Assembly: GCA_963675245.1 (NCBI GenBank)
Contig: OY775910.1
Location: forward strand, 1,184,001-1,248,000
Origin: Acholeplasmataceae bacterium
Lineage (GTDB): Bacteria > Bacillota_I > Bacilli_A > Acholeplasmatales > Acholeplasmataceae
DNA: 64,000 nt
Reading direction: 5' to 3'
This document shows, in pieces, positions 1 through 64,000 of this stretch (position 1 is its first letter; the number at the start of each line of letters is the position of its first letter). A program made the position numbers and the translations under genes. Under the pieces are notes generated by a model. It had not been told where the DNA came from. It worked only from the letters and a program-made list of their open reading frames with translations, and made no database searches.

Positions 1-32
1 CTCAAGCCAACTTTATAAAAATAGATTTATGA
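1..32 (+). CDS. 3' end of an upstream gene (partial), possibly an ABC-2 type permease
   Basis: Frame 3 reads QANFIKIDL then TGA (30-32), overlapping the next ATG as ATGA; the GntR gene has no SD. An F.K.DL ending resembles permeases of YtrA-type operons, but only 9 codons are visible. Confidence 0.35.
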   Translation, partial: QANFIKIDL

Positions 33-412
33 AAAATATCGTTGTAAGGAATACCTCGCAAACACCTATTTACCAACAGCTCTTTGATCAAATATCATCA
101 CAGATTATCAATGGTGATCTTCAATCTGATGAATTACTTCCTTCCATTAGAACAACCGCGAAAGAACTAAGAGTCAGTGTGATTACCATTAAAAAGACAT
201 GGGAGTTATTAGAAGCGAATGGTTTTATTTATACAGTGAAAGGAAAAGGGTCATACGTGAAAGGCAATACCCATATGAGTCTCATGATGAAAAAAAGTGA
301 AGCTGTAAAAAATATCTTAAGAGATTCATTAATCAATTGCCGGGAGTATGAGCTCACAAAAGAAGAATTAATTGATATCGTTAAAGCATTGTATGAGGAA
401 ATCAATCAATAA
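29..412 (+). CDS. GntR family (YtrA-like) transcriptional regulator
   Basis: wHTH motifs PIYQQL...LPSIR..AKELRVSVITIKK...KGKGSYV; 127 aa with short C-terminal helices. Confidence 0.92.
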   Translation: MKNIVVRNTSQTPIYQQLFDQISSQIINGDLQSDELLPSIRTTAKELRVSVITIKKTWELLEANGFIYTVKGKGSYVKGNTHMSLMMKKSEAVKNILRDSLINCREYELTKEELIDIVKALYEEINQ

Positions 413-439
413 AAGAAACTCGGATGAGTTTCTTTTTTT
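411..439 (+). terminator. intrinsic terminator
   Basis: AAAAGAAACTC-GGAT-GAGTTTCTTTTTTT directly after the stop codon. Confidence 0.85.
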
Positions 440-458
440 CATATTTCACGATGGATCA

Positions 459-509
459 TCATTACTAGTGTGTTATACACAGTAATGAATGAATAAATGA
501 TGGTATAAT
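459..509 (+). promoter_or_regulatory. extended -10 promoter with upstream imperfect palindrome (candidate operator)
   Basis: TGGTATAAT at 501-509; TCATTACT(A)GTGT-GTTAT-ACACAGTAATGA at 459-488. Confidence 0.5.
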
Positions 510-539
510 GACATTAATCAAATTAAAGGTGGTCTTTAT

Positions 540-878
540 ATGGATATATTAGTAAATATCGTTATCAATGTTTTAGCATGGTCAGGTATCTGGTTTAGTG
601 AGTATGAAGATCCAAAGAAACAATCAGTGCAAAGTGTGTTGTGGGTGATCACATATACCATCATTCTTATTCTCATTCAAGTGTTAGCACTAAATGCAGA
701 AGCCATTCATCTATATTATATATTCGGTGGTATTTGGTTAGGATTACATATCATGCCATCATCGCTACTCGTATTAACATCACCACGCGCTTCCTATAAA
801 AAAGCGTATGGTGCGACAATGGGTATTATCGCTTTAGTCACGGTTGTTATAACACTCATTACTATCTTTATCAGTTAG
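540..878 (+). CDS. small integral membrane protein, hypothetical
   Basis: 112 aa, about 4 hydrophobic segments, SD-like AAGGTGG upstream. Confidence 0.75.
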   Translation: MDILVNIVINVLAWSGIWFSEYEDPKKQSVQSVLWVITYTIILILIQVLALNAEAIHLYYIFGGIWLGLHIMPSSLLVLTSPRASYKKAYGATMGIIALVTVVITLITIFIS

Positions 879-937
879 CACTATTCATTCTATTTACATT
901 GAAATGTGCTATGATGTGGGTGTAAGGAGGTCTTAAT

Positions 938-1432
938 ATGAACGAAACAGATCAGATCCAAGAGACACTTCATTCATTTACAGAATCATTTCAATCATTG
1001 ATGATTTCATCGCTTACTGAACATGGTGAACCTTATGCATCATATGCACCATTTGTGAAAGTAAAAGATGCTTATTACATCATCATTAGCAAAATCGCGA
1101 AACACTATAAGAACATGCTTAATCATCCTAAAATCACGATCTTGTTTCTAGAAGATGAAGCTCAGGCAGAACATATCTTTTTTCGGAAACGATTATCGTA
1201 TCTTGTTCAAACCATGTTTAGTGAAAATGAATTGATTAAACAAGCGTTTATTAATAAGTTTGGTGACTTCGTTTCCCGTCTTTTTAAAATGGACTTCGTA
1301 GTCGTAAAATGTGAGGTCATTAAAGGTCAATTTATTATTGGTGCTGGTAAGGCATATGAAATAAATCAACACCAAGAAATTATTAGGCAAATGACTGGAA
1401 ATCAGGGAAAAGGACATTCTGTCCATAAGTAG
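938..1432 (+). CDS. HugZ/HutZ-like split-barrel protein (pyridoxamine 5'-phosphate oxidase-like, possible heme binding)
   Basis: GEPYASYAPFV, IISKIAKHYKN, LFLEDE..A..IF.RKRL, GAGKAY; SD AAGGAGG. Confidence 0.8.
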   Translation: MNETDQIQETLHSFTESFQSLMISSLTEHGEPYASYAPFVKVKDAYYIIISKIAKHYKNMLNHPKITILFLEDEAQAEHIFFRKRLSYLVQTMFSENELIKQAFINKFGDFVSRLFKMDFVVVKCEVIKGQFIIGAGKAYEINQHQEIIRQMTGNQGKGHSVHK

Positions 1433-1475
1433 GTTACAAAAATCACGAAAAATTAAGTAAAATCAGATTTTTCCA

Positions 1476-1504
1476 TTGCACAATCAACACTAAAACGATA
1501 CAAT
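1476..1504 (+). promoter_or_regulatory. sigma-A type promoter
   Basis: TTGCAC-17 nt-TACAAT upstream of the HAD gene. Confidence 0.6.
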
Positions 1505-1533
1505 AATAGTGCATTAAAAAAGAGGGTTGATTT

Positions 1534-2160
1534 ATGGCTAAAAACATTATTTTTGATTTTGATGGTACAATTGCAAATACAGAAGAACTAGCATACCATA
1601 TTTATGAGCAAATTGTTTCTGAATACGAAATCTTAAAATTAACAAAAGAAGAATTTGAAGAGCTAAAAAAAGTATCGATGTATGAGAAATTTAAACGGCA
1701 TAAAGTGTCTATCTTTAAATTACCAAAATTAGCGAGAAAAACGATGCGTATTATTGGCCACGTGATGGATGACATTAATCCATATGATGGCATGATTGAA
1801 ACATTACAAATGCTTCATGACAAGGGATTTAACCTTTTCATCGTATCATCAAATTCAAAAAAGAATATCACAAAATTTCTTAGAAGATATCACTTAAACG
1901 TATTTACTGCAATCTTTGGTAAAGCACGCTATTTCGGAAAAGAAAAAATATTATTAAAAGTCTTAAAAAAGTATGATCTAGAAGGACATAACACCATCTA
2001 TATTGGTGATGAAGTCAGAGATATCGTCTCTTGTAAGAATGTGGGTATGCCCATTCTATCAGTGAGTTGGGGATTTGATGATCCAGCATTCTTGAAACAA
2101 GAAAACGAAGGAAACGTTGTTGATACAGTTGAACAACTTAAAACATTATTACTTACGTAA
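1534..2160 (+). CDS. HAD family hydrolase (phosphoglycolate phosphatase-like)
   Basis: Motifs IIFDFDGTIANT, IVSSN, YIGDEVRDI, VSWGF. Confidence 0.9.
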   Translation: MAKNIIFDFDGTIANTEELAYHIYEQIVSEYEILKLTKEEFEELKKVSMYEKFKRHKVSIFKLPKLARKTMRIIGHVMDDINPYDGMIETLQMLHDKGFNLFIVSSNSKKNITKFLRRYHLNVFTAIFGKARYFGKEKILLKVLKKYDLEGHNTIYIGDEVRDIVSCKNVGMPILSVSWGFDDPAFLKQENEGNVVDTVEQLKTLLLT

Positions 2161-2189
2161 GCACGGGAACCCGTGCTTTTTTCTTTTTG
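2159..2189 (+). terminator. intrinsic terminator
   Basis: AAGCACGG-GAAC-CCGTGCTT followed by T-tract. Confidence 0.88.
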
Positions 2190-2235
2190 TTGTGCTATCA
2201 TAAATATATGATTATACGTCATAAGGGGAGATAGC

Positions 2236-3084
2236 ATGACAATTGAAGAGATTAACCAAAAGAAACAAGCCTATGAAAGTCTAAGTATTATTGGTATTAC
2301 ATTGCTGATTCTTGGAATAATCATTGGCATGGCTATGTCACAAAATTCAAATGAAGGGTTGACAATAGTCATCGTTATGATGATTGCGATATCAGGATTT
2401 CTGATTTTATTGTATGCATCATATAAATTCACAAAATTAAAAAAGTATTTTAAGAATCAGTTTGTTAAAGATACATTTGAAAAAGAATTTCCTCATCTAA
2501 CCTATACACCGAATAAAGGATTTGATGAAGATGAAGTCTTTGATTCTGGTGTCTTACAAAAAGCGACAAAGTACACGAGTGAAGACTACATTGAGGGTAG
2601 CGTATCTGGTTATCCATTTGAATCTGCTGATGTACATATACAACAACTCGTATCAACTGGAAAATCTGCTCACTATGTGACTGTATTCCAAGGTAGGTTT
2701 TACAAAATTCATATGCAAAAAGAATTTCCAGCAAATGTATATATCTTACCTAAAACGTATAACTATTTTAAACTCATTCAATCCTATAAGAATTTTGATA
2801 CAGAATCAATTGAATTTTCAAAAGCGTATAAGGTGTATTCAAGTGATCACCTTGAAGCATTAAAAATCGTTAAACCAGTTGTGATGGATCGCTTGTTATC
2901 TTTCAAAGATGATGACGTTAAAAAACTCATGTTTGGTTTTATAGGAAGTACATTATATATGGCTATTGATAATCGAAAAGATAATTTCGATATTAAATTA
3001 TTTAGTGATATTGACGTGGATATTAAAATGAATATCGAAAGCGAAATGGCGTTAACATCCGATTTAATTGAATTAGTGACATAA
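2236..3084 (+). CDS. DUF3137-like membrane protein
   Basis: Two N-terminal TM helices, then SEDYIEG, TVFQGRF, TESIEFSKAYKVYSSD motifs typical of DUF3137. Confidence 0.7.
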   Translation: MTIEEINQKKQAYESLSIIGITLLILGIIIGMAMSQNSNEGLTIVIVMMIAISGFLILLYASYKFTKLKKYFKNQFVKDTFEKEFPHLTYTPNKGFDEDEVFDSGVLQKATKYTSEDYIEGSVSGYPFESADVHIQQLVSTGKSAHYVTVFQGRFYKIHMQKEFPANVYILPKTYNYFKLIQSYKNFDTESIEFSKAYKVYSSDHLEALKIVKPVVMDRLLSFKDDDVKKLMFGFIGSTLYMAIDNRKDNFDIKLFSDIDVDIKMNIESEMALTSDLIELVT

Positions 3085-3110
3085 AAAAGAGGGCAATTAC
3101 CCTCTTTTTT
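3083..3110. terminator. bidirectional terminator
   Basis: AAAAAAGAGGG-CAATTA-CCCTCTTTTTT between convergent genes, overlapping the last ATPase codons. Confidence 0.85.
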
Positions 3111-5766
3111 TAATGACTTTATATATTTCTACAAATATGAGTGGTAAGATGGATAATCCGATAATGATTAACCAGTTTATACCCGTTAATTGAACAAGAC
3201 CAAATATGTTTCTACCGAATGGTAATAAGACAACCATTAATTGTAGGAATACACTCACTAAGAATGCATAATAAATGTATTTATTGGATTGTAATGAGAA
3301 CACAGAAGCTGTTTGACTTCTCACGTTAAATGCGTGTACTAATTGTGATAAGGCTAAGACCATAAATGTCATCGCTTCTGCAGTGACTTCTTCAAAACCA
3401 GTTGGCGCGATTTGCCAACCGATAAAATAGGCACTAAACGCAATTAAACCAATCATCACACCTTGAATAGCAATCATCTTACCTAAGCCGTTAGCAAAAA
3501 TGGATTTAGAAGGATCTCTTGGTTTGTTGTCCATGACATTTTTTTCACGTGGCTCTAAGCCTAACGCGATTGCCATCAGTGAATCGGTGACTAAGTTGAC
3601 CCATAAGATTTGAACAGCAGTCAGTGTTGTTACTTGACTACCAAAGATAAAAATACCTAATGACGTGCCTAAGAAGATCGCGACAATTTCACCAATATTA
3701 CATGAGAGTAAGAAGTGAATCGCTTTTTTAATGTTAGAGAAGATAGTACGTCCTTCACCAACAGCAGTAACAATGGTTGTGAAGTTATCATCAGTTAAGA
3801 TCATATCTGCGGCACCCTTAGCGACTTCTGTACCTGTAATGCCCATCGCAATCCCGATATCGGCTCTTTTTATGGAAGGGGCATCATTGACACCATCTCC
3901 AGTCATCGCGACAATTTGACCGGCTTTTTGCCACGCCTCAACGATTCTCACTTTGTTTTCTGGACTGACACGTGCATAAACTCTGATGGATGGTAGTTTA
4001 GACATAAACGTATCATCGTCCATATGATCTAAATCTTTACCAGTGATAGCGAGTTCACCTTCACTTAAGATCTTTAAATCTTTTGCGATGGCGATGGCGG
4101 TATTAATATGATCACCTGTAATCATGATCGTTTTAATACCTGCATTGACACAAACGTGAATCGCGTCTTTAACCTCCGGTCTTGCAGGATCTATCATACC
4201 GACTAAACCTACTAAAGTTAAGTCTGTTTCCAGATCAGCATGTTTTAAATCTTCAAGCTTTCTGTTTTTATCGATCTTTTTATAAGCGACTGCTAAGACA
4301 CGTAACGCTTGATTAGCCATATCTTGATTCGCTTTTTCATAGGTTGATAAGTTTTTGATATCATCTTTATCAATTGCTTTTGTCCGAGAGAAGATGACAT
4401 CTGGTGCACCTTTAATGACGGCGTATCTGCCATCTTTAAAATCATGTACCGTCGTCATGAGTTTTCTTTCGGAATCAAAAGGAAGTTCATAAATTCTCGG
4501 GTTTTGTTTAAACGTTTCAATCGGTGGTTGTTTTAAGATAATCGCTAAATCAATAAATGCGATTTCTGTCGGATCACCAATTTTCACAAACGATTTATTT
4601 TTCATCGATACTTTTGTATCATTACATAACACACCAAATTTAGCAAGTTCATTCAATGTTTCATTTGATGTCGTACTTTGATTAATATCTGTTTCACCTA
4701 AATGAGTAAACACTTTTGTGACAGTCATTAAGTTTTGCGTTAATGTACCAGTTTTATCTGAACAAATAATCGCTGTAGAACCTAATGTTTCAACTGCTGG
4801 TAATGTTCTAATAATTGCTTGTTTTTTCACAAGGTTTTGCATACCTAAAGCTAAGACAATCGTAATAATCGCAGGTAACCCTTCAGGGATAGCTGCAACA
4901 GCTAACGCAATTGATGTAAGAAGTGCTTCTCTAAAGACATCGAATGCGAGTTCACCTGTTGTAATATAGGCTTCAATCATCGTTATCGCAAAAATAACAA
5001 TAACAATACCTAACGCGATAAAAGCGAGCGTTTTACCGAGACTTGCCATACTCTTTTGAAGCGGGGTTTGACTATCTTTCGTTTCTGTTAACATGGTTGC
5101 TATTTTACCGAGCTCAGTGTTCATACCAGTTGATACAACAACCGCACGACCTCTACCATAAGTCACAACCGTACCCATATATCCAAGATTGGTTCGATCA
5201 CCTAAGGCAACCTCATCTGCATCAATCGCATCAGTCGATTTTTGGACAGGGACTGCTTCACCAGTTAATGTCGATTCATCGACTTTTAAATTAATAGATT
5301 CTATGAGTCTTACATCTGCAGGCATATAATCACCTGCATCAAGTATGACGATATCACCTACGGTTATGTATTTGACATCAATCAATTGTTCTCTACCATC
5401 TCTCAAGACTTTCGTTTGAGGTGAGGAAAGTGCTTTAATAGAAGCTAATGCCTTTTCAGCACGTGATTCTTGAACTAAACCTAACACAGCGTTAATTAAC
5501 ACGATTGCGATAATTAAAAACCCCTCCGCCACTTCATGTGTTATAAAGGAGATAATACTCGCCGCGAGAAGAATATAAATCATAAAGTCATTGATTTGAT
5601 CAAAGAACTTTAAGATTAAAGGTCTTTTCTTTCCTTCATCAAGTTGATTGATACCATGTGTTTCAAGTCTTTGTTTTGCTTCCTTATCACTTAAACCATG
5701 CTGATTATTGGCTTGATAGTGTTTAATACTTTCTTCAATTGTCATCTGGTGATTAAATTTTGCCAT
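3097..5766 (-). CDS. cation-translocating P-type ATPase (Ca2+, type IIA-like)
   Basis: LTGE, AIPEGLP, DKTGTLT phosphorylation site, KGAP, TGDGVNDAP, LWVNLVTD. Confidence 0.96.
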   Translation of the reverse strand: MAKFNHQMTIEESIKHYQANNQHGLSDKEAKQRLETHGINQLDEGKKRPLILKFFDQINDFMIYILLAASIISFITHEVAEGFLIIAIVLINAVLGLVQESRAEKALASIKALSSPQTKVLRDGREQLIDVKYITVGDIVILDAGDYMPADVRLIESINLKVDESTLTGEAVPVQKSTDAIDADEVALGDRTNLGYMGTVVTYGRGRAVVVSTGMNTELGKIATMLTETKDSQTPLQKSMASLGKTLAFIALGIVIVIFAITMIEAYITTGELAFDVFREALLTSIALAVAAIPEGLPAIITIVLALGMQNLVKKQAIIRTLPAVETLGSTAIICSDKTGTLTQNLMTVTKVFTHLGETDINQSTTSNETLNELAKFGVLCNDTKVSMKNKSFVKIGDPTEIAFIDLAIILKQPPIETFKQNPRIYELPFDSERKLMTTVHDFKDGRYAVIKGAPDVIFSRTKAIDKDDIKNLSTYEKANQDMANQALRVLAVAYKKIDKNRKLEDLKHADLETDLTLVGLVGMIDPARPEVKDAIHVCVNAGIKTIMITGDHINTAIAIAKDLKILSEGELAITGKDLDHMDDDTFMSKLPSIRVYARVSPENKVRIVEAWQKAGQIVAMTGDGVNDAPSIKRADIGIAMGITGTEVAKGAADMILTDDNFTTIVTAVGEGRTIFSNIKKAIHFLLSCNIGEIVAIFLGTSLGIFIFGSQVTTLTAVQILWVNLVTDSLMAIALGLEPREKNVMDNKPRDPSKSIFANGLGKMIAIQGVMIGLIAFSAYFIGWQIAPTGFEEVTAEAMTFMVLALSQLVHAFNVRSQTASVFSLQSNKYIYYAFLVSVFLQLMVVLLPFGRNIFGLVQLTGINWLIIIGLSILPLIFVEIYKVIKKRG

Positions 5767-5832
5767 TGTAGACTCCTAAAATGTATTGATCATACTCTAT
5801 TATTCTATCATATTGATGATAGGCACTCAAAC

Positions 5833-5855
5833 AAAAAAGGGTTGTCAACAACCCT
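5833..5855 (-). terminator. intrinsic terminator
   Basis: AAAAAAGGGTTG-TCAA-CAACCCT at the end of the minus-strand membrane protein gene. Confidence 0.7.
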
Positions 5856-6639
5856 AAATATTTGTATATTTGTTTTTGATATCGTATAGTATAGAAATCA
5901 ATAATGCAGTAGAGACTAAACCAATAAGTCCTAGTAACAGACTAGCTTGGTTAACGATTTGATAAAGTGCCTGAGGTATATAACCATTTTGTGTGCCTTG
6001 ATCAAATAGACTCATTAACAGGGATATGCCAGCAAGCACAAGCGATATCCAACTAAGCACAATGACTTTAGAAGGATTTGCTTTCTTATAGATGTTCTCT
6101 GCCTCTAGGTTTTCTTTTAATTCTCTTAAAAACGAAATGGTTATCAACATGAGCCACACGACTAACGCAGTAAGTCCACCAAACAATAACATGAGGAATA
6201 ATCCCAAACCAGGCATCACAAACAACACACCAACCATACCGATAAATCCAAACAGTAGTGCAATAATTGCGATAACCAATGCTATTTTCATATAAACTTT
6301 CGCATAACCAAACCATTTTGCTGTGTTCGTCGCATTAATTTTACGTGCACTTAAATAGACACCTAAATAAAACAATGGTACTAGTGCACTTAAGATCAAA
6401 GCTATATAAAAAATAAAATTAAAATCTGATAAATTAACCGTTTGATTTTCAACTGTGACTACAATATCTGCTGAAATAAATTGAATCATGATGAATGCAG
6501 ATATGCCAAATGATATCACTGATAAAATCATTAACAGTAACGCTTTAGTATCACCCAAAATCGTCATTAAAGCATGTTTAGATTTTGCTGAATACTCTTT
6601 TAAAAGAACAGACTCGTCTTGCTTAAACTCATCGAACAT
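5854..6639 (-). CDS. multi-pass membrane protein, hypothetical
   Basis: 261 aa, about 6 TM segments; SD AGAGGGG upstream. Confidence 0.78.
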   Translation of the reverse strand: MFDEFKQDESVLLKEYSAKSKHALMTILGDTKALLLMILSVISFGISAFIMIQFISADIVVTVENQTVNLSDFNFIFYIALILSALVPLFYLGVYLSARKINATNTAKWFGYAKVYMKIALVIAIIALLFGFIGMVGVLFVMPGLGLFLMLLFGGLTALVVWLMLITISFLRELKENLEAENIYKKANPSKVIVLSWISLVLAGISLLMSLFDQGTQNGYIPQALYQIVNQASLLLGLIGLVSTALLISILYDIKNKYTNI

Positions 6640-6679
6640 ATAAATACCCCTCTATTTTGTGTTTTCTTATATTATAGCA

Positions 6680-7885
6680 TTATTTTTCTCTTAGTAAAGG
6701 CATTGTCATACATCTTGGTCCGCCACGTCCTCTTGATAGTTCAGATGACTTAATCGTAATGGTCTTAATACCATGTTCTTTTAATAACTTATTTGTTATT
6801 ACATTTCGTTCGTAAACGACAACGAGACCCGGTTTAATCGAAAGAGCGTTCGCTGCATCACTCCATTGTTCTCTATCAGATGAGATTTTAGAATCGCCAC
6901 CACAGGGAATCATCGTGACTTTTTCCCCTAAATATCTAGAGAATACTTGCGCGAGTGTCGCATGTCTTTCATTAATATATAATCGACCAGGTTTGCCATC
7001 TTTTTTAATTTCATAGATATTTAAAGGTTTTAAAAAAGCGTGATGAATTAAAAATTTAGCGTGATCAACCTGCGTAAGAATTGTATCTAAATGCATAAAT
7101 GTTCTCTTTTTAGGAAGATCAATTGCGAGTATTGTTTTCGCCTCAGTTTGCTCAAATAAACGGTTAGCAAGTATTTCGATTGCTTCCGGTTCAGTGCGTT
7201 CACTCAAACCTATAGCGATTGTATCAGCATTTAATAACAATATATCGCCACCTTCTAAAGCAAACTCATCGGCTCTTTCATACACATGTTTAGTCTCTTT
7301 ATAATCAGGATGATAATTAAAGATATATTCACCATAAATGGATTCACGTTGTCTCGCTTGTTTAAACATATGATGCAAAGATACCGTATCAAAAATGATA
7401 CTAAATGGGTCTCTTGTAAAATACAAATTAGGCATTGGTGCAGTAATAAAAGGATAATCTCTAATATAATCTTTTAACCCGTGTTTTCTAAAGGGTTTAA
7501 ATTGTTCTTTAACGATGCCTGACATCGTGCGTTTAACCATATCTTTTGTAGGTAACGTATTTAAATAATTAAAGATTTTTTTCATCGCTTGTGGATGACG
7601 AATATTAGATTCTAATATAAATTGATGAATGAATTTCTTCTTAATTTGTGGATCCACTAAACTCTCTACAACCAAATCAATGAGATAAACGACTTCAACG
7701 CCCTCTCTTTGCAATTGGGCGACAAAAAAATCATGCTCTTCCTGAGCATTTTTAAGCCAAGGGATGTCATCAAAGAGAAGTTCATTCAACCATGTTGGTG
7801 TCAAGTTTGTTAGTTCATCACCAGGGCGATGAACTAAGACACGTTTAAGTGATTTAATTTCTGAGTTAACATAAAGTTGTTTCAT
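6680..7885 (-). CDS. arcA: arginine deiminase
   Basis: VNSEI..LKRVLVHRPG, PMPNLYFTRD, FMHLDT, SELSRGRGGPRCMTMPL; start moved to ATG 7885 (SD GGAGG at 7891-7895). Confidence 0.95.
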   Translation of the reverse strand: MKQLYVNSEIKSLKRVLVHRPGDELTNLTPTWLNELLFDDIPWLKNAQEEHDFFVAQLQREGVEVVYLIDLVVESLVDPQIKKKFIHQFILESNIRHPQAMKKIFNYLNTLPTKDMVKRTMSGIVKEQFKPFRKHGLKDYIRDYPFITAPMPNLYFTRDPFSIIFDTVSLHHMFKQARQRESIYGEYIFNYHPDYKETKHVYERADEFALEGGDILLLNADTIAIGLSERTEPEAIEILANRLFEQTEAKTILAIDLPKKRTFMHLDTILTQVDHAKFLIHHAFLKPLNIYEIKKDGKPGRLYINERHATLAQVFSRYLGEKVTMIPCGGDSKISSDREQWSDAANALSIKPGLVVVYERNVITNKLLKEHGIKTITIKSSELSRGRGGPRCMTMPLLREK

Positions 7886-7987
7886 ATTGACCTCCAAGAT
7901 AAGTATAACACATAAAAAAGCACCCTAAAAATCGGTTATCTATCTTGCATATTTGATATAATAAATATAAGTTAGGTGGAGATAAAC

Positions 7988-9154
7988 ATGAAGAAATTAA
8001 AAATCGGTTTATTCATAGATACATATTTTCCTATGGTAGACGGTGTCGTCATCGTTGTTCATAACTATGCATTAAGGCTGAGCAAAGTTGCAGATGTCAC
8101 AGTGTTCGCCCCAAAACCTAGAGATAAAGACTATAACATCGATCTTCCATATAAAGTCGTTAGATGTCATCGGATGAAAGTCCCATTTACTGATTATGAT
8201 TTAGGAACACCTGTATTTGACCATCAATTTAGAAAAACATTAAAACAGTCTGAACTTGATATTGTCCATATTCATTCACCATTTGAGGTGGGTAAAATCG
8301 GCGTAAAATATGCGAAAAAACATCACCTACCTATAGTTGCGTCTTTGCATAGTCAATACAAGAAAGATTTTTTAGACCGTACGAATTCTAAACTTATCAC
8401 GCATATCGCTTTAAAACAACTCATTAGTCTACTCAATAAAGCGGATTATTTTTGGGCGGTTAATCAAAAGGTTGCAGATATATTTTTAACTTATGGGTTA
8501 AAAGAATTACCTGATGTTAGTTATAATGCGACAGATATGGTGTTCAATGACGATGATAATGCTGTTGAAGCGCTACGTAAAGCGATTAAAAAGAATGAGG
8601 ATGACCATATATTCTTGTTCGTTGGACGGATTGACTTTATCAAGAATCTTGATTTTCTGATGCGTAGCCTTCACGTCTTGCATCAACAAGATTTTCCATT
8701 CCAAATGGTATTTATTGGTAGTGGCCCACATGAAAAAGCAATACAAAAGATTGCTGAAAAATCAGGCATGTCAAAACGTGTAAGATTTGAAGGTCGTATT
8801 ACAGACAGAGTCAAACTCTCGCTATATTATCGAGCTGCTGATCTCTTTGTATTCCCATCTACTTATGATACCAATTCACTGGTTCAAATTGAGGCAGCCA
8901 GTCAAAAGACACCATCCATTTTTGTTGAACATAGTGCCACCTCATATATGATAAAAAATGATGTCAATGGTTATATTGCTGCTGCTGATATCCACGCTTT
9001 TGCAAATAAGATAATTAACATATTCAAAGATCAAGATACCTATCAGAAAGTATGTGAAAATGCTTATCAAACTGTCTATCATTCATGGGATGAAGTGGTT
9101 GGAAAAGCATATGAAAGATATCAGTTAATGGCTGACAAAACGAAGGGCGATTAA
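7988..9154 (+). CDS. GT4 glycosyltransferase, 1,2-diacylglycerol glucosyltransferase-like (glycolipid synthase)
   Basis: IGLFIDTYFPMVDGV, DIVHIHSPF, LFVGRI..KN, FVFPS.YDT..LV..EA; start ATG 7988 after GGAG; TGATATAAT at 7954-7962. Confidence 0.85.
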   Translation: MKKLKIGLFIDTYFPMVDGVVIVVHNYALRLSKVADVTVFAPKPRDKDYNIDLPYKVVRCHRMKVPFTDYDLGTPVFDHQFRKTLKQSELDIVHIHSPFEVGKIGVKYAKKHHLPIVASLHSQYKKDFLDRTNSKLITHIALKQLISLLNKADYFWAVNQKVADIFLTYGLKELPDVSYNATDMVFNDDDNAVEALRKAIKKNEDDHIFLFVGRIDFIKNLDFLMRSLHVLHQQDFPFQMVFIGSGPHEKAIQKIAEKSGMSKRVRFEGRITDRVKLSLYYRAADLFVFPSTYDTNSLVQIEAASQKTPSIFVEHSATSYMIKNDVNGYIAAADIHAFANKIINIFKDQDTYQKVCENAYQTVYHSWDEVVGKAYERYQLMADKTKGD

Positions 9155-9167
9155 GCCCTTTCTTTTT
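9143..9167 (+). terminator. intrinsic terminator
   Basis: AAGGGC-GATTAA-GCCCTT-TCTTTTT. Confidence 0.75.
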
Positions 9168-9169
9168 AC

Positions 9170-9197
9170 TTGCATATCACATTTAAAAGCGTATAAT
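9170..9197 (+). promoter_or_regulatory. sigma-A type promoter for pgpA-msrB
   Basis: TTGCAT-16 nt-TATAAT. Confidence 0.65.
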
Positions 9198-9226
9198 TGA
9201 AATACACCCTAAAAGGAGATGATCAG

Positions 9227-9736
9227 ATGGCAGATTTAAATCCATCTTTAAAAAAAGAAACACTGTTTCAAATCAGTATTGATCGACTGATTGAACGTGG
9301 TGTCAACATGCAAGATATTGCAGAAATTACATATGATTTACAAAAGAAGTATATCCCTGATTTGACGATCGAGTTATGTTTAGAACATGTCGAAAAAGTA
9401 CTCATGAAACGAGAAGTGCAACATGCTTTAATTACAGGGATTGAACTTGATGTTTTAGCTGAAAAAAACTTACTTAGTGAACCACTATTAACGATGCTTA
9501 AAACAGACTATAGTTTATATGGAATTGATGAAATTATGGCACTATCGATTGTTAACGTATATGGGTCAATTGGTTTTACCAATTTCGGTTTTGTTGATAA
9601 AATGAAGTACGGAATTATTAAAAAGCTTGATGATGAGGGCAAACAAACAGATAAATGTCACACATTTTTAGATGATATCGTAGGCGGGATTGCTGCTGCT
9701 GCAGCAAGCTCTTTAGCGCATCGGTTTGGGAAGTGA
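9227..9736 (+). CDS. pgpA: phosphatidylglycerophosphatase A (YutG-like)
   Basis: [41 protein letters not shown]; start ATG 9227 after AAGGAG. Confidence 0.88.
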
Positions 9737-9740
9737 TGAT

Positions 9741-10166
9741 ATGGATAAAAAAGAGTTAAAGAAGAAATTGACACCACTACAATTTCATGTGACACAAGAA
9801 AACGGAACAGAACACCCTTTTAAGAACGAATACTGGGATCATTTTAAAGAAGGTATTTATGTCGATATTGTATCTGGAGAACCACTCTTTTCAAGTTTAG
9901 ATAAGTTTGATAGCAGTTGTGGTTGGCCAAGCTTTGCAAAACCACTCCAAACAGTGAATACCAAGTTAGATAAATCACATGGCATGCATCGTACCGAGGT
10001 AAGAAGTAAAGAAGCAGATAGTCATTTAGGTCATTTATTTCCTGATGGGCCACTAGAACTTGGTGGATACAGATATTGTATCAACTCAGCATCTCTTCGT
10101 TTCATTCCAAAAGAAGATTTAGAAAAAGAAGGGTATGCTAAATATTTAGCACTATTTAAAAAGTGA
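9741..10166 (+). CDS. msrB: peptide-methionine (R)-S-oxide reductase
   Basis: GTE.PF, CGWPSF, RTEVR, SHLGHLF.DGP, RYCINS; start ATG 9741. Confidence 0.96.
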
Positions 10167-10185
10167 GCGTATAGCTCATTTTTTT
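10158..10185 (+). terminator. intrinsic terminator
   Basis: AAAAAGTGAGC-GTATA-GCTCATTTTTTT. Confidence 0.8.
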
Positions 10186-10235
10186 GTAACCAAAAAGTAA
10201 AAATGAAAGACATTAAAAATAATCTCTAAAAGTCA

Positions 10236-10257
10236 TGCTATAATGTAACCAGTTATT
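10236..10257 (+). promoter_or_regulatory. extended -10 promoter with overlapping LacI-like site
   Basis: TGCTATAAT (10236-10244) followed by TGTAACCAGTTATT (TAAC/GTTA dyad). Confidence 0.5.
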
Positions 10258-10284
10258 TGCAAAAAAAGGTCATAGGGAGAAAAT

Positions 10285-11892
10285 ATGAAACTAGATTATA
10301 AAAAGACGATATATATCGGACTCGCATTTTTTATTATCACGATTTTCTGGCAAACATATGATAACATCATTGCTAAAATCATGATTGATAAGTTTGGTCT
10401 AAACCAAACTGCATCAGGCGTCATTATGGCACTTGATAATGTCTTGGCATTGTTTATGTTACCTTTATTTGGAGCGTTATCTGATCGCTCTAATCGTAAA
10501 AAAGGTAGAAGAACACCGTTCATTATTGTGGGTACAATCATTGCCGCATTTGCGTTTATGGGACTTTCCTTTATGGATAGTTATCAAACGAAGCTCGTTG
10601 AAGACTCAAATGCGAATATTATCTCATTATATGATAATTATCGTGATGATGAAGATAGAAGATTAGAGTCTTTCTGGGTCGATATTCTTGATGACATGGA
10701 CATAGAAAGAACCGCACAGCTTAATAGTGATAACATTTCACAAGCAACTTATGATCGTTGGAAAACCAACACATACGATCAAATTAACGCGATTTTAGTT
10801 GAAAATACATCGACAGAATTATCTGTTGGTGATATGGCGTATTTAAGTGATTATTATCAAACGTACCTATCAACGCTTGCGTGGGAAGAAACAGTCGCGA
10901 ATCCTGTTAATTTCGGAGTGTTTGTCACGGTTTTACTTGTTGCATTAGTCGCGATGAGTACATTTAGATCACCGGCGGTATCTTTAATGCCTGATGTGAC
11001 GATTAAACCACTCAGAAGTAAAGCGAATGCTGTCATCAATTTAATGGGCGCAGCTGCTGGGACGATTTCACTTGTTTTACTAACAGTTTTAGGGTTATCA
11101 GGCAGATCTTATGTACACTATACACTGGCATTTGTGTTAGTAGGTGTTATCATGTTAATTACCCTCTTGATTTTCTTATGGAAAGTCAAAGAACCTAAAC
11201 TGGTACAAGAAAAAATTGATCTAGAAAAAGCATTAGATTTAGAAGAAGATGAAGATGATTCGCATGATATTCATCAGCTTCCTAGAGATAAGAAGATATC
11301 ACTCATTCTTATTCTTTCATCAGTATTCCTTTGGTTTATGGGATATAATGCAATTATTTCTAAAGTATCAGATTATGTGCCTCACGTCTTACAATTATCA
11401 TCGTTTACATTACCGTTATTAGTCGCGAATGTGACGGCGATTATCGCATTTATTCCAATTGGTATTATCTCAACTAAGATTGGACGTAAAAAATCTATTC
11501 TTATCGGTATCGTATTACTTGCAATTTGTTTTGGATCAGCAACTTTCGTTAACGAAGATACAGGTTGGATAATGTATATTGTCTTCGGTTTAACTGGTAT
11601 TGGATGGGCAACCATTAATGTTAACTCATATCCGATGGTCGTAGAACTCGCAAGAGGGTCTAATGTCGGTAAATATACAGGATATTATTATGCATTCTCT
11701 ATGGCGGCACAAATCTTAACACCAATCTTATCAGGTGTCTTTATGGATTACGTCTTTAGAACAAGACTCGTCTTATTCCCATACGCAGCAATCTTTGTCG
11801 CGTTAAGCTTTATCACGATGTATTTCACTAAACACGGTGATGCAGTGATTCCTAAGAAATCATTACTAGAAAGTTTTGATGTAGAAGATTAA
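10285..11892 (+). CDS. MFS transporter (SLC45/maltose-sucrose-like) with large hydrophilic insertion
   Basis: FGALSDRS...GRRTPFI, FRSPAVSLMPD, GWATINVNSYPMV, GKYTGYYY; about 12 TM. Confidence 0.88.
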   Translation: MKLDYKKTIYIGLAFFIITIFWQTYDNIIAKIMIDKFGLNQTASGVIMALDNVLALFMLPLFGALSDRSNRKKGRRTPFIIVGTIIAAFAFMGLSFMDSYQTKLVEDSNANIISLYDNYRDDEDRRLESFWVDILDDMDIERTAQLNSDNISQATYDRWKTNTYDQINAILVENTSTELSVGDMAYLSDYYQTYLSTLAWEETVANPVNFGVFVTVLLVALVAMSTFRSPAVSLMPDVTIKPLRSKANAVINLMGAAAGTISLVLLTVLGLSGRSYVHYTLAFVLVGVIMLITLLIFLWKVKEPKLVQEKIDLEKALDLEEDEDDSHDIHQLPRDKKISLILILSSVFLWFMGYNAIISKVSDYVPHVLQLSSFTLPLLVANVTAIIAFIPIGIISTKIGRKKSILIGIVLLAICFGSATFVNEDTGWIMYIVFGLTGIGWATINVNSYPMVVELARGSNVGKYTGYYYAFSMAAQILTPILSGVFMDYVFRTRLVLFPYAAIFVALSFITMYFTKHGDAVIPKKSLLESFDVED

Positions 11893-11915
11893 AAAAAACG
11901 CATTAAGCGTTTTTT
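11893..11915. terminator. bidirectional terminator
   Basis: AAAAAACGC-ATTAA-GCGTTTTTT between convergent genes. Confidence 0.8.
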
Positions 11916-12646
11916 CTAGGTATGAAGTATTCAAAGACGACATTATCATAATGTGACTTCACAAAATCAAATTCATCTTGAGATCGAGCGGCGTAACTGA
12001 TTACAGTTAGGCCCTTTTTCTTTTGTTTATCTACGTGCTTATTTGGTAGGTTGTGTATATAATAACTGATAAAATCGGGTTTAGTGACACGATTGAAAAG
12101 GAGTCGTTTCATCAAAAACTTCATCGGTCTTTTTAAGTTTGTATCATCTTCAAAATAGGCCGAGATTTGTCCGCGAATCACGTTTGGATAGTTTTTCTTA
12201 AACCACAAGACGGCAGCGGGATGAAACGAAAACATTGCCCAAGTACCTTGGTAGTGCTTCATGATACTCATAAATAATTCACAAAGTTTTTTGATATTAC
12301 CCATAGGTTTTAATTCAATAAGAAGAGGTACTTTTTTGTCAACTAAAGTTAATAAATCGATAAGTCTTGGAATTTTCTCTTCAGATATCAGTAATTTTAA
12401 ATCCTTAATTTCATCATAAGTGACTTGAGATAATTCTTTATTTAATCCGGTTAAACGTTTCAGATTATGGTCATGAAAAACAACAATCTCATTATCTTTC
12501 GTCAAATTTAAGTCACATTCAATGGCATATCCTTGGTCTATAGCTAATTTAAATGCAGCTAAAGAATTTTCCGGAATTGCACCATTTTCTTTATATAAAC
12601 CACGATGAGCTATCAATGCATCTTTAAGCCATGTTAGATCTTTCAT
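11903..12646 (-). CDS. glycerophosphodiester phosphodiesterase family protein
   Basis: IAHRG, PENSLAAF, IECD, VVFHD, LLIELK. Confidence 0.92.
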   Translation of the reverse strand: MKDLTWLKDALIAHRGLYKENGAIPENSLAAFKLAIDQGYAIECDLNLTKDNEIVVFHDHNLKRLTGLNKELSQVTYDEIKDLKLLISEEKIPRLIDLLTLVDKKVPLLIELKPMGNIKKLCELFMSIMKHYQGTWAMFSFHPAAVLWFKKNYPNVIRGQISAYFEDDTNLKRPMKFLMKRLLFNRVTKPDFISYYIHNLPNKHVDKQKKKGLTVISYAARSQDEFDFVKSHYDNVVFEYFIPRKNA

Positions 12647-12656
12647 ATATTAACCT

Positions 12657-13238
12657 CTAGAATATGTAGTAAACAGCAATACCTAAAACAGCAGATAATC
12701 CAACTATAAGTGCGGGAGAAGATTTTTTCTTAAACAATAAAATAAAGCCAACAACAAATACCAATATAATAAGGTTTCGCCATTCAAACAGACTAAAGTC
12801 AAACATGAAATCAGATAAGTGAATGCCAGGCAATATAAGTCTTAAACCAAGGGCGATTGCAACACTGATAATCAAACCAATCACTGCAGGTTTCAATCCC
12901 ATAAAAGCATGTTCAGCAATTTCTGATTGTAAGAATTTACCGCCTAACCAAGCGATTAAAAGAATAATGATAAACGATGGAAGAATGACACCTAAAGTCG
13001 CTGCTAAAGCACCTAAAATACCTAATTGATGCGTACCAATAAACGTCGCCATGTTCACTGCTATCGGGCCAGGTGTCGATTCAGCAACGCCAATCATATC
13101 ATATAGCATATTGACATCAAGGTAACCGCCACCGACAAGTGATTCTTCAATGAGTGGAATCATCGCATACCCACCACCAAAGGTGAATAAACCTATTTTA
13201 AAGAACATCCAGAATAAGTTCAGTAACTCAAGAAACAT
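12657..13238 (-). CDS. short-chain CHR (chromate transporter family) subunit
   Basis: FFKIGLFTFGGGYAMI, ESTPGPIAVN; start moved to ATG 13238 (SD AAGGAGG). Confidence 0.9.
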   Translation of the reverse strand: MFLELLNLFWMFFKIGLFTFGGGYAMIPLIEESLVGGGYLDVNMLYDMIGVAESTPGPIAVNMATFIGTHQLGILGALAATLGVILPSFIIILLIAWLGGKFLQSEIAEHAFMGLKPAVIGLIISVAIALGLRLILPGIHLSDFMFDFSLFEWRNLIILVFVVGFILLFKKKSSPALIVGLSAVLGIAVYYIF

Positions 13239-13797
13239 CTTCAGATACCTCCTTATTTGTAAAGAATACACCAACAATTATACCAATCACTGCGGATACT
13301 AATAAAATATATATCACAGATATATTTGTGAAAAAGGCAATCCCAAAAGCTGTAACCAATATGATATAGGATAACGCATTAAAGTGGATTTTCTTACCTA
13401 GCTTAATGGCCGCTTTAAAGATTAATACGGCAACACCAACTTGAATACCATAGAAAGCATACATGACTGCTTCAATTTCCTTAAACTGATAAAACACTAA
13501 CGAAATTAAAGAGATAATGATAAAAGAAGGAATCGTCACTGCTAGAGTTGCGACTAAAGATCCCCAAAACTTCCCGATTTTATAGCCGATAAAGGTCGCT
13601 GAATTGATAGCGAATACGCCAGGTGTCGATTCCGATATGACGAGCATTTTTAAGACATCATCGTCACTAACCCACCCTTTTTTATCAACGACTTCTTTAT
13701 GCATAATAGGCATCATGGCAAGTCCACCCCCAAAAGTGAGTGCACCAATTTTTAAAAATGCCCAAAAGAGTTGTAATAATTTATGTTTATCTTCCAT
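13228..13797 (-). CDS. short-chain CHR (chromate transporter family) subunit
   Basis: FLKIGALTFGGG, ESTPGVFAINSATFIG. Confidence 0.9.
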   Translation of the reverse strand: MEDKHKLLQLFWAFLKIGALTFGGGLAMMPIMHKEVVDKKGWVSDDDVLKMLVISESTPGVFAINSATFIGYKIGKFWGSLVATLAVTIPSFIIISLISLVFYQFKEIEAVMYAFYGIQVGVAVLIFKAAIKLGKKIHFNALSYIILVTAFGIAFFTNISVIYILLVSAVIGIIVGVFFTNKEVSEDVS

Positions 13798-13818
13798 GTT
13801 TAAACCTCTCTAGGGTTT

Positions 13819-13863
13819 ATTATAGCATGAAAAAAGCAAGTTAATAACGAGCTATGCTATAAT
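13819..13863. promoter_or_regulatory. divergent extended -10 promoters
   Basis: TGCTATAAT on the minus strand (13819-13827) and on the plus strand (13855-13863). Confidence 0.65.
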
Positions 13864-13887
13864 GTTTATGGAAAAGGACGGATACGT

Positions 13888-15897
13888 ATGGGACATAAAA
13901 AATTATTCATATTAATACTCGTATTAATGCTTGTTTTAACAGGTTGTACAGGATTAGAAGAATCAGGTAAACCAATATTTGGCGATATGTCTAATATCGC
14001 TTATACAATAGGTGATGATCAACCTAATTATTTAAATGACATTACAGCAACTGACAAAGAAGACGGAGATATATCAAGCGCTATTTATTTTGATGATAGT
14101 GATGTTGACTATGATATAGCAGGTGAATACACGGTCACTTATTATGTTGTCGATAGTGATGGTCATCTTGTGAGTACCTCTATCACAGTGATAGTCAGTG
14201 ATGAAAGCCAACAAGGTGATACAATACACCCACAAATTTTTGGTGCATCAGATATCACATACACGATTGGTGATCCAACGCCCAATTATTTAAGTGGGAT
14301 TGCTGCAAGTGATAATGTTGATGGTGATGTCACATCTTCCATCGTTATTGATGATTCTGCAGTAGATTACACTAAAGCTGGCACTTATGCAGTTATTTAC
14401 AGTGTATCAGATGTTGCCGGTAACGAAAGAACTGTCAGTATTTATATCGAAGTGGTAGATGTCGCTCAAAATACAACATATGACATTTTTTATTTAAATG
14501 ACTTTCATGGATCAATCTTACCAGATGGAGATCAATTGGGTTTTGCTACCATAGCAAATCTCATTATGACTAAAAAAGAAGCGTCTCCGACATCAACGAT
14601 TTTCATTGTTGGTGGGGATATGCTCCAAGGATCATTACTATCTAATTATTATCAAGGTGCTTCCACCATTGAGATGTTAAATCTTATGGGATTAGATGCA
14701 TTTGTTCTAGGTAATCATGAGTTTGACTGGGGATTAGATGTTTTACTCCAATATTTCGATCAAAATTCAGATGCACCTGTTCACGCGAACTTTCCACTTT
14801 TAGCTGCAAATGTGATTGAAAAAACATCTGGTGAAAGACCAGATGGTATTGAACCTTATACGATTTTACAAAGACAAGGTTATAAAATAGGCATTGTAGG
14901 TACGATTGGTTATGGTTTAGAAAGCAGTATTGCTGCTAGCCGTGTTGCTGATTATGAGTTTTTAGACCCAGTTGAGTGGACTGAATTTTATGCAAGATAT
15001 CTTCGCACTGTTGAAGGTGTTGATATCGTGCTTGCAGTATCTCATGGTGATAGTGATTATTTTAACGATTCAGTTGCTGCACTAACTGGAGATGCGCGAA
15101 TTGATATGATTTATAATGGACACTCCCATCAAGCGTATATTGAACAATACAATCGTGATGGTATGGATACAGTTGCCATACAATCAAGTAGTAATGGTAA
15201 AGCAGTTGGCTATGTAAAATTAGAGATGGTTGAAGGTGTTTTAGGGGGATGGCAAGTGAATAATCTAACAGCCTTCAATGAAACACTCCTGACGGGGTCT
15301 AATGCTGACATGCAAGACTTAATTGATTATTATTTAACGGAAGTACAAGACTTAATTGAAAACAATATAATCACTGCCGGTGAATATTTATCCACATCAG
15401 CATTAACCACATATATGGCTAAAATCATGCGTTTAAAAACAGATAGTGATATTGCATTCCATAATTATGGTGGCACAAGAACATCTGTTCAACATGGTAC
15501 TCATATGACGGTTGCGCTTGCTTATCAAATATTCCCATTTGATAACGTCGTTAAAACAACTGAATTATTAGGTTCAACGATCAAGAGTTTAATGGGTAAC
15601 TCGTCCATGGGTTATGATACTAATATCAATTCATTTGATGATAATACGTATTATAAAGTCGCTACAAATGACTACATTTATGATGGAAATCCTAATACAT
15701 TTAATAATGGTCAAAATCCTGTGAATACAGGTTTGCTATTAAGAGATTTATTTATTGACGTACTAGAAGACTTAAGAGACGCTGGAAATGATACCTTTTA
15801 TTTGAACCTAGATATTCCGGAACCGCTTTCAATCGACACTTACACGCAGCTACAAGCGTTTAATAGAGAACCCTTTCATGTTATAATAAACGCATAG
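13888..15897 (+). CDS. lipoprotein 5'-nucleotidase/metallophosphoesterase with two Ig-like (DUF5011-type) repeats
   Basis: Lipobox LTGC; NDFHG, GGDM, GNHEFD, GHSH; C-terminal N.GG.R and PFDN. Confidence 0.9.
   Translation: MGHKKLFILILVLMLVLTGCTGLEESGKPIFGDMSNIAYTIGDDQPNYLNDITATDKEDGDISSAIYFDDSDVDYDIAGEYTVTYYVVDSDGHLVSTSITVIVSDESQQGDTIHPQIFGASDITYTIGDPTPNYLSGIAASDNVDGDVTSSIVIDDSAVDYTKAGTYAVIYSVSDVAGNERTVSIYIEVVDVAQNTTYDIFYLNDFHGSILPDGDQLGFATIANLIMTKKEASPTSTIFIVGGDMLQGSLLSNYYQGASTIEMLNLMGLDAFVLGNHEFDWGLDVLLQYFDQNSDAPVHANFPLLAANVIEKTSGERPDGIEPYTILQRQGYKIGIVGTIGYGLESSIAASRVADYEFLDPVEWTEFYARYLRTVEGVDIVLAVSHGDSDYFNDSVAALTGDARIDMIYNGHSHQAYIEQYNRDGMDTVAIQSSSNGKAVGYVKLEMVEGVLGGWQVNNLTAFNETLLTGSNADMQDLIDYYLTEVQDLIENNIITAGEYLSTSALTTYMAKIMRLKTDSDIAFHNYGGTRTSVQHGTHMTVALAYQIFPFDNVVKTTELLGSTIKSLMGNSSMGYDTNINSFDDNTYYKVATNDYIYDGNPNTFNNGQNPVNTGLLLRDLFIDVLEDLRDAGNDTFYLNLDIPEPLSIDTYTQLQAFNREPFHVIINA
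13972..14460 (+). repeat. two tandem ~86-aa Ig-like repeats in the nucleotidase
   Basis: YTIGD..PNYL..I.A.D..DGD..S.I..DDS.VDY..AG.Y.V.Y.V.D..G occurs twice, 258 nt apart. Confidence 0.88.
15818..15887 (+). promoter_or_regulatory. internal promoter with LacI/cre-like sites inside the 3' end of the nucleotidase gene
   Basis: TGTTATAAT at 15879-15887; CGGAACCGCTTTCA (15818-15831), TACAAGCGTTTAAT (15851-15864), AGAGAACCCTTTCA (15865-15878). Confidence 0.55.
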
Positions 15898-15912
15898 AAA
15901 GGGAGTCTTACT

Positions 15913-16371
15913 ATGGTACCTTCATTTGAGAAACGTGTTAGAGCATTCGCGATGGACACATCACCAGTAGCTATTGTTGCTATTGTGTCGTTTTGGCTTC
16001 CAGTGGAACAACCATGGATTCCTTATGTGATTGTCGCTGCTGCGTTTTTTGGTTTTTATTTATTTCCATATTTTTTAAAAAGTTCACAAGGACAATCATT
16101 CGGTAAACGAATTCAAAAAATTAGAATCGTTAATCTTGATGACACACCCGTTCAGTTATGGAAAGTGTTATTAAGAGAAGTGTTTAAGCTAGCGTTAAGC
16201 ATTGGTACATTCAGTGTTTATTTAATCGTTAGTTTTTTTGTCATGAATGAGAAAACCGGGAGAACCATTCATGACTATATCTTTAAAACCAAAATTATTG
16301 ATTTGGAAAAACCAAAAGGAAAAGAACGCATATTAGGAACCTCTGAATCACTAAGGAAAAGAGGGCTTTAA
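15913..16371 (+). CDS. RDD family membrane protein
   Basis: KRVRAFAMD, GQSFGK...IRIV, LRE, RTIHDYIFKT. Confidence 0.85.
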   Translation: MVPSFEKRVRAFAMDTSPVAIVAIVSFWLPVEQPWIPYVIVAAAFFGFYLFPYFLKSSQGQSFGKRIQKIRIVNLDDTPVQLWKVLLREVFKLALSIGTFSVYLIVSFFVMNEKTGRTIHDYIFKTKIIDLEKPKGKERILGTSESLRKRGL

Positions 16372-18122
16372 TGAAAAAGGGAGTTATCTTAAGTTTTATC
16401 CTTATATTAGTATTTTTACTTGTGGGTTGTAATCGTGGTCCAGGAGTTACCTTTGATTACATGGACTTAGCAAAAAATGTCAATGTTAATGCAGTAGATG
16501 GCGTTGTAGAAAAACCTAGTGATGTATCCGTTGACGGTTATATATTTATTGGCTGGTTTAATGAAGAGACATTTGAAACACCCTTTGACTTTGATCAGAC
16601 CATTACTGAAAGACTAACTGCGTATGGTTATTTCGTAACCGAACAAGCATATATGACACAAGTGCTTCCTATGAATCATCCAAGTCAAGATGTTTATTAT
16701 GAAATATTTGTGAGAAGTTTTGCAGATAGTGATGATGATGGTGTGGGTGATTTAAATGGTATCACTGATAATTTGGATTATTTGGAATCACTAGGCATTA
16801 CTGCTTTATGGCTCATGCCAATCAATCCATCACCGTCATATCATGGCTATGATGTCACGAATTATTATGGTATTAATTCTGATTATGGCACAATGGCTGA
16901 CTTTGAAAACCTTATCTCAGAAGCTAATGCGAGAGGTATTGATATTATTATCGATTTAGTCGTGAATCACACATCAGATCAACATCCATGGTATCAATCA
17001 GCTGTTTCGTCAGAAAGTTCACCATATAGAGATTGGTATATATTCCCTGATGGATCAAATGTGGGTTATGAAACATTTGTTGGTGGTATGAAAGATTTAA
17101 ATTATGATCATCCGGATGTCCAACAAGAGATGAAAGACATTTTACAGTTTTGGATTGAAAAAGGCGTTCATGGTTTTAGACTAGATGCAGTCCTATATCT
17201 ATATGAGTATTCATCTGCACATCGTACGGTTGATTATGATAATGCTTTACTCATTAGAGAGTGGGATACATTTATTAAAACATTCAATCCAGATGCGTAT
17301 ATTGTATCTGAAGCGTGGTATGGATCATATGAGGATTATGCGACATATTATTTAGGATCAGAATCGTTATTTGATTTTAGTGCGAGATCAGAAATCTTAA
17401 CAAGACTGGGTACTGGTACTGGCACATATTTACTGATTGACAAACTCGTTGATATGTATGATGAATACCGAATTTATAATCCTGAATTTATGGATGCACT
17501 CATGATTGGTAATCACGATACAGATCGTATCGCCTCTATTTCTGGTTTCAATTCCTATAACAGCTTAGAAAAGCTAAAGTTAGCAGCGTCAATTCAAATG
17601 ACATTACCAGGTAATCCATTTATTTATTATGGTGATGAGATTGGAACAAAAGGTTGGCGTGATTATTCTCAAGATGGATTTAATATGCCGGGTTATGGTA
17701 TTGTTTATGATGAAGTAAGAAGAGTACCGTTTTTGTGGGGATCAGATGATTATCAAACCAGTTGGTATCCAGATAATCAAAATGACGATACAGTAGATGT
17801 CGACACACAAATGGCTAATCCAGATTCATTGTGGTCACATTATCAAGATGTGATTACATTAAGAAGAGTTAATCCCGCATTAATGTATGGTAATACAATC
17901 ATGGCATACCGTGAAAATAATAATGCGATTCAAGGTTTTATTAGAGTCTATGAAGATGATTATTATACACAAGCTGTTTTAGTCATTCATAATGTCTCAC
18001 CAGTTGAACAAACCATTACTCTGTCAGGGGACTACACAATCCTTTATGGAAATACAACGATGCCGATGTATTCAACGCTTGTTGTTCAAATCAATCCAGA
18101 TCAAATTGAGGACTATAGCTAA
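16371..18122 (+). CDS. lipoprotein alpha-amylase (GH13, GH13_36-like) with N-terminal InlB B-repeat-like domain
   Basis: Lipobox LVGC; GYIFIGWF...FDF repeat; YYEIFVRSFADSD, DLVVNH, MKDLN, FRLDAV, SEAW, NHDTDR. Confidence 0.9.
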   Translation: MKKGVILSFILILVFLLVGCNRGPGVTFDYMDLAKNVNVNAVDGVVEKPSDVSVDGYIFIGWFNEETFETPFDFDQTITERLTAYGYFVTEQAYMTQVLPMNHPSQDVYYEIFVRSFADSDDDGVGDLNGITDNLDYLESLGITALWLMPINPSPSYHGYDVTNYYGINSDYGTMADFENLISEANARGIDIIIDLVVNHTSDQHPWYQSAVSSESSPYRDWYIFPDGSNVGYETFVGGMKDLNYDHPDVQQEMKDILQFWIEKGVHGFRLDAVLYLYEYSSAHRTVDYDNALLIREWDTFIKTFNPDAYIVSEAWYGSYEDYATYYLGSESLFDFSARSEILTRLGTGTGTYLLIDKLVDMYDEYRIYNPEFMDALMIGNHDTDRIASISGFNSYNSLEKLKLAASIQMTLPGNPFIYYGDEIGTKGWRDYSQDGFNMPGYGIVYDEVRRVPFLWGSDDYQTSWYPDNQNDDTVDVDTQMANPDSLWSHYQDVITLRRVNPALMYGNTIMAYRENNNAIQGFIRVYEDDYYTQAVLVIHNVSPVEQTITLSGDYTILYGNTTMPMYSTLVVQINPDQIEDYS

Positions 18123-18928
18123 TGTTTTTAATTCGTTTTTTTAGATATGGATTTAATCCAAGCACATTAATACCAAATGCGAGTCAAAAGTTGTGGCAAG
18201 CCATCATCTATTTTCTCATCATCAGTTTAATTACGTTATTCCCATTAAATTTCTTGATTGTTCAAGCAAACGGTTGGGATCTTGACTTCATTAAAGCCAA
18301 CATCAGTGAAAACACTCCAGATTGGGTTTTACCAGAAGATATGAGAATATATGCGTATAAGCTAGATACAGATAGTGATCAGTCATATACATTTGTGAAT
18401 GGTGAACTTACTTATATCTTCAACGCGACTGGCAATGAAGATATTACATCTAGAACCGTTAGTTTTTATGAAGATCGTATGATTTATAGTGATGGTGAAG
18501 GTCATCAAATGATTGCGTATGATTATAATGGATTTAATGATGAGGTGAGTTTTAGAGCACTAAACCTAGCAACAGGTACAGAACGGACTGAGATGTATAA
18601 CGATTTTGGAGAGATGATTGAAGCGTCGTTTGGCAATTATGTGGTTCTCTATTCACTCTTAATGAATACAATTGTTAATATCAGTGTGAGTGTTGTCTTC
18701 ATTATTATGTTATCGTTGATCATGCAACTCTTTAGATTTGGTTATCAAAAATTCTTTACGTATAAAGAATCCGTGATCTTTGTCATTCTATCCATGACTA
18801 TCCCGGCAGTCATAAGCTTTATTGTTGGTTTTATTGCCCCATCGATTGCCTCAGTCATCTATCAGTTTGGCGTAGGTATTGTGGTAATGGCAGTTATGTT
18901 AAAATACGGTAAGAAAAATTTCGTATAA
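18122..18928 (+). CDS. DUF1189/MalA-like membrane protein
   Basis: N-terminal TM, extracellular loop, 3 C-terminal TMs with F..YKE....V..SMT.P; located in the maltodextrin locus. Confidence 0.65.
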   Translation: MFLIRFFRYGFNPSTLIPNASQKLWQAIIYFLIISLITLFPLNFLIVQANGWDLDFIKANISENTPDWVLPEDMRIYAYKLDTDSDQSYTFVNGELTYIFNATGNEDITSRTVSFYEDRMIYSDGEGHQMIAYDYNGFNDEVSFRALNLATGTERTEMYNDFGEMIEASFGNYVVLYSLLMNTIVNISVSVVFIIMLSLIMQLFRFGYQKFFTYKESVIFVILSMTIPAVISFIVGFIAPSIASVIYQFGVGIVVMAVMLKYGKKNFV

Positions 18929-18959
18929 AAAAAAGCCTTCATCGCTGAAGGCTTTTTTT
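18927..18959. terminator. bidirectional terminator
   Basis: A-tract-GCCTTCA-TCGC-TGAAGGC-T-tract. Confidence 0.9.
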
Positions 18960-18960
18960 G

Positions 18961-19347
18961 TTACTCAAATATTAATTCGTTTGTTTTTAGTGATAATCCA
19001 GGGTTATCAAGTGAATCATTGACCATGAATACAATCATGCCATAATCTGAATCTTCGTTATCAAAGCTAGCTTGTGTAGTGTAGAAATAAAATGATAACG
19101 TGTAACGGTTTGTTCCTATAAGATCAAAATCTTGTTCATAAGATTGACTAGCAACGTTATAAGCAATTTCTTCTAACGCTTCTAAATCATCTATTTCGGC
19201 ATTAACGATCACATGATAACTAGAACTATTCCAAGTAGATGTTTGATTTGCCATGAAGACATCAAGTGTTTCAGCTTCTTTATTACCACATCCTACTAAT
19301 GTAAAGATTGCTGTTATTAAGAGCAATAAGATAAATACTTTTCTCAT
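18961..19347 (-). CDS. small acidic lipoprotein, hypothetical
   Basis: Signal peptide with lipobox LVGC; start overlaps the pullulanase stop (TAATG). Confidence 0.8.
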   Translation of the reverse strand: MRKVFILLLLITAIFTLVGCGNKEAETLDVFMANQTSTWNSSSYHVIVNAEIDDLEALEEIAYNVASQSYEQDFDLIGTNRYTLSFYFYTTQASFDNEDSDYGMIVFMVNDSLDNPGLSLKTNELIFE

Positions 19348-22268
19348 TATAGTGCCCTCCCAATATTAATATTAAACATATTGCCATCGACATAAAGTGT
19401 GTAGTAATCGATATGTTGTAAACCATATGATTCAACCGTTAAGACTGCAATTGTATATCTACCAGGGACATCAATATCATAATAAGCAGATGTGTAAACA
19501 GAAGCGTTATTATTCGTGATGGTGACATTTGACATAGGATCAAATGATTCACCTTTTTTAATATGTACTTCTGAGGATTTGATGCTTGATGATGCGTCTG
19601 TTGTTTCAACTAAGATCATCGTTGATGAAGAAACGACATAGGCCATATTAGAAATTTTTTCAACACCATACAAGTCAGCAGTAAGTGGGTTTGATAGAAT
19701 ACGATATGTTTTTCCAGCGGTGAGTTGAACCGATACGATACCTGAGTTAGGATGACCACTGTGAATGACGATCACCTCTGGTTCACCTGTTTCACCAGCA
19801 ATCTTATAAGCAATACCTTCAATATTATCTGATGTGTCTAGGAATGAAAGTCTCGCTTGAATACCCGCTGCAGTATCTATTCTAAAGTGAGAATAGGCTT
19901 TTCTGATTGCGATTAACGTTTTATAATACTCAAAGACTTGAACATAATCAGCCTTGCGGTCCCATCTCAATTGATTCACACTATCCGGTGATTCATAAGA
20001 GTTTTCATCATAACCACCAGCACCATCAGGTTTAGAACGCATGAATTCAGCACCAGCATGTAAGAACGGAATACCTTCAGAAGTTAAGATAATCGCGTTC
20101 GCTTGGATTTGTTCAGCGATAAGTTCATCGCCTCTAACATGGGTTAAACGCAATTTATCGTGTAAGGTATTATTATCATGAGCAGACACATAATTAATGG
20201 TCTTAGTAGGTGATAAATGCCAAGCATCAACATTTAAACCATTATAGTCTATACCACCTACGATGCCATACTTAACATTATTTGTGAAAGAAGATTGTCC
20301 AACACCTTGAACCCATCCTTCATCACCAACATTAAATACTGAACCTTTAATACCATCTCTAACGTTATCGTTGAATGCACCGACTTCATTGAGTTCGCTA
20401 ATATTATCTTTATTGGCTGCGATGGTGTTTGATAATGGTGTTGAACCACCATTCCAAGGTTCACCATAAATAACGATTGTGTCATCAATAGCGTGTAGTG
20501 CTTCAGAGATCGCATTCATGGTTTCTACATCATGAAGCGCCATCAGATCAAATCTAAATCCTGAAAGGTTGTATTCAGTTGCCCAAAAGACAGTAGAATC
20601 AACCATGAACTTACGCATCATTGATCTGTCGGATGCTGTTTCATTTCCTGTACCAGATCCATTTGAGAATGTGCCATCATTATTTAATCTATGATAATAA
20701 CCTGGAACGATTTCATTAAAATTAGATGTATCGGATTCACCTGTATGGTTGTAAACAACATCCATAATGATTCTAATATCACGTTCAGTGAATGCCATCA
20801 CAGCTTCCTTAAATTCAGTAATTCGTTTTGCGCCATCAAATGGATTTGTTGAATAAGAACCTTCTAAGGTATTAAAGTTGTATGGCATATATCCCCAATT
20901 AAAGGTATTATCGTAATTTGGATCAAGTGCCATCTCAACTTCATCAACATAACCAAAATCAAAGATAGGTAGTAATTGAACAGCGTTAACGCCTAATTCA
21001 TCTAAATGATCTAGTCCTGTCGTAACAGTGACATCTTCATCGTTGGTATAAGTTGTACCACCGACAGTGAGTCCCATAAATGTACCACGATATGCATCTG
21101 GTCCATCCCATGAACTGTGTGTGGTTAAATCTCTAACGTGTAATTCATATATGATATAATCGGTCATACTCATAATCGTATCTGGACGATCGTCATATGT
21201 CCATCCAGCTGGGTTTGTGTCTTCAAAATTAACAATCATACCCCGCATACCATTCGCACCAGTCGAATAAGCATATGGATCAACGACTTCATTGATGACA
21301 CCAGCATTATTCACCGTGAATGTATAATACATAGCGTCATAATCTTCAGTCACCGTAACTTCCCAAGCACCGTTACCAATGCGTTCCATAGGTTCAACAG
21401 CAAGTGGTGTTAAGTCTTCATGTTCATTGCCTTGATCATCATATTCAGGATGACCTTGTGCATAAATATTTACCGCTACTGCATCAGATAATGGTGCCCA
21501 TAATCTAAATGTTGTATTTGAACCTTCTTTGATGACACCTAATTCACCATCATAAGTGAATTGATTTTCAAAGTCTTCAGTATCGTAAAGTCTGGATAAT
21601 GAAACTGTACGTGAAGGTTGCCACTCAGTATCAAATTTGATTTTAACGGAATAACTCTTTGTCAAATCAACTGTAAGACCTGAAATGGTGAAAGATGTTG
21701 AAGTGACAGCACCACTCTTAATCATCGTATTATTTTCATAAAGTTCGTAACCAAGATCAGGGATGTGTGTCAAATTAACATCGATTGTATAATCTGTATC
21801 AAACGATGCAGATAAAACTTTTGCACGATAATCTGGGATGTCATTATCAAGATCAGCTTGGGATGTCCCGATGTTTAAATCACCTTGGACAAGATAAGCA
21901 TGAACTGTGCCATTTATTTCTTCGGCAGTCGTTAATACGATATAACGATCTCCACCTGGTTCTCTATAGCCATCCCATCCACCTTCTTTGACGATAATGC
22001 CTAAAGTGGTAGCAGTAGGATAATCAGCGGTTAGATCAATCTCGATGTATGCACCATGTTCATCGACATCGGTATTGTTGAAATCATGTTGTATACCACC
22101 AAGTGACGATGGTTGATATTCCCATAACCATATATTAAAACCTGCATAGTCGCCATCATATCGGTAGTAATGGACAACTAAGTTTGTCGGTGCATCAGCA
22201 GCATACGCAATAAGACTTGTATACATAATGCCGACAAGTAATATAATTAGTATCATTATTTTTTTCAT
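19347..22268 (-). CDS. pulA: secreted type I pullulanase (CBM41/PUD + CBM48 + GH13 + C-terminal Ig-like domain)
   Basis: Signal peptide ending AYA; VHYYRYDGDY.GFNIWLW; FRLWAP; IYELHVRD; FNWGY; FRFDLM, YGEPW, SAHDN. Confidence 0.93.
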   Translation of the reverse strand: MKKIMILIILLVGIMYTSLIAYAADAPTNLVVHYYRYDGDYAGFNIWLWEYQPSSLGGIQHDFNNTDVDEHGAYIEIDLTADYPTATTLGIIVKEGGWDGYREPGGDRYIVLTTAEEINGTVHAYLVQGDLNIGTSQADLDNDIPDYRAKVLSASFDTDYTIDVNLTHIPDLGYELYENNTMIKSGAVTSTSFTISGLTVDLTKSYSVKIKFDTEWQPSRTVSLSRLYDTEDFENQFTYDGELGVIKEGSNTTFRLWAPLSDAVAVNIYAQGHPEYDDQGNEHEDLTPLAVEPMERIGNGAWEVTVTEDYDAMYYTFTVNNAGVINEVVDPYAYSTGANGMRGMIVNFEDTNPAGWTYDDRPDTIMSMTDYIIYELHVRDLTTHSSWDGPDAYRGTFMGLTVGGTTYTNDEDVTVTTGLDHLDELGVNAVQLLPIFDFGYVDEVEMALDPNYDNTFNWGYMPYNFNTLEGSYSTNPFDGAKRITEFKEAVMAFTERDIRIIMDVVYNHTGESDTSNFNEIVPGYYHRLNNDGTFSNGSGTGNETASDRSMMRKFMVDSTVFWATEYNLSGFRFDLMALHDVETMNAISEALHAIDDTIVIYGEPWNGGSTPLSNTIAANKDNISELNEVGAFNDNVRDGIKGSVFNVGDEGWVQGVGQSSFTNNVKYGIVGGIDYNGLNVDAWHLSPTKTINYVSAHDNNTLHDKLRLTHVRGDELIAEQIQANAIILTSEGIPFLHAGAEFMRSKPDGAGGYDENSYESPDSVNQLRWDRKADYVQVFEYYKTLIAIRKAYSHFRIDTAAGIQARLSFLDTSDNIEGIAYKIAGETGEPEVIVIHSGHPNSGIVSVQLTAGKTYRILSNPLTADLYGVEKISNMAYVVSSSTMILVETTDASSSIKSSEVHIKKGESFDPMSNVTITNNNASVYTSAYYDIDVPGRYTIAVLTVESYGLQHIDYYTLYVDGNMFNINIGRAL

Positions 22269-22291
22269 ATGTAAAAAACCTCCTCATCATC

Positions 22292-22408
22292 ACTATATCA
22301 AAAGTATGCAAAATTCTAGTAAAAAATGATAGCGATTACAAAAAGAGAACGGTTGCACAATGCAATCTATGTAAAAGCGTTTACATTTTACATCATTAAA
22401 TGTATGAT
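22292..22408. promoter_or_regulatory. divergent promoters with three LacI/cre-like operators
   Basis: TGATAGCGATTACA (22327-22340), AGAGAACGGTTGCA (22344-22357), TGTAAAAGCGTTTACA (22370-22385); plus-strand TTTACA-17-TATGAT; minus-strand TGATATAGT (22292-22300). Confidence 0.7.
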
Positions 22409-22454
22409 GAGATTGCTAGAATGAATACATTCTTAAATTAATAAGGAGGAAAAA

Positions 22455-24329
22455 ATGAAAAAGGTATTACTAGTATTTTTCATAGCTGTCAGTGCATTAA
22501 TGTTGTTCGCAACAACATCATTCGCAGCTGGCACTGGTAATGTCGTAGTCCACTTTCATGCGTGGGATGACGATTATAGTGATTTAGGAAATTGGGGCTG
22601 GTCTGGCCTAACTTCTAAAGCAACTTATGATGGTCTCGATGACTTCGGGGCATATTTTGAATTTAATGATGTACCAATTGACGGCGCATCACCAATGGGA
22701 TTTGTCGCAGTTAAATATGTTGGCGCAAGCCCAGACTGGGATAACGGTAAACTCACAAATGATGTTAGAATAGATAGTTCAGTCGTCATTGAAAATGAAA
22801 CAGTTCATATTTATGTATTCCAAGGTGCTTCATCAACAGAAGCTGAACCAGGCGCATATTATGCAGCTAGCAACGAATACTATAATATGTTGCTTGTTTA
22901 TTTTGATCCAACAGACTCTTATGAAGAAACGTTAGGCGTTCATGCATGGGGTGGCTGGGTTGATACTGAAGATTATAATGAAAATGAGGATATGACAGAA
23001 GATCTTCCAGCTCAATGGGGTACACCTACACAAGTATTCTCCGATGCAGGTACGGCACCTGATGGTACAACGATTAAAGCAGCAATGCTTCATTCAGATG
23101 ACACGGGTGCAGAACTATTAATTTATGCTGGCGAAGATGCTAATAAGAAGACCGGAAATTTCGGTTTATCATCAGCACTTTCCGAAACACCAGTTCTTGG
23201 TGACACAGGTATTGCTTATGTCTTAAGTAAAGGTGATGCTTATACAGCTGGTGACAATATTTATTTTAATGATCCAGTATCATTTAATGAATTTGCCTTC
23301 CAATTTAGATTAATTGAATTTGATCCAGCAGAAATGTCTGGTACATATGCTGTTGATCCAAATACAATTATTGTTAAATTAAGCACATTAGTAGAAAATC
23401 CTTATGCAAAAGCCGTAACTGAAGCTGAACAAGCACAAGCTGAAGCATATATTAAGAGTTGGTTTACCGTTCGTGAAAGATTGGGAGAAGATAGTTATCG
23501 ATTCCCTGAAACAATCGAACGTGTCGACTTTGCGAAAACAAATGCAACACTTGATTCATTCGTTCTTATCTTAGCTGGTGACGGTTTGGATAACACAAGT
23601 GATTATGAACTTTCATTTGACTTAGGTGTTGAAAAAGCTGTTACAGCTAAAGATATTACAATCACGTTAAATGTAACAGTTCCTGCAGATAACGCTGAAG
23701 CAGTTATCTCAATTGGTAGTAGTGCAAATGGATGGAATCCAGCTGCAGAAGGTTATTCAGCAACACAAATTGGTGATACAGATGTTTGGACATTAACATT
23801 CACAGTTAGCGTAACTGATCCATTTACAACAATCCAATACAAATGGACAAATGGTACTTGGGATACGGTTGAAAATGTTTCTGATAACAGAATTATCGTC
23901 GTTCCTTTCTATCTTGATTCATTAGAATATAATGATGTCATTGAATGGACTGGTGATCAATACGCTGCTACAGAAAGAGGTTCATCTCCTGTTAATTTAA
24001 TGGCAACTATTGATGTTGATATGGATAGAGAAGCACCTGTATTAAATTTCATTTCTCCTGCAGCAATCGTTGGTCAACCAGCAGCTAGCAGAATTATTGA
24101 AGTGGCATGGGGTCAACCATTCGACCAAAACTTGTTCCCAAGTTATCGTGTTGATGATGACCGTGATGGCGACTTAACACCATTTGTTTATGTACCAGCT
24201 GGCATGTATTCAACATTGGATACAGCTACTGAAGGCGACTATACAATTATGTTAAGAGTCGTAGATGATTGGGGTAACGTCACTGAAGAAACATTTATCT
24301 TCAGAGTTGTTATGCCAGTTGCAGACTAA
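22455..24329 (+). CDS. secreted, apparently non-catalytic starch-binding multidomain protein (CBM41-like x2, CBM20-like, C-terminal DUF5011-like Ig)
   Basis: Signal peptide; VVVHFHAWDDDY..LGNWGW...DDFGAYFE; LGVHAWGGW; TVP...GWNP...YKWTNGTWDTVE...NR; APV...DDRDGDLT...GDYTI...D.WGN; no GH13 catalytic motifs. Confidence 0.72.
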   Translation: MKKVLLVFFIAVSALMLFATTSFAAGTGNVVVHFHAWDDDYSDLGNWGWSGLTSKATYDGLDDFGAYFEFNDVPIDGASPMGFVAVKYVGASPDWDNGKLTNDVRIDSSVVIENETVHIYVFQGASSTEAEPGAYYAASNEYYNMLLVYFDPTDSYEETLGVHAWGGWVDTEDYNENEDMTEDLPAQWGTPTQVFSDAGTAPDGTTIKAAMLHSDDTGAELLIYAGEDANKKTGNFGLSSALSETPVLGDTGIAYVLSKGDAYTAGDNIYFNDPVSFNEFAFQFRLIEFDPAEMSGTYAVDPNTIIVKLSTLVENPYAKAVTEAEQAQAEAYIKSWFTVRERLGEDSYRFPETIERVDFAKTNATLDSFVLILAGDGLDNTSDYELSFDLGVEKAVTAKDITITLNVTVPADNAEAVISIGSSANGWNPAAEGYSATQIGDTDVWTLTFTVSVTDPFTTIQYKWTNGTWDTVENVSDNRIIVVPFYLDSLEYNDVIEWTGDQYAATERGSSPVNLMATIDVDMDREAPVLNFISPAAIVGQPAASRIIEVAWGQPFDQNLFPSYRVDDDRDGDLTPFVYVPAGMYSTLDTATEGDYTIMLRVVDDWGNVTEETFIFRVVMPVAD

Positions 24330-24340
24330 GGAGGCCAATC

Positions 24341-25705
24341 ATGAAAAAATTATGGACATTAATTATCGTATTAGTAGGCGCACTTACATTAGTCGCTTGT
24401 CAAGATGGTGAAGAAGAACCAGAACCAACTGTAAACAATGGTGAATCGATCGATTTTTCTGAAACATATACACAAAAAGAAAGTATTACTGTTTGGATGG
24501 ATGACGATTCTGGCGATTATATGGCAGAACTTATAACTGAGTTCAACAAATTATATCCAAATATCGTTGTTAATTTTGAACATAAAGGTTCAGTTGAATC
24601 ACGTGAATTATTAAAGACTTTTGGTCCTTCAGGTAATGGTGCCGACGTCTTCCAGTTCCCACATGACCACTTGGCTCAAGCGGTTCTTGAAGACTTAGTT
24701 TATCCACTTCCAGAATCAACACAAACGTTATTAGCAACACGTACTGCGCAAATCGCGTTAGATATTGCTACATTATCTTATGACGAAAATGCACATTCAT
24801 TTGATCCTAATAGTCCAAACGCTGTTGAAAGATTATATGCAGTGCCTCTATCATTAGAATCAGTAGGCTTATATTACAATACTGATATGATCGATACACC
24901 TGCTACAACAATGGAAGCATTATTAGCTGATGCAGCTACATGGAATGCAGCGCAAGCTTCTGATAATTCAGGCTTAACAAACGCTGAAAAAGGTTGGTAT
25001 TATTTAGCAACTTCATCACACTGGTCAGACAGTTACTTCATGCAACCTGTCTATTCAGCATTTGGATTCTATCCATTTGGTGCAAACCTAGATGATCCAT
25101 CTTCAGTAGGTTTCACAACAACTGAAGCTCTCGCAGCATTAAATTGGATTAATGATTCATTAAGACCTCAAGTAACTGGTAATGGTAACCATGACTCAGT
25201 AACTGGTGGTGCAAACTTTGAAAATGGTCTTATTCCTTATATTATTGCTGGTCCTTGGAACATTGAAGCTTATAGCAATGCAGATATTAACTTTGCTATC
25301 GCACCAATGCCAACCATCAATGGTCAAGCAATGAGAACATTCGCTGGTGCACAAATGGCTGCAGTTTATAAATATTCAGATCATAAAGAAGCAGCAATTA
25401 AATGGGTTGAATTCTTAAACTCAGATACTGCTATGGAACTTATGTATGAATACAAGACTAAACTTCCTGCATTGAAGACTGATTTATTAGATAGTATCGC
25501 TGGTGTAAGTGATGATACATTACTACTTGCTATGTCAGCACAATTACAAACTTCAGTACCTATGCCTACAATTCCACAAGTTACATGGTATTGGGGACCA
25601 GGTGAATCAATGATCACAGCTATTTGGGATAACGATACAGCTGTAGCTACTGCAGCTCAAGAAGCTGAAGAAGGCTATGCAAGTGCAGTTAATCTCGCTG
25701 GCTAA
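24341..25705 (+). CDS. maltodextrin ABC transporter substrate-binding lipoprotein (MalE/MalX-like)
   Basis: Lipobox LVAC; GPSGNGADVF..PHD.L, YAVP...E..GLYYN, IAGPW, PMPTIPQ...YW. Confidence 0.92.
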   Translation: MKKLWTLIIVLVGALTLVACQDGEEEPEPTVNNGESIDFSETYTQKESITVWMDDDSGDYMAELITEFNKLYPNIVVNFEHKGSVESRELLKTFGPSGNGADVFQFPHDHLAQAVLEDLVYPLPESTQTLLATRTAQIALDIATLSYDENAHSFDPNSPNAVERLYAVPLSLESVGLYYNTDMIDTPATTMEALLADAATWNAAQASDNSGLTNAEKGWYYLATSSHWSDSYFMQPVYSAFGFYPFGANLDDPSSVGFTTTEALAALNWINDSLRPQVTGNGNHDSVTGGANFENGLIPYIIAGPWNIEAYSNADINFAIAPMPTINGQAMRTFAGAQMAAVYKYSDHKEAAIKWVEFLNSDTAMELMYEYKTKLPALKTDLLDSIAGVSDDTLLLAMSAQLQTSVPMPTIPQVTWYWGPGESMITAIWDNDTAVATAAQEAEEGYASAVNLAG

Positions 25706-25749
25706 AATCAATCACACTATATTTAAAATTATCTGTTAATAAACAATTA

Positions 25750-25795
25750 AAACAAATGAGTGGCGGTAACTCTCCTTGCCGCCCTCGTTTGGTTT
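25750..25795 (+). other. intercistronic stem-loop after the SBP gene (mRNA stabiliser or attenuator)
   Basis: AAATGAG-T-GGCGGTAA-CTCTCC-TTGCCGCC-CTCGTTT. Confidence 0.7.
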
Positions 25796-25819
25796 ATTTT
25801 AAGAAAGGGATTGGGAATC

Positions 25820-28342
25820 ATGAAAGATAAACTATATCAAATATTAAACTATATTAAAAAGGGGTTAAGCTATGCCTTTAAGGGAATAGGCATCGCTTTT
25901 AAAATTATCTTTTATCCATTCACGTGGTTTTGGGGATGGTTCTCAAATATACCTTTAGTTCATAAAGTCATTTTTAGTAAACCGATGAGCTTTATCAAAG
26001 CGATTTTATCTGGTTTTGTATGGGGATTAGGACAACTCCTTAACAAACAGGTTTTTAAAGCGCTATTCTTTTTTGTTTTTTTCGCAGGTTTAATTGGTTT
26101 AGAGCTAGGAACAAGCCATTATTTTGATGATTTAAATGCATATGATAAGATTCCTGGTGTTGATTTTGAAGATACATGGGTTCAAAACAGATTTATGGCA
26201 AACTATTTATATAATAAATTTGATGATGGTGGTTATCCGGCATTTGAAGATTATTTAGTAGAAATTGGTGGTGCTGAAAATCTAACTGAAGATTTATTGA
26301 TTAAATTTATTGGTCAAGATCTTGCAGAAAACAACCCTATTACATATACGAATTTGACGACTAACCAAGAAAACTTATTAACTGACTTCGATGATAGTGG
26401 TCGTGTTCATATTATTAGAAAACAATCATTGTTTACCGATGGTTCTGGTACATTTTATCTCGAAACAAACGTTAAACAAAATGACGGAAGCACCAAAAAA
26501 GAATATGTAGAAACCACCTTACTAACAGGAGAATTAAATGAAGATAATATCTTGTATAGTACAGATGGTTTAATTTCATTTGTTAAAACGGGCACAATTA
26601 CCCAAATAGATGATAGATTTTATGTAAGGGCGTCACAAGAAACTACTAATTTGTTGATCGATATATTAACAAATACAATATATTCGGTTTCTGAGTTTCC
26701 AATTGCAGATCATGATATTGAAGATCTTGATTTGATTGGTCCTGCGTATTTAATTGATGATCAATTATATGAATATTTTGAACCGGGATTAATATATAAT
26801 TCCGTTAGACTACAGTATAAGACAAATATGTTGATGGATACGTTTAGACAAGCGATGGTTTATACGTATTCACTCGATTTTAATAAATACAATAATACTG
26901 ACTACACACGTCTCATGATTAAAGTTTATTATGAACTTAATCCAGAAATTAGAGATGCTTTTGTTAGTGATTACAATAATTTCTTCTATGATCAAGCAGG
27001 TATGTTTGTTAGAGGTTATTGGTCAGTCATTACGTTAGGTACTGCTAAAAAAGTTGACATTAAAGCACATATGAGTTTGATGGACGCAATGGTTGGTACA
27101 GTGGATGATGACTATAATTTGATTGGTGAAGTCGTCCCACTTGACTCAGTACCTATTCAAGGACATGTCACGTTATTAATCTTAATTGAAGGGTTAATTG
27201 CTGTGATTCTATCTATCTTCTTTATGATCTTTGGATTATGGAGTATTCGTGATGCGTATAAGGTAAGCGAACAACGAAGACTAGGTCAAAAAATATTAAA
27301 ACAAAGGGAATATGCGAAGACAGTTTATGAGGAATCTTTTGAATATATCATTTTATCTCCAGCACTTTTCGTACTCGCATTTATTTCAATTATGCCGATT
27401 GCATTTGGCTTTATTATCGCATTTACGAGTATTCAAGGATCTGAATCACAAATTGATACATTCGATTGGATTGGGTTCACTAACTTCATGGCACTCTTTA
27501 ACTTCACATCTGGGCTTGGCACATCCTTTGGACTTGCGTTTTGGCGTGTATTAGGATGGACAATTGTATGGGCAATCTTCTCAACGTTCACCGTATTCTT
27601 TGGTGGATTCATCCAAGCACTTATTTTAAATAGTGAAAAAGTCGTCTTTAGAAAATTTTGGCGTACAGTCTTTATTCTTCCTTGGGCGATTCCAGCGTTA
27701 TTATCACAAATGGTTTTCTCAGTTATTTTTAATGAACATGGGTTTGTTAATAATTTCTTGAGTTCAATTGGTATTTACGATATTTTAGAAAACATGCAAA
27801 TGTTAGGTGTTGAATTTGATTCATTAGAAGGTATTAAACAATTGTTTTATTTAGGTCGAGAAAATATACAGTGGTTCAGTAACCCTAAGAACCCAACATT
27901 TGTTAGAACTACTTTAATTGTCGTCAACATTTGGTTAGGTTTCCCATACTTTATGGCACTCATGACAGGGGTTATGACAGCCATCGACCGTACGTTATAT
28001 GAAGCAGCTGATATTGATGGTGCTAGTGGTTTCCAAAAGATCACTAAGATTACGATGCCACTCGTGCTCTACTCAACTGCACCAATTCTCATTATGACAT
28101 TCTCAGGTAACTTTAATAACTTCGGGGTCATTTACTTTATCACCGGAGGAGGACCGAACGCCGGCCTTGTCTCAAGGGGATATGCCGGTGATACGGATAT
28201 CCTCATATCCTGGATGTATAAGTTAACTGTTGATTATCAACAATATAATATGGCGTCTGTTTTCTCAGTCTTGATCTTCTTATTTGTAGGGTCTTTGACA
28301 GCTTGGAACTTATCGCGGACACGCGCATTTACGGAGGACTAA
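25820..28342 (+). CDS. maltodextrin ABC permease (MalF-like) with ~350-aa extracellular insertion
   Basis: GLGQLLNKQ..K, ILPWAIP, NIWLGFPY, EAA motif LYEAADIDGASGFQK, TDILISW.YKLT; start ATG 25820. Confidence 0.9.
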   Translation: MKDKLYQILNYIKKGLSYAFKGIGIAFKIIFYPFTWFWGWFSNIPLVHKVIFSKPMSFIKAILSGFVWGLGQLLNKQVFKALFFFVFFAGLIGLELGTSHYFDDLNAYDKIPGVDFEDTWVQNRFMANYLYNKFDDGGYPAFEDYLVEIGGAENLTEDLLIKFIGQDLAENNPITYTNLTTNQENLLTDFDDSGRVHIIRKQSLFTDGSGTFYLETNVKQNDGSTKKEYVETTLLTGELNEDNILYSTDGLISFVKTGTITQIDDRFYVRASQETTNLLIDILTNTIYSVSEFPIADHDIEDLDLIGPAYLIDDQLYEYFEPGLIYNSVRLQYKTNMLMDTFRQAMVYTYSLDFNKYNNTDYTRLMIKVYYELNPEIRDAFVSDYNNFFYDQAGMFVRGYWSVITLGTAKKVDIKAHMSLMDAMVGTVDDDYNLIGEVVPLDSVPIQGHVTLLILIEGLIAVILSIFFMIFGLWSIRDAYKVSEQRRLGQKILKQREYAKTVYEESFEYIILSPALFVLAFISIMPIAFGFIIAFTSIQGSESQIDTFDWIGFTNFMALFNFTSGLGTSFGLAFWRVLGWTIVWAIFSTFTVFFGGFIQALILNSEKVVFRKFWRTVFILPWAIPALLSQMVFSVIFNEHGFVNNFLSSIGIYDILENMQMLGVEFDSLEGIKQLFYLGRENIQWFSNPKNPTFVRTTLIVVNIWLGFPYFMALMTGVMTAIDRTLYEAADIDGASGFQKITKITMPLVLYSTAPILIMTFSGNFNNFGVIYFITGGGPNAGLVSRGYAGDTDILISWMYKLTVDYQQYNMASVFSVLIFLFVGSLTAWNLSRTRAFTED

Positions 28343-28346
28343 GACT

Positions 28347-28976
28347 ATGTTAGGATATATTATATTAGCATTATATGTCGTATCAGTCGTGCTCACTGTA
28401 AACTGGGGTACCGTATATGACCTTGCACAGAAAAAAGGATATGATGGTAAAACATACAGAAGAATATCAATGATTCCATTTTATGGGTATATGAAGGTTA
28501 AGGCATTAAAGACAAAATCTCATATTACCGATGAAGAGATTAAACATCTTTTCAGTTTTAGAATGATTATCACAAGAATTGGATTCTTCGCGTTACTTAA
28601 CTTCTTGATTTTCTTAGTATTAATTCCTGTATCAGTGATTTTCTACCTTGGTGTAGGTAATTGGTCATTAACCCAATTACTCATCATCTATATGGCGATG
28701 GTTATCTTGTTATTCCATCAAGGTATTGTTGTTGAATACGCAAGAAAGAAAGGCTATGAAGGTCTAAAAGTCGGTTTATTTGGTTTGGTACCGATTGTTA
28801 GTTTCATGTATTATGTAAGAGCACCTAAGAAGAGAAATATCTCTAAAGCAGGATTAAAAGCCATCTTTAGTTTTGGTAATATTATTAGCAGACTAGCTAT
28901 TATGATGGAAATTGTCTTATTAGCGATTGTCGTTATAGTACCTGTGGTTTACATCTTTGGTATGGCATTTGCAAAT
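28347..28976 (+). repeat. ungapped 105-aa tandem duplication in the MalG N-terminus
   Basis: AQKKGYDG...IP...LFSF..IITR versus ARKKGYEG...VP...IFSF..IISR exactly 315 nt apart. Confidence 0.85.
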
Positions 28977-29732
28977 CTACAATCAGCAATTCCAAATACC
29001 ATATGGCCAGAAAATCCATCATTTGAAGCATTCACATATCTCTTTAGAGAAACAAGCTTCTTAAAATGGTATTGGAATACTTTACAAATCGCGTTAATTA
29101 ATATGGTTGTTGGTACACTATTAATAACTGGTGCATCTTATGTCTTTGCTCGCTTTAGTTTTAAAGGTAAAAAAGCAGGTTTATTAACCATTCTAGTGTT
29201 ACAAGCATTCCCTTCATTTATGGGACTCATAGCGATGTATGTCTTATTCTGGAAGTTCGGCTTACTTGGTAAGCCAACGGCATTAACGATTCTATATATT
29301 GGTGGTAGTATTCCAGGTAATCTTTGGTTAGTTAAAGGATTCTTAAGTCAAATCCCTAAGGATCTTGATGAATCAGCCATGATTGATGGGGCTAACAAAC
29401 TCCAAATTTTCTTCAAGGTTTTATTACCTCTTGCAGTACCAATCTTAACATTCGTTGCAGTTGGTATGTTCATGGCACCATGGATGGACTATATGCTACC
29501 AGGTTATTTGTTACAATTTGAACCAACTGGTGCACCCACAGATTATGACATCACACAACAGTGGACGTTGGCCGTCGGTATCTTTAAATTCTTAGAGACA
29601 ACTTCTGATAGTCTACACTACTCCGCATTCGCTGCAGCTGTTATATTTGTAGGACTTCCTATTACAGCACTTTATATGACATTCCAGAAATACCTCATCG
29701 AAGGTATTATGGCTGGGGCAACCAAAGGGTAA
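28347..29732 (+). CDS. maltodextrin ABC permease (MalG-like) with duplicated N-terminal module
   Basis: SYVFARFSFKG, LQAFP, EAA motif DLDESAMIDGA, QKYLIEGIMAGATKG. Confidence 0.9.
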   Translation: MLGYIILALYVVSVVLTVNWGTVYDLAQKKGYDGKTYRRISMIPFYGYMKVKALKTKSHITDEEIKHLFSFRMIITRIGFFALLNFLIFLVLIPVSVIFYLGVGNWSLTQLLIIYMAMVILLFHQGIVVEYARKKGYEGLKVGLFGLVPIVSFMYYVRAPKKRNISKAGLKAIFSFGNIISRLAIMMEIVLLAIVVIVPVVYIFGMAFANLQSAIPNTIWPENPSFEAFTYLFRETSFLKWYWNTLQIALINMVVGTLLITGASYVFARFSFKGKKAGLLTILVLQAFPSFMGLIAMYVLFWKFGLLGKPTALTILYIGGSIPGNLWLVKGFLSQIPKDLDESAMIDGANKLQIFFKVLLPLAVPILTFVAVGMFMAPWMDYMLPGYLLQFEPTGAPTDYDITQQWTLAVGIFKFLETTSDSLHYSAFAAAVIFVGLPITALYMTFQKYLIEGIMAGATKG

Positions 29733-29747
29733 TCTATTACCCTTTTT
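29724..29747 (+). terminator. intrinsic terminator
   Basis: AAAGGGTAA-TCTA-TTACCCTTTTT overlapping the stop codon. Confidence 0.75.
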
Positions 29748-29759
29748 GCCATCACATTG

Positions 29760-29815
29760 TGGAAACGTTATGAGAACGTTTTATTAAAACGTTTTCTAAA
29801 GCAACATGATACAAT
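29760..29815 (+). promoter_or_regulatory. glgP promoter with three tandem AACGTT LacI/MalR-type sites
   Basis: AACGTT at 29764, 29775 and 29788; extended -10 TGATACAAT at 29807-29815. Confidence 0.7.
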
Positions 29816-29845
29816 ATGATTGGCATAAAATGAAGGAGTTTGATT

Positions 29846-32230
29846 ATGAAAACAGTATTTGAAAATAAGGCATCATTTATAGATGCTTACACATCATATT
29901 TTAAAAATGAATTAGGTACAACGTTAGAAAAGTCATCAATCTATGAACGTTACACTGCGCTTGCAGCGCTTCTAAATAAAGAACTTGATGAAAAACTAGC
30001 ACACACCGAAAACTACATGAAAGAAAACAATCTCAAGAAAACCATTTATTTTTCCATGGAATTTTTGATGGGAAGACTCATTTCCAACAATTTACAAAAC
30101 AGCAATCATTGTCAAGTCGTGATGGCTGCATTTGAAGAATTAGGGATTGATTTAAATGAAGTTGAACATGCAGAAGCTGATGCGGGACTTGGCAACGGTG
30201 GATTAGGTCGACTCGCTGCATGTTTCTTAGACTCAGCAGCATCAATGGGATTACCACTTTATGGAAATAGTCTACGTTATCAACATGGTTTCTTTAAACA
30301 AGAACTCGTCAATCATAAGCAAGTTGAAAAAGCTGAACGTTGGTTAGATCAACCCTTTATTTGGGAAACAAAACATCCGGAAGAAGCGATTGACATTCCG
30401 TTTTTTGGATTTGTTGATTATACAACATTAAAACACCCAACATGGGTTAAAGCTGTCCCATATGATGTTAAAGTTGTTGGTGATAGTAATGATATTGTAA
30501 CCACATTGAGATTATGGGCAACTGAACCATCTGATCTTCAAAAGATTCAGGATGAAGGGTACTTAAATTTAGTCGCTAGAATCGATAATCAGTTATATCC
30601 TGATGATTCAACGGTTGATGGAAAAACGTTACGATTGCAGCAACAATATCTCTTTAGTGCAGCAGGAATTCAACATGCTCTTCGTGAGCATAAAGCGCAA
30701 GGTAGAGATATTAGAGCGCTTGCTGATTACTACACATTCCAAATTAATGACACACATCCAACATTAATTATTCCTGAACTCATGAGAATACTGATGGATG
30801 TCGAAGGTTTAGGGTATGATGAAGCATGGCATATCGTCACACGTTCTGTGGCGTTTACGAACCACACCATCTTATCAGAAGCACTCGAAAAATGGGATAT
30901 TGGAATTTTTAGACGCGTCCTTCCAAGAATCTTTACGATTGTTAAGGAAATGGATCGTCGTTTCCATGAAATACTTGTTACGAATGGTAGATACAACAAC
31001 GAACAAATTTATTTAATGGGTCTTGTTGGTAACCATCATATTAGAATGGCACATATTTGTATTTATGGTGCATTTAGTATTAATGGTGTTGCTGAACTAC
31101 ATACTGAGATTTTGAAGCATAATGAAATGCATAATTTTTATCAATTATATCCAAATAAATTTAATAATAAAACAAATGGTATAACACATCGTAGATGGCT
31201 CATTCATACCAATCACGAACTGATTAAAATCTTAGATGATAAAATTGGTACAGCTTGGCGAAAAGACTTAACAAAACTTGAAGATTTTGACAAGTTTGCT
31301 GATGATCCAGAAACGCAACAAGCGATTTTTGAGATGAAACAAGCGAAGAAAAAAGCGTTAGCTGATAAAATCTTTAAAGATCGTGGTGTTTACTTAGATA
31401 CAAACATGATATTTGATATTCAAGCAAAACGTCTTCATGAATATAAACGTCAAGTGATGAATATACTTCATATCATCTATGTTTATCAAAGATTAAAAGA
31501 GGATGTAGAATTTAAAAAGAATTATCATCCACACGCCTTTATATTTGGTGCAAAATCAGCACCATCATATCATATGGCTAAAGCGATTATTGAACTGATT
31601 GATACCGCTGCTGAAGTCATTAATAATGATCCGGAAACCAAAGATTTACTTAAAGTTGTATTTGTTACTAACTATAATGTCACTTATGCAGAATATATTA
31701 TGCCAGCTGCAGACTTATCTGAACAAATTTCAACAGCGACAAAAGAAGCGTCGGGTACCGGAAACATGAAGTTCATGATGAATGGCGCAATCACCATCGG
31801 TACGATGGATGGTGCGAACGTTGAAATTGTGAAAGAAGCAGGTATTGATAATGAAATCATTTTTGGTATGACTGCTGATGAAGTGATGGAACACTATCGC
31901 CACAACGGTTATCGTCCAAGAGATATCTTTGATAATGATCCAAGATTACAAGACGTATTTAGATTTATTCGTCACTTAAATCCAAATCCAGGTTATTTTG
32001 ATTTTATTATGCAGGCATTACTCAATCATGATCCATTCTTGGTCATGAAAGATTTTGCAAGTTATGTGGAAGCACATGAACGTGCCAATGAAGCCTATAA
32101 GGATCAAAAAGGTTGGTTACACAAGTCGATTATGAATATCGCACATTCAGGTTATTTCACATCTGATCGTACGATTAAAAGCTATAACGATGAGATTTGG
32201 CATCTCACCCCAATAACGTTCAATAAATAG
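29846..32230 (+). CDS. glgP: glycogen/maltodextrin phosphorylase (GT35)
   Basis: GLGNGGLGRLAACFLDS, QINDTHP, KRLHEYKRQ, PLP site EASGTGNMKFMMNG; start ATG 29846. Confidence 0.97.
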   Translation: MKTVFENKASFIDAYTSYFKNELGTTLEKSSIYERYTALAALLNKELDEKLAHTENYMKENNLKKTIYFSMEFLMGRLISNNLQNSNHCQVVMAAFEELGIDLNEVEHAEADAGLGNGGLGRLAACFLDSAASMGLPLYGNSLRYQHGFFKQELVNHKQVEKAERWLDQPFIWETKHPEEAIDIPFFGFVDYTTLKHPTWVKAVPYDVKVVGDSNDIVTTLRLWATEPSDLQKIQDEGYLNLVARIDNQLYPDDSTVDGKTLRLQQQYLFSAAGIQHALREHKAQGRDIRALADYYTFQINDTHPTLIIPELMRILMDVEGLGYDEAWHIVTRSVAFTNHTILSEALEKWDIGIFRRVLPRIFTIVKEMDRRFHEILVTNGRYNNEQIYLMGLVGNHHIRMAHICIYGAFSINGVAELHTEILKHNEMHNFYQLYPNKFNNKTNGITHRRWLIHTNHELIKILDDKIGTAWRKDLTKLEDFDKFADDPETQQAIFEMKQAKKKALADKIFKDRGVYLDTNMIFDIQAKRLHEYKRQVMNILHIIYVYQRLKEDVEFKKNYHPHAFIFGAKSAPSYHMAKAIIELIDTAAEVINNDPETKDLLKVVFVTNYNVTYAEYIMPAADLSEQISTATKEASGTGNMKFMMNGAITIGTMDGANVEIVKEAGIDNEIIFGMTADEVMEHYRHNGYRPRDIFDNDPRLQDVFRFIRHLNPNPGYFDFIMQALLNHDPFLVMKDFASYVEAHERANEAYKDQKGWLHKSIMNIAHSGYFTSDRTIKSYNDEIWHLTPITFNK

Positions 32231-32242
32231 GAAGTGATTCAT

Positions 32243-33535
32243 ATGGCGAAGCACACACCTATATCGCTTCGTAATTACACGTTTTACCAAGTATTTCCAA
32301 GACAGCATTCTAACACACAAGATTTTAAAGGTGTGATCAATGATTTAGATCGCATTAAATCATTAGGTGTTGATGTTCTTTATCTATTGCCAATTCATCC
32401 TATTGGAAAAAAGATGCGTAAAGGCTCTAAGGGGAGCCCTTACGCTGTTTTTGATTACTATGAAATTGATGAAGCTTATGGCACGTTAGCTGATTTTGAT
32501 CATTTAATAGAAGAGGCTCATAAGCGCGATTTAAAGGTCATGATTGATATCGTGATTAATCACACCGCTAAAGATTCTGTGCTCACAATAAAACATCCAG
32601 ATTGGTTTTATCATAAAGATAATGGTGACTTCGCCAATCGTGTAGGTGATTGGAGCGATATCACTGATCTTCATTATGATAATCATGCTGTTTGGGATTA
32701 TATGATCAATATGCTCAGTTATTGGGCAAAACATGTTGACGGATTTAGATGTGATGTAGCACCATTAATTCCGATTGATTTTTGGATGACAGCACGACAA
32801 AGAATTGATCAAATTAATCCAAATCTTATTTGGTTATCTGAATCAGTTCATCCTTCATTTATTAAATATTTAAGAGATTTAGGTTATGATTGTTCAACAG
32901 ACTCACAAATCTATCAAGCGTTTGACATCGCGTATGATTATGATATTTTTGAGCATATGGAAAACTATTTAAAAGACCCATCAAAGTTATCTATATGGAT
33001 GGAAGAAATATATCGTCAAGAAACAATGTATCCTAAAAACTATGTGAAACTCAGAAGTTTTGAAAATCATGATCAAGAAAGATTACACCACCGCACGAGA
33101 GATGATGATCATTTTAACATGATGGTTGCATTATCATTTTTCCTAAAAGGGGCAGGTTTTATTTATGCAGGTCAAGAACATATGGTTGATAAAAGACCAG
33201 ATTTATTTGAAGATGATTTAGTTAAATGGAATAAAAATCGCTCTATTGAGACATTTATCCAAAAACTAACAAACATAAAAAAAGATCCAATGTTCATGTC
33301 AGCTAACTTTCACTTGCACGATCATAAGACATCTGTCGTCTTATCATATGAACATGAAAAGAGTGCTTTAGTCGGCATTTTCAATTTGGAAAACGATGAC
33401 TCAATACGCGTACCTTTAGTAGATGGTACTTATAAAAATATAATAGACCAGCAAGAGATTGTTGTTAAAGAAGGCATAACGCCAGGTTTGAATAAACCGA
33501 TAATGATTAAAACAAATAAGGATAATTACAAATGA
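32243..33535 (+). CDS. cytoplasmic alpha-amylase family protein (GH13)
   Basis: GSPYA..DY, DIVINHT, DGFRCDVA, LSES, ENHD; no signal peptide; start ATG 32243. Confidence 0.9.
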   Translation: MAKHTPISLRNYTFYQVFPRQHSNTQDFKGVINDLDRIKSLGVDVLYLLPIHPIGKKMRKGSKGSPYAVFDYYEIDEAYGTLADFDHLIEEAHKRDLKVMIDIVINHTAKDSVLTIKHPDWFYHKDNGDFANRVGDWSDITDLHYDNHAVWDYMINMLSYWAKHVDGFRCDVAPLIPIDFWMTARQRIDQINPNLIWLSESVHPSFIKYLRDLGYDCSTDSQIYQAFDIAYDYDIFEHMENYLKDPSKLSIWMEEIYRQETMYPKNYVKLRSFENHDQERLHHRTRDDDHFNMMVALSFFLKGAGFIYAGQEHMVDKRPDLFEDDLVKWNKNRSIETFIQKLTNIKKDPMFMSANFHLHDHKTSVVLSYEHEKSALVGIFNLENDDSIRVPLVDGTYKNIIDQQEIVVKEGITPGLNKPIMIKTNKDNYK

Positions 33536-35490
33536 AGGCTTTCATAGATGAACTACGCGTCATACGCATTGAAACAGATCAATATATCACACATATTAGT
33601 GCAGGTGATTTAATTCTATCATGGGTGAAAAACGACAACGGTAATCAATATTTTAAAACAGATAAAGATATTGATATTCATGAGATTGAATCAATCAATG
33701 TCGATGGACAAACAATTCATTTGCATATCGGGCTTGTTACACTCACGGATGCGTTCGATAAAAAATATCAATACGATGGACCACTTGGTGTATTTTACAC
33801 CCATTTTTACACTGATTTTTATTTGTTTACACCTGTGGCTCGAGAAGTCAATTTAGTCATCGGTAATAAAACATATCCGACACTTTATCAAGATGGTGTC
33901 CGTTATGTACGCATTCATGGTGATTTAGAAGGCAAAAGATATTATTATCGTGTTAGACTTGAAGAGACATGGTATAACGTCAAAGATCCATATGCTAATG
34001 CACAAGGATTAGCCGGTAATTATATCATTGATTGGGATAAGACCATTCAAAGTCCAAAAACACCTATTAAATTAAAAAAATATGTGGACGCTGTTATATA
34101 TGAAGGTCATGTCAGAGATATGACAGTTAACTTAGACGTTGAACATAAAGGCACATTTAATGGTTTATATGATCATAGTAAACACCTAAATATGCGCGTC
34201 ATTGATTATGTCAAACATTTGGGGATCACTCATTTACAATTATTACCAGTCTATGATTTCGAATTAGTCGATGAACTAAAGAAAAATAAACGATACAATT
34301 GGGGATATAATCCAAGTCAATATTTTTGTCTTGAAGGTTGGTATGCCGTTGATCCACAAGATCCATATGACCGAATTAACGCGTTTAAAACACTGATTAA
34401 TGAAGCACACCAGATTGGACTAGGTATCAATATGGATGTCGTTTATAATCATGTCTTCAACAATCATACATTCCCTTATGACTATTTAGTACCTGGGTAT
34501 TTTTATCGTCACGATGAAAATCACAAAATGACAGATAGTTCTTATTGTGGTAATGATTTAGAAACAAGACATTATATGGTTAGAAGACTGATTAAAGATA
34601 GTCTTATACAATGGGCAGATGTTTTTAAAGTAGATGGTTTTAGGTTCGATCTTATGGGATTGATGGATGTTAAAACCATGAAAGATATTGAAGTAGCTTT
34701 AAAGAAAATTAATCCAAGTGTCATGCTTTATGGTGAAGGTTGGAATATGGATAACGCCATGAAACCTAATGAGCGTGCCAATCAACATAATCAAAGCAAG
34801 TTTAAGACATACGCTCATTTCAATGATTTTTTTAGAAATACCTTAAAAGGAGAACTCCATAGCCCACAACCTGGCTTTTCAATGGGTAACCACCGCTTAA
34901 TACAACGTGCAATGACAGGTTTGATTGGTAGTCCTCATATGTTTTCATCACCAACACAATCTATTAACTATGTGGAATGTCATGATAATTTAACGTATTA
35001 TGATGCCGAAGTATTAAAAGGTTTTCAAGTCACAGATTTAAAAGTGTCTGCGGATCTCGCAATGCATATGATCGCGATATCACAAGGTATTCCTTTTTAT
35101 CACGCGGGTCAAGAATTCTATCGTACAAAAAAAGGTGTGGAGAATTCATTTGAATCACCAGATGAGATTAATCAAATCATTTGGCGAGATAAAGAAGAAG
35201 CTGTTACAAAATTAAAAAAACTCTTAAAAATCAGAAAGCGATTTGGTTTATATCGTTTAGCAAGTTATAATGAAGAGAAAGTCTCTGTGAAAAAAGAAGG
35301 TAAACTCATCGTTTACACTTTACAAGATGATAAAAACATGCTTATTCACTATATTAAGAACTATTTTGGTCTTGAAAGCTTACCATTAAATCAAGGTAAA
35401 CTCATATTTCCTTCTCAAAAAGCACTAACTGAGGAAAGACACATCTATGTCGATCAACCTGGGATTTACATCGTTCACATTAAGAAGTAG
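33532..35490 (+). CDS. cytoplasmic type I pullulanase / glycogen debranching enzyme (AmyX-like)
   Basis: IYEGHVRD, YNWGYNP, FRFDLMG, YGEGW, YVECHDN; no signal peptide. Confidence 0.92.
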   Translation: MKAFIDELRVIRIETDQYITHISAGDLILSWVKNDNGNQYFKTDKDIDIHEIESINVDGQTIHLHIGLVTLTDAFDKKYQYDGPLGVFYTHFYTDFYLFTPVAREVNLVIGNKTYPTLYQDGVRYVRIHGDLEGKRYYYRVRLEETWYNVKDPYANAQGLAGNYIIDWDKTIQSPKTPIKLKKYVDAVIYEGHVRDMTVNLDVEHKGTFNGLYDHSKHLNMRVIDYVKHLGITHLQLLPVYDFELVDELKKNKRYNWGYNPSQYFCLEGWYAVDPQDPYDRINAFKTLINEAHQIGLGINMDVVYNHVFNNHTFPYDYLVPGYFYRHDENHKMTDSSYCGNDLETRHYMVRRLIKDSLIQWADVFKVDGFRFDLMGLMDVKTMKDIEVALKKINPSVMLYGEGWNMDNAMKPNERANQHNQSKFKTYAHFNDFFRNTLKGELHSPQPGFSMGNHRLIQRAMTGLIGSPHMFSSPTQSINYVECHDNLTYYDAEVLKGFQVTDLKVSADLAMHMIAISQGIPFYHAGQEFYRTKKGVENSFESPDEINQIIWRDKEEAVTKLKKLLKIRKRFGLYRLASYNEEKVSVKKEGKLIVYTLQDDKNMLIHYIKNYFGLESLPLNQGKLIFPSQKALTEERHIYVDQPGIYIVHIKK

Positions 35491-35502
35491 TGGGGTATAA
35501 TT

Positions 35503-37350
35503 ATGCGCATGATGAATGATCATGACATCCAAGCATTTTTAAATGGTAATAGCGATAACGCGCACCTGTTTTTAGGTGCGCATTTAATTAAAAATAATCT
35601 AAATGACGTCATCGCTACTGAATTTAGTGTGTATGCGCCACACGCAAAAGAAGTTAGATTAGTGAGTGATTTCAATGGTTATGAAGGATGGAAGCATGTC
35701 TTAACAAAAGTGCATCCACTTGGCTTTTATCGGATTGAAATACCAGGTAATTATGAATGGGCAACCTACAAATATGAAATTCATACACATCATGGCGATG
35801 TTTTGTATAAAGCAGATCCATTTGCTTACTTCGCAGAAGAAAGACCTGCGACTGGTAGTAAGGTTTATCATATAGATGGTTATTTGTGGCACGATCAAAA
35901 GTGGTATTATGAAAAGAAAAAACCTTATCAAGAACCTCTTTTAATTTATGAAGTACATCTTGGTTCATGGCGTCGTAAATATGGCATGTTTAAAAAATAC
36001 AATGACATTGTCGATGAACTGGCTGATTACGTGATATCACATGGATTTACGCATGTCGAATTATTGCCGATTTATGAATATCCATTAGATGATTCATGGG
36101 GTTACCAAGGTACTGGGTTCTTCGCTGCGACATCTCGTTATGGTGTACCACAAGACTTTATGTATTTCGTTGATAAAATGCATGAAAAAGGTATTGGTGT
36201 CATTATGGATTGGGTATTAGGCCATATCTGTAAAGATGCTCATGGCATATCCTATTTTGATGGCTCACCACTTTATGAATTTGAGGATCAAAAGCGAAGA
36301 GAGAATGTTGTTTGGGGAACCAATAATTTAGATTTTTCTAAAGGTATCACGAAAAGTTTTATGCGTTCAGCGTTAACTTTTTGGATGGATTATTATCATA
36401 TTGATGGTTTTAGAATTGATGCTGTATCGAATTTGATCTATTATTTAGGAGATTCAAACATTGGTGAAAACAAGGACGCGATAAATTACTTAAGAGCATT
36501 ATCTGCTCATTTATTTGCTAAAGATGATCGTGTTTTATTTATGGCAGAAGATTCCACTGCTTATCCTAAAGTGACACATCCTGTTGATACAGGTGGCATT
36601 GGATTCAATTATAAATGGAACATGGGATTCATGAATGATGTTTTAAAGTATTTTAAAGAGGATGCAATTTATAGAAAATATCATCATGACAACATCACTT
36701 TTGGTTTAGTCTACGCATTTAATGAACAGTTCATTCTGCCTTTTTCACATGATGAAGTCGTTCATATGAAAGGTAGTTTAGTCTCAAGAATGCCTGGTGA
36801 TTATTTTCAACAATTAGCCAACTGGCGATTACTCATGACGTTATGGATGACACACCCAGGTAAAAAACTATTATTTATGGGTGGCGAGTTTGCACAATTT
36901 AGTGAATGGGCTTTTAAAAGCGAATTAGATTGGCATTTACTTAACTATTCAGCACACCAAAAAGCGAATCGATTCTTTAAAGATTTAGCACTTGTTTATC
37001 GGCACCATGAAGCCTTATTCAGTAAAGATCATATGCCTGAAGGTTTTAAATGGTTAGTGCCTGATGATAAGAATCAAAGTGTGTTCGCGTATGCCAGATT
37101 TGGATATGATGAAACACTCGTTATCATTTTAAATATGACACCAAATGTACATGAATTTTATGATATACCCGTACCACAATATGGCTATTATGAAGAAATA
37201 TTAAACAGTGACAAAGCAATCTATTTCGGATCAGATCAATATAATGGAAAGACATTAAGAGCAATTAAAGGTGACAGATTAGGATTTAAACATTATATTA
37301 GACCAAAATTAGGACCTTTATCAGCGATGATTTTAACATTAAAAAAATGA
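35503..37350 (+). CDS. glgB: 1,4-alpha-glucan branching enzyme
   Basis: IYEVHLGSW, SWGYQ, DGFRIDAVS, AEDST, LPFSHDEVVH.KGS, HPGKKLLFMG. Confidence 0.96.
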   Translation: MRMMNDHDIQAFLNGNSDNAHLFLGAHLIKNNLNDVIATEFSVYAPHAKEVRLVSDFNGYEGWKHVLTKVHPLGFYRIEIPGNYEWATYKYEIHTHHGDVLYKADPFAYFAEERPATGSKVYHIDGYLWHDQKWYYEKKKPYQEPLLIYEVHLGSWRRKYGMFKKYNDIVDELADYVISHGFTHVELLPIYEYPLDDSWGYQGTGFFAATSRYGVPQDFMYFVDKMHEKGIGVIMDWVLGHICKDAHGISYFDGSPLYEFEDQKRRENVVWGTNNLDFSKGITKSFMRSALTFWMDYYHIDGFRIDAVSNLIYYLGDSNIGENKDAINYLRALSAHLFAKDDRVLFMAEDSTAYPKVTHPVDTGGIGFNYKWNMGFMNDVLKYFKEDAIYRKYHHDNITFGLVYAFNEQFILPFSHDEVVHMKGSLVSRMPGDYFQQLANWRLLMTLWMTHPGKKLLFMGGEFAQFSEWAFKSELDWHLLNYSAHQKANRFFKDLALVYRHHEALFSKDHMPEGFKWLVPDDKNQSVFAYARFGYDETLVIILNMTPNVHEFYDIPVPQYGYYEEILNSDKAIYFGSDQYNGKTLRAIKGDRLGFKHYIRPKLGPLSAMILTLKK

Positions 37351-37376
37351 CCAAGGTAATTCACCTTGGTCTTTTC
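37341..37376. terminator. bidirectional terminator
   Basis: GACCAAGGT-AATTC-ACCTTGGTC flanked by A- and T-tracts between convergent glgB and the LacI gene. Confidence 0.85.
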
Positions 37377-37377
37377 A

Positions 37378-38349
37378 TTATTTGGTTGATGATCTTTCTA
37401 TGAGTTTTACATCGACAATATCATGAAGTGGATCTAGTTCTAAACCATTCATGAGTTTGGTAAGATTAATAAGTGATTGTTTACCCATAAATTTAATTGA
37501 TTGATGGATGGTTGTAATAGGTGGTGTGACCCATTTCGCAAAAGGGGTATCATCATATCCGATTAAAGACACATCATGTGGTACTTTTTTACCTAACTTT
37601 TGTAAGGTATGAAGTGTTGAAAGTGCAAGTGTATCAGTGAATGCAATAATCCCATCAACTTGTGGACTATTGGTAATGACGTCTTCCATCATTTTTGTAT
37701 CTGGATTTAATAAATCAAAATCATACATATTCGCAAATATATTATTTTGTTTTAGAACATTTAATACACCGATGGTGCGTTCCATTGTTGTTAAAAGAAA
37801 TGAAGGACCTCTAAAGAGAAGTATCTTTTTCGCGCCTGCTTTAACTAAACGATTCGCAGCAAGTTCTCCACCTTTAATATTATCTGATGTGATGGATGGA
37901 ATATTTTCATCTAAAATATGATCAACGGTAATGGTGGGGATCTTTAATTCAAGTAAGCGATCTTTACTGGTAAAGTTGGAAGCGACAATTAAACCTTCGA
38001 TATTATATTGTTCAAAGAATTTCAAATATTCTATTTCACGTTCTGGGTCATCTTGTGTGTGACAGAACATGATTTTATAACCGTTGGTTGCGGCTTGTGA
38101 TTCGATTCCTTCTAAGAGTTCACCATAAAATGATGGTCCAATATGGGGGACGATAACACCTACAATTTTTGAACTATGACTTGTTAAACTTCTCGCTAAT
38201 TGATTAGGAATAAAGCCAAGTTCTTCGATCGTTTGATTAACTAGTATTTTCGTTTCTTCATGGACGTAACCTTTTTGATTAATCACACGAGAAACAGTTG
38301 ATACACTGACATTGGCTTTTTTAGCCACATCTCTAATGGTAGGTTTCAT
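37378..38349 (-). CDS. LacI family transcriptional regulator (probable starch/maltodextrin locus regulator)
   Basis: TIRDVAKKANVSVSTVSRVIN, PNQLARSL, VP.DVSLIGYDD. Confidence 0.94.
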   Translation of the reverse strand: MKPTIRDVAKKANVSVSTVSRVINQKGYVHEETKILVNQTIEELGFIPNQLARSLTSHSSKIVGVIVPHIGPSFYGELLEGIESQAATNGYKIMFCHTQDDPEREIEYLKFFEQYNIEGLIVASNFTSKDRLLELKIPTITVDHILDENIPSITSDNIKGGELAANRLVKAGAKKILLFRGPSFLLTTMERTIGVLNVLKQNNIFANMYDFDLLNPDTKMMEDVITNSPQVDGIIAFTDTLALSTLHTLQKLGKKVPHDVSLIGYDDTPFAKWVTPPITTIHQSIKFMGKQSLINLTKLMNGLELDPLHDIVDVKLIERSSTK

Positions 38350-40142
38350 TATTCATCACTCCTCAATAACATGTAAGAATCGTATGGTTCTAATGTTATT
38401 TTATCATGAATGATGTGTTTTTCTTTTGTTATTAAATTAATATATGTGCCTTGTAAATCAGAAGGGATTAATAAATCATATGCGTTTTCTTGATTTAAGA
38501 TGATGAGTATATCTGAAGTTTCATCTGTTTTTCGATAAGCTAGAATATCACCAGATAAGAAATTGTAATCTGCTTGATGAAGCGCTCTATAGGTTTTTCT
38601 TAAGGAAATTAACGTGTTAATGAAAGATTTAAAATCATGATCCCATTGGGATTCATCCCAAATCATACAACGTCGATTATCAGGATCTTGTTCACCCGTC
38701 ATACCAATTTCATCACCATAGTAAACGGAAGGTGTGCCAAGAGATGAAAACATCCAAATGAAGGCTTGTTTTTCTCTTTTAACATCATCCTTTAAACGTC
38801 TTTTAATACGTACTTGATCATGTGTACCAACAAGGTTATACATATTCTCTAAAATGTTTTTAGGTGTATGTGATAAATAGTCTTGAATGCGGTCTCTAAA
38901 ATCAGAAACACTTATTTTATGTTCTAAAAATTTCCAGACATGATGAATTAAATCATAGTTCATCACAGCATCCATCTGATCACCTTGAAGCCAAGGCATC
39001 GCGTAATCCATGTTTTCACCTAAAACAAACACATCATCATTAATACCTTTAACAGTGTCCATGATTTGTCTTAAGAAGCGATGACTAATCTCATTAGAAA
39101 CATCTAATCTCCAACCATCAACACCTAGTTTAGTCCAGTAAGCAATCGCGCCAAGAAGATATTCCTGAGTTTTTGGACTTGCAGTGTTCCATTTAGGCAT
39201 ATGTGCACTATAACCAAAAGATTTAAAATGAGGTCTTAAAGCGAACTTATAGTTAGGTCTACCGTTTTTATCCAGTTCAAAGTTAGCTACCGGATATTGA
39301 TCAATATAAAAACACTCTCTATAAGGACTTTGTTCACCATTTTTAACGACATCTAAAAACCATGGGTGCATATAATCAGCATGATTAAACACACCATCAA
39401 TCATGATTTTAATACCTCTTGCATGTGCTTGTTCAATGAGCACTTTAAAATCTTCGGTTGTGCCAATTAATGGATCAATCTTGTAATAATCAATGGTGTC
39501 ATATTTATGTGCAGACGGTGATTCGAAAATTGGATTTAAATAAATACCTGAAAACCCCATATCCTTAATATAATCCAACTGATCGATAATCCCTTTTAAA
39601 TTACCACCATATAATTCATGATTGTTGACGGGTAATTTACCCCACTTCAATTTAGAAGGACTATCAATACGGTTAAAACGATCAGGAAATATTTGATACC
39701 AAATGGTTTCTTTTACCCAGGAAGGCGCTTTATTATTATCCTCTCTATGGATAAATGGATAATTGAAGTATTCTGATAAATCGTATGCACCATATAAATC
39801 ATCTTTGCCGGATAACAAATAACATCCGGCTGTACCGAAAAAGAAGAGGTCTTCACCTTTCTTAAGTGTAAAAGCATATTTGGAACGTAAATCTTTAGGT
39901 TTGATCGCGATAAAATAGTAGTCAAATACACTCGTTTTATAGCGTGCTGACATAGGTTTAATATCATGACTCCAAACGATGGTTTTATCATCATTTTTCT
40001 TCCAATCGAAAGGGTCACCATAGATAATGTTCACCGCATCCCAATCGTCATGTGCAGTTCGAAGAAGGATGTGAAGTGTTTCGTTGTCGTAGGCGTAAGC
40101 ATATTCTGATTTTGCTTGATGCCAAATTGCTGAAATATTCAT
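38349..40142 (-). CDS. neopullulanase/cyclomaltodextrinase (GH13_20-like with CBM34)
   Basis: WYQIFPDRF, HKYDT, DGVFNH, MPKWN, DGWRLDVSNE, GTHD; start moved to ATG 40142. Confidence 0.92.
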   Translation of the reverse strand: MNISAIWHQAKSEYAYAYDNETLHILLRTAHDDWDAVNIIYGDPFDWKKNDDKTIVWSHDIKPMSARYKTSVFDYYFIAIKPKDLRSKYAFTLKKGEDLFFFGTAGCYLLSGKDDLYGAYDLSEYFNYPFIHREDNNKAPSWVKETIWYQIFPDRFNRIDSPSKLKWGKLPVNNHELYGGNLKGIIDQLDYIKDMGFSGIYLNPIFESPSAHKYDTIDYYKIDPLIGTTEDFKVLIEQAHARGIKIMIDGVFNHADYMHPWFLDVVKNGEQSPYRECFYIDQYPVANFELDKNGRPNYKFALRPHFKSFGYSAHMPKWNTASPKTQEYLLGAIAYWTKLGVDGWRLDVSNEISHRFLRQIMDTVKGINDDVFVLGENMDYAMPWLQGDQMDAVMNYDLIHHVWKFLEHKISVSDFRDRIQDYLSHTPKNILENMYNLVGTHDQVRIKRRLKDDVKREKQAFIWMFSSLGTPSVYYGDEIGMTGEQDPDNRRCMIWDESQWDHDFKSFINTLISLRKTYRALHQADYNFLSGDILAYRKTDETSDILIILNQENAYDLLIPSDLQGTYINLITKEKHIIHDKITLEPYDSYMLLRSDE

Positions 40143-40158
40143 AGTTATCACCAGTCTA

Positions 40159-40224
40159 ATTATAGCATATTGCAAAATATGAAACCGCTAACATCATTTT
40201 ATTAATCGAATACTATGATAAAAT
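40159..40224. promoter_or_regulatory. divergent promoters with central cre/LacI-like operator
   Basis: Minus TGCTATAAT (40159-40167); TGAAACCGCTAACA (40180-40193) matches TGWAANCGNTNWCA; plus TGATAAAAT (40216-40224). Confidence 0.7.
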
Positions 40225-40249
40225 ATTTACATAGTAAAAGGAGCATTTT

Positions 40250-41947
40250 ATGGTCAAAAAATGGTGGATGGAAAGTGTTGGTTATCAGATTTATCCGAAA
40301 AGCTTCTTTGACAGTAATGAAGATGGCATCGGTGATCTAAATGGTATTACTGAAAAGTTGTCATATTTACAATATTTAGGTATCAATCTGATCTGGATTG
40401 GCCCTTTTTATGACTCTCCAATGGATGACAATGGTTATGATGTCAGAGACTTTTATAAAGTCGATCAAACGTTTGGTACGATTGAAGACGCGAAAAGACT
40501 TATCGATGAAGCGCATAAATTGGGCATTAAGGTTATTTTAGATTATGTGTTAAACCATACATCTGATGAACATGAATGGTTTATTGAATCAAGAAAGAAT
40601 AAAGAAAATCCATATCGTGATTATTATATTTGGCACGATGGGAAAATCGTCAATGACAAACGCGTTGAACCAACCAATTGGGGATCGTTTTTTGGTGGTA
40701 GTGCGTGGTGTTATGATGAGCAAAGTGATAGTTATTACATGAAGATTTTTTCTGATAAAATGCCAGATCTCAATTGGGCAAACCCAATCGTTCGTGAAGA
40801 AATGATTAAGGTTGGACAATTTTGGTTGGACTTAGGTGCAGATGGCTTTAGAATTGATGCGGTATCACACTTAGATCGTGCACCTTTTATCGATATAAAT
40901 GACGATCAACACAAATATCCACTCGATTGGCATAAATTCTCAAATTTGCCTAAAGTACATACGTATTTAAAAGAGCTTAATGATAAACTTTTTAAACCAA
41001 ATCACATATTAACCATTGGTGAAGTTGGCGGAGAAGCAACCATTGAAAATGCGTTAAAATATGCGAGCTTCGAATCTAATGAAATGAATATGGTCTTTAA
41101 TTTTGATCACAACTGGTGTAACAATCTAAACGACGTAATGAATCCAAAAAAATTAAAAGTCGATGTGATAAACTTACGTTCTGTTTTCAAAAAGTGGCAT
41201 GACGCATTCGATGATAAAGGATGGTTACCGCTCAATTGGTTAAATCATGATCAACCGCGTTTAATTTCTCACTATGGACATTACAAATATAAAGTCGCCT
41301 CTGGCAAAATGCTAGCAACCGTCATTCACATGATGAGAGGAACACCTTTTATTTATCAAGGTGAAGAGATCGGGATGACCAATTATCCTTTTGAAGATGT
41401 CACTGACTTTAATGATCAATCATCGGTCGCGAACTATTATTATCAATTAGAGCATGTAACAGACGATCCGGTTTATGCGCTTAAAAAAGCGAGTTTAAAT
41501 TCACGAGATAACGGTAGAACACCGATGCAATGGGATGCTTCATATGCTGCTGGATTTACAAAAGGTGATCCTTGGTTTCATATCAACCCAAACTATAAAA
41601 AGATAAATGTTGAACAAAATATCCAACATGAAGATTCACTATTTCATCATTATCAAAAACTTATTCAACTAAGAAGAGAAAGTGACTATCATGATTTGAT
41701 TACTTATGGTACAATGACATTCATGGATCTTGATAATGCAGATTTATTAACTTATGAAAGATCATTAGATCATCGAAGATTATTAATTATTAATTCATTT
41801 TCAAAAGATAAAAAAACATATGATTTATCAGCCTATGATTGGGTATCAGTTGTATTAAACAACTATAAGAAAACACTGATTAAAGATAAAACAATTTATC
41901 TAAAACCATTTGAATCAGTTGTTTTGGAAGTTAAGGTGAAATTATGA
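40250..41947 (+). CDS. oligo-1,6-glucosidase / alpha-glucosidase (GH13_31-like)
   Basis: YQIYPKSF.DSN.DG.GD, DNGYD, NWGSFFGGSAW, FRIDAV, NHDQPR, SRDNGRTPMQW. Confidence 0.92.
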   Translation: MVKKWWMESVGYQIYPKSFFDSNEDGIGDLNGITEKLSYLQYLGINLIWIGPFYDSPMDDNGYDVRDFYKVDQTFGTIEDAKRLIDEAHKLGIKVILDYVLNHTSDEHEWFIESRKNKENPYRDYYIWHDGKIVNDKRVEPTNWGSFFGGSAWCYDEQSDSYYMKIFSDKMPDLNWANPIVREEMIKVGQFWLDLGADGFRIDAVSHLDRAPFIDINDDQHKYPLDWHKFSNLPKVHTYLKELNDKLFKPNHILTIGEVGGEATIENALKYASFESNEMNMVFNFDHNWCNNLNDVMNPKKLKVDVINLRSVFKKWHDAFDDKGWLPLNWLNHDQPRLISHYGHYKYKVASGKMLATVIHMMRGTPFIYQGEEIGMTNYPFEDVTDFNDQSSVANYYYQLEHVTDDPVYALKKASLNSRDNGRTPMQWDASYAAGFTKGDPWFHINPNYKKINVEQNIQHEDSLFHHYQKLIQLRRESDYHDLITYGTMTFMDLDNADLLTYERSLDHRRLLIINSFSKDKKTYDLSAYDWVSVVLNNYKKTLIKDKTIYLKPFESVVLEVKVKL

Positions 41948-43422
41948 GAAAAGCTGGCATATTAATGCACATATCAAGTTTACCAAGTCCTTATGGTATT
42001 GGCTCATATGGACAGGTTGCATTTGAGTTTGTTGATTTCTTACATGCTTCTGGTCAAACATGCTGGCAACTATTACCACTCGGTCCAACGTCTTATGGTG
42101 ATTCACCATACCAGACGTTTTCTGCATTCGCAAATAACCCCTATTTCATTGACTTAGATCTTCTAATTGAACAAGGATTATTAAGAAAGAATGAAGCGCG
42201 TACCTCAGGTGACAACCCGCTTTATGTTGATTATGAATCACTCTATAAAGATCGCTTTAGAGTGCTAAAAAAAGCTTTTTTAAGGTTTGATCAAAGTGAT
42301 GAATTATATCAACAATTTTTAAGAGATGAAGCACAATGGCTTGACGATTATGCTTTATTCATGTCGATTAAGCATGCCCATGGTGGTGATTCATGGTTAT
42401 ATTGGGGAGACGCAATTAGACTAAAAGAACCGCAAGTCATTCGTAATTTACAAGAACAATTAAAGGAAGAAATCGAATTTCACAAATTCATGCAATTTGA
42501 AGCAGGTAAGCAATATCAAGCATTGAAGATATACGCGAATGCAAGAGGTATTTCTATTATTGGTGATATGCCTATTTATGTCTCATATGACTCATCAGAT
42601 GTTTGGGCACACCCCGACATGTTTGATTTAGACGAAAAGAATTTGCCGAATGAGGTTGCAGGTGTTCCACCTGATAATTATTCGAGTAATGGTCAACTAT
42701 GGGGAAACCCTCTTTATAAATGGGATGATATGAAAGCTAAAGGATATCAATGGTGGATTGAAAGAGTCAGACATTCTGCAAAACTATTTGATATGATTAG
42801 AATCGATCACTTCATTGGATTCGTTAATTATTTCGCGGTTAAATATGGCGAAAAGACAGCAGTTAATGGTGTTTGGCGAAAAGGACCTGGTGATGATTTG
42901 TTTGATGCGATCAAGTCACAAATCAAAGGGGTACACATTATCGCTGAAGATTTAGGTGTAGTCACTCCTCCAGTTAGAGCCGCATTAAAAAGAACTGGAT
43001 TCCCTGGTATGAAATTATTACAATTCGCATTTGATGCGAGAGAATCAAGTGAATACTTACCATATTTCTATGAAAGAAATGTGATTGCTTATACAGGTAC
43101 ACATGATAATATGACCACAAAGACGTGGTTTAAATCGCTTCCTAAAGAGGACCTATCTTTCTGCCTAAAGTATATTAATCACACATCTGGAAGTCGTGTA
43201 GATAGTTTAATAAAAGCGACATTGGCTTGCGTTGCTGATACAGCTATTATTCCTATACAGGATTATCTACATTTAGGTAAAGAAGCAAGAATGAATATAC
43301 CTTCAACTCTCGGTGGTAATTGGGTTTGGCGTGTTAACAAAGAGGATCTTACCGAATCACTATCGACTAAAATTAAATCATTTACCTGTCTATATGGTAG
43401 ATGTCAAGAAAATGTGAAATAG
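41944..43422 (+). CDS. malQ: 4-alpha-glucanotransferase (amylomaltase, GH77)
   Basis: GILMHISSLP, GDMPIYV, GQLWGNP, RIDHF, AEDLG, YTGTHDN. Confidence 0.96.
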   Translation: MRKAGILMHISSLPSPYGIGSYGQVAFEFVDFLHASGQTCWQLLPLGPTSYGDSPYQTFSAFANNPYFIDLDLLIEQGLLRKNEARTSGDNPLYVDYESLYKDRFRVLKKAFLRFDQSDELYQQFLRDEAQWLDDYALFMSIKHAHGGDSWLYWGDAIRLKEPQVIRNLQEQLKEEIEFHKFMQFEAGKQYQALKIYANARGISIIGDMPIYVSYDSSDVWAHPDMFDLDEKNLPNEVAGVPPDNYSSNGQLWGNPLYKWDDMKAKGYQWWIERVRHSAKLFDMIRIDHFIGFVNYFAVKYGEKTAVNGVWRKGPGDDLFDAIKSQIKGVHIIAEDLGVVTPPVRAALKRTGFPGMKLLQFAFDARESSEYLPYFYERNVIAYTGTHDNMTTKTWFKSLPKEDLSFCLKYINHTSGSRVDSLIKATLACVADTAIIPIQDYLHLGKEARMNIPSTLGGNWVWRVNKEDLTESLSTKIKSFTCLYGRCQENVK

Positions 43423-43452
43423 TTTGAAGTTCAAAAAATAAATTGATAAGCA

Positions 43453-43481
43453 TTGACAAAGTGTATAAAATAACTTATAAT
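43453..43481 (+). promoter_or_regulatory. consensus sigma-A promoter of acpP
   Basis: TTGACA-17 nt-TATAAT. Confidence 0.88.
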
Positions 43482-43511
43482 GTTACCGTTAAATTAAGGA
43501 GGAAACTAGAC

Positions 43512-43742
43512 ATGGTATTTGAGCGCATTAAAGCTATGATCAAAGAAGAACTAAATGTTCCAGAAGAAAAAATCACAATGGAAGCTAAGTTATCTGAAGA
43601 TCTTGGCGCAGACTCCATCGACGCTGTTGAATTAATTATGAACATTGAAGATGAATTCGAAGTCCAAGTGAGTGACGAGGAAGCGCAAAACATCAAGACT
43701 GTTGGTGACATCGTCAAGTTCGTAGAAAATTTAAAGAAATAA
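43512..43742 (+). CDS. acpP: acyl carrier protein
   Basis: DLGADSIDAVEL (phosphopantetheine Ser); start ATG 43512 after AAGGAGG. Confidence 0.95.
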   Translation: MVFERIKAMIKEELNVPEEKITMEAKLSEDLGADSIDAVELIMNIEDEFEVQVSDEEAQNIKTVGDIVKFVENLKK

Positions 43743-43797
43743 AAAAGAGAGTTTATAACCCTCTAAGAATTGAGTATCGCGATTGCGATACTTTTTT
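43741..43797. terminator. terminator hairpins between convergent acpP and galK
   Basis: AGTATCGC-GATT-GCGATACT-TTTTT at 43773-43797; weaker AAAAAAGAGAGTT-TAT-AACCCTCT at 43741-43764. Confidence 0.8.
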
Positions 43798-43799
43798 CT

Positions 43800-44951
43800 T
43801 TAAATTTTATGCGTACCATCGCTCGGATTTACTGAATAAAAAGATGGTTCATAGCCGATTTTATGTTTGTAAGTCTCCTTGACAGTATCAATGATTTTAT
43901 TTAAGTCTGTTTTATGAATAATAGAGACAATGCAACCACCAAAACCAGCTCCAGTCATTCTCGCGCCAATCGCTCCAGCTTTTAATGTTTCTTCAACAAG
44001 AACATCCAATTCATGCCCTGACACGTCGTAATCATCTCTTAATGATTGATGAGATTCGGTTAAATAATGTGCGAACTTTTCAATATCATTTGCACCTAGT
44101 GCTTCAGTTGACTTAATTGTCCTTACTTGTTCAGCCACACAATGTTTTGTGCGTTTATATAATATTGGATTTAACAATGGTTTAGATGCTGCTAATTGCA
44201 CTGGCGTTAAACTGCAAAGATCTGGAATTTGATAAATTGGTTTTAAGATGGCTAACGCATCTTGACACTCTTGATAACGTTCATTATATTTAGAATCAGT
44301 TAAACCTCTTTTTTTATTTGAATTAATTACGAGTAATTGATAATCACCAAAAAAGAGGGGAATATAATCAAAATCGAGTGTAGCTGTATTGAGCATAATG
44401 CCATAATCTTTTTTACCCGCTAAAACAGCGAATTGATCCATAATACCTGAATTAACACCAATAAACTTATTTTCTACTGCTTTCCCTAATAATGCTAATT
44501 CTTTTGTCGTGAGACTCAATTCAAACATTTCATTCAACATGACTAAGAGTAAAGACTCCACCGATGCAGAAGAAGAAAGGCCAGCACCTTCAGGCATATT
44601 ACCTTCAATATATAAATCAAATCCAAAACGTATTTGATGTTGATATAAGCTTAAAACGTATAGTACACCTTTTATGTAATTGACCCAGGATGCACTAGCA
44701 TCTTTGTTGAGTTCATTCATATCAAATTGATAAGGTGTTTCTGAAAAGCCATGAGAATAGACACGAACCAACGTATCTTTTCTTTGACCAATGATGCCAT
44801 AAGTGCCAAAAGATAATGCACATGGAAACACATAACCACCATTATAATCAATATGTTCACCAATGAGATTAACACGAGCAGGTGAGAAATAGGTTAAACC
44901 ATCATGTCTGTCATAAAGTATTTCAAATTGCTTTTTTAATTTTGTTTTCAT
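43800..44951 (-). CDS. galK: galactokinase
   Basis: RVNLIGEHIDYNGG, P.GAGLSSSAS, GIMDQ, GARMTGAGFGG. Confidence 0.96.
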   Translation of the reverse strand: MKTKLKKQFEILYDRHDGLTYFSPARVNLIGEHIDYNGGYVFPCALSFGTYGIIGQRKDTLVRVYSHGFSETPYQFDMNELNKDASASWVNYIKGVLYVLSLYQHQIRFGFDLYIEGNMPEGAGLSSSASVESLLLVMLNEMFELSLTTKELALLGKAVENKFIGVNSGIMDQFAVLAGKKDYGIMLNTATLDFDYIPLFFGDYQLLVINSNKKRGLTDSKYNERYQECQDALAILKPIYQIPDLCSLTPVQLAASKPLLNPILYKRTKHCVAEQVRTIKSTEALGANDIEKFAHYLTESHQSLRDDYDVSGHELDVLVEETLKAGAIGARMTGAGFGGCIVSIIHKTDLNKIIDTVKETYKHKIGYEPSFYSVNPSDGTHKI

Positions 44952-46408
44952 GCTAAAACCCCTTTAATGAATTGATCAAATGCTTGAATACCTATTTGGT
45001 CCAATTTAAAGACACCGCAATCAATTAATACATGTTCAAAAACATGACCGATCGCTTGATGTAGTTCATCATCTAAATGATTTAAATCAAGTGTATCTTT
45101 GATGGTATCAATCCAGGCTTGATGAATACTTGCTTGCTGACTCAATGGTTTTTGAAATGTGATGTAGTCTTTCACTTCATTTAATTCTGATATCAACCTT
45201 TTTGGTAATATAGCTAATCCCATGGCTTCAATTAAGCCGATATTTTCTTTTTTAATGTGCCACTTATCAGCATGTGGATGGAAGATACCCAAAGGGTGTT
45301 CCTCTGATGTTTGATTATCTCTTAATACAAGATCAAGTTCATAATAACCATCACGTTTTCTAGCAATTGGTGTTATTGTATGATGTCTTTCTTGGTTCGT
45401 ATGAGATTTAATGTTTAATGAATCGTTGTCATACGACAGCCAATGTGTTAAGAACTTATGTGCTAAACTCACAAGTTTTAGTTGATCATTACTGCATAAT
45501 CTAATCGTTGATAATGGCCAATTAAGCATGTCAACTCGAATATCATCGTACACATAAGATTGAAGTGTAGCCGCATCTTCAATGGGAAAACGATGTTTAC
45601 CTCCTTGATAATGATCATGCGTTAAAATAGAACCACCAACGATCGGTAGATCGGCATTTGAACCGAAGAAGTAATCTTCAAATAGATCCGTTAGTGAGAT
45701 TAGATTCGTAAATGTCATTTGATCAATGTGCATCGGACGATGTTCATCTGACAAGACAATAGCATGCTCGTTATAGTAAATATAAGGTGAGTATTGGAAA
45801 TACCAAGGTTCACCATTGAGATTAAATTTAATCAAACGATGTTGATCTCTAGAATCCCTTAATGCATGTCCACTAAACCCTTCATTTTCTTTGCATAATA
45901 CACATTTAGGGTAATCGGTATTTTTTTCATTTAATGCATTCGCGATTGATTGAGGATCTTTTTCAGGTTTTGATAAATTAATCGTGATTTGTAATACACC
46001 AAAAGAGGAATGATAAGTATAAGATTTATTTTTCATGATACGATCCATACGGATATAATTGAGTGATCGGGCATACTCATATAACCAGATCATCCGCTTA
46101 TCTTTGGCTAATTGATTAAATTTGAAATCAATAACCGATGGTAAGGCAGTGAAAACATTCATCAATTTCGCATCAAAAAGATCACGTGCTATGATTGATC
46201 CATCAAGTTTACCTGTTCGTTCTAATTGATCGAGAATGACATTTAAAGCATCTGATGGAAAGTTAATTAATTGTGGCTCAATGACGTCATTTGTAGGCGT
46301 TAAACCAATAAGATGATAGAGTTGATTTTTAACATAAATATAATCTCTATTGCTAATAACACCATGATGTATTTCATATTGAATTAAGTTTTCAATAGCC
46401 TGTTTCAT
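44948..46408 (-). CDS. galT: UDP-glucose--hexose-1-phosphate uridylyltransferase (Firmicutes type)
   Basis: TINLSKPEKDP, YPKC.LC.ENEG, SNADLPIVGGSIL.HDHYQGG, KKENIGLIEAMG. Confidence 0.95.
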   Translation of the reverse strand: MKQAIENLIQYEIHHGVISNRDYIYVKNQLYHLIGLTPTNDVIEPQLINFPSDALNVILDQLERTGKLDGSIIARDLFDAKLMNVFTALPSVIDFKFNQLAKDKRMIWLYEYARSLNYIRMDRIMKNKSYTYHSSFGVLQITINLSKPEKDPQSIANALNEKNTDYPKCVLCKENEGFSGHALRDSRDQHRLIKFNLNGEPWYFQYSPYIYYNEHAIVLSDEHRPMHIDQMTFTNLISLTDLFEDYFFGSNADLPIVGGSILTHDHYQGGKHRFPIEDAATLQSYVYDDIRVDMLNWPLSTIRLCSNDQLKLVSLAHKFLTHWLSYDNDSLNIKSHTNQERHHTITPIARKRDGYYELDLVLRDNQTSEEHPLGIFHPHADKWHIKKENIGLIEAMGLAILPKRLISELNEVKDYITFQKPLSQQASIHQAWIDTIKDTLDLNHLDDELHQAIGHVFEHVLIDCGVFKLDQIGIQAFDQFIKGVLA

Positions 46409-46569
46409 AACAATGCCTCTTTTACTTAGTTTAGGAAGTCAATTTCATTATATAGTGTTATTGTTAGTGATTTCAAGTGAGTTTCCTATATTAGGTATTT
46501 TAATACATGAATTGAATTGTATTATATACAATATTTCAGTATAATAGACCATATACGGAGGGCAGTATA

Positions 46570-48978
46570 ATGCATTACAACTATAAAAAAATTGAAACAA
46601 AATGGCAAGCCTATTGGTTAGAACATAAACTCTTTAAAACAAGCGACGATCGGTTCAAGGATAAATATTATGTCCTTGATATGTTTCCGTATCCTTCAGC
46701 AGCAGGTTTACATGTTGGACATATAGAAGGTTATACTGCAACAGATATCGTAAGCCGGTTTAAACGTATGCAAGGTTATAACGTGCTTCATCCTATGGGA
46801 TGGGACGCTTTTGGTCTTCCTGCTGAACAATATGCACTAGCTACTGGTAAAGACCCAAGAGAGTTTACATATCAAAATATTGACAATTTTAAACGTCAAA
46901 TTATAGCAGCTGGTAAAGGTATTGATTGGGATCGTGAATTTGCTACAGCTGATCCAATATACTTCAAATGGACACAATGGATTTTCAAGAAGATGTATGA
47001 AAAAGGTTTAGCAGTCTTAAAAGATGTTGAAGTCAATTGGTGTGAAGGATTAGGTACTGTACTTGCGAACGATGAAATCTTAGTCGAAAATGGCATGATG
47101 GTTTCTGAAAGAGGACATTATCCTGTTGTTAAAAAAGCGATGCGTCAATGGGTATTACGTATCACAGCTTATGCGGATCGTTTGTTAGACAGTTTAGATC
47201 GACTTGATTGGCCAGAAAATCTTAAAGAAATGCAACGCAATTGGATTGGAAAATCAACTGGGGCGATGATGACCTTTAAAGTCGATCAATCAAATGCATC
47301 TTTTGATGTCTTCACAACCAGACCTGATACGATTTATGGAGCAACTTATTGTGTACTTGCACCTGAACACCCACTGGTTCTTCATATTACATCTGATGAT
47401 GAACTAGCAAGTGTCAAAGATTATATTTATAAAACAAAACAAAAAACAGATATGGATCGTCAAACTGATAAAACGAAGACAGGTGTTTTTACCGGTTCTT
47501 ACGCGATAAATCCATTAAATCACAAAAAAGTACCAATCTGGATTGCAGATTATGTCTTACCGCATTATGGTACAGGTGCCGTGATGGCTGTTCCTGCACA
47601 TGATGATCGTGACTTTGAATTTGCTCAAACCTTTGGATTTGATATGATCGAAGTGGTTAAAGGTGATGCTGATGGTGCATATACGGGTGATGGTATTCAT
47701 TATAATTCAGGTATTATAGATGGTTTGAATAACGAGGATGCGAAAGATAAAATTATTCGTTTCCTAGAAGATACAAAACAAGGATATAAGCATGCAAACT
47801 ATCGCTTGCGTGATTGGGTATTCTCACGTCAACGTTATTGGGGAGAACCATTCCCTGTCGTTTTTGATGAACAAAATAACATTATGATACTTGATGATGA
47901 AGATCTACCATTAGAATTGCCGATACTTAAAAATATTAGACCAAGTGGAACAGGAGAATCACCACTTGCTAACGCACATGATTGGCTACACGTGAACTAT
48001 CACGGTAAAGATGTAAGACGTGAAACGAATACGATGCCACAGCTAGCTGGAAGCTCATGGTATTTCATTGGATATATATTAAAAAATCATTTATCCATCG
48101 TACCATTAGACAGTGATGAAGCAAAAACATTATTAGATAAATGGTTGCCAGTTGATTTATATATTGGTGGTACAGAACACGCAGTAGGTCATCTTCTTTA
48201 TGCAAGATTTTGGACAAAGTTCCTTCACGATATTGGTCTAACGTCTCATGAAGAACCATTTGCAAGACTATATAATCAAGGGATGATTTTAGGTGATGAT
48301 CATTCTAAAATGAGTAAGTCAAAAGGTAATGTCGTCAATCCTGATGATGTCATTGAATCTCATGGTGCTGATACCCTAAGATTATACGAAATGTTTATGG
48401 GACCTCTGGATGCTGATAAGCCATGGAACACAGATAGCTTAAATGGCGCTAAAAAATTCTTAGACCGTGTGTGGCGGATGTTTGAATTTCCGATTGAAAA
48501 AGACAATGTCAAAGAGTTAGCATTTAGTTACCATCAAACGATTAAAAAAGTAACGGAAGATTATGATAAACTCGCATTTAATACAGCGATTAGTCAAATG
48601 ATGATATTTGTGAATGATGTTTATAAAGTGGGACGGATAGGCCTTAAACAAGCACGAGGTTTATTAAAACTCCTAAATCCAATTTGTCCACACATCACAG
48701 AAGAATTAAACGATGTTTTCTTAAAACATAATGAACAACTCATCTATTCAGAATGGCCAACCTATGATGAAGAAAAACTTGTAGTTGATGAAGTTGAAAT
48801 TGTCGTGACTGTGAATGGTAAACTACGTGGTAAATTCCAAGCAGCAGCCGACGCACCTGAAGCAGACATTAAAGAAATCGCATTTGCACTTGATAATGTT
48901 TCTAAACATATTGAGGGTAAAACCATTCGAAAAGTGATTGTTATCCCTAATAAACTGGTTAACATTGTTGCTAACTAA
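46570..48978 (+). CDS. leuS: leucine--tRNA ligase
   Basis: MFPYPS..GLHVGH, editing domain FTTRPDT and [19 protein letters not shown]. Confidence 0.98.
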
Positions 48979-48982
48979 AAAC

Positions 48983-49021
48983 AAAAGGGTTATACTCATA
49001 ATTAAGAGTGTAATCCTTTTT
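48983..49021 (+). terminator. intrinsic terminator
   Basis: AAAAGGGTTATACTC-ATAATTAA-GAGTGTAATCCTTTTT (with G-U pairs). Confidence 0.82.
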
Positions 49022-49080
49022 ATTATCAAATAAATGACGCATTTAGATACCTAGCATATGAACACTTTTAACAAAAAAGT

Positions 49081-49116
49081 ACCAATAAAAACCTACCTTT
49101 GATTGTATGGTAAGTG
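49081..49116 (+). promoter_or_regulatory. candidate ECF sigma promoter, copy 1
   Basis: ACCAATAAAA-N12-TTGTAT-G-GTAAGTG, same elements and spacing as 50706-50741. Confidence 0.7.
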
Positions 49117-49128
49117 TAAGGGATTATT

Positions 49129-49641
49129 ATGGACATGCAAAATCGTTTTATTATCGAATTTAAAAATCGTGACTACACGCATTTTGATGCTTTTTATGAC
49201 ATGACGAATCGGAAAGTCTTCTTTACGATTGTCGGTATTGTAAAAGATCAAATGATTGCAGAAGATTTAATGCAAGATACGTATATGCAGTTTCTAAAAA
49301 AAATCGATGACATTAACCCTAAACAAAATCCAATCGCTTATCTCGTAACTATCGGGAGAAATAATGCTCTCAATCATTATACGAAATTCAAAAGAGAAGT
49401 TAAGGGTGATGAGATATTTGAAACAATTGCTTCAGATGAGGTGATTAAGGATGATGTTGACATTTATCAATTACTTTCCTTACTAGATCGGGATGAACGA
49501 GAAATCGTTGTCCTTCATACCATCAACGGATTCAAATTTAGAGAAGTAGCAGATGTGATGGAAAAGCCACTCGGTACCATCTTATGGCTTCATAAAAAAG
49601 CGATGGATAAACTTAAAAACAAGTTAGGTGATTCACTATGA
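49129..49641 (+). CDS. ECF-type RNA polymerase sigma factor
   Basis: Region 2 AEDLMQDTY...YLVTIGRN.ALN; region 4 L...EREIVVL....GFKFREVADVM..PLGT. Confidence 0.93.
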   Translation: MDMQNRFIIEFKNRDYTHFDAFYDMTNRKVFFTIVGIVKDQMIAEDLMQDTYMQFLKKIDDINPKQNPIAYLVTIGRNNALNHYTKFKREVKGDEIFETIASDEVIKDDVDIYQLLSLLDRDEREIVVLHTINGFKFREVADVMEKPLGTILWLHKKAMDKLKNKLGDSL

Positions 49642-50690
49642 GAAATCGACAAATTAAAAAAATATTAATAGATAAAGCAAGCACTGTCGACATCCCTAAC
49701 GTTGTCGATCAAATTAAAGCACGCTTTAATGAAATTCCACCTAAACCGGTCATGACACAAACATATCGTAGACCACTCGTATTGGTTAGTGCATTGACAT
49801 TATCAATGCTTGTTCTCTTTGCAGTTGCATTTGGATTGGTTTATGGATTTAGAGATGTTGATCCATTAGCTTCTAGTGATGAGTCACTTCATGATGCTGT
49901 GATGTTATCATCTATTTCTACATTATCGTTAATCGATGATATAGATGCTTCAACCATCGAAACATTATCAGCAACTTTATTATCTAATCGACCAAACCAT
50001 GATGAAGAAGATGAAGATACGACTGTTTCTACAAGTGTTGAAGGACTTAAGAAATATTTATTCATGATGGAAACAGTTTTAAAATCACAAAATAATTATG
50101 AATATCAACGAAAAGTGATCAGTCGTGCTCAAAGAAGATATCAATTACAATTCCAGACAAGTTCACTCATTGATAATGAATCAAACTATGCATTAGTATA
50201 TGAAGTTAAAAATGATTCTAATGAAGCAGTTGAAATGACGCTGACGATGTATGGTTATAGTGAAACATACCATTCATATATTACATATCAAAAACGAACC
50301 GGTGTGATTAATATGACGACAGCCATCAATGATGATCAATCTGTCAGAGTGAGTTATAGCGAAGATACTAGTGGTAAGCATTATCAAATCACGACATTTG
50401 AAAACTTGATGATCACAGAACAAGTTCAAATGAATTTCACATCTCATGCACAGGTTGATATGTCTTTCATGAAAGGCAATGTCTTTGGCACTTATTCATT
50501 TAGTCTAACTGTCGATGAAAAAGGATATAAACGTGTCATCCTTGTTGATTACGATATTCAAAATCAATTTCAAGGACAAATCGAAGTGTTCGTTACAGGT
50601 ACAAATAATGATGCGTACACGATGATTGTAAAGCCGAATGGTAAACCATCATTTGTAATTACTGGAGAACGACACAGAGGAAGAAATTAA
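49638..50690 (+). CDS. putative anti-sigma factor (single TM, large extracellular domain)
   Basis: ATGA overlap with the sigma gene; basic ~45-aa N-terminus, one TM, beta-rich C-terminal domain. Confidence 0.65.
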   Translation: MRNRQIKKILIDKASTVDIPNVVDQIKARFNEIPPKPVMTQTYRRPLVLVSALTLSMLVLFAVAFGLVYGFRDVDPLASSDESLHDAVMLSSISTLSLIDDIDASTIETLSATLLSNRPNHDEEDEDTTVSTSVEGLKKYLFMMETVLKSQNNYEYQRKVISRAQRRYQLQFQTSSLIDNESNYALVYEVKNDSNEAVEMTLTMYGYSETYHSYITYQKRTGVINMTTAINDDQSVRVSYSEDTSGKHYQITTFENLMITEQVQMNFTSHAQVDMSFMKGNVFGTYSFSLTVDEKGYKRVILVDYDIQNQFQGQIEVFVTGTNNDAYTMIVKPNGKPSFVITGERHRGRN

Positions 50691-50705
50691 AAAAAACTGA
50701 AAATC

Positions 50706-50759
50706 ACCAATAAAATACCTCCGCCACTTGTATAGTAAGTGAGACGGAGGTATTATTAT
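50706..50759 (+). promoter_or_regulatory. candidate ECF promoter copy 2 within an RBS-masking hairpin
   Basis: ACCAATAAAA-N12-TTGTAT-A-GTAAGTG; AATACCTCCG (50714-50723) is the reverse complement of CGGAGGTATT (50745-50754). Confidence 0.7.
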
Positions 50760-51801
50760 GAAAAAAATTAAATTCCTAGTAACGATTATTGGTTTATTTG
50801 CAATCGTGTTAACTGTTGTTGCATGTCAAACAACAGCAAGCGCAGAAGAAGCTTATGTGACAATCGACATCAACCCAAGTGTTGAATTGATTGTCAATGG
50901 GCGTGAAGAAGTTGTTTATGTGAATGCACTCAATGAAGATGCAGAAGTTTTGTTGGCTGACTTAGATTTAGTTGGCATGCCAGTGGATGAAGCAACTGAT
51001 CTTATTATCGAAACAGCTATTGCACTAGGTTATATTGATATTGAAGCAACAGATACAGTTGTTCAAGTGTCGACATTATCAGATTCAGCACTTGGTGAAC
51101 AAATTAGAGAACGCGTAAAGGAATCAATTAATAATGCATTCCAAAATCGTGGTATCTATGGCCGTGCTGCAAATAAGGGTTACACTGAAGAATTCTTAGC
51201 TGAAGCTGAAAGTTATGGTGTTACACCTGCATTCTTAGCCTTTGCTAAAGCAGTTGTAGAAGTACAAGATGAAGTCACTCTAGAAGATGCACTGTTAATG
51301 ACACAAGAAGAATTAAGAGACATCTTAAAAGACGCTAGAGAAGCTAATTTAGATGTGCTTCATGAATTAAGAGATGATTTCCAAGCTGATAGACAAGCGA
51401 TTCATGATGAATATGATCCACAAATCGAAGCAGTATTGGCACAAATCACAGCACTTGAAACAAATATTGCATCTGTAGAAGATCAAATTGCTGCAGAACC
51501 ATCAGCAGAACTTGAAGCAGAATTAGCAACACTACAAGGTAATCTAGAATCATTACAAGCTGATTTACAGACATTATTAGATGATATGCATGCAGAACTT
51601 GAAGCATTAAGAGAAGCATTCCATACACAAAGTGAAGAATTAATGCCAAATATTATGGCACGTGTTGTACAACGTAGATCACAATATAGAAATACAGTTC
51701 AAAATTGGCTACGTAATCATGGCAATGGTAACATGAAAGATGCTATTGCAGCTTATCAACAACAACACCAAGATGATGATGAGGAAGATACGACAGAATA
51801 G
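50758..51801 (+). CDS. lipoprotein with RsgI-type (SEAL-like) domain and acidic coiled-coil C-terminus
   Basis: Lipobox VVAC (Cys23); AYVTIDINPSVEL.VN....V....ALNEDA..LL, the RsgI extracellular-domain signature. Confidence 0.82.
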   Translation: MKKIKFLVTIIGLFAIVLTVVACQTTASAEEAYVTIDINPSVELIVNGREEVVYVNALNEDAEVLLADLDLVGMPVDEATDLIIETAIALGYIDIEATDTVVQVSTLSDSALGEQIRERVKESINNAFQNRGIYGRAANKGYTEEFLAEAESYGVTPAFLAFAKAVVEVQDEVTLEDALLMTQEELRDILKDAREANLDVLHELRDDFQADRQAIHDEYDPQIEAVLAQITALETNIASVEDQIAAEPSAELEAELATLQGNLESLQADLQTLLDDMHAELEALREAFHTQSEELMPNIMARVVQRRSQYRNTVQNWLRNHGNGNMKDAIAAYQQQHQDDDEEDTTE

Positions 51802-51838
51802 TCGATCTTATAACCCATAAACCCCTTATGGGAATATT

Positions 51839-51879
51839 AAAAAAGAGGTCACTCTTAACTGAGTGGCCTCGCTTTTTTT
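51839..51879. terminator. bidirectional terminator
   Basis: GAGGTCACTC-TTAACT-GAGTGGCCTC with A/T tracts; extra hairpin CCCATAA-ACCCC-TTATGGG at 51814-51832. Confidence 0.85.
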
Positions 51880-52423
51880 ATATCTTTTGAATAAATAAAA
51901 GATAGGGTGGTCTATGATCTTGATAAGGTAGGTCTGATCTTATAATTGAAAATGATGCTGAATCAACAGATTTTAAATAATCATCAATGGCCAATGATTC
52001 TTCATAACCTTCTTGATGACCTGGATAAACCACTATTAAAATAAAATGAGTTGGTCTAAGTACAGATAACAACATATCTAACGTCTTGAGTGTTGTTTCT
52101 TTTTTGGTTGTAATACTATGATCCCCATTTGGCAAATAACCCAAATTAAAGACAACACCTTTAAAGTCACTAACTAAACCAACAATATGCTCATGGGTTT
52201 CATGGAAAAGTGTCACATTAGATAGCTGATGAGCTTCTAATAATTTCATCGTGTTGTCTAATGCTTGTTTTTGAATATCAAAAGCAAAGACATGTTTAGC
52301 TAATTTAGCTAAAAAGACTGTATCATGTCCATTACCCATGGTCGCATCCACTACAATATCCTCTTTAGAAATATGCGCATTTAAAATGATATGTGCCAAA
52401 TGAATGATGTCATTTTTTTTCAT
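51878..52423 (-). CDS. class I SAM methyltransferase, YtqB/MnmM-like (tRNA mnm5s2U34)
   Basis: VVDATMGNGHDT, FDIQ..A, FNLGYLP.GD, YPGH..G..E; adjacent to the TIGR01212 gene. Confidence 0.88.
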   Translation of the reverse strand: MKKNDIIHLAHIILNAHISKEDIVVDATMGNGHDTVFLAKLAKHVFAFDIQKQALDNTMKLLEAHQLSNVTLFHETHEHIVGLVSDFKGVVFNLGYLPNGDHSITTKKETTLKTLDMLLSVLRPTHFILIVVYPGHQEGYEESLAIDDYLKSVDSASFSIIRSDLPYQDHRPPYLLFIQKI

Positions 52424-53345
52424 AATAATCTCCTTGATAACGATTTAACGCACGCATCCTTTTATCAATTTCATTTGTGACCACAAATTTCTTTTTGGTC
52501 CAAGTTGGTGCAATCAACATCTGACTTGGAGCATCTCCGGTTAAACGATGAATAATAATATCTGGTCTTAACCAAGATAATTGTTCAACCGTGATATCGA
52601 CATAGTCTTCTAAAGAAAGAAGATGCCACGGATTTTTTAAATAGTCATGACCCATTTTCGTTTTTTCCATTAAGTGAAGCATATGTATTTTAATCCCTTG
52701 TATATCAAGGGTATTTAAATGTTTGACGGTTTCAATCATCATGTCTTTTGTTTCATATGGTAATCCATTGATGATATGTACAACAACTTCAATGTGTCGT
52801 TTTCTAAGGGCATTAACGGCTTCATCAAAACAAGTTAAATCATGGGCACGATTAATCAAATCAGACGTTTTTTGATGGATTGTTTGTAACCCTAATTCAA
52901 CTTGAACAGGCATTCTTTGATTTAACGTTTCTAAATAATCTAATACGTCTAAAGGGAGCGAATCTGGTCTGGTACCAATCGATAACATAACGATATTCGG
53001 ATCAAGCGTTATCGCTTCTTCAAACAATTCTTTCAATCTTTTTAAAGGGGCATGGGTATTCGTATTCGCTTGGAAGTATGCGATGAAAAGTCCATCTTGC
53101 CATTTTTGTTGCATCATTGATTTCTGTCGTTCGAACTGATCTTTAAGCGAATCATGTTTGTCACCAGCAAAGTCACCTGAACCCATAAACGAGCAAAAAG
53201 TACATCCGCCACGTGCGACTGTTCCATCGATATTTGGGCACGTAAAACCACCATTTAAAGCGATCTTATAGACCTTTTTATGATAGTTGTGATAGTAATA
53301 ATTTGAGAGTGTATTATAATGTTTTTCAGCTGTCATTAAATTCAT
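52410..53345 (-). CDS. TIGR01212 family radical SAM protein (YtqA/MnmL-like)
   Basis: GFTCPNIDGT...GGCTFC, YFQA.TNT, IGTRPD, ELGLQT, HRLTGD. Confidence 0.92.
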   Translation of the reverse strand: MNLMTAEKHYNTLSNYYYHNYHKKVYKIALNGGFTCPNIDGTVARGGCTFCSFMGSGDFAGDKHDSLKDQFERQKSMMQQKWQDGLFIAYFQANTNTHAPLKRLKELFEEAITLDPNIVMLSIGTRPDSLPLDVLDYLETLNQRMPVQVELGLQTIHQKTSDLINRAHDLTCFDEAVNALRKRHIEVVVHIINGLPYETKDMMIETVKHLNTLDIQGIKIHMLHLMEKTKMGHDYLKNPWHLLSLEDYVDITVEQLSWLRPDIIIHRLTGDAPSQMLIAPTWTKKKFVVTNEIDKRMRALNRYQGDYYEKK

Positions 53346-53416
53346 ATTTTCACCATAATCATTTTATCATACCCTCACTTTATTATGTTATAATAAAACG
53401 AGAAGGAGATTACACA

Positions 53417-54211
53417 ATGTTCAAACGATTAATAATTAGCCTGACGAAACCCCCTCAACTCGTTTTATTCATGAAAGATTCATATAAAAGGATTATCTTA
53501 TATCTTATCTTATTACCACTAATATTAGTGATTCCTAGTGCGATTAGATTCGCAATCAATCCTGATATGAGTGTTGCTCAATACAACGCATTATCCGAAG
53601 TCCTTGAAGCAGATTTTAATCTACAAGGATCAACAATTGATGATGGCGTTTTTTCAACAACATTATCACAAACTGCTCAGTTTGATTACTTTCAAATTAC
53701 AACGACGACTACGGCATTAAATGCGTATTCAATGACATTTTATTTCGATACTGATAAAGTCATTCTTTACCTCGGAACTACAAGCTATAGAGATTTAAGT
53801 TATGTGAGTTTAGGTATTGAAAACTACACATTTGATTTCACTGATTCAAATAATGTGACGTTACTTGCTAATGCGATACGTACACTTTATAACACACAAC
53901 AACTCACCAATTATATTCAATTAATGAGTGTGTACTTTATTGGCTTAGTTGACTTCCTAATCGTTGTCTTGATGTTGGCTGTTATTGATTATTTTATTAT
54001 TCCGAATCAGCCATTTCCATTTAAATTAAGATTTAAACTTTCGGTCTATGGATCGACAATTTATATCTTTGCTGAATTGATTTTTATTCTAACGAATATA
54101 TCTCAATTAAACTTTATCAGTATTATTATTGCGTATGCTTATCATATTTGGATTTATCGCTCTATAAAAATAATACCGAAAGGAGTAAACCTCAATGGCG
54201 ACATCAAATAA
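53417..54211 (+). CDS. DUF1189-like membrane protein
   Basis: SLTKP..L, N-terminal TM, loop, 3 TMs with F...FKLSVY.ST; start ATG 53417 after AAGGAG; TGTTATAAT at 53386-53394. Confidence 0.7.
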   Translation: MFKRLIISLTKPPQLVLFMKDSYKRIILYLILLPLILVIPSAIRFAINPDMSVAQYNALSEVLEADFNLQGSTIDDGVFSTTLSQTAQFDYFQITTTTTALNAYSMTFYFDTDKVILYLGTTSYRDLSYVSLGIENYTFDFTDSNNVTLLANAIRTLYNTQQLTNYIQLMSVYFIGLVDFLIVVLMLAVIDYFIIPNQPFPFKLRFKLSVYGSTIYIFAELIFILTNISQLNFISIIIAYAYHIWIYRSIKIIPKGVNLNGDIK

Positions 54212-57200
54212 ATTTGATCTGTTCAAAGAACAACTCCAATTTAAATCAACCGTGCTCCAAGAAGCTGTTCTCAAGGATGTCATTGTCAGTGAGAAAAATA
54301 GTGCATGGCTTTTTGTCATTACACTCAATGAAATGGTTGCTCCTGATGTGTTGAACTTGTTCATAGTTCAATTAAAAACATATTTCTATATACCGAGAAT
54401 TAAGAATGACATTCATGTATTAATTACATACAAAGATCGTGCTAAATTAAGTGCTTATGCCACTTTATATTATGACTATGCGATTATTGAACTTTCTAAG
54501 GAAAAATCAAGCTATTTAGCACTTAAAAATTATAAAACGACTTTTGAAAATGATACGTTATTCATCTTAATTGATAAAGATAGTACGTATGTAAAAAATT
54601 ACTTTAAAGGGATTCTTACGTTTTTAAAACCGCTAGGCATCCAATTTGAAATTGCCTATAAAATCAATGATGAACTCACACCGACGAAAACGCTCATTTC
54701 GAAATCAATTAAAGACCAAACGAAAGTCCTAGTTGAACGTCAAAAATACGCGGCACAAACACAATCAAAAACAAAGAAATCTTTTACAAGAAAAGCGAGA
54801 CCTGATAGTGTCTCTATCACTGAAATCCCATTAGATCAATATCATCTTGATCAATATAAAAATCAAAAAGGCGACACAAACTTCCTCATTGAAGGTACTA
54901 TTTCAAAACTTGAAATCAGGGAGTTAACAAACACATCACTTTTAAGTTTTGTTTTATATGATGCTGATGATGCGATTACTGTGAAACGTTTCTTAAGACG
55001 ACCAAAAGACTTTGAGCTTGCTCAATCGTTAAAAGAAGGCGATCAAATTCAAGTCGAAGGTCGTGCAAATTTCGATACATATCAAAAAGATGTTGTCGTG
55101 TTTGCTGATGCGATTTATTTCCTTGATAAAGTGAAGAAAAAAGAACGCATGGACAAAGCAAAAGATAAACGTGTCGAATTTCATTTACATACGAAAATGT
55201 CCAATATGGATGGTATTGGGGAAGTATCTGAATATGTTGACACAGCTATAAAATGGGGTCATGAGGCAATTGCGTTTACTGATCATGATGGTCTTTATGC
55301 GTATCCTGAAATCTTTAAGGCAACACGTAATAAACCAATTAAACCTATTTATGGTGTTGAAGTAAACTTTGTTGATGAAGAAGCATTTAAAATTGCTATA
55401 CCATCAGATGAGGCAATTGATTTAAAAGAAGCGACATATGTCGTCTTTGATATAGAAACCACAGGTTTATCTGCTACTAGAGATAAAATCATTGAAATCG
55501 GTGCAGTAAAGATGAGTGCAACCTCCATCATTGAACGATTCCAAATTTTTGTTAATCCAGGAGAAGCTTTATCAACGTTTACAACTGAACTCACAGATAT
55601 AACAGATGAAATGCTTGAAAATGCACCTTCTATCGAAGAAGCTTTACCGCAATTTTTAGCCTTTGCAAAAGGTTCAATTTTAGTTGCACATAACGCAATG
55701 TTTGATGTGGGTCATATTGAGGAGAATGCAAAAGCACTAGGTTTATCATTTGATCAATCTAAAGTCATTGATACACTGAATGCTGCACGATATTTTTATA
55801 GTGACCAATTGAAACGGTTTAATTTAAAAGCAGTTGCTAGTTATTTTAAAGTGAAACAAGAACAACATCACCGTGCAGATGACGACGCGTTAGTCACAGC
55901 AAATATCTGGATGCTTATGCTGATTGATCTTCAAAAGTTCAAGATTAAAACGTATCAAGATATTAATAACGCCATTGATCCAAAAGAAGCATGGCAACAC
56001 CCAATGCCTTATCATGTCAATATTCTCGTACAAAACCAAGTAGGGTATAAAAACTTGTTTAAAGTAATGAGTGATGCGTTAACCGATCACTTCTCAAAAG
56101 GACCCCGTGTTTTAAAATCGGTATTAGATAAAAACAGACAGGGTTTACTCATCGGTTCAGGTTGTGCGAATGGTGATGTATTTGAAGCAGCACTTAATAA
56201 AAGTGATTGTGCTTTAGAAGAAGCGATCAAATATTATGACTATATTGAAGTTCAACCCCCACAAGCCTATGCTCACTTAAAAGAAGGATTAGGAGAATAT
56301 GCGGATTCAGTTATTGAAGCAGTCATATTAAAGATTATTAAAACAGCGAAAGCACAAGACAAACTAGTAATCGCGACCGGTGATGTACATTATCTCGAAA
56401 AGAATGATGTTTTATACCGTGAAATTTATATTAGAACACCGTTAGTTGGTGGAGGTATTCACCAATTATCTAAATATAATACAATGCCAGAACAGTATCT
56501 ATTAACCACAGAAGAAATGCTACAATCTTTTAAATTTTTAGATGAATCGTTGGCACGTGAAATTGTTGTTACAAACACACAAACACTCAATCAAAAAATC
56601 GATCGTATTCAAGCGTTTGTTGATGAATTATATTCACTACCTGATGATGCTTTTATGGAACAATTAGGTATTGAAAGTATTTCTGAAGAAGTCAGACGAC
56701 TCGTGATGGATAAACTATCAGCACTATATGGTCATGCACCACATCAATTGATTTCAGATCGCGTGAATAGAGAATTAACAAATATCATTGAAAATAGTTT
56801 CGCACCGAATTACTACATGTCACATTTACTCGTTAAAAAATCATTAGATGATGGCTATTTGGTTGGATCACGAGGATCTGTAGGGTCTTCTTTAGTTGCT
56901 ACGTTATTAGATATCACAGAAGTAAACCCATTAAAACCCCATTATCGCTGTCCTAATCGCGATTTTACGGCTTTCCACTTGACCGAGGAAGAAAGACTTA
57001 AATATGGTTTAACACCCGAACAAGAGGCATTTCAAGCTGCTTTTGAAGGTGTGCAATGTGGATATGACTTACCGACTAAAACATGTCCTATCTGCGGTGA
57101 GACATTGATTAAAGATGGCCATGATATCCCCTTTGAAACGTTTTTGGGATTCAATGGTGATAAAGTGCCTGATATTGATTTAAATTTCTCAGGCGATTAT

Positions 57201-58664
57201 CAAGCAAAAGCACACTCCTATGTACGAGAACTCATCGGTGAGGATCATACCTTTAGAGCGGGAACCATTCAAACAGTAGCTGAAAGAAATGCATTTGGTT
57301 ATGTGAAAGGTTATTTAGAAGATAAAAATCTAGTTAAAAGACCCGCCCAAATTGAACGTTTAGCAAAACGTATTGAAGGGGTTAAACGATCAACAGGACA
57401 ACACCCTGGTGGTATTGTTGTAGTGCCTAAATCAAAGACTATTTTTGATGTGACACCTATTCAATATCCAGCAGATGATGTCTCATCTGATTGGAAAACA
57501 ACACACTTTGACTACCACTCATTTGAATCTAATCTATTGAAATTAGATATTTTGGGTCATGATGATCCAACAATGATTAAATATTTAATGGATCATGTCT
57601 ATGAACATCCAGATGATTTCCCATTTACAAAAGCACAAGATATCCCTCTTGATGATCCAAAGGTTTATCGTTTATTTTCAGGTACGTCAGTGATTGGAGT
57701 TGAACCAGAAGAAATCATGAGTGATATTGCATCATATGCGATTCCTGAGTTCGGCACACCATTTACAAGACAAATGCTTGAGGATACGAAACCTAATACA
57801 TTTGCTGGTCTTGTTAAAATATCAGGCTTATCACATGGTACAGATGTGTGGCTTAGAAATGCACAAGCTTTAATCAACGGTGAATCAGATTATGGTAAAA
57901 TCTCATTTAACGATATTATTGCTTGTCGTGACGATATTATGGTACAACTTATCGAGTTTGGTTTACTCCCACTACGCGCATTTGAAATTATGGAATTTGT
58001 TAGAAAAGGTAAACCATCAAAAGATCCTGCAAAATGGCTAGATTACGAATCAGAAATGCGCAAAAACAATGTTCCTGATTGGTATATATGGTCGGCATCA
58101 AGAATTAAATATATGTTCCCGAAAGCACACGCGACAGCCTATGTGATTATGGCAATGCGTATAGCTTGGTTTAAAGTGTATAAACCACTCTTGTTTTATA
58201 GTGGATTCTTCTCTAAGCGTACCGATCAGTTTGACTATGAAATCATGGTTGCCGGATCAAACGCGATTAGAAATAAGCTTAATAACTTACAAGCCATTCC
58301 CCAATATATGTTAAAAGCGAAAGACGCATCTTTAATTGTTACATTAGGAGCAGCTTTAGAAATGACAAGAAGAGGTATGATTTTTCTACCTGTTGATATC
58401 AACCACTCTGAAGCAGCAATATTCAAAATGGAAGAAAAAGGATTACGCATGCCATTCAATACAATTGATGGTTTAGGTATGTCAGTAGCCTTAGATATTG
58501 TAAGTCAAAGAGAACAATCACCATTCATGTCTAAAGATGATGTAAAAAATAGAACAAAGATCAATAAAACCGTTTTTGAAAAAATGGAAAATTATGGTGC
58601 TTTCAAGGATTTAAATTCGGAAAATCATGTAATTGGAACGGGACTATTTGCACATTTAAACTGA
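54195..58664 (+). CDS. polC: DNA polymerase III PolC-type alpha subunit
   Basis: RVEFHLHTKMS.MDG, exonuclease VFDIETTG, GSRGSVGSS, KVPDIDLNFSG, KLDILGHDDPT, YMFPKAHA. Confidence 0.98.
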   Translation: MATSNKFDLFKEQLQFKSTVLQEAVLKDVIVSEKNSAWLFVITLNEMVAPDVLNLFIVQLKTYFYIPRIKNDIHVLITYKDRAKLSAYATLYYDYAIIELSKEKSSYLALKNYKTTFENDTLFILIDKDSTYVKNYFKGILTFLKPLGIQFEIAYKINDELTPTKTLISKSIKDQTKVLVERQKYAAQTQSKTKKSFTRKARPDSVSITEIPLDQYHLDQYKNQKGDTNFLIEGTISKLEIRELTNTSLLSFVLYDADDAITVKRFLRRPKDFELAQSLKEGDQIQVEGRANFDTYQKDVVVFADAIYFLDKVKKKERMDKAKDKRVEFHLHTKMSNMDGIGEVSEYVDTAIKWGHEAIAFTDHDGLYAYPEIFKATRNKPIKPIYGVEVNFVDEEAFKIAIPSDEAIDLKEATYVVFDIETTGLSATRDKIIEIGAVKMSATSIIERFQIFVNPGEALSTFTTELTDITDEMLENAPSIEEALPQFLAFAKGSILVAHNAMFDVGHIEENAKALGLSFDQSKVIDTLNAARYFYSDQLKRFNLKAVASYFKVKQEQHHRADDDALVTANIWMLMLIDLQKFKIKTYQDINNAIDPKEAWQHPMPYHVNILVQNQVGYKNLFKVMSDALTDHFSKGPRVLKSVLDKNRQGLLIGSGCANGDVFEAALNKSDCALEEAIKYYDYIEVQPPQAYAHLKEGLGEYADSVIEAVILKIIKTAKAQDKLVIATGDVHYLEKNDVLYREIYIRTPLVGGGIHQLSKYNTMPEQYLLTTEEMLQSFKFLDESLAREIVVTNTQTLNQKIDRIQAFVDELYSLPDDAFMEQLGIESISEEVRRLVMDKLSALYGHAPHQLISDRVNRELTNIIENSFAPNYYMSHLLVKKSLDDGYLVGSRGSVGSSLVATLLDITEVNPLKPHYRCPNRDFTAFHLTEEERLKYGLTPEQEAFQAAFEGVQCGYDLPTKTCPICGETLIKDGHDIPFETFLGFNGDKVPDIDLNFSGDYQAKAHSYVRELIGEDHTFRAGTIQTVAERNAFGYVKGYLEDKNLVKRPAQIERLAKRIEGVKRSTGQHPGGIVVVPKSKTIFDVTPIQYPADDVSSDWKTTHFDYHSFESNLLKLDILGHDDPTMIKYLMDHVYEHPDDFPFTKAQDIPLDDPKVYRLFSGTSVIGVEPEEIMSDIASYAIPEFGTPFTRQMLEDTKPNTFAGLVKISGLSHGTDVWLRNAQALINGESDYGKISFNDIIACRDDIMVQLIEFGLLPLRAFEIMEFVRKGKPSKDPAKWLDYESEMRKNNVPDWYIWSASRIKYMFPKAHATAYVIMAMRIAWFKVYKPLLFYSGFFSKRTDQFDYEIMVAGSNAIRNKLNNLQAIPQYMLKAKDASLIVTLGAALEMTRRGMIFLPVDINHSEAAIFKMEEKGLRMPFNTIDGLGMSVALDIVSQREQSPFMSKDDVKNRTKINKTVFEKMENYGAFKDLNSENHVIGTGLFAHLN

Positions 58665-58701
58665 TATGATATAATCATATTAGTTAAAGGAGATAATAAT
58701 T

Positions 58702-59457
58702 ATGAGAACTTCAAATCCAGTATTTCGTTCACTAGAAAATACACAAACATATGATGAATCACTTGCTGGTTCAGCGACTTATCGTGGCATCACAGCTAAA
58801 ACATTAACGTTGTTACTAACTATGGTTGCTAGTGGATTCCTATTTATATATGGTTTAATCAGTGGTTTTATTCCTGAAGAATCTTTATTTGGATTCTTAA
58901 TCGGTGCATTGATTGTTGGATTTATTTCTGTTTTAATCGGATCTAGAAGTGTCAATATGGCGATGCCATTTGGTATTATATACGCAATAGCAGAAGGTAT
59001 TTTATTAGGAACAATTACTGCATTAATTGGTGCCGCAATGGGTGAATGGAATATTCCTATTACCGCATTAATCGGTACAGCAGCCATCTTCACCGTTATG
59101 TTGTTCTTATATTCCAGTAGAATTATCAGAGTCACGCCAAGGATGAGACGATTACTTTATAGTATATTACTCGGCGCATTGGTTTTTATGATGATTTATG
59201 GTATTCTATTGTGGGTCAACCCAAGCTTTATGGTATCTGTTTATAGTCCAGGTTTAGCATTAGGTATTACAGCTGTTCTCATTGTCCTAGGTGCATTTAT
59301 GCTCACACTTGATTTTGAAAGAGCAGAAGCGATTATATCAGGTGGATATGACAAGCGATATGAATGGGTTGTATCGATTGGCTTAATGGTCACGCTTGTT
59401 TGGATTTATGTTGAACTTTTAAGATTCTTATTAATTCTTGCTTCAAGAAATAGATAA
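58702..59457 (+). CDS. Bax inhibitor-1/YccA family membrane protein
   Basis: RTSNPVF start, about 7 TM, LDF..E......K.YEW....GL.VTLVWIYVELLRFL. Confidence 0.88.
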   Translation: MRTSNPVFRSLENTQTYDESLAGSATYRGITAKTLTLLLTMVASGFLFIYGLISGFIPEESLFGFLIGALIVGFISVLIGSRSVNMAMPFGIIYAIAEGILLGTITALIGAAMGEWNIPITALIGTAAIFTVMLFLYSSRIIRVTPRMRRLLYSILLGALVFMMIYGILLWVNPSFMVSVYSPGLALGITAVLIVLGAFMLTLDFERAEAIISGGYDKRYEWVVSIGLMVTLVWIYVELLRFLLILASRNR

Positions 59458-59465
59458 TAAATTTT

Positions 59466-59671
59466 TGATTGAAGAGTAGTAACTAATCATGTTTTAGTTA
59501 AGCGAGCATAGAACGGTGAAAGCTATGCCTAAACTGATGAGTGAATTCACTTCATAGAGATGCTAATAACATCCGTATGCTTGCGTTAAAAGCGTTGAGG
59601 GCTAGAGATGACTCTAGAACTAAGGTGGTACCGCGAATTTTCGTCCTTAGATATATTCTAAGGACTTTTTT
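59466..59671 (+). ncRNA. T-box riboswitch (Phe specifier) with terminator
   Basis: Stem I with AGCGAG and GGTGAA motifs; specifier TTC at 59546-59548; T-box AAGGTGGTACCGCG at 59622-59635; terminator GTCCTTAGA-TATAT-TCTAAGGAC-TTTTTT. Confidence 0.93.
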
Positions 59672-59693
59672 ATTTAAAAATAAGGAGATTATT

Positions 59694-60707
59694 ATGAAAA
59701 ACTTATCAGGTATTAAAGATACCGTCATGGCTTTAATTAAACAAGCAGAGACATTAGAAGCGCTTGATGATATTCGTGTAAAATATCTTTCTAAAAAAGG
59801 TAAAATATCATTATTAATGGGTGAACTTAGAAACTTACCTCCTGAAGAAAGACCAACTTTTGGTGCACATGTCAATGACCTAAAACAAGATGTTGGTTTA
59901 GCACTTGCAAACAAAAAAGAGTTCATTGAAGATCAGCTACTACTCGCATCACTTGAAAGAGAAAAGATAGATGTAACATTACCAGGCTATCAGTTTTATA
60001 AAGGTAGTATTCATCCATTGAATCAAGTCATTGAAGATCTTGAAGATCTCTTTATTGGTATGGGTTATAAAGTGGCTGAAGGTCCAGAAGTGGAAAACGA
60101 CTATTATAATTTTGAAATGATGAATTTAGAAAAAGATCATCCAGCAAGAGATATGCAAGATACATTTTATATCAGTGAAGAATTATTACTAAGAACACAC
60201 ACCTCTCCTGTTCAAGCGAGAACAATGCTTGAAATGAAAGGTAATCCTTTAAAGATTATTTGTCCGGGTAAAGTATATCGCAGAGACGATGATGATCCCA
60301 CACACTCTCATCAATTCCAACAAATTGAAGGCTTAGTTATTGATAAAAATATTTCACTAGCCAACTTAAAAGATGCCTTACTTAAAATGGCAAGACACCT
60401 CTTTGGTGAAGATCGAGAAATCAGATTAAGACCATCATATTTTCCTTTTACTGAGCCATCAGTTGAAGTAGATGTCTCATATATTAAAAAAGATGGAACA
60501 GTTGGATATATTGAAATACTAGGTGCAGGTATGGTTCACCCTAACGTCTTAAAGATGGGTGGATATGATCCTGATGTGTATAGTGGATTCGCATTTGGTG
60601 TTGGGGTTGAACGAATCGCTATACTAAAATATCAAATTGATGATATTAGACATTTTTATACCAATGATCTTCGTTTCTTAAGTCAGTTTAAAGGGGATGT
60701 TAGATAA
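59694..60707 (+). CDS. pheS: phenylalanine--tRNA ligase alpha subunit
   Basis: [42 protein letters not shown]; start ATG 59694 after AAGGAG. Confidence 0.97.
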
Positions 60708-63064
60708 TGATTATTACAAAAAATATGTTGAAAAACTTTGTGAGTATTCCAGACGATATTTATGATGTTACATATAACAATATCATTGAAGTTGAAGCAT
60801 TTGAAAAAATTAATGAAGCAACAAAGTTAGTGATTGGTCATGTACTATCTTGTGAATATCACCCTAATTCTGATCACTTGCATAAAACAACCGTCGATTT
60901 AGGAGACCGTATAGAACATATCGTATGTGGTGCACCTAATGTTAAAGCTGGTCAGTACGTGATTGTTGCTCAAGTCGGATCAGTGTTACCAGGTAACTTT
61001 GAAATTAAAGCATCCAATATACGTGGTGAAGCATCCAATGGTATGATTTGCTCATTACAAGAATTAGGATTTGAAGAATCTCAAATTCCTGAAGCGTATA
61101 GAGATGGTATTTACGCTTTTGATCATGACGTTGAAATAGGAAAGCCAGCACTAGAAGAACTCGCTTTAAATGGCTGGAAAATGACATTAGGTTTGACACC
61201 TAATAGAGCAGATCTATTATCAACGTTGGGTTTTGCATATGATTTAGCTGCAATGACGAATCAGACCGTAAAAGTTCCAGTTCACAACATCACAGAAACA
61301 ACTGTTAAAAATCCTGTGAAGGTTTCTATTGAATCAGAAGGTTGTGGTCGTTATTATGCGCGATATATCGAAAACATTAAAGTTAAAGAATCACCATGGT
61401 GGTTAAAGAGTGAACTTTTAGCGAGAGATATGAATCCAATTAATAACGTCGTGGATATATCAAATTATGTGTTATTAGAATATGGCACACCACTTCATAT
61501 GTTTGATGCATCTAAAATAAAAACAAATGACATTTTAGTAAGAGATGCAAAAGAGGGTGAAACAGTCATTTCACTAGATGATCAAAAACGTGTGTTAACA
61601 CGTGATGATGTGGTCATTACCAATGGAAAAGAACCAATCGCGATAGCTGGTGTGATGGGTTTACAAAATACGATGATTGATGATCATACAACATCAGTCA
61701 TTCTTGAAGCAGCATACTTTGAACCTAAACGAATTCAAAAAACATCTAAACGTCTCGATTTAAGAAGTGATTCTTCACTTCGTTTCGAACGTGGTATTGA
61801 TGACCAAAGAGTTATGTTAGGTTTAGAAAGAGCCACTGAATTACTAATCGAACTTGCTGACGCGACTGTTAGAAAAGGCATTGCTAGTGCCATTCATCAT
61901 GACATTAAACAGCCTGTAATTCATTTACAAACTGAATATGTTCATAAGCTTTTAGGTGAAGTAGTCCATTCAACACAATTAGAATCATATTTTGATCGTT
62001 TCCGTTATCAATATGAAACATTAGATGATGGTTATAATATCACGCCACCTAGTGATCGAAACGATTTGCAAATTCCTGCAGATTTAATTGAAGAAATCGC
62101 TAGAGTTCATGGTTTAAATAAAATTCCAAGTGTTCAAGAAACAACATTGACAAATGGTTTACTCAGTCCAAAACAAATGAGAAATAGACGTCTTAGACAT
62201 CTCCTTGCAGATTTAGGTTTACAAGAAGCCATTTCTTATAGCTTAGTACCTGAAACAAGCGTAAAAGATTACCAAGATTTAGGTGAACCCCTTAATGTGT
62301 TACAACCGATGTCTGAAGATAAGAAGTCATTAAGACAATCATTACTAAATGGCTTGTTAGAAGCAACCACTTATAATGTTGCGAGACAAGCAGAAAATGT
62401 TCATTTATTTGAAATTGGTCATGTGTATGCCAAAGGAGTTGAACGTGAAAGTTTGGCAATAACCTTATCAGGTACATGGCAGCAATCCTTATGGCAAAAA
62501 GTAGAAGTGCCTGCAGATTTCTTTATTTTAAAAGGGCTTTTAGAACGTGTATTTGCTTATTTAAAATTAGATGTCACATATGAAGCAACTTCTGATAAAG
62601 GATTTTTGCATCCATACAAACAAGCTCATATTATTTATCACAAGCAAGTGATTGGGTATATGGGTGAACTTCATCCTAAAGAAGCTAAGTCAAAAGATCT
62701 AGATCGTGTGTTAGTAGCTGAAATTAATTTAGCATTATTGCCTATTTCACCACAACCACTAGCATTTGAAGCAATATCTAGATTTCCAAGTGTCAGTAGA
62801 GATTTAGCGATTGTCGTAGACGAAGATTTAAAAGTCGGTGAATTGATGGCAATCATGACACAAACAGTAAGAAAAAATTTAGTATCTTTAGATCTTTTTG
62901 ATGTTTATCAAGGTGAACATGTAGAAGAAGGAAAGAAATCACTAGCATTTAGATTTGTATTTAATGATGAAGGACAAACACTTGAACGTGATACAGTAGA
63001 TAAATTGATGAAAAAAGTCATTGGTAGATTATCTCATATGTATCAAGCAACCGTAAGAAATTAA
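60707..63064 (+). CDS. pheT: phenylalanine--tRNA ligase beta subunit
   Basis: IVCGAPNV, LTPNRAD, RFERG, DLIEEIAR, SRFP...RDLA. Confidence 0.97.
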   Translation: MIITKNMLKNFVSIPDDIYDVTYNNIIEVEAFEKINEATKLVIGHVLSCEYHPNSDHLHKTTVDLGDRIEHIVCGAPNVKAGQYVIVAQVGSVLPGNFEIKASNIRGEASNGMICSLQELGFEESQIPEAYRDGIYAFDHDVEIGKPALEELALNGWKMTLGLTPNRADLLSTLGFAYDLAAMTNQTVKVPVHNITETTVKNPVKVSIESEGCGRYYARYIENIKVKESPWWLKSELLARDMNPINNVVDISNYVLLEYGTPLHMFDASKIKTNDILVRDAKEGETVISLDDQKRVLTRDDVVITNGKEPIAIAGVMGLQNTMIDDHTTSVILEAAYFEPKRIQKTSKRLDLRSDSSLRFERGIDDQRVMLGLERATELLIELADATVRKGIASAIHHDIKQPVIHLQTEYVHKLLGEVVHSTQLESYFDRFRYQYETLDDGYNITPPSDRNDLQIPADLIEEIARVHGLNKIPSVQETTLTNGLLSPKQMRNRRLRHLLADLGLQEAISYSLVPETSVKDYQDLGEPLNVLQPMSEDKKSLRQSLLNGLLEATTYNVARQAENVHLFEIGHVYAKGVERESLAITLSGTWQQSLWQKVEVPADFFILKGLLERVFAYLKLDVTYEATSDKGFLHPYKQAHIIYHKQVIGYMGELHPKEAKSKDLDRVLVAEINLALLPISPQPLAFEAISRFPSVSRDLAIVVDEDLKVGELMAIMTQTVRKNLVSLDLFDVYQGEHVEEGKKSLAFRFVFNDEGQTLERDTVDKLMKKVIGRLSHMYQATVRN

Positions 63065-63087
63065 CCTGAGCAATCAGGTTTTTCTTT
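63063..63087 (+). terminator. intrinsic terminator
   Basis: AACCTGA-GCAA-TCAGGTT-TTTCTTT. Confidence 0.85.
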
Positions 63088-63129
63088 GTTTGAAGTGTTT
63101 TCGTGTATAATATTACATAGGTGATGAAT

Positions 63130-64000
63130 GTGTTAATTTATGATTTGACATTTGAAGAACTCGTATCCTTTTTAGGGGAACGAGGATTTAAAAAATACCG
63201 TGCTGATCAAGTTTGGCATTGGTTATATAAACAAAAAGTTACAGCGTTTAGTGATATGAATAATATTCCTTTAGACCTCATTCATTTATTAGAGGAATCT
63301 TTTACGTTAAAAGCATTGGATCTTGTGTTAAAAAACATCAGTGCAGATGGCACGATGAAAGTATTATATGGCTTAAAAGATAATAATCTTATCGAGTCTG
63401 TTTTAATGAAACATCATTATGGTAATTCCATCTGTGTTACAACCCAAGTAGGGTGTAATATTGGGTGTTCCTTCTGTGCTTCAGGCTTACTTAAAAAGCA
63501 ACGTGATTTAACATCTGGAGAGATTATCGCACAAGTGTTAGAAACAGAAAAACTACTTGGTGAACGGATTAATTATGTGGTCGTCATGGGGATTGGTGAA
63601 CCATTGGACAATTATCTTAATCTCACGAAGTTTTTAACGACGATCAACCATTCTAAAGGGCTTGCAATTGGTGCAAGACATATTACTGTATCAACATCTG
63701 GTATTGTGCCTAAAATTAAAGAATATGCACATTTCCCGCTGCAAATTAATTTAGCAATTAGTCTTCATGCGCCGAATAATGAGATCAGAACATCATTGAT
63801 GAAAATCAATAAAGCTTATCCAATCGAGGAAGTCATTGATGCAATTAAATATTATTTAAAGGTAGCGAATCGAAGAGTGACAATTGAATATATTTTAATT
63901 GATGGTGTCAATGATATGCCAGAAGTAGCTCTTGAACTCGTTGCTAGATTAAGAGGACTCAATGTATATGTGAATTTAATCCCATATAATGAAGTACTTG
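63130..64000 (+). CDS. rlmN: 23S rRNA m2A2503 methyltransferase (partial, runs off the window; not in the ORF track)
   Basis: Frame reads LIYDLTFEEL...YRADQVWHWLY...ICVTTQVGCNIGCSFCASG (CxxxCxxC)...VVMGIGEP...ITVSTSG...ISLHAPN; start GTG 63130 or ATG 63124. Confidence 0.93.
   Translation, partial: MLIYDLTFEELVSFLGERGFKKYRADQVWHWLYKQKVTAFSDMNNIPLDLIHLLEESFTLKALDLVLKNISADGTMKVLYGLKDNNLIESVLMKHHYGNSICVTTQVGCNIGCSFCASGLLKKQRDLTSGEIIAQVLETEKLLGERINYVVVMGIGEPLDNYLNLTKFLTTINHSKGLAIGARHITVSTSGIVPKIKEYAHFPLQINLAISLHAPNNEIRTSLMKINKAYPIEEVIDAIKYYLKVANRRVTIEYILIDGVNDMPEVALELVARLRGLNVYVNLIPYNEVL

Follow-up and report, generated by a model that had tools for sequence, protein, structure and literature searches.

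The window, a 64,000-nucleotide stretch of DNA from an Acholeplasmataceae bacterium, carries a compact module of three genes at the positions given in the preliminary description; these genes and all features discussed below lie on the forward strand. The first gene encodes an ECF (group IV) sigma factor of 170 amino acids (49129..49641, assigned with Pfam and NCBIfam). The second encodes a protein of 350 amino acids with a single transmembrane (TM) helix (49638..50690), predicted from its position and topology to be an anti-sigma factor, and its start overlaps the stop of the sigma gene (ATGA). The third encodes a lipoprotein of 347 amino acids (50758..51801), recognized by its lipobox and by a SEAL/RsgI_M domain (PF23750). 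On the 5' side, a hairpin that is likely an insulating terminator (48983..49020; 15-bp stem, -18.4 kcal/mol, z -6.3) follows an open reading frame that we take to be leuS from motifs of that family in its sequence, whereas the 3' end of the module is marked by an intrinsic-terminator-like hairpin (51845..51870; z -6.8). A synteny survey bore out the conservation of the triplet, which is present in 60 of the 60 Acholeplasmataceae genomes that have the middle membrane protein, with the lipoprotein gene in each case immediately 3' of the gene of that protein.

The sigma factor scores above the Pfam cut-offs for Sigma70_r2 and r4/r4_2 (PF04542, PF08281, PF04545) and above the NCBIfam cut-off for TIGR02937, whereas the named NCBIfam sigma subfamilies shown for 49129..49641 are all below their cut-offs. 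The SigI model TIGR02895 does not match this gene and exceeds its cut-off nowhere in the genome. With r4 domains present and TIGR02895 unmatched, assignment of the sigma factor to SigI was rejected, and the earlier view of it as an ordinary ECF factor stands. Its closest relatives in the tree lead loci that encode the same family of β ectodomain as the middle protein described below, with no SEAL gene.

The middle protein contains one hydrophobic segment, preceded by a basic region (residues 1-45, with 10 K/R and 4 D/E). Its AF2 model (pLDDT 85) consists of cytoplasmic helices within residues 3-32, a TM helix comprising residues 46-68 (nt 49773-49841, in agreement with hydropathy), and an ectodomain in which a helix is accompanied by a β-meander of ~15 strands, and which is not a SEAL domain. 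A Pfam search with 58 homologs yielded no family beyond one or two sporadic members, and no PF12791; a PDB sequence search with the protein family found no family either, and the Atlas matches of one homolog, P0122, are unnamed clusters. A wide fold search with the ectodomain returned middling β-sheet matches with no row standing out, the best at Z 8.5 (rmsd 8.6); the ORD of ORP8 (ORD/OSBP-like) matched with Z 8.2, rmsd 5.4 and 185 aligned residues, and a porin-like sheet was also considered. A word-index search with the middle protein retrieved only itself and one relative, and the family was therefore assembled from neighbouring genes; at an E-value of 0.001 or below, the ectodomain family comprises 903 representatives. 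Taken together, its position, its topology, and the presence of RseP in the genome lead us to predict that the middle protein is a membrane anti-sigma factor controlled by regulated intramembrane proteolysis. PrsW was not found in the source genome, which leaves the site-1 step of such proteolysis unaccounted for.

The lipoprotein starts with a signal peptide of 22 residues and a lipobox, VVA-C23 (50758..50826), in which the cysteine is present in 76/76 aligned homologs. A lipobox-type cysteine and the pattern [DE][IVLM]NPS occur together in 120/120 of the homologs listed (of 162 hits), which argues against chance. The cysteine is also found in stand-alone, type-S, triple-SEAL, and 380-residue forms of the protein, many of them without an A-x-A motif, and it is absent in three of the 61 loci having the membrane protein. 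The protein is thus predicted to be lipidated at C23 by means of Lgt and LspA, each encoded by two genes in the source genome, which also has genes of signal peptidase I (SPase I) and RseP. The mature linker, which is otherwise variable, includes A27-S-A29 (50836..50844), a possible SPase I site judged from its residues: A29 is kept in 71/76 homologs, and position 27 is mostly V, A, L, or I.

The SEAL domain (residues 32-195, 50851..51342) is supported by PF23750, by profiles of RsgI, and by the model, as the preliminary description had anticipated. The match to PF23750 (RsgI_M) scores 95.8 bits (cut-off 25.3; 4e-27) and covers residues 32-161, the profile match to the RsgI chain in 8HEP spans residues 40-192, and PDB chains of RsgI whose first residue is the cleavage proline align with the lipoprotein from P40 onwards. 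The model (AF2 pLDDT 91) superimposes on 8T9N_A with Z 9.9 and rmsd 3.1 over 118 aligned residues, and is an α/β/α structure with a five-stranded sheet (strands 32-37, 41-46, 51-57, 100-106, and 135-139), as in RsgI-PD. No RsgI_N domain (PF12791) was detected in the lipoprotein, in line with the earlier remark that it has no cytoplasmic part. The predicted autoproteolysis site, N39-P40 (50872..50877), lies within the DINPS sequence of residues 37-41, in the turn between β1 (32-37) and β2 (41-46). Residues N39, P40, S41, N59, and D61 are invariant in 76/76 homologs (40-67% identity) and D37 is present in 75/76; they correspond, together with D37, to RsgI2 D95, N97, P98, S99, N117, and D119 at and around its cleavage site (PMC10328401). 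The latch arginines of RsgI2, R206 and R218, which make contact with β1 after cleavage, are missing, their equivalents being L147 and F159 (mapped through P0157), the latter kept in 75/76. These hydrophobic equivalents mean that cleavage or retention may differ from RsgI2, although single changes of the surrounding polar residues of RsgI2, R218 included, left cleavage intact (PMC10328401). We predict that the domain cuts itself at N39-P40, with both halves retained; the segment from C23 to N39 would then be a lipopeptide of 17 residues, the length proposed before.

Since RsgI structures place the end of the SEAL domain at about residue 195, the cargo comprises approximately residues 200-345. 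This acidic helical hairpin (51361..51789; AF2 pLDDT above 88 in the blocks covering 201-340) is formed in the model by helices 202-246, 250-321, and 327-344 and is roughly 100 angstrom long, while residues 171-347 include 42 D/E and 12 K/R, consistent with the acidic coiled coil noted earlier. F208, R212, Y219, P221, and R285 are conserved, and fold matches are to generic coiled coils alone. The search for related loci gave none with a single protein as the query and succeeded with an alignment. Among the relatives, three loci (L186-L188) keep the position, the motif described below, and the helical cargo (HHalign of tails 88%), but have lost the cysteine, the Asn-Pro pair, and most of the SEAL domain. 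In 16 of the 80 loci the lipoprotein gene is found on its own, and a sigma/β-ectodomain pair is found elsewhere in the genome in each of the five stand-alone-lipoprotein genomes tested. In two further types of module, type S (L126-L128, L174-L185) and type B (L131-L138, L189-L193), an accessory lipoprotein and the anti-sigma ectodomain belong to the same domain family; a SEAL gene is missing from the type-B loci, which have their ectodomain family in common with the triplet.

The SEAL domain had been regarded as separated from the adjoining anti-sigma factor, and this part of the preliminary description is not supported. The ectodomain of the middle protein is different, a β-meander. In the AU test, placing the lipoprotein SEALs of this module in one clade with anti-sigma SEALs is rejected (p 0.018), and placing them with the other lipoprotein SEALs is not (p 0.59). 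A SEAL tree of 116 rows was a quick tree, with long-branch warnings and unsettled deep forks. A split of RsgI into the middle gene and the lipoprotein gene was rejected as well.

Two copies of a promoter-like motif, CCAATAAA-N15-GTAT, which the preliminary description does not mention, are present in the module. The one before the sigma gene (49082..49108; 35.4 bits) is likely an autoregulated ECF promoter, and the other (50707..50733; 31.7 bits) lies in the 67 bp that separate the middle gene from the lipoprotein gene. A matrix scan of the genome returned just these two strong sites, with the next at 17.0 bits and maxima of 12-21 bits in shuffled sequence. A scan for sigma-70 promoters gave 14, close to the 15.3 expected by chance. 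Across the family, the motif precedes 52/54 sigma genes and is present at 60/61 lipoprotein loci and in 0/61 control regions, with identical spacing in 111 of 112 sites. Its strict pattern occurs in 35/36 genomes that have the module (0 for the reversed pattern) and in 0/22 of the well-assembled genomes of the family in which the membrane protein is absent (4/41 overall, all four being 80-89% complete). In an out-of-sample check, 12 bits were exceeded by 22 of 25 unlinked SEAL lipoproteins and by 3 of 151 ORFs nearby, all three being divergent subtilase-like genes with motif sites of their own. Other genes led by the motif encode exported proteins, including, among 13 sites, seven DUF2202-type proteins, two S8 proteases, and one trypsin-like protease; DUF2202 was not found in the source genome. 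Judged by this distribution, the sigma factor probably recognizes the motif. The presence of the motif before the sigma gene, the lipoprotein gene, and the unlinked SEAL lipoproteins makes the lipoprotein most likely an output of the sigma factor and not a severed anti-sigma sensor. The spacer of the second copy is also predicted to pair with the ribosome-binding site of the lipoprotein gene in an RNA hairpin (50710..50759; -21.8 kcal/mol, z -6.6), with a predicted probability that the Shine-Dalgarno sequence is unpaired of 0.0 in the long transcript and 0.9 in the short one. This hairpin would form solely in read-through transcripts and mask the ribosome-binding site there, so that in this genome translation would proceed mainly from the lipoprotein's own promoter; such a hairpin is present in 16 of 54 homologous sites.

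That the host is wall-less, as had been surmised, is supported: PBP transpeptidases are missing in 10/10 genomes of the genus, and murG is missing in the source genome, which is 99.96% complete. In the reading that we favour with modest confidence, the ECF sigma factor has the lipoprotein as its main output, and the SEAL domain serves as a self-cutting, tear-off tether for the helical cargo and not as a sensor of an anti-sigma factor. The two cytoplasmic helices of the middle protein would hold the sigma factor, while its own β-meander ectodomain would sense extracytoplasmic stress, and RseP-type intramembrane cleavage would set the sigma factor free. The latter might then drive its own operon and the lipoprotein gene from the two copies of the motif. 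Lgt and LspA are predicted to anchor the product at C23 and the SEAL domain to cut at N39-P40, after which β1 of the lipopeptide, still part of the sheet, would hold the other 308 residues non-covalently. In the last step, which is the weakest, the acidic hairpin may bind damaged or foreign surface material; load, heat, or binding could detach it, and the shed hairpin might act as a protective factor beside exported proteases and ferritin-like proteins, whose genes in relatives are led by the motif too. The suggestion of a shedding device in the preliminary description is supported to this extent.

That description had also proposed a three-component sensor, and we regard this reading as rather unlikely. 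The lipoprotein would contact the anti-sigma ectodomain and shield it, much as RseB or MucB do, until the SEAL core was torn off or the lipopeptide strand exposed, either of which would permit proteolysis of the anti-sigma factor, and the sigma-dependent promoter would close a feedback loop. The adjacency in 60/60 genomes is tighter than plain regulon membership requires, which counts against the output reading, and, apart from the sigma gene, the lipoprotein gene alone is preceded by a strong motif site in the source genome. The unaccounted site-1 step also speaks for the sensor, and the sharing of one domain family by accessory lipoprotein and anti-sigma ectodomain in the type-S and type-B modules points to a possible signalling function. 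The sensor is nevertheless weakened by the lipoprotein's own copy of the motif, by its retention at unlinked loci with the sigma/β-ectodomain pair elsewhere, and by L186-L188, which have lost the SEAL core and the cysteine yet keep an anti-sigma-like protein; the type-B modules likewise have this ectodomain family with no SEAL gene. We can speculate, while giving the idea quite a small chance of being right, that ECF modules in wall-less Bacilli sense force or surface damage in trans: the sigma-induced, self-cut SEAL lipoprotein would lose its hairpin, thereby both shedding a protective protein and exposing the 17-residue lipopeptide strand as a tethered agonist on the separate anti-sigma factor, in a two-chain counterpart of adhesion-GPCR signalling. 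The triple-SEAL lipoproteins would then be chains of four pieces joined non-covalently and able to tear at three places.

The conserved A-x-A at residues 27-29 offers another possible route of release. SPase I may be able to cut the linker of a lipid-anchored protein, and cleavage at A29-E30 would free the whole ectodomain, β1 included, making the lipid anchor temporary and the Asn-Pro cut a nick in a secreted protein. In agreement with this route, A29 prevails and the residue at -3 is aliphatic or small; the triplet loci L106, L108, and L113 have no cysteine, a signal ending in TAA or TSA, and an intact SEAL domain; the signals of L186-L188 end in TSA; and an SPase I gene is present in the genome. 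The cysteine in 120/120 close homologs listed, and in the stand-alone, type-S, triple-SEAL, and 380-residue forms, many of them without A-x-A, speaks against it, and we find the route quite improbable. A permanently anchored surface coiled coil, in which the SEAL domain has drifted to a non-cleaving or never-dissociating pedestal, would explain the hydrophobic equivalents of R206 and R218, the confident modelling of the lipoprotein as a single unit (pTM 0.83), and the dispensability of the SEAL domain in one lineage. It is very improbable in view of the invariant residues around the cleavage site, the tolerance of RsgI2 cleavage to single substitutions of the surrounding polar residues, and the Asn-Pro pair, which each of the 18 repeats in the triple-SEAL proteins keeps.

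The established role of SEAL domains is that of sensors upstream of sigma factors in walled Firmicutes, where the application of force is in part explained by the wall. In this module the domain is likely downstream of the sigma factor, with a predicted lipid anchor, in cells without genes of wall synthesis. The locus makes it possible to test whether SEAL is a general release clutch and which stress is answered by the ECF sigma factor of a wall-less cell, and it raises the question of what an anti-sigma ectodomain family of such size senses. It also offers a tightly defined candidate promoter and a regulon of small size in a family that has cultured members, Acholeplasma granularum and Peloplasma aerotolerans among them.

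The RpoE-RseA-RseB and AlgU-MucA-MucB loci each encode a sigma factor, a single-TM anti-sigma factor, and an exported third protein, and employ an RseP-type protease. The triplet has the same layout, although no relation in sequence or fold was found, and its third gene, unlike those of RseB and MucB, is preceded by a motif copy of its own and encodes a domain predicted to be autoproteolytic. With the SigI/RsgI systems of Bacillus subtilis and Clostridium thermocellum (8T9N, 8HEP, 8HER, 8HDJ), the module shares the SEAL domain itself, by HMM, profile, and fold, the Asn-Pro β1-β2 turn with its D, S, N, and D neighbours, and RseP in the genome, and the A-tract and YGTA -10 of the motif resemble the A-tract/CGWA pattern described for SigI. 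In contrast to RsgI, however, the SEAL protein has a lipobox and neither RsgI_N nor a retained TM helix, the adjoining anti-sigma-like protein has no SEAL domain, the equivalents of R206 and R218 are missing, the host has no wall-synthesis genes, and the sigma factor has the sigma-4 domain that SigI does not.

Paracholeplasma brassicae belongs to the same order as the host. Brogan et al. 2023 (bioRxiv 10.1101/2023.06.27.546760, Fig. S12-S13) describe SEAL proteins without an anti-sigma domain, with the arrangement signal peptide-SEAL-PepSY in D. welbionis and TM-SEAL-helical domain in P. brassicae BN85316100; both SEAL domains self-cleave in E. coli, and the fragments stay associated. These proteins resemble the lipoprotein in having an N-terminal hydrophobic segment, a SEAL domain, an unnamed helical domain, and no sigma-binding domain, whereas their anchor is termed a TM segment, and lipobox, gene context, promoter, and function are not given in the passages concerned. 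The lipoprotein, set beside BN85316100 by description only, is likely its ortholog; no protein named for P. brassicae is among the homologs listed. The architecture is in this respect less novel than had been implied, since a self-cleaving SEAL without an anti-sigma domain was already known. The likely novelty, as judged from sequence, lies in the lipid anchor, the ECF regulon, and the triple-SEAL forms, of which the literature searches found no description.

Two other systems share the outcome predicted here and not the machinery. In MALP-404/MALP-2 of Mycoplasma fermentans, a lipoprotein of another wall-less bacterium is cut between mature residues 14 and 15, yielding a short lipopeptide and a released fragment (PMC10502178); cleavage there is by site-specific proteolysis with free release, and neither a SEAL domain nor an ECF context is described in the review passage on it. 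MAIN (microbial GAIN) domains are likewise envelope-tethered and autoproteolytic, with non-covalently held halves, and have been proposed to shed cargo under force and not to signal across the membrane (bioRxiv 10.64898/2026.05.12.724683). The likeness is one of analogy only, as the lipoprotein domain is a SEAL with an Asn-Pro site and does not have the different GAIN fold with its His-Leu-Thr/Ser cleavage motif and Ser/Thr nucleophile. MAIN proteins are anchored to the wall or through the C terminus and carry enzymes, adhesins, or toxins, whereas the lipoprotein described here would hold a helical hairpin by an N-terminal lipid.

The module lies on the forward strand of the window and comprises three open reading frames, located where the preliminary description had placed an ECF sigma factor (49129–49641), a single-TM protein (49638–50690), and a lipoprotein (50758–51801). 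The sigma factor (170 residues) consists of sigma-70 regions 2 and 4 and nothing else, consistent with its earlier assignment to the ECF type. The middle protein (350 residues), the start of which overlaps the sigma stop codon (ATGA), has a basic N terminus and a single TM segment. Its model (pLDDT 85) shows two N-terminal helices, a TM helix (46–68), two more helices, and a long β-meander; it is not SEAL, the RsgI_M domain of SigI/RsgI systems. Family, sequence, and fold searches assigned it no family and no clear fold match, and its position and topology suggest an anti-sigma factor.

The lipoprotein (347 residues, lipobox at C23) matches RsgI_M (PF23750) with 95.8 bits, and its alignment with solved RsgI chains that start at the cleavage proline begins at P40. 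An AlphaFold2 model (alignment of 76 homologs, pLDDT 91) superposes on the SEAL domain of Bacillus subtilis RsgI (8T9N_A; Z 9.9, rmsd 3.1, 118 residues), so that profile and predicted fold both bear out the SEAL assignment. The model positions N39–P40 at the turn joining strands 32–37 and 41–46. The long acidic coiled coil proposed to follow the DINPS motif is predicted to be helical, and is modeled as a hairpin (residues 202–344).

The closed host genome (1.63 Mb, 33.9% GC) encodes Lgt, LspA, signal peptidase I, and RseP; the Lgt and LspA families each score above the cut-off twice (G000:C1:622717–623457, 1548306–1549001, 1598174–1598599, and 1469857–1470330, contig numbering), and PrsW has no match in it. 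The supposition of a wall-less cell agrees with murG not being found in this genome and with PBP transpeptidases in 0 of 10 genus genomes. An RpoD-like sigma factor of 300 residues and a divergent sigma-like protein of 166 residues (G000:C1:142684–143586 and 537027–537527, both on the reverse strand) are additional to the primary sigma factor and the ECF factor of the module. In the window, a DUF1189 membrane protein (53303–54211, forward strand; PF06691, 42.4 bits) is encoded immediately 5′ of a long polC-like frame (54195–58664).

In a set of 148 family genomes with a completeness of 80% or more, RsgI_M is present in 61, and the middle-protein profile is matched in 78. Orthologs of the middle protein were defined as the matches with E ≤ 1e-66, above a score gap, in 60 genomes; in all 60, an RsgI_M match lies no more than 400 bp downstream in the same orientation. 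A wider scan gave 261 loci; of its 80 best, 58 consist of sigma factor, membrane protein, and lipoprotein, 3 are broken by contig ends, 3 have a sigma factor, a membrane protein that itself bears SEAL, and a SEAL lipoprotein, and 16 are without the sigma/membrane-protein pair. The module is real and conserved; since the genomes are kin, these counts represent conservation and not independent events. At two loci the SEAL lipoprotein is split over two reading frames (L123:5001–5991 and L050:3270–4260), by frameshift or sequencing error, and at L082:802–3363 the sigma factor appears fused with an upstream leuS-like frame (853 residues), probably through an assembly error.

The regions upstream of the sigma and lipoprotein genes in the window resemble each other. 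The motif CCAATAAA-N15-GTAT precedes the lipoprotein gene at 60 of 61 loci (the sole miss, L115, is a window artefact, with the motif visible there) and the sigma gene at 52 of 54, and 0 of 61 control regions contain it; its length is identical in 111 of 112 sites. A motif of fixed spacing in front of the gene for the sigma factor itself is a usual mark of ECF autoregulation, and we regard this one as a candidate promoter for the module's sigma factor. A matrix built from 115 sites finds only two strong sites in the host genome, at the sigma and lipoprotein genes (35.4 and 31.7 bits); the next-best site scores 17.0 bits, and the maxima of three shuffles, each of one strand, are 21.4, 16.7, and 12.2. 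Of 36 genomes picked for having the module, 35 contain the strict pattern, with 81 matches in total, and the reversed pattern gives 0. It gives 4 matches in 41 family genomes, many of them small, picked as lacking the membrane protein, and 0 in the 22 membrane-protein-less family genomes at least 90% complete. By eye, from coordinates, 68 of the 81 were assigned to sigma, SEAL, or β-type lipoprotein genes; the other 13, which were fetched, precede exported DUF2202-type proteins (7, of which 6 have a Pfam match), S8 proteases (2), and a trypsin-like protease (1), or are apparently incidental (3). Unlinked SEAL lipoproteins, none used in matrix training, carry the motif above 12 bits at 22 of 25 loci, compared with 3 of 151 neighboring frames, these three being divergent subtilase-like genes, each with its own site.

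The exported DUF2202 (ferritin-like) proteins (L195, L198, and L201–L205, in 7 genomes) have the motif ~55–63 nt before the start; the host genome lacks DUF2202 proteins. Exported S8 subtilases with the motif occur at L197 and L199 and, as divergent genes, at the stand-alone loci L117, L124, and L125, back to back with a SEAL lipoprotein that has a separate motif. In the window, the promoter spacer is predicted to pair with the ribosome-binding site of the lipoprotein gene (−21.8 kcal/mol, z −6.6). Such pairing surpasses spacer shuffles at only 16 of the 54 sites before lipoprotein genes and 3 of the 49 before sigma genes, and is thus recurrent, not general; at some loci the hairpin may instead be a terminator.

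The most likely reading, which we hold with modest confidence, is that the lipoprotein is the output of the sigma factor and SEAL a tear-off tether. The sigma factor, restrained by the middle protein as its anti-sigma factor, would recognize the motif, and the lipoprotein would be lipidated, cut, and released as a protective factor. At three loci of one genus (L186:3001–3768, forward strand, L187, and L188), the syntenic third gene lacks the Cys, Asn-Pro, and most of SEAL, while its position, motif, and helical tail are retained; the persistence of the tail suggests that it is the cargo. A lipoprotein acting in trans as a sensor or feedback partner is a distinctly weaker candidate, and signaling in trans by the lipopeptide stub seems improbable.

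Release by signal peptidase I, for which A29 (conserved in 71 of 76 homologs) could be the site, is likewise doubtful. Three triplet loci, L106, L108, and L113, keep SEAL with the Cys missing. The idea that SEAL is a non-cleaving pedestal is the least probable of these alternatives. Arginines 206 and 218 of RsgI2, described by Chen et al. (PMC10328401) as contacting β1, align with L147 and F159 of the lipoprotein, which counts against the RsgI mechanism simply carrying over to it.

Two related architectures were found. Type B (L131–L138 and L189–L193) consists of a lipoprotein, a sigma factor, and a membrane protein, in that order; the lipoprotein, preceded by the motif, and the membrane protein both belong to the β-meander family of the window's middle protein. 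Several Acholeplasmataceae genomes contain both this type and that of the window, and two type-B sites in them have a CGTT-like −10 instead. Type S (L126–L128 and L174–L185, among the loci listed) comprises a sigma factor, a SEAL-bearing membrane protein without RsgI_N, and a SEAL lipoprotein that comes after or before the rest; there, SEAL is tied to an ordinary ECF factor and not to SigI. By eye only, several type-S loci have a different upstream motif, TTACTG...TGTTATA. A quick sigma tree places the window's type and type B together (SH-aLRT 91), with type S outside.

In the SEAL tree, window-type and stand-alone lipoproteins form one branch (SH-aLRT 96) with no anti-sigma SEALs inside. An AU test (30-row subset, LG+G4, short alignment) rejects joining this branch to anti-sigma SEALs (p 0.018) and does not reject joining it to type-S lipoproteins (p 0.59), and HHalign gives the post-SEAL region 96% with type-S lipoproteins and 7% with type-S membrane proteins. 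These results derive the lipoprotein from an old lipoprotein line. Together with the non-SEAL model of the middle protein, they overturn the proposal that the domain was separated from its anti-sigma neighbor, of which the lipoprotein would be a severed piece.

Triple-SEAL lipoproteins (783–793 residues; L031:6365–8719, forward strand, and L032–L036) have three tandem SEAL-plus-helix repeats, with Asn-Pro kept in 18 of 18 and the motif in all three scored (L031, L033, and L035); they would cut themselves into four pieces. Other unlinked paralogs (~380 residues; L037–L043 and L047–L049) differ in the C-terminal region, retain Asn-Pro with a variable next Ser, and have the motif in 6 of 8 scored.

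The SEAL domain, its form without an anti-sigma domain, and the concept of shedding are already published. The literature searched (Acholeplasma ECF/anti-sigma factors, and SEAL lipoproteins since 2023; most subscription journals lay outside its scope) gave no description of the module, of the lipid anchor, or of a SEAL protein downstream of an ECF factor in a wall-less host, nor of the candidate regulon, modules with interchangeable ectodomains, or triple-SEAL proteins. The main text of Brogan et al. (bioRxiv 10.1101/2023.06.27.546760) contains neither "lipoprotein" nor "Tenericutes"; the supplement of its PNAS version (PMC10556640) may hold more on SEAL architectures without an anti-sigma domain. 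Chen et al. define the Asn-Pro cleavage site, Brogan and Rudner (10.64898/2026.05.12.724683) propose force-driven shedding for MAIN domains, and a review (PMC10502178) covers MALP-404 cleavage. SigI is defined by Li et al. (PMC10575876) as lacking sigma-4, whereas the window's sigma factor has region 4. SEAL proteins without an anti-sigma domain are reported by Brogan et al., including one from Paracholeplasma brassicae with an unnamed helical domain, the SEAL of which is shown to cleave itself; that protein has a TM segment, whereas the SEAL protein of the window has a lipobox.
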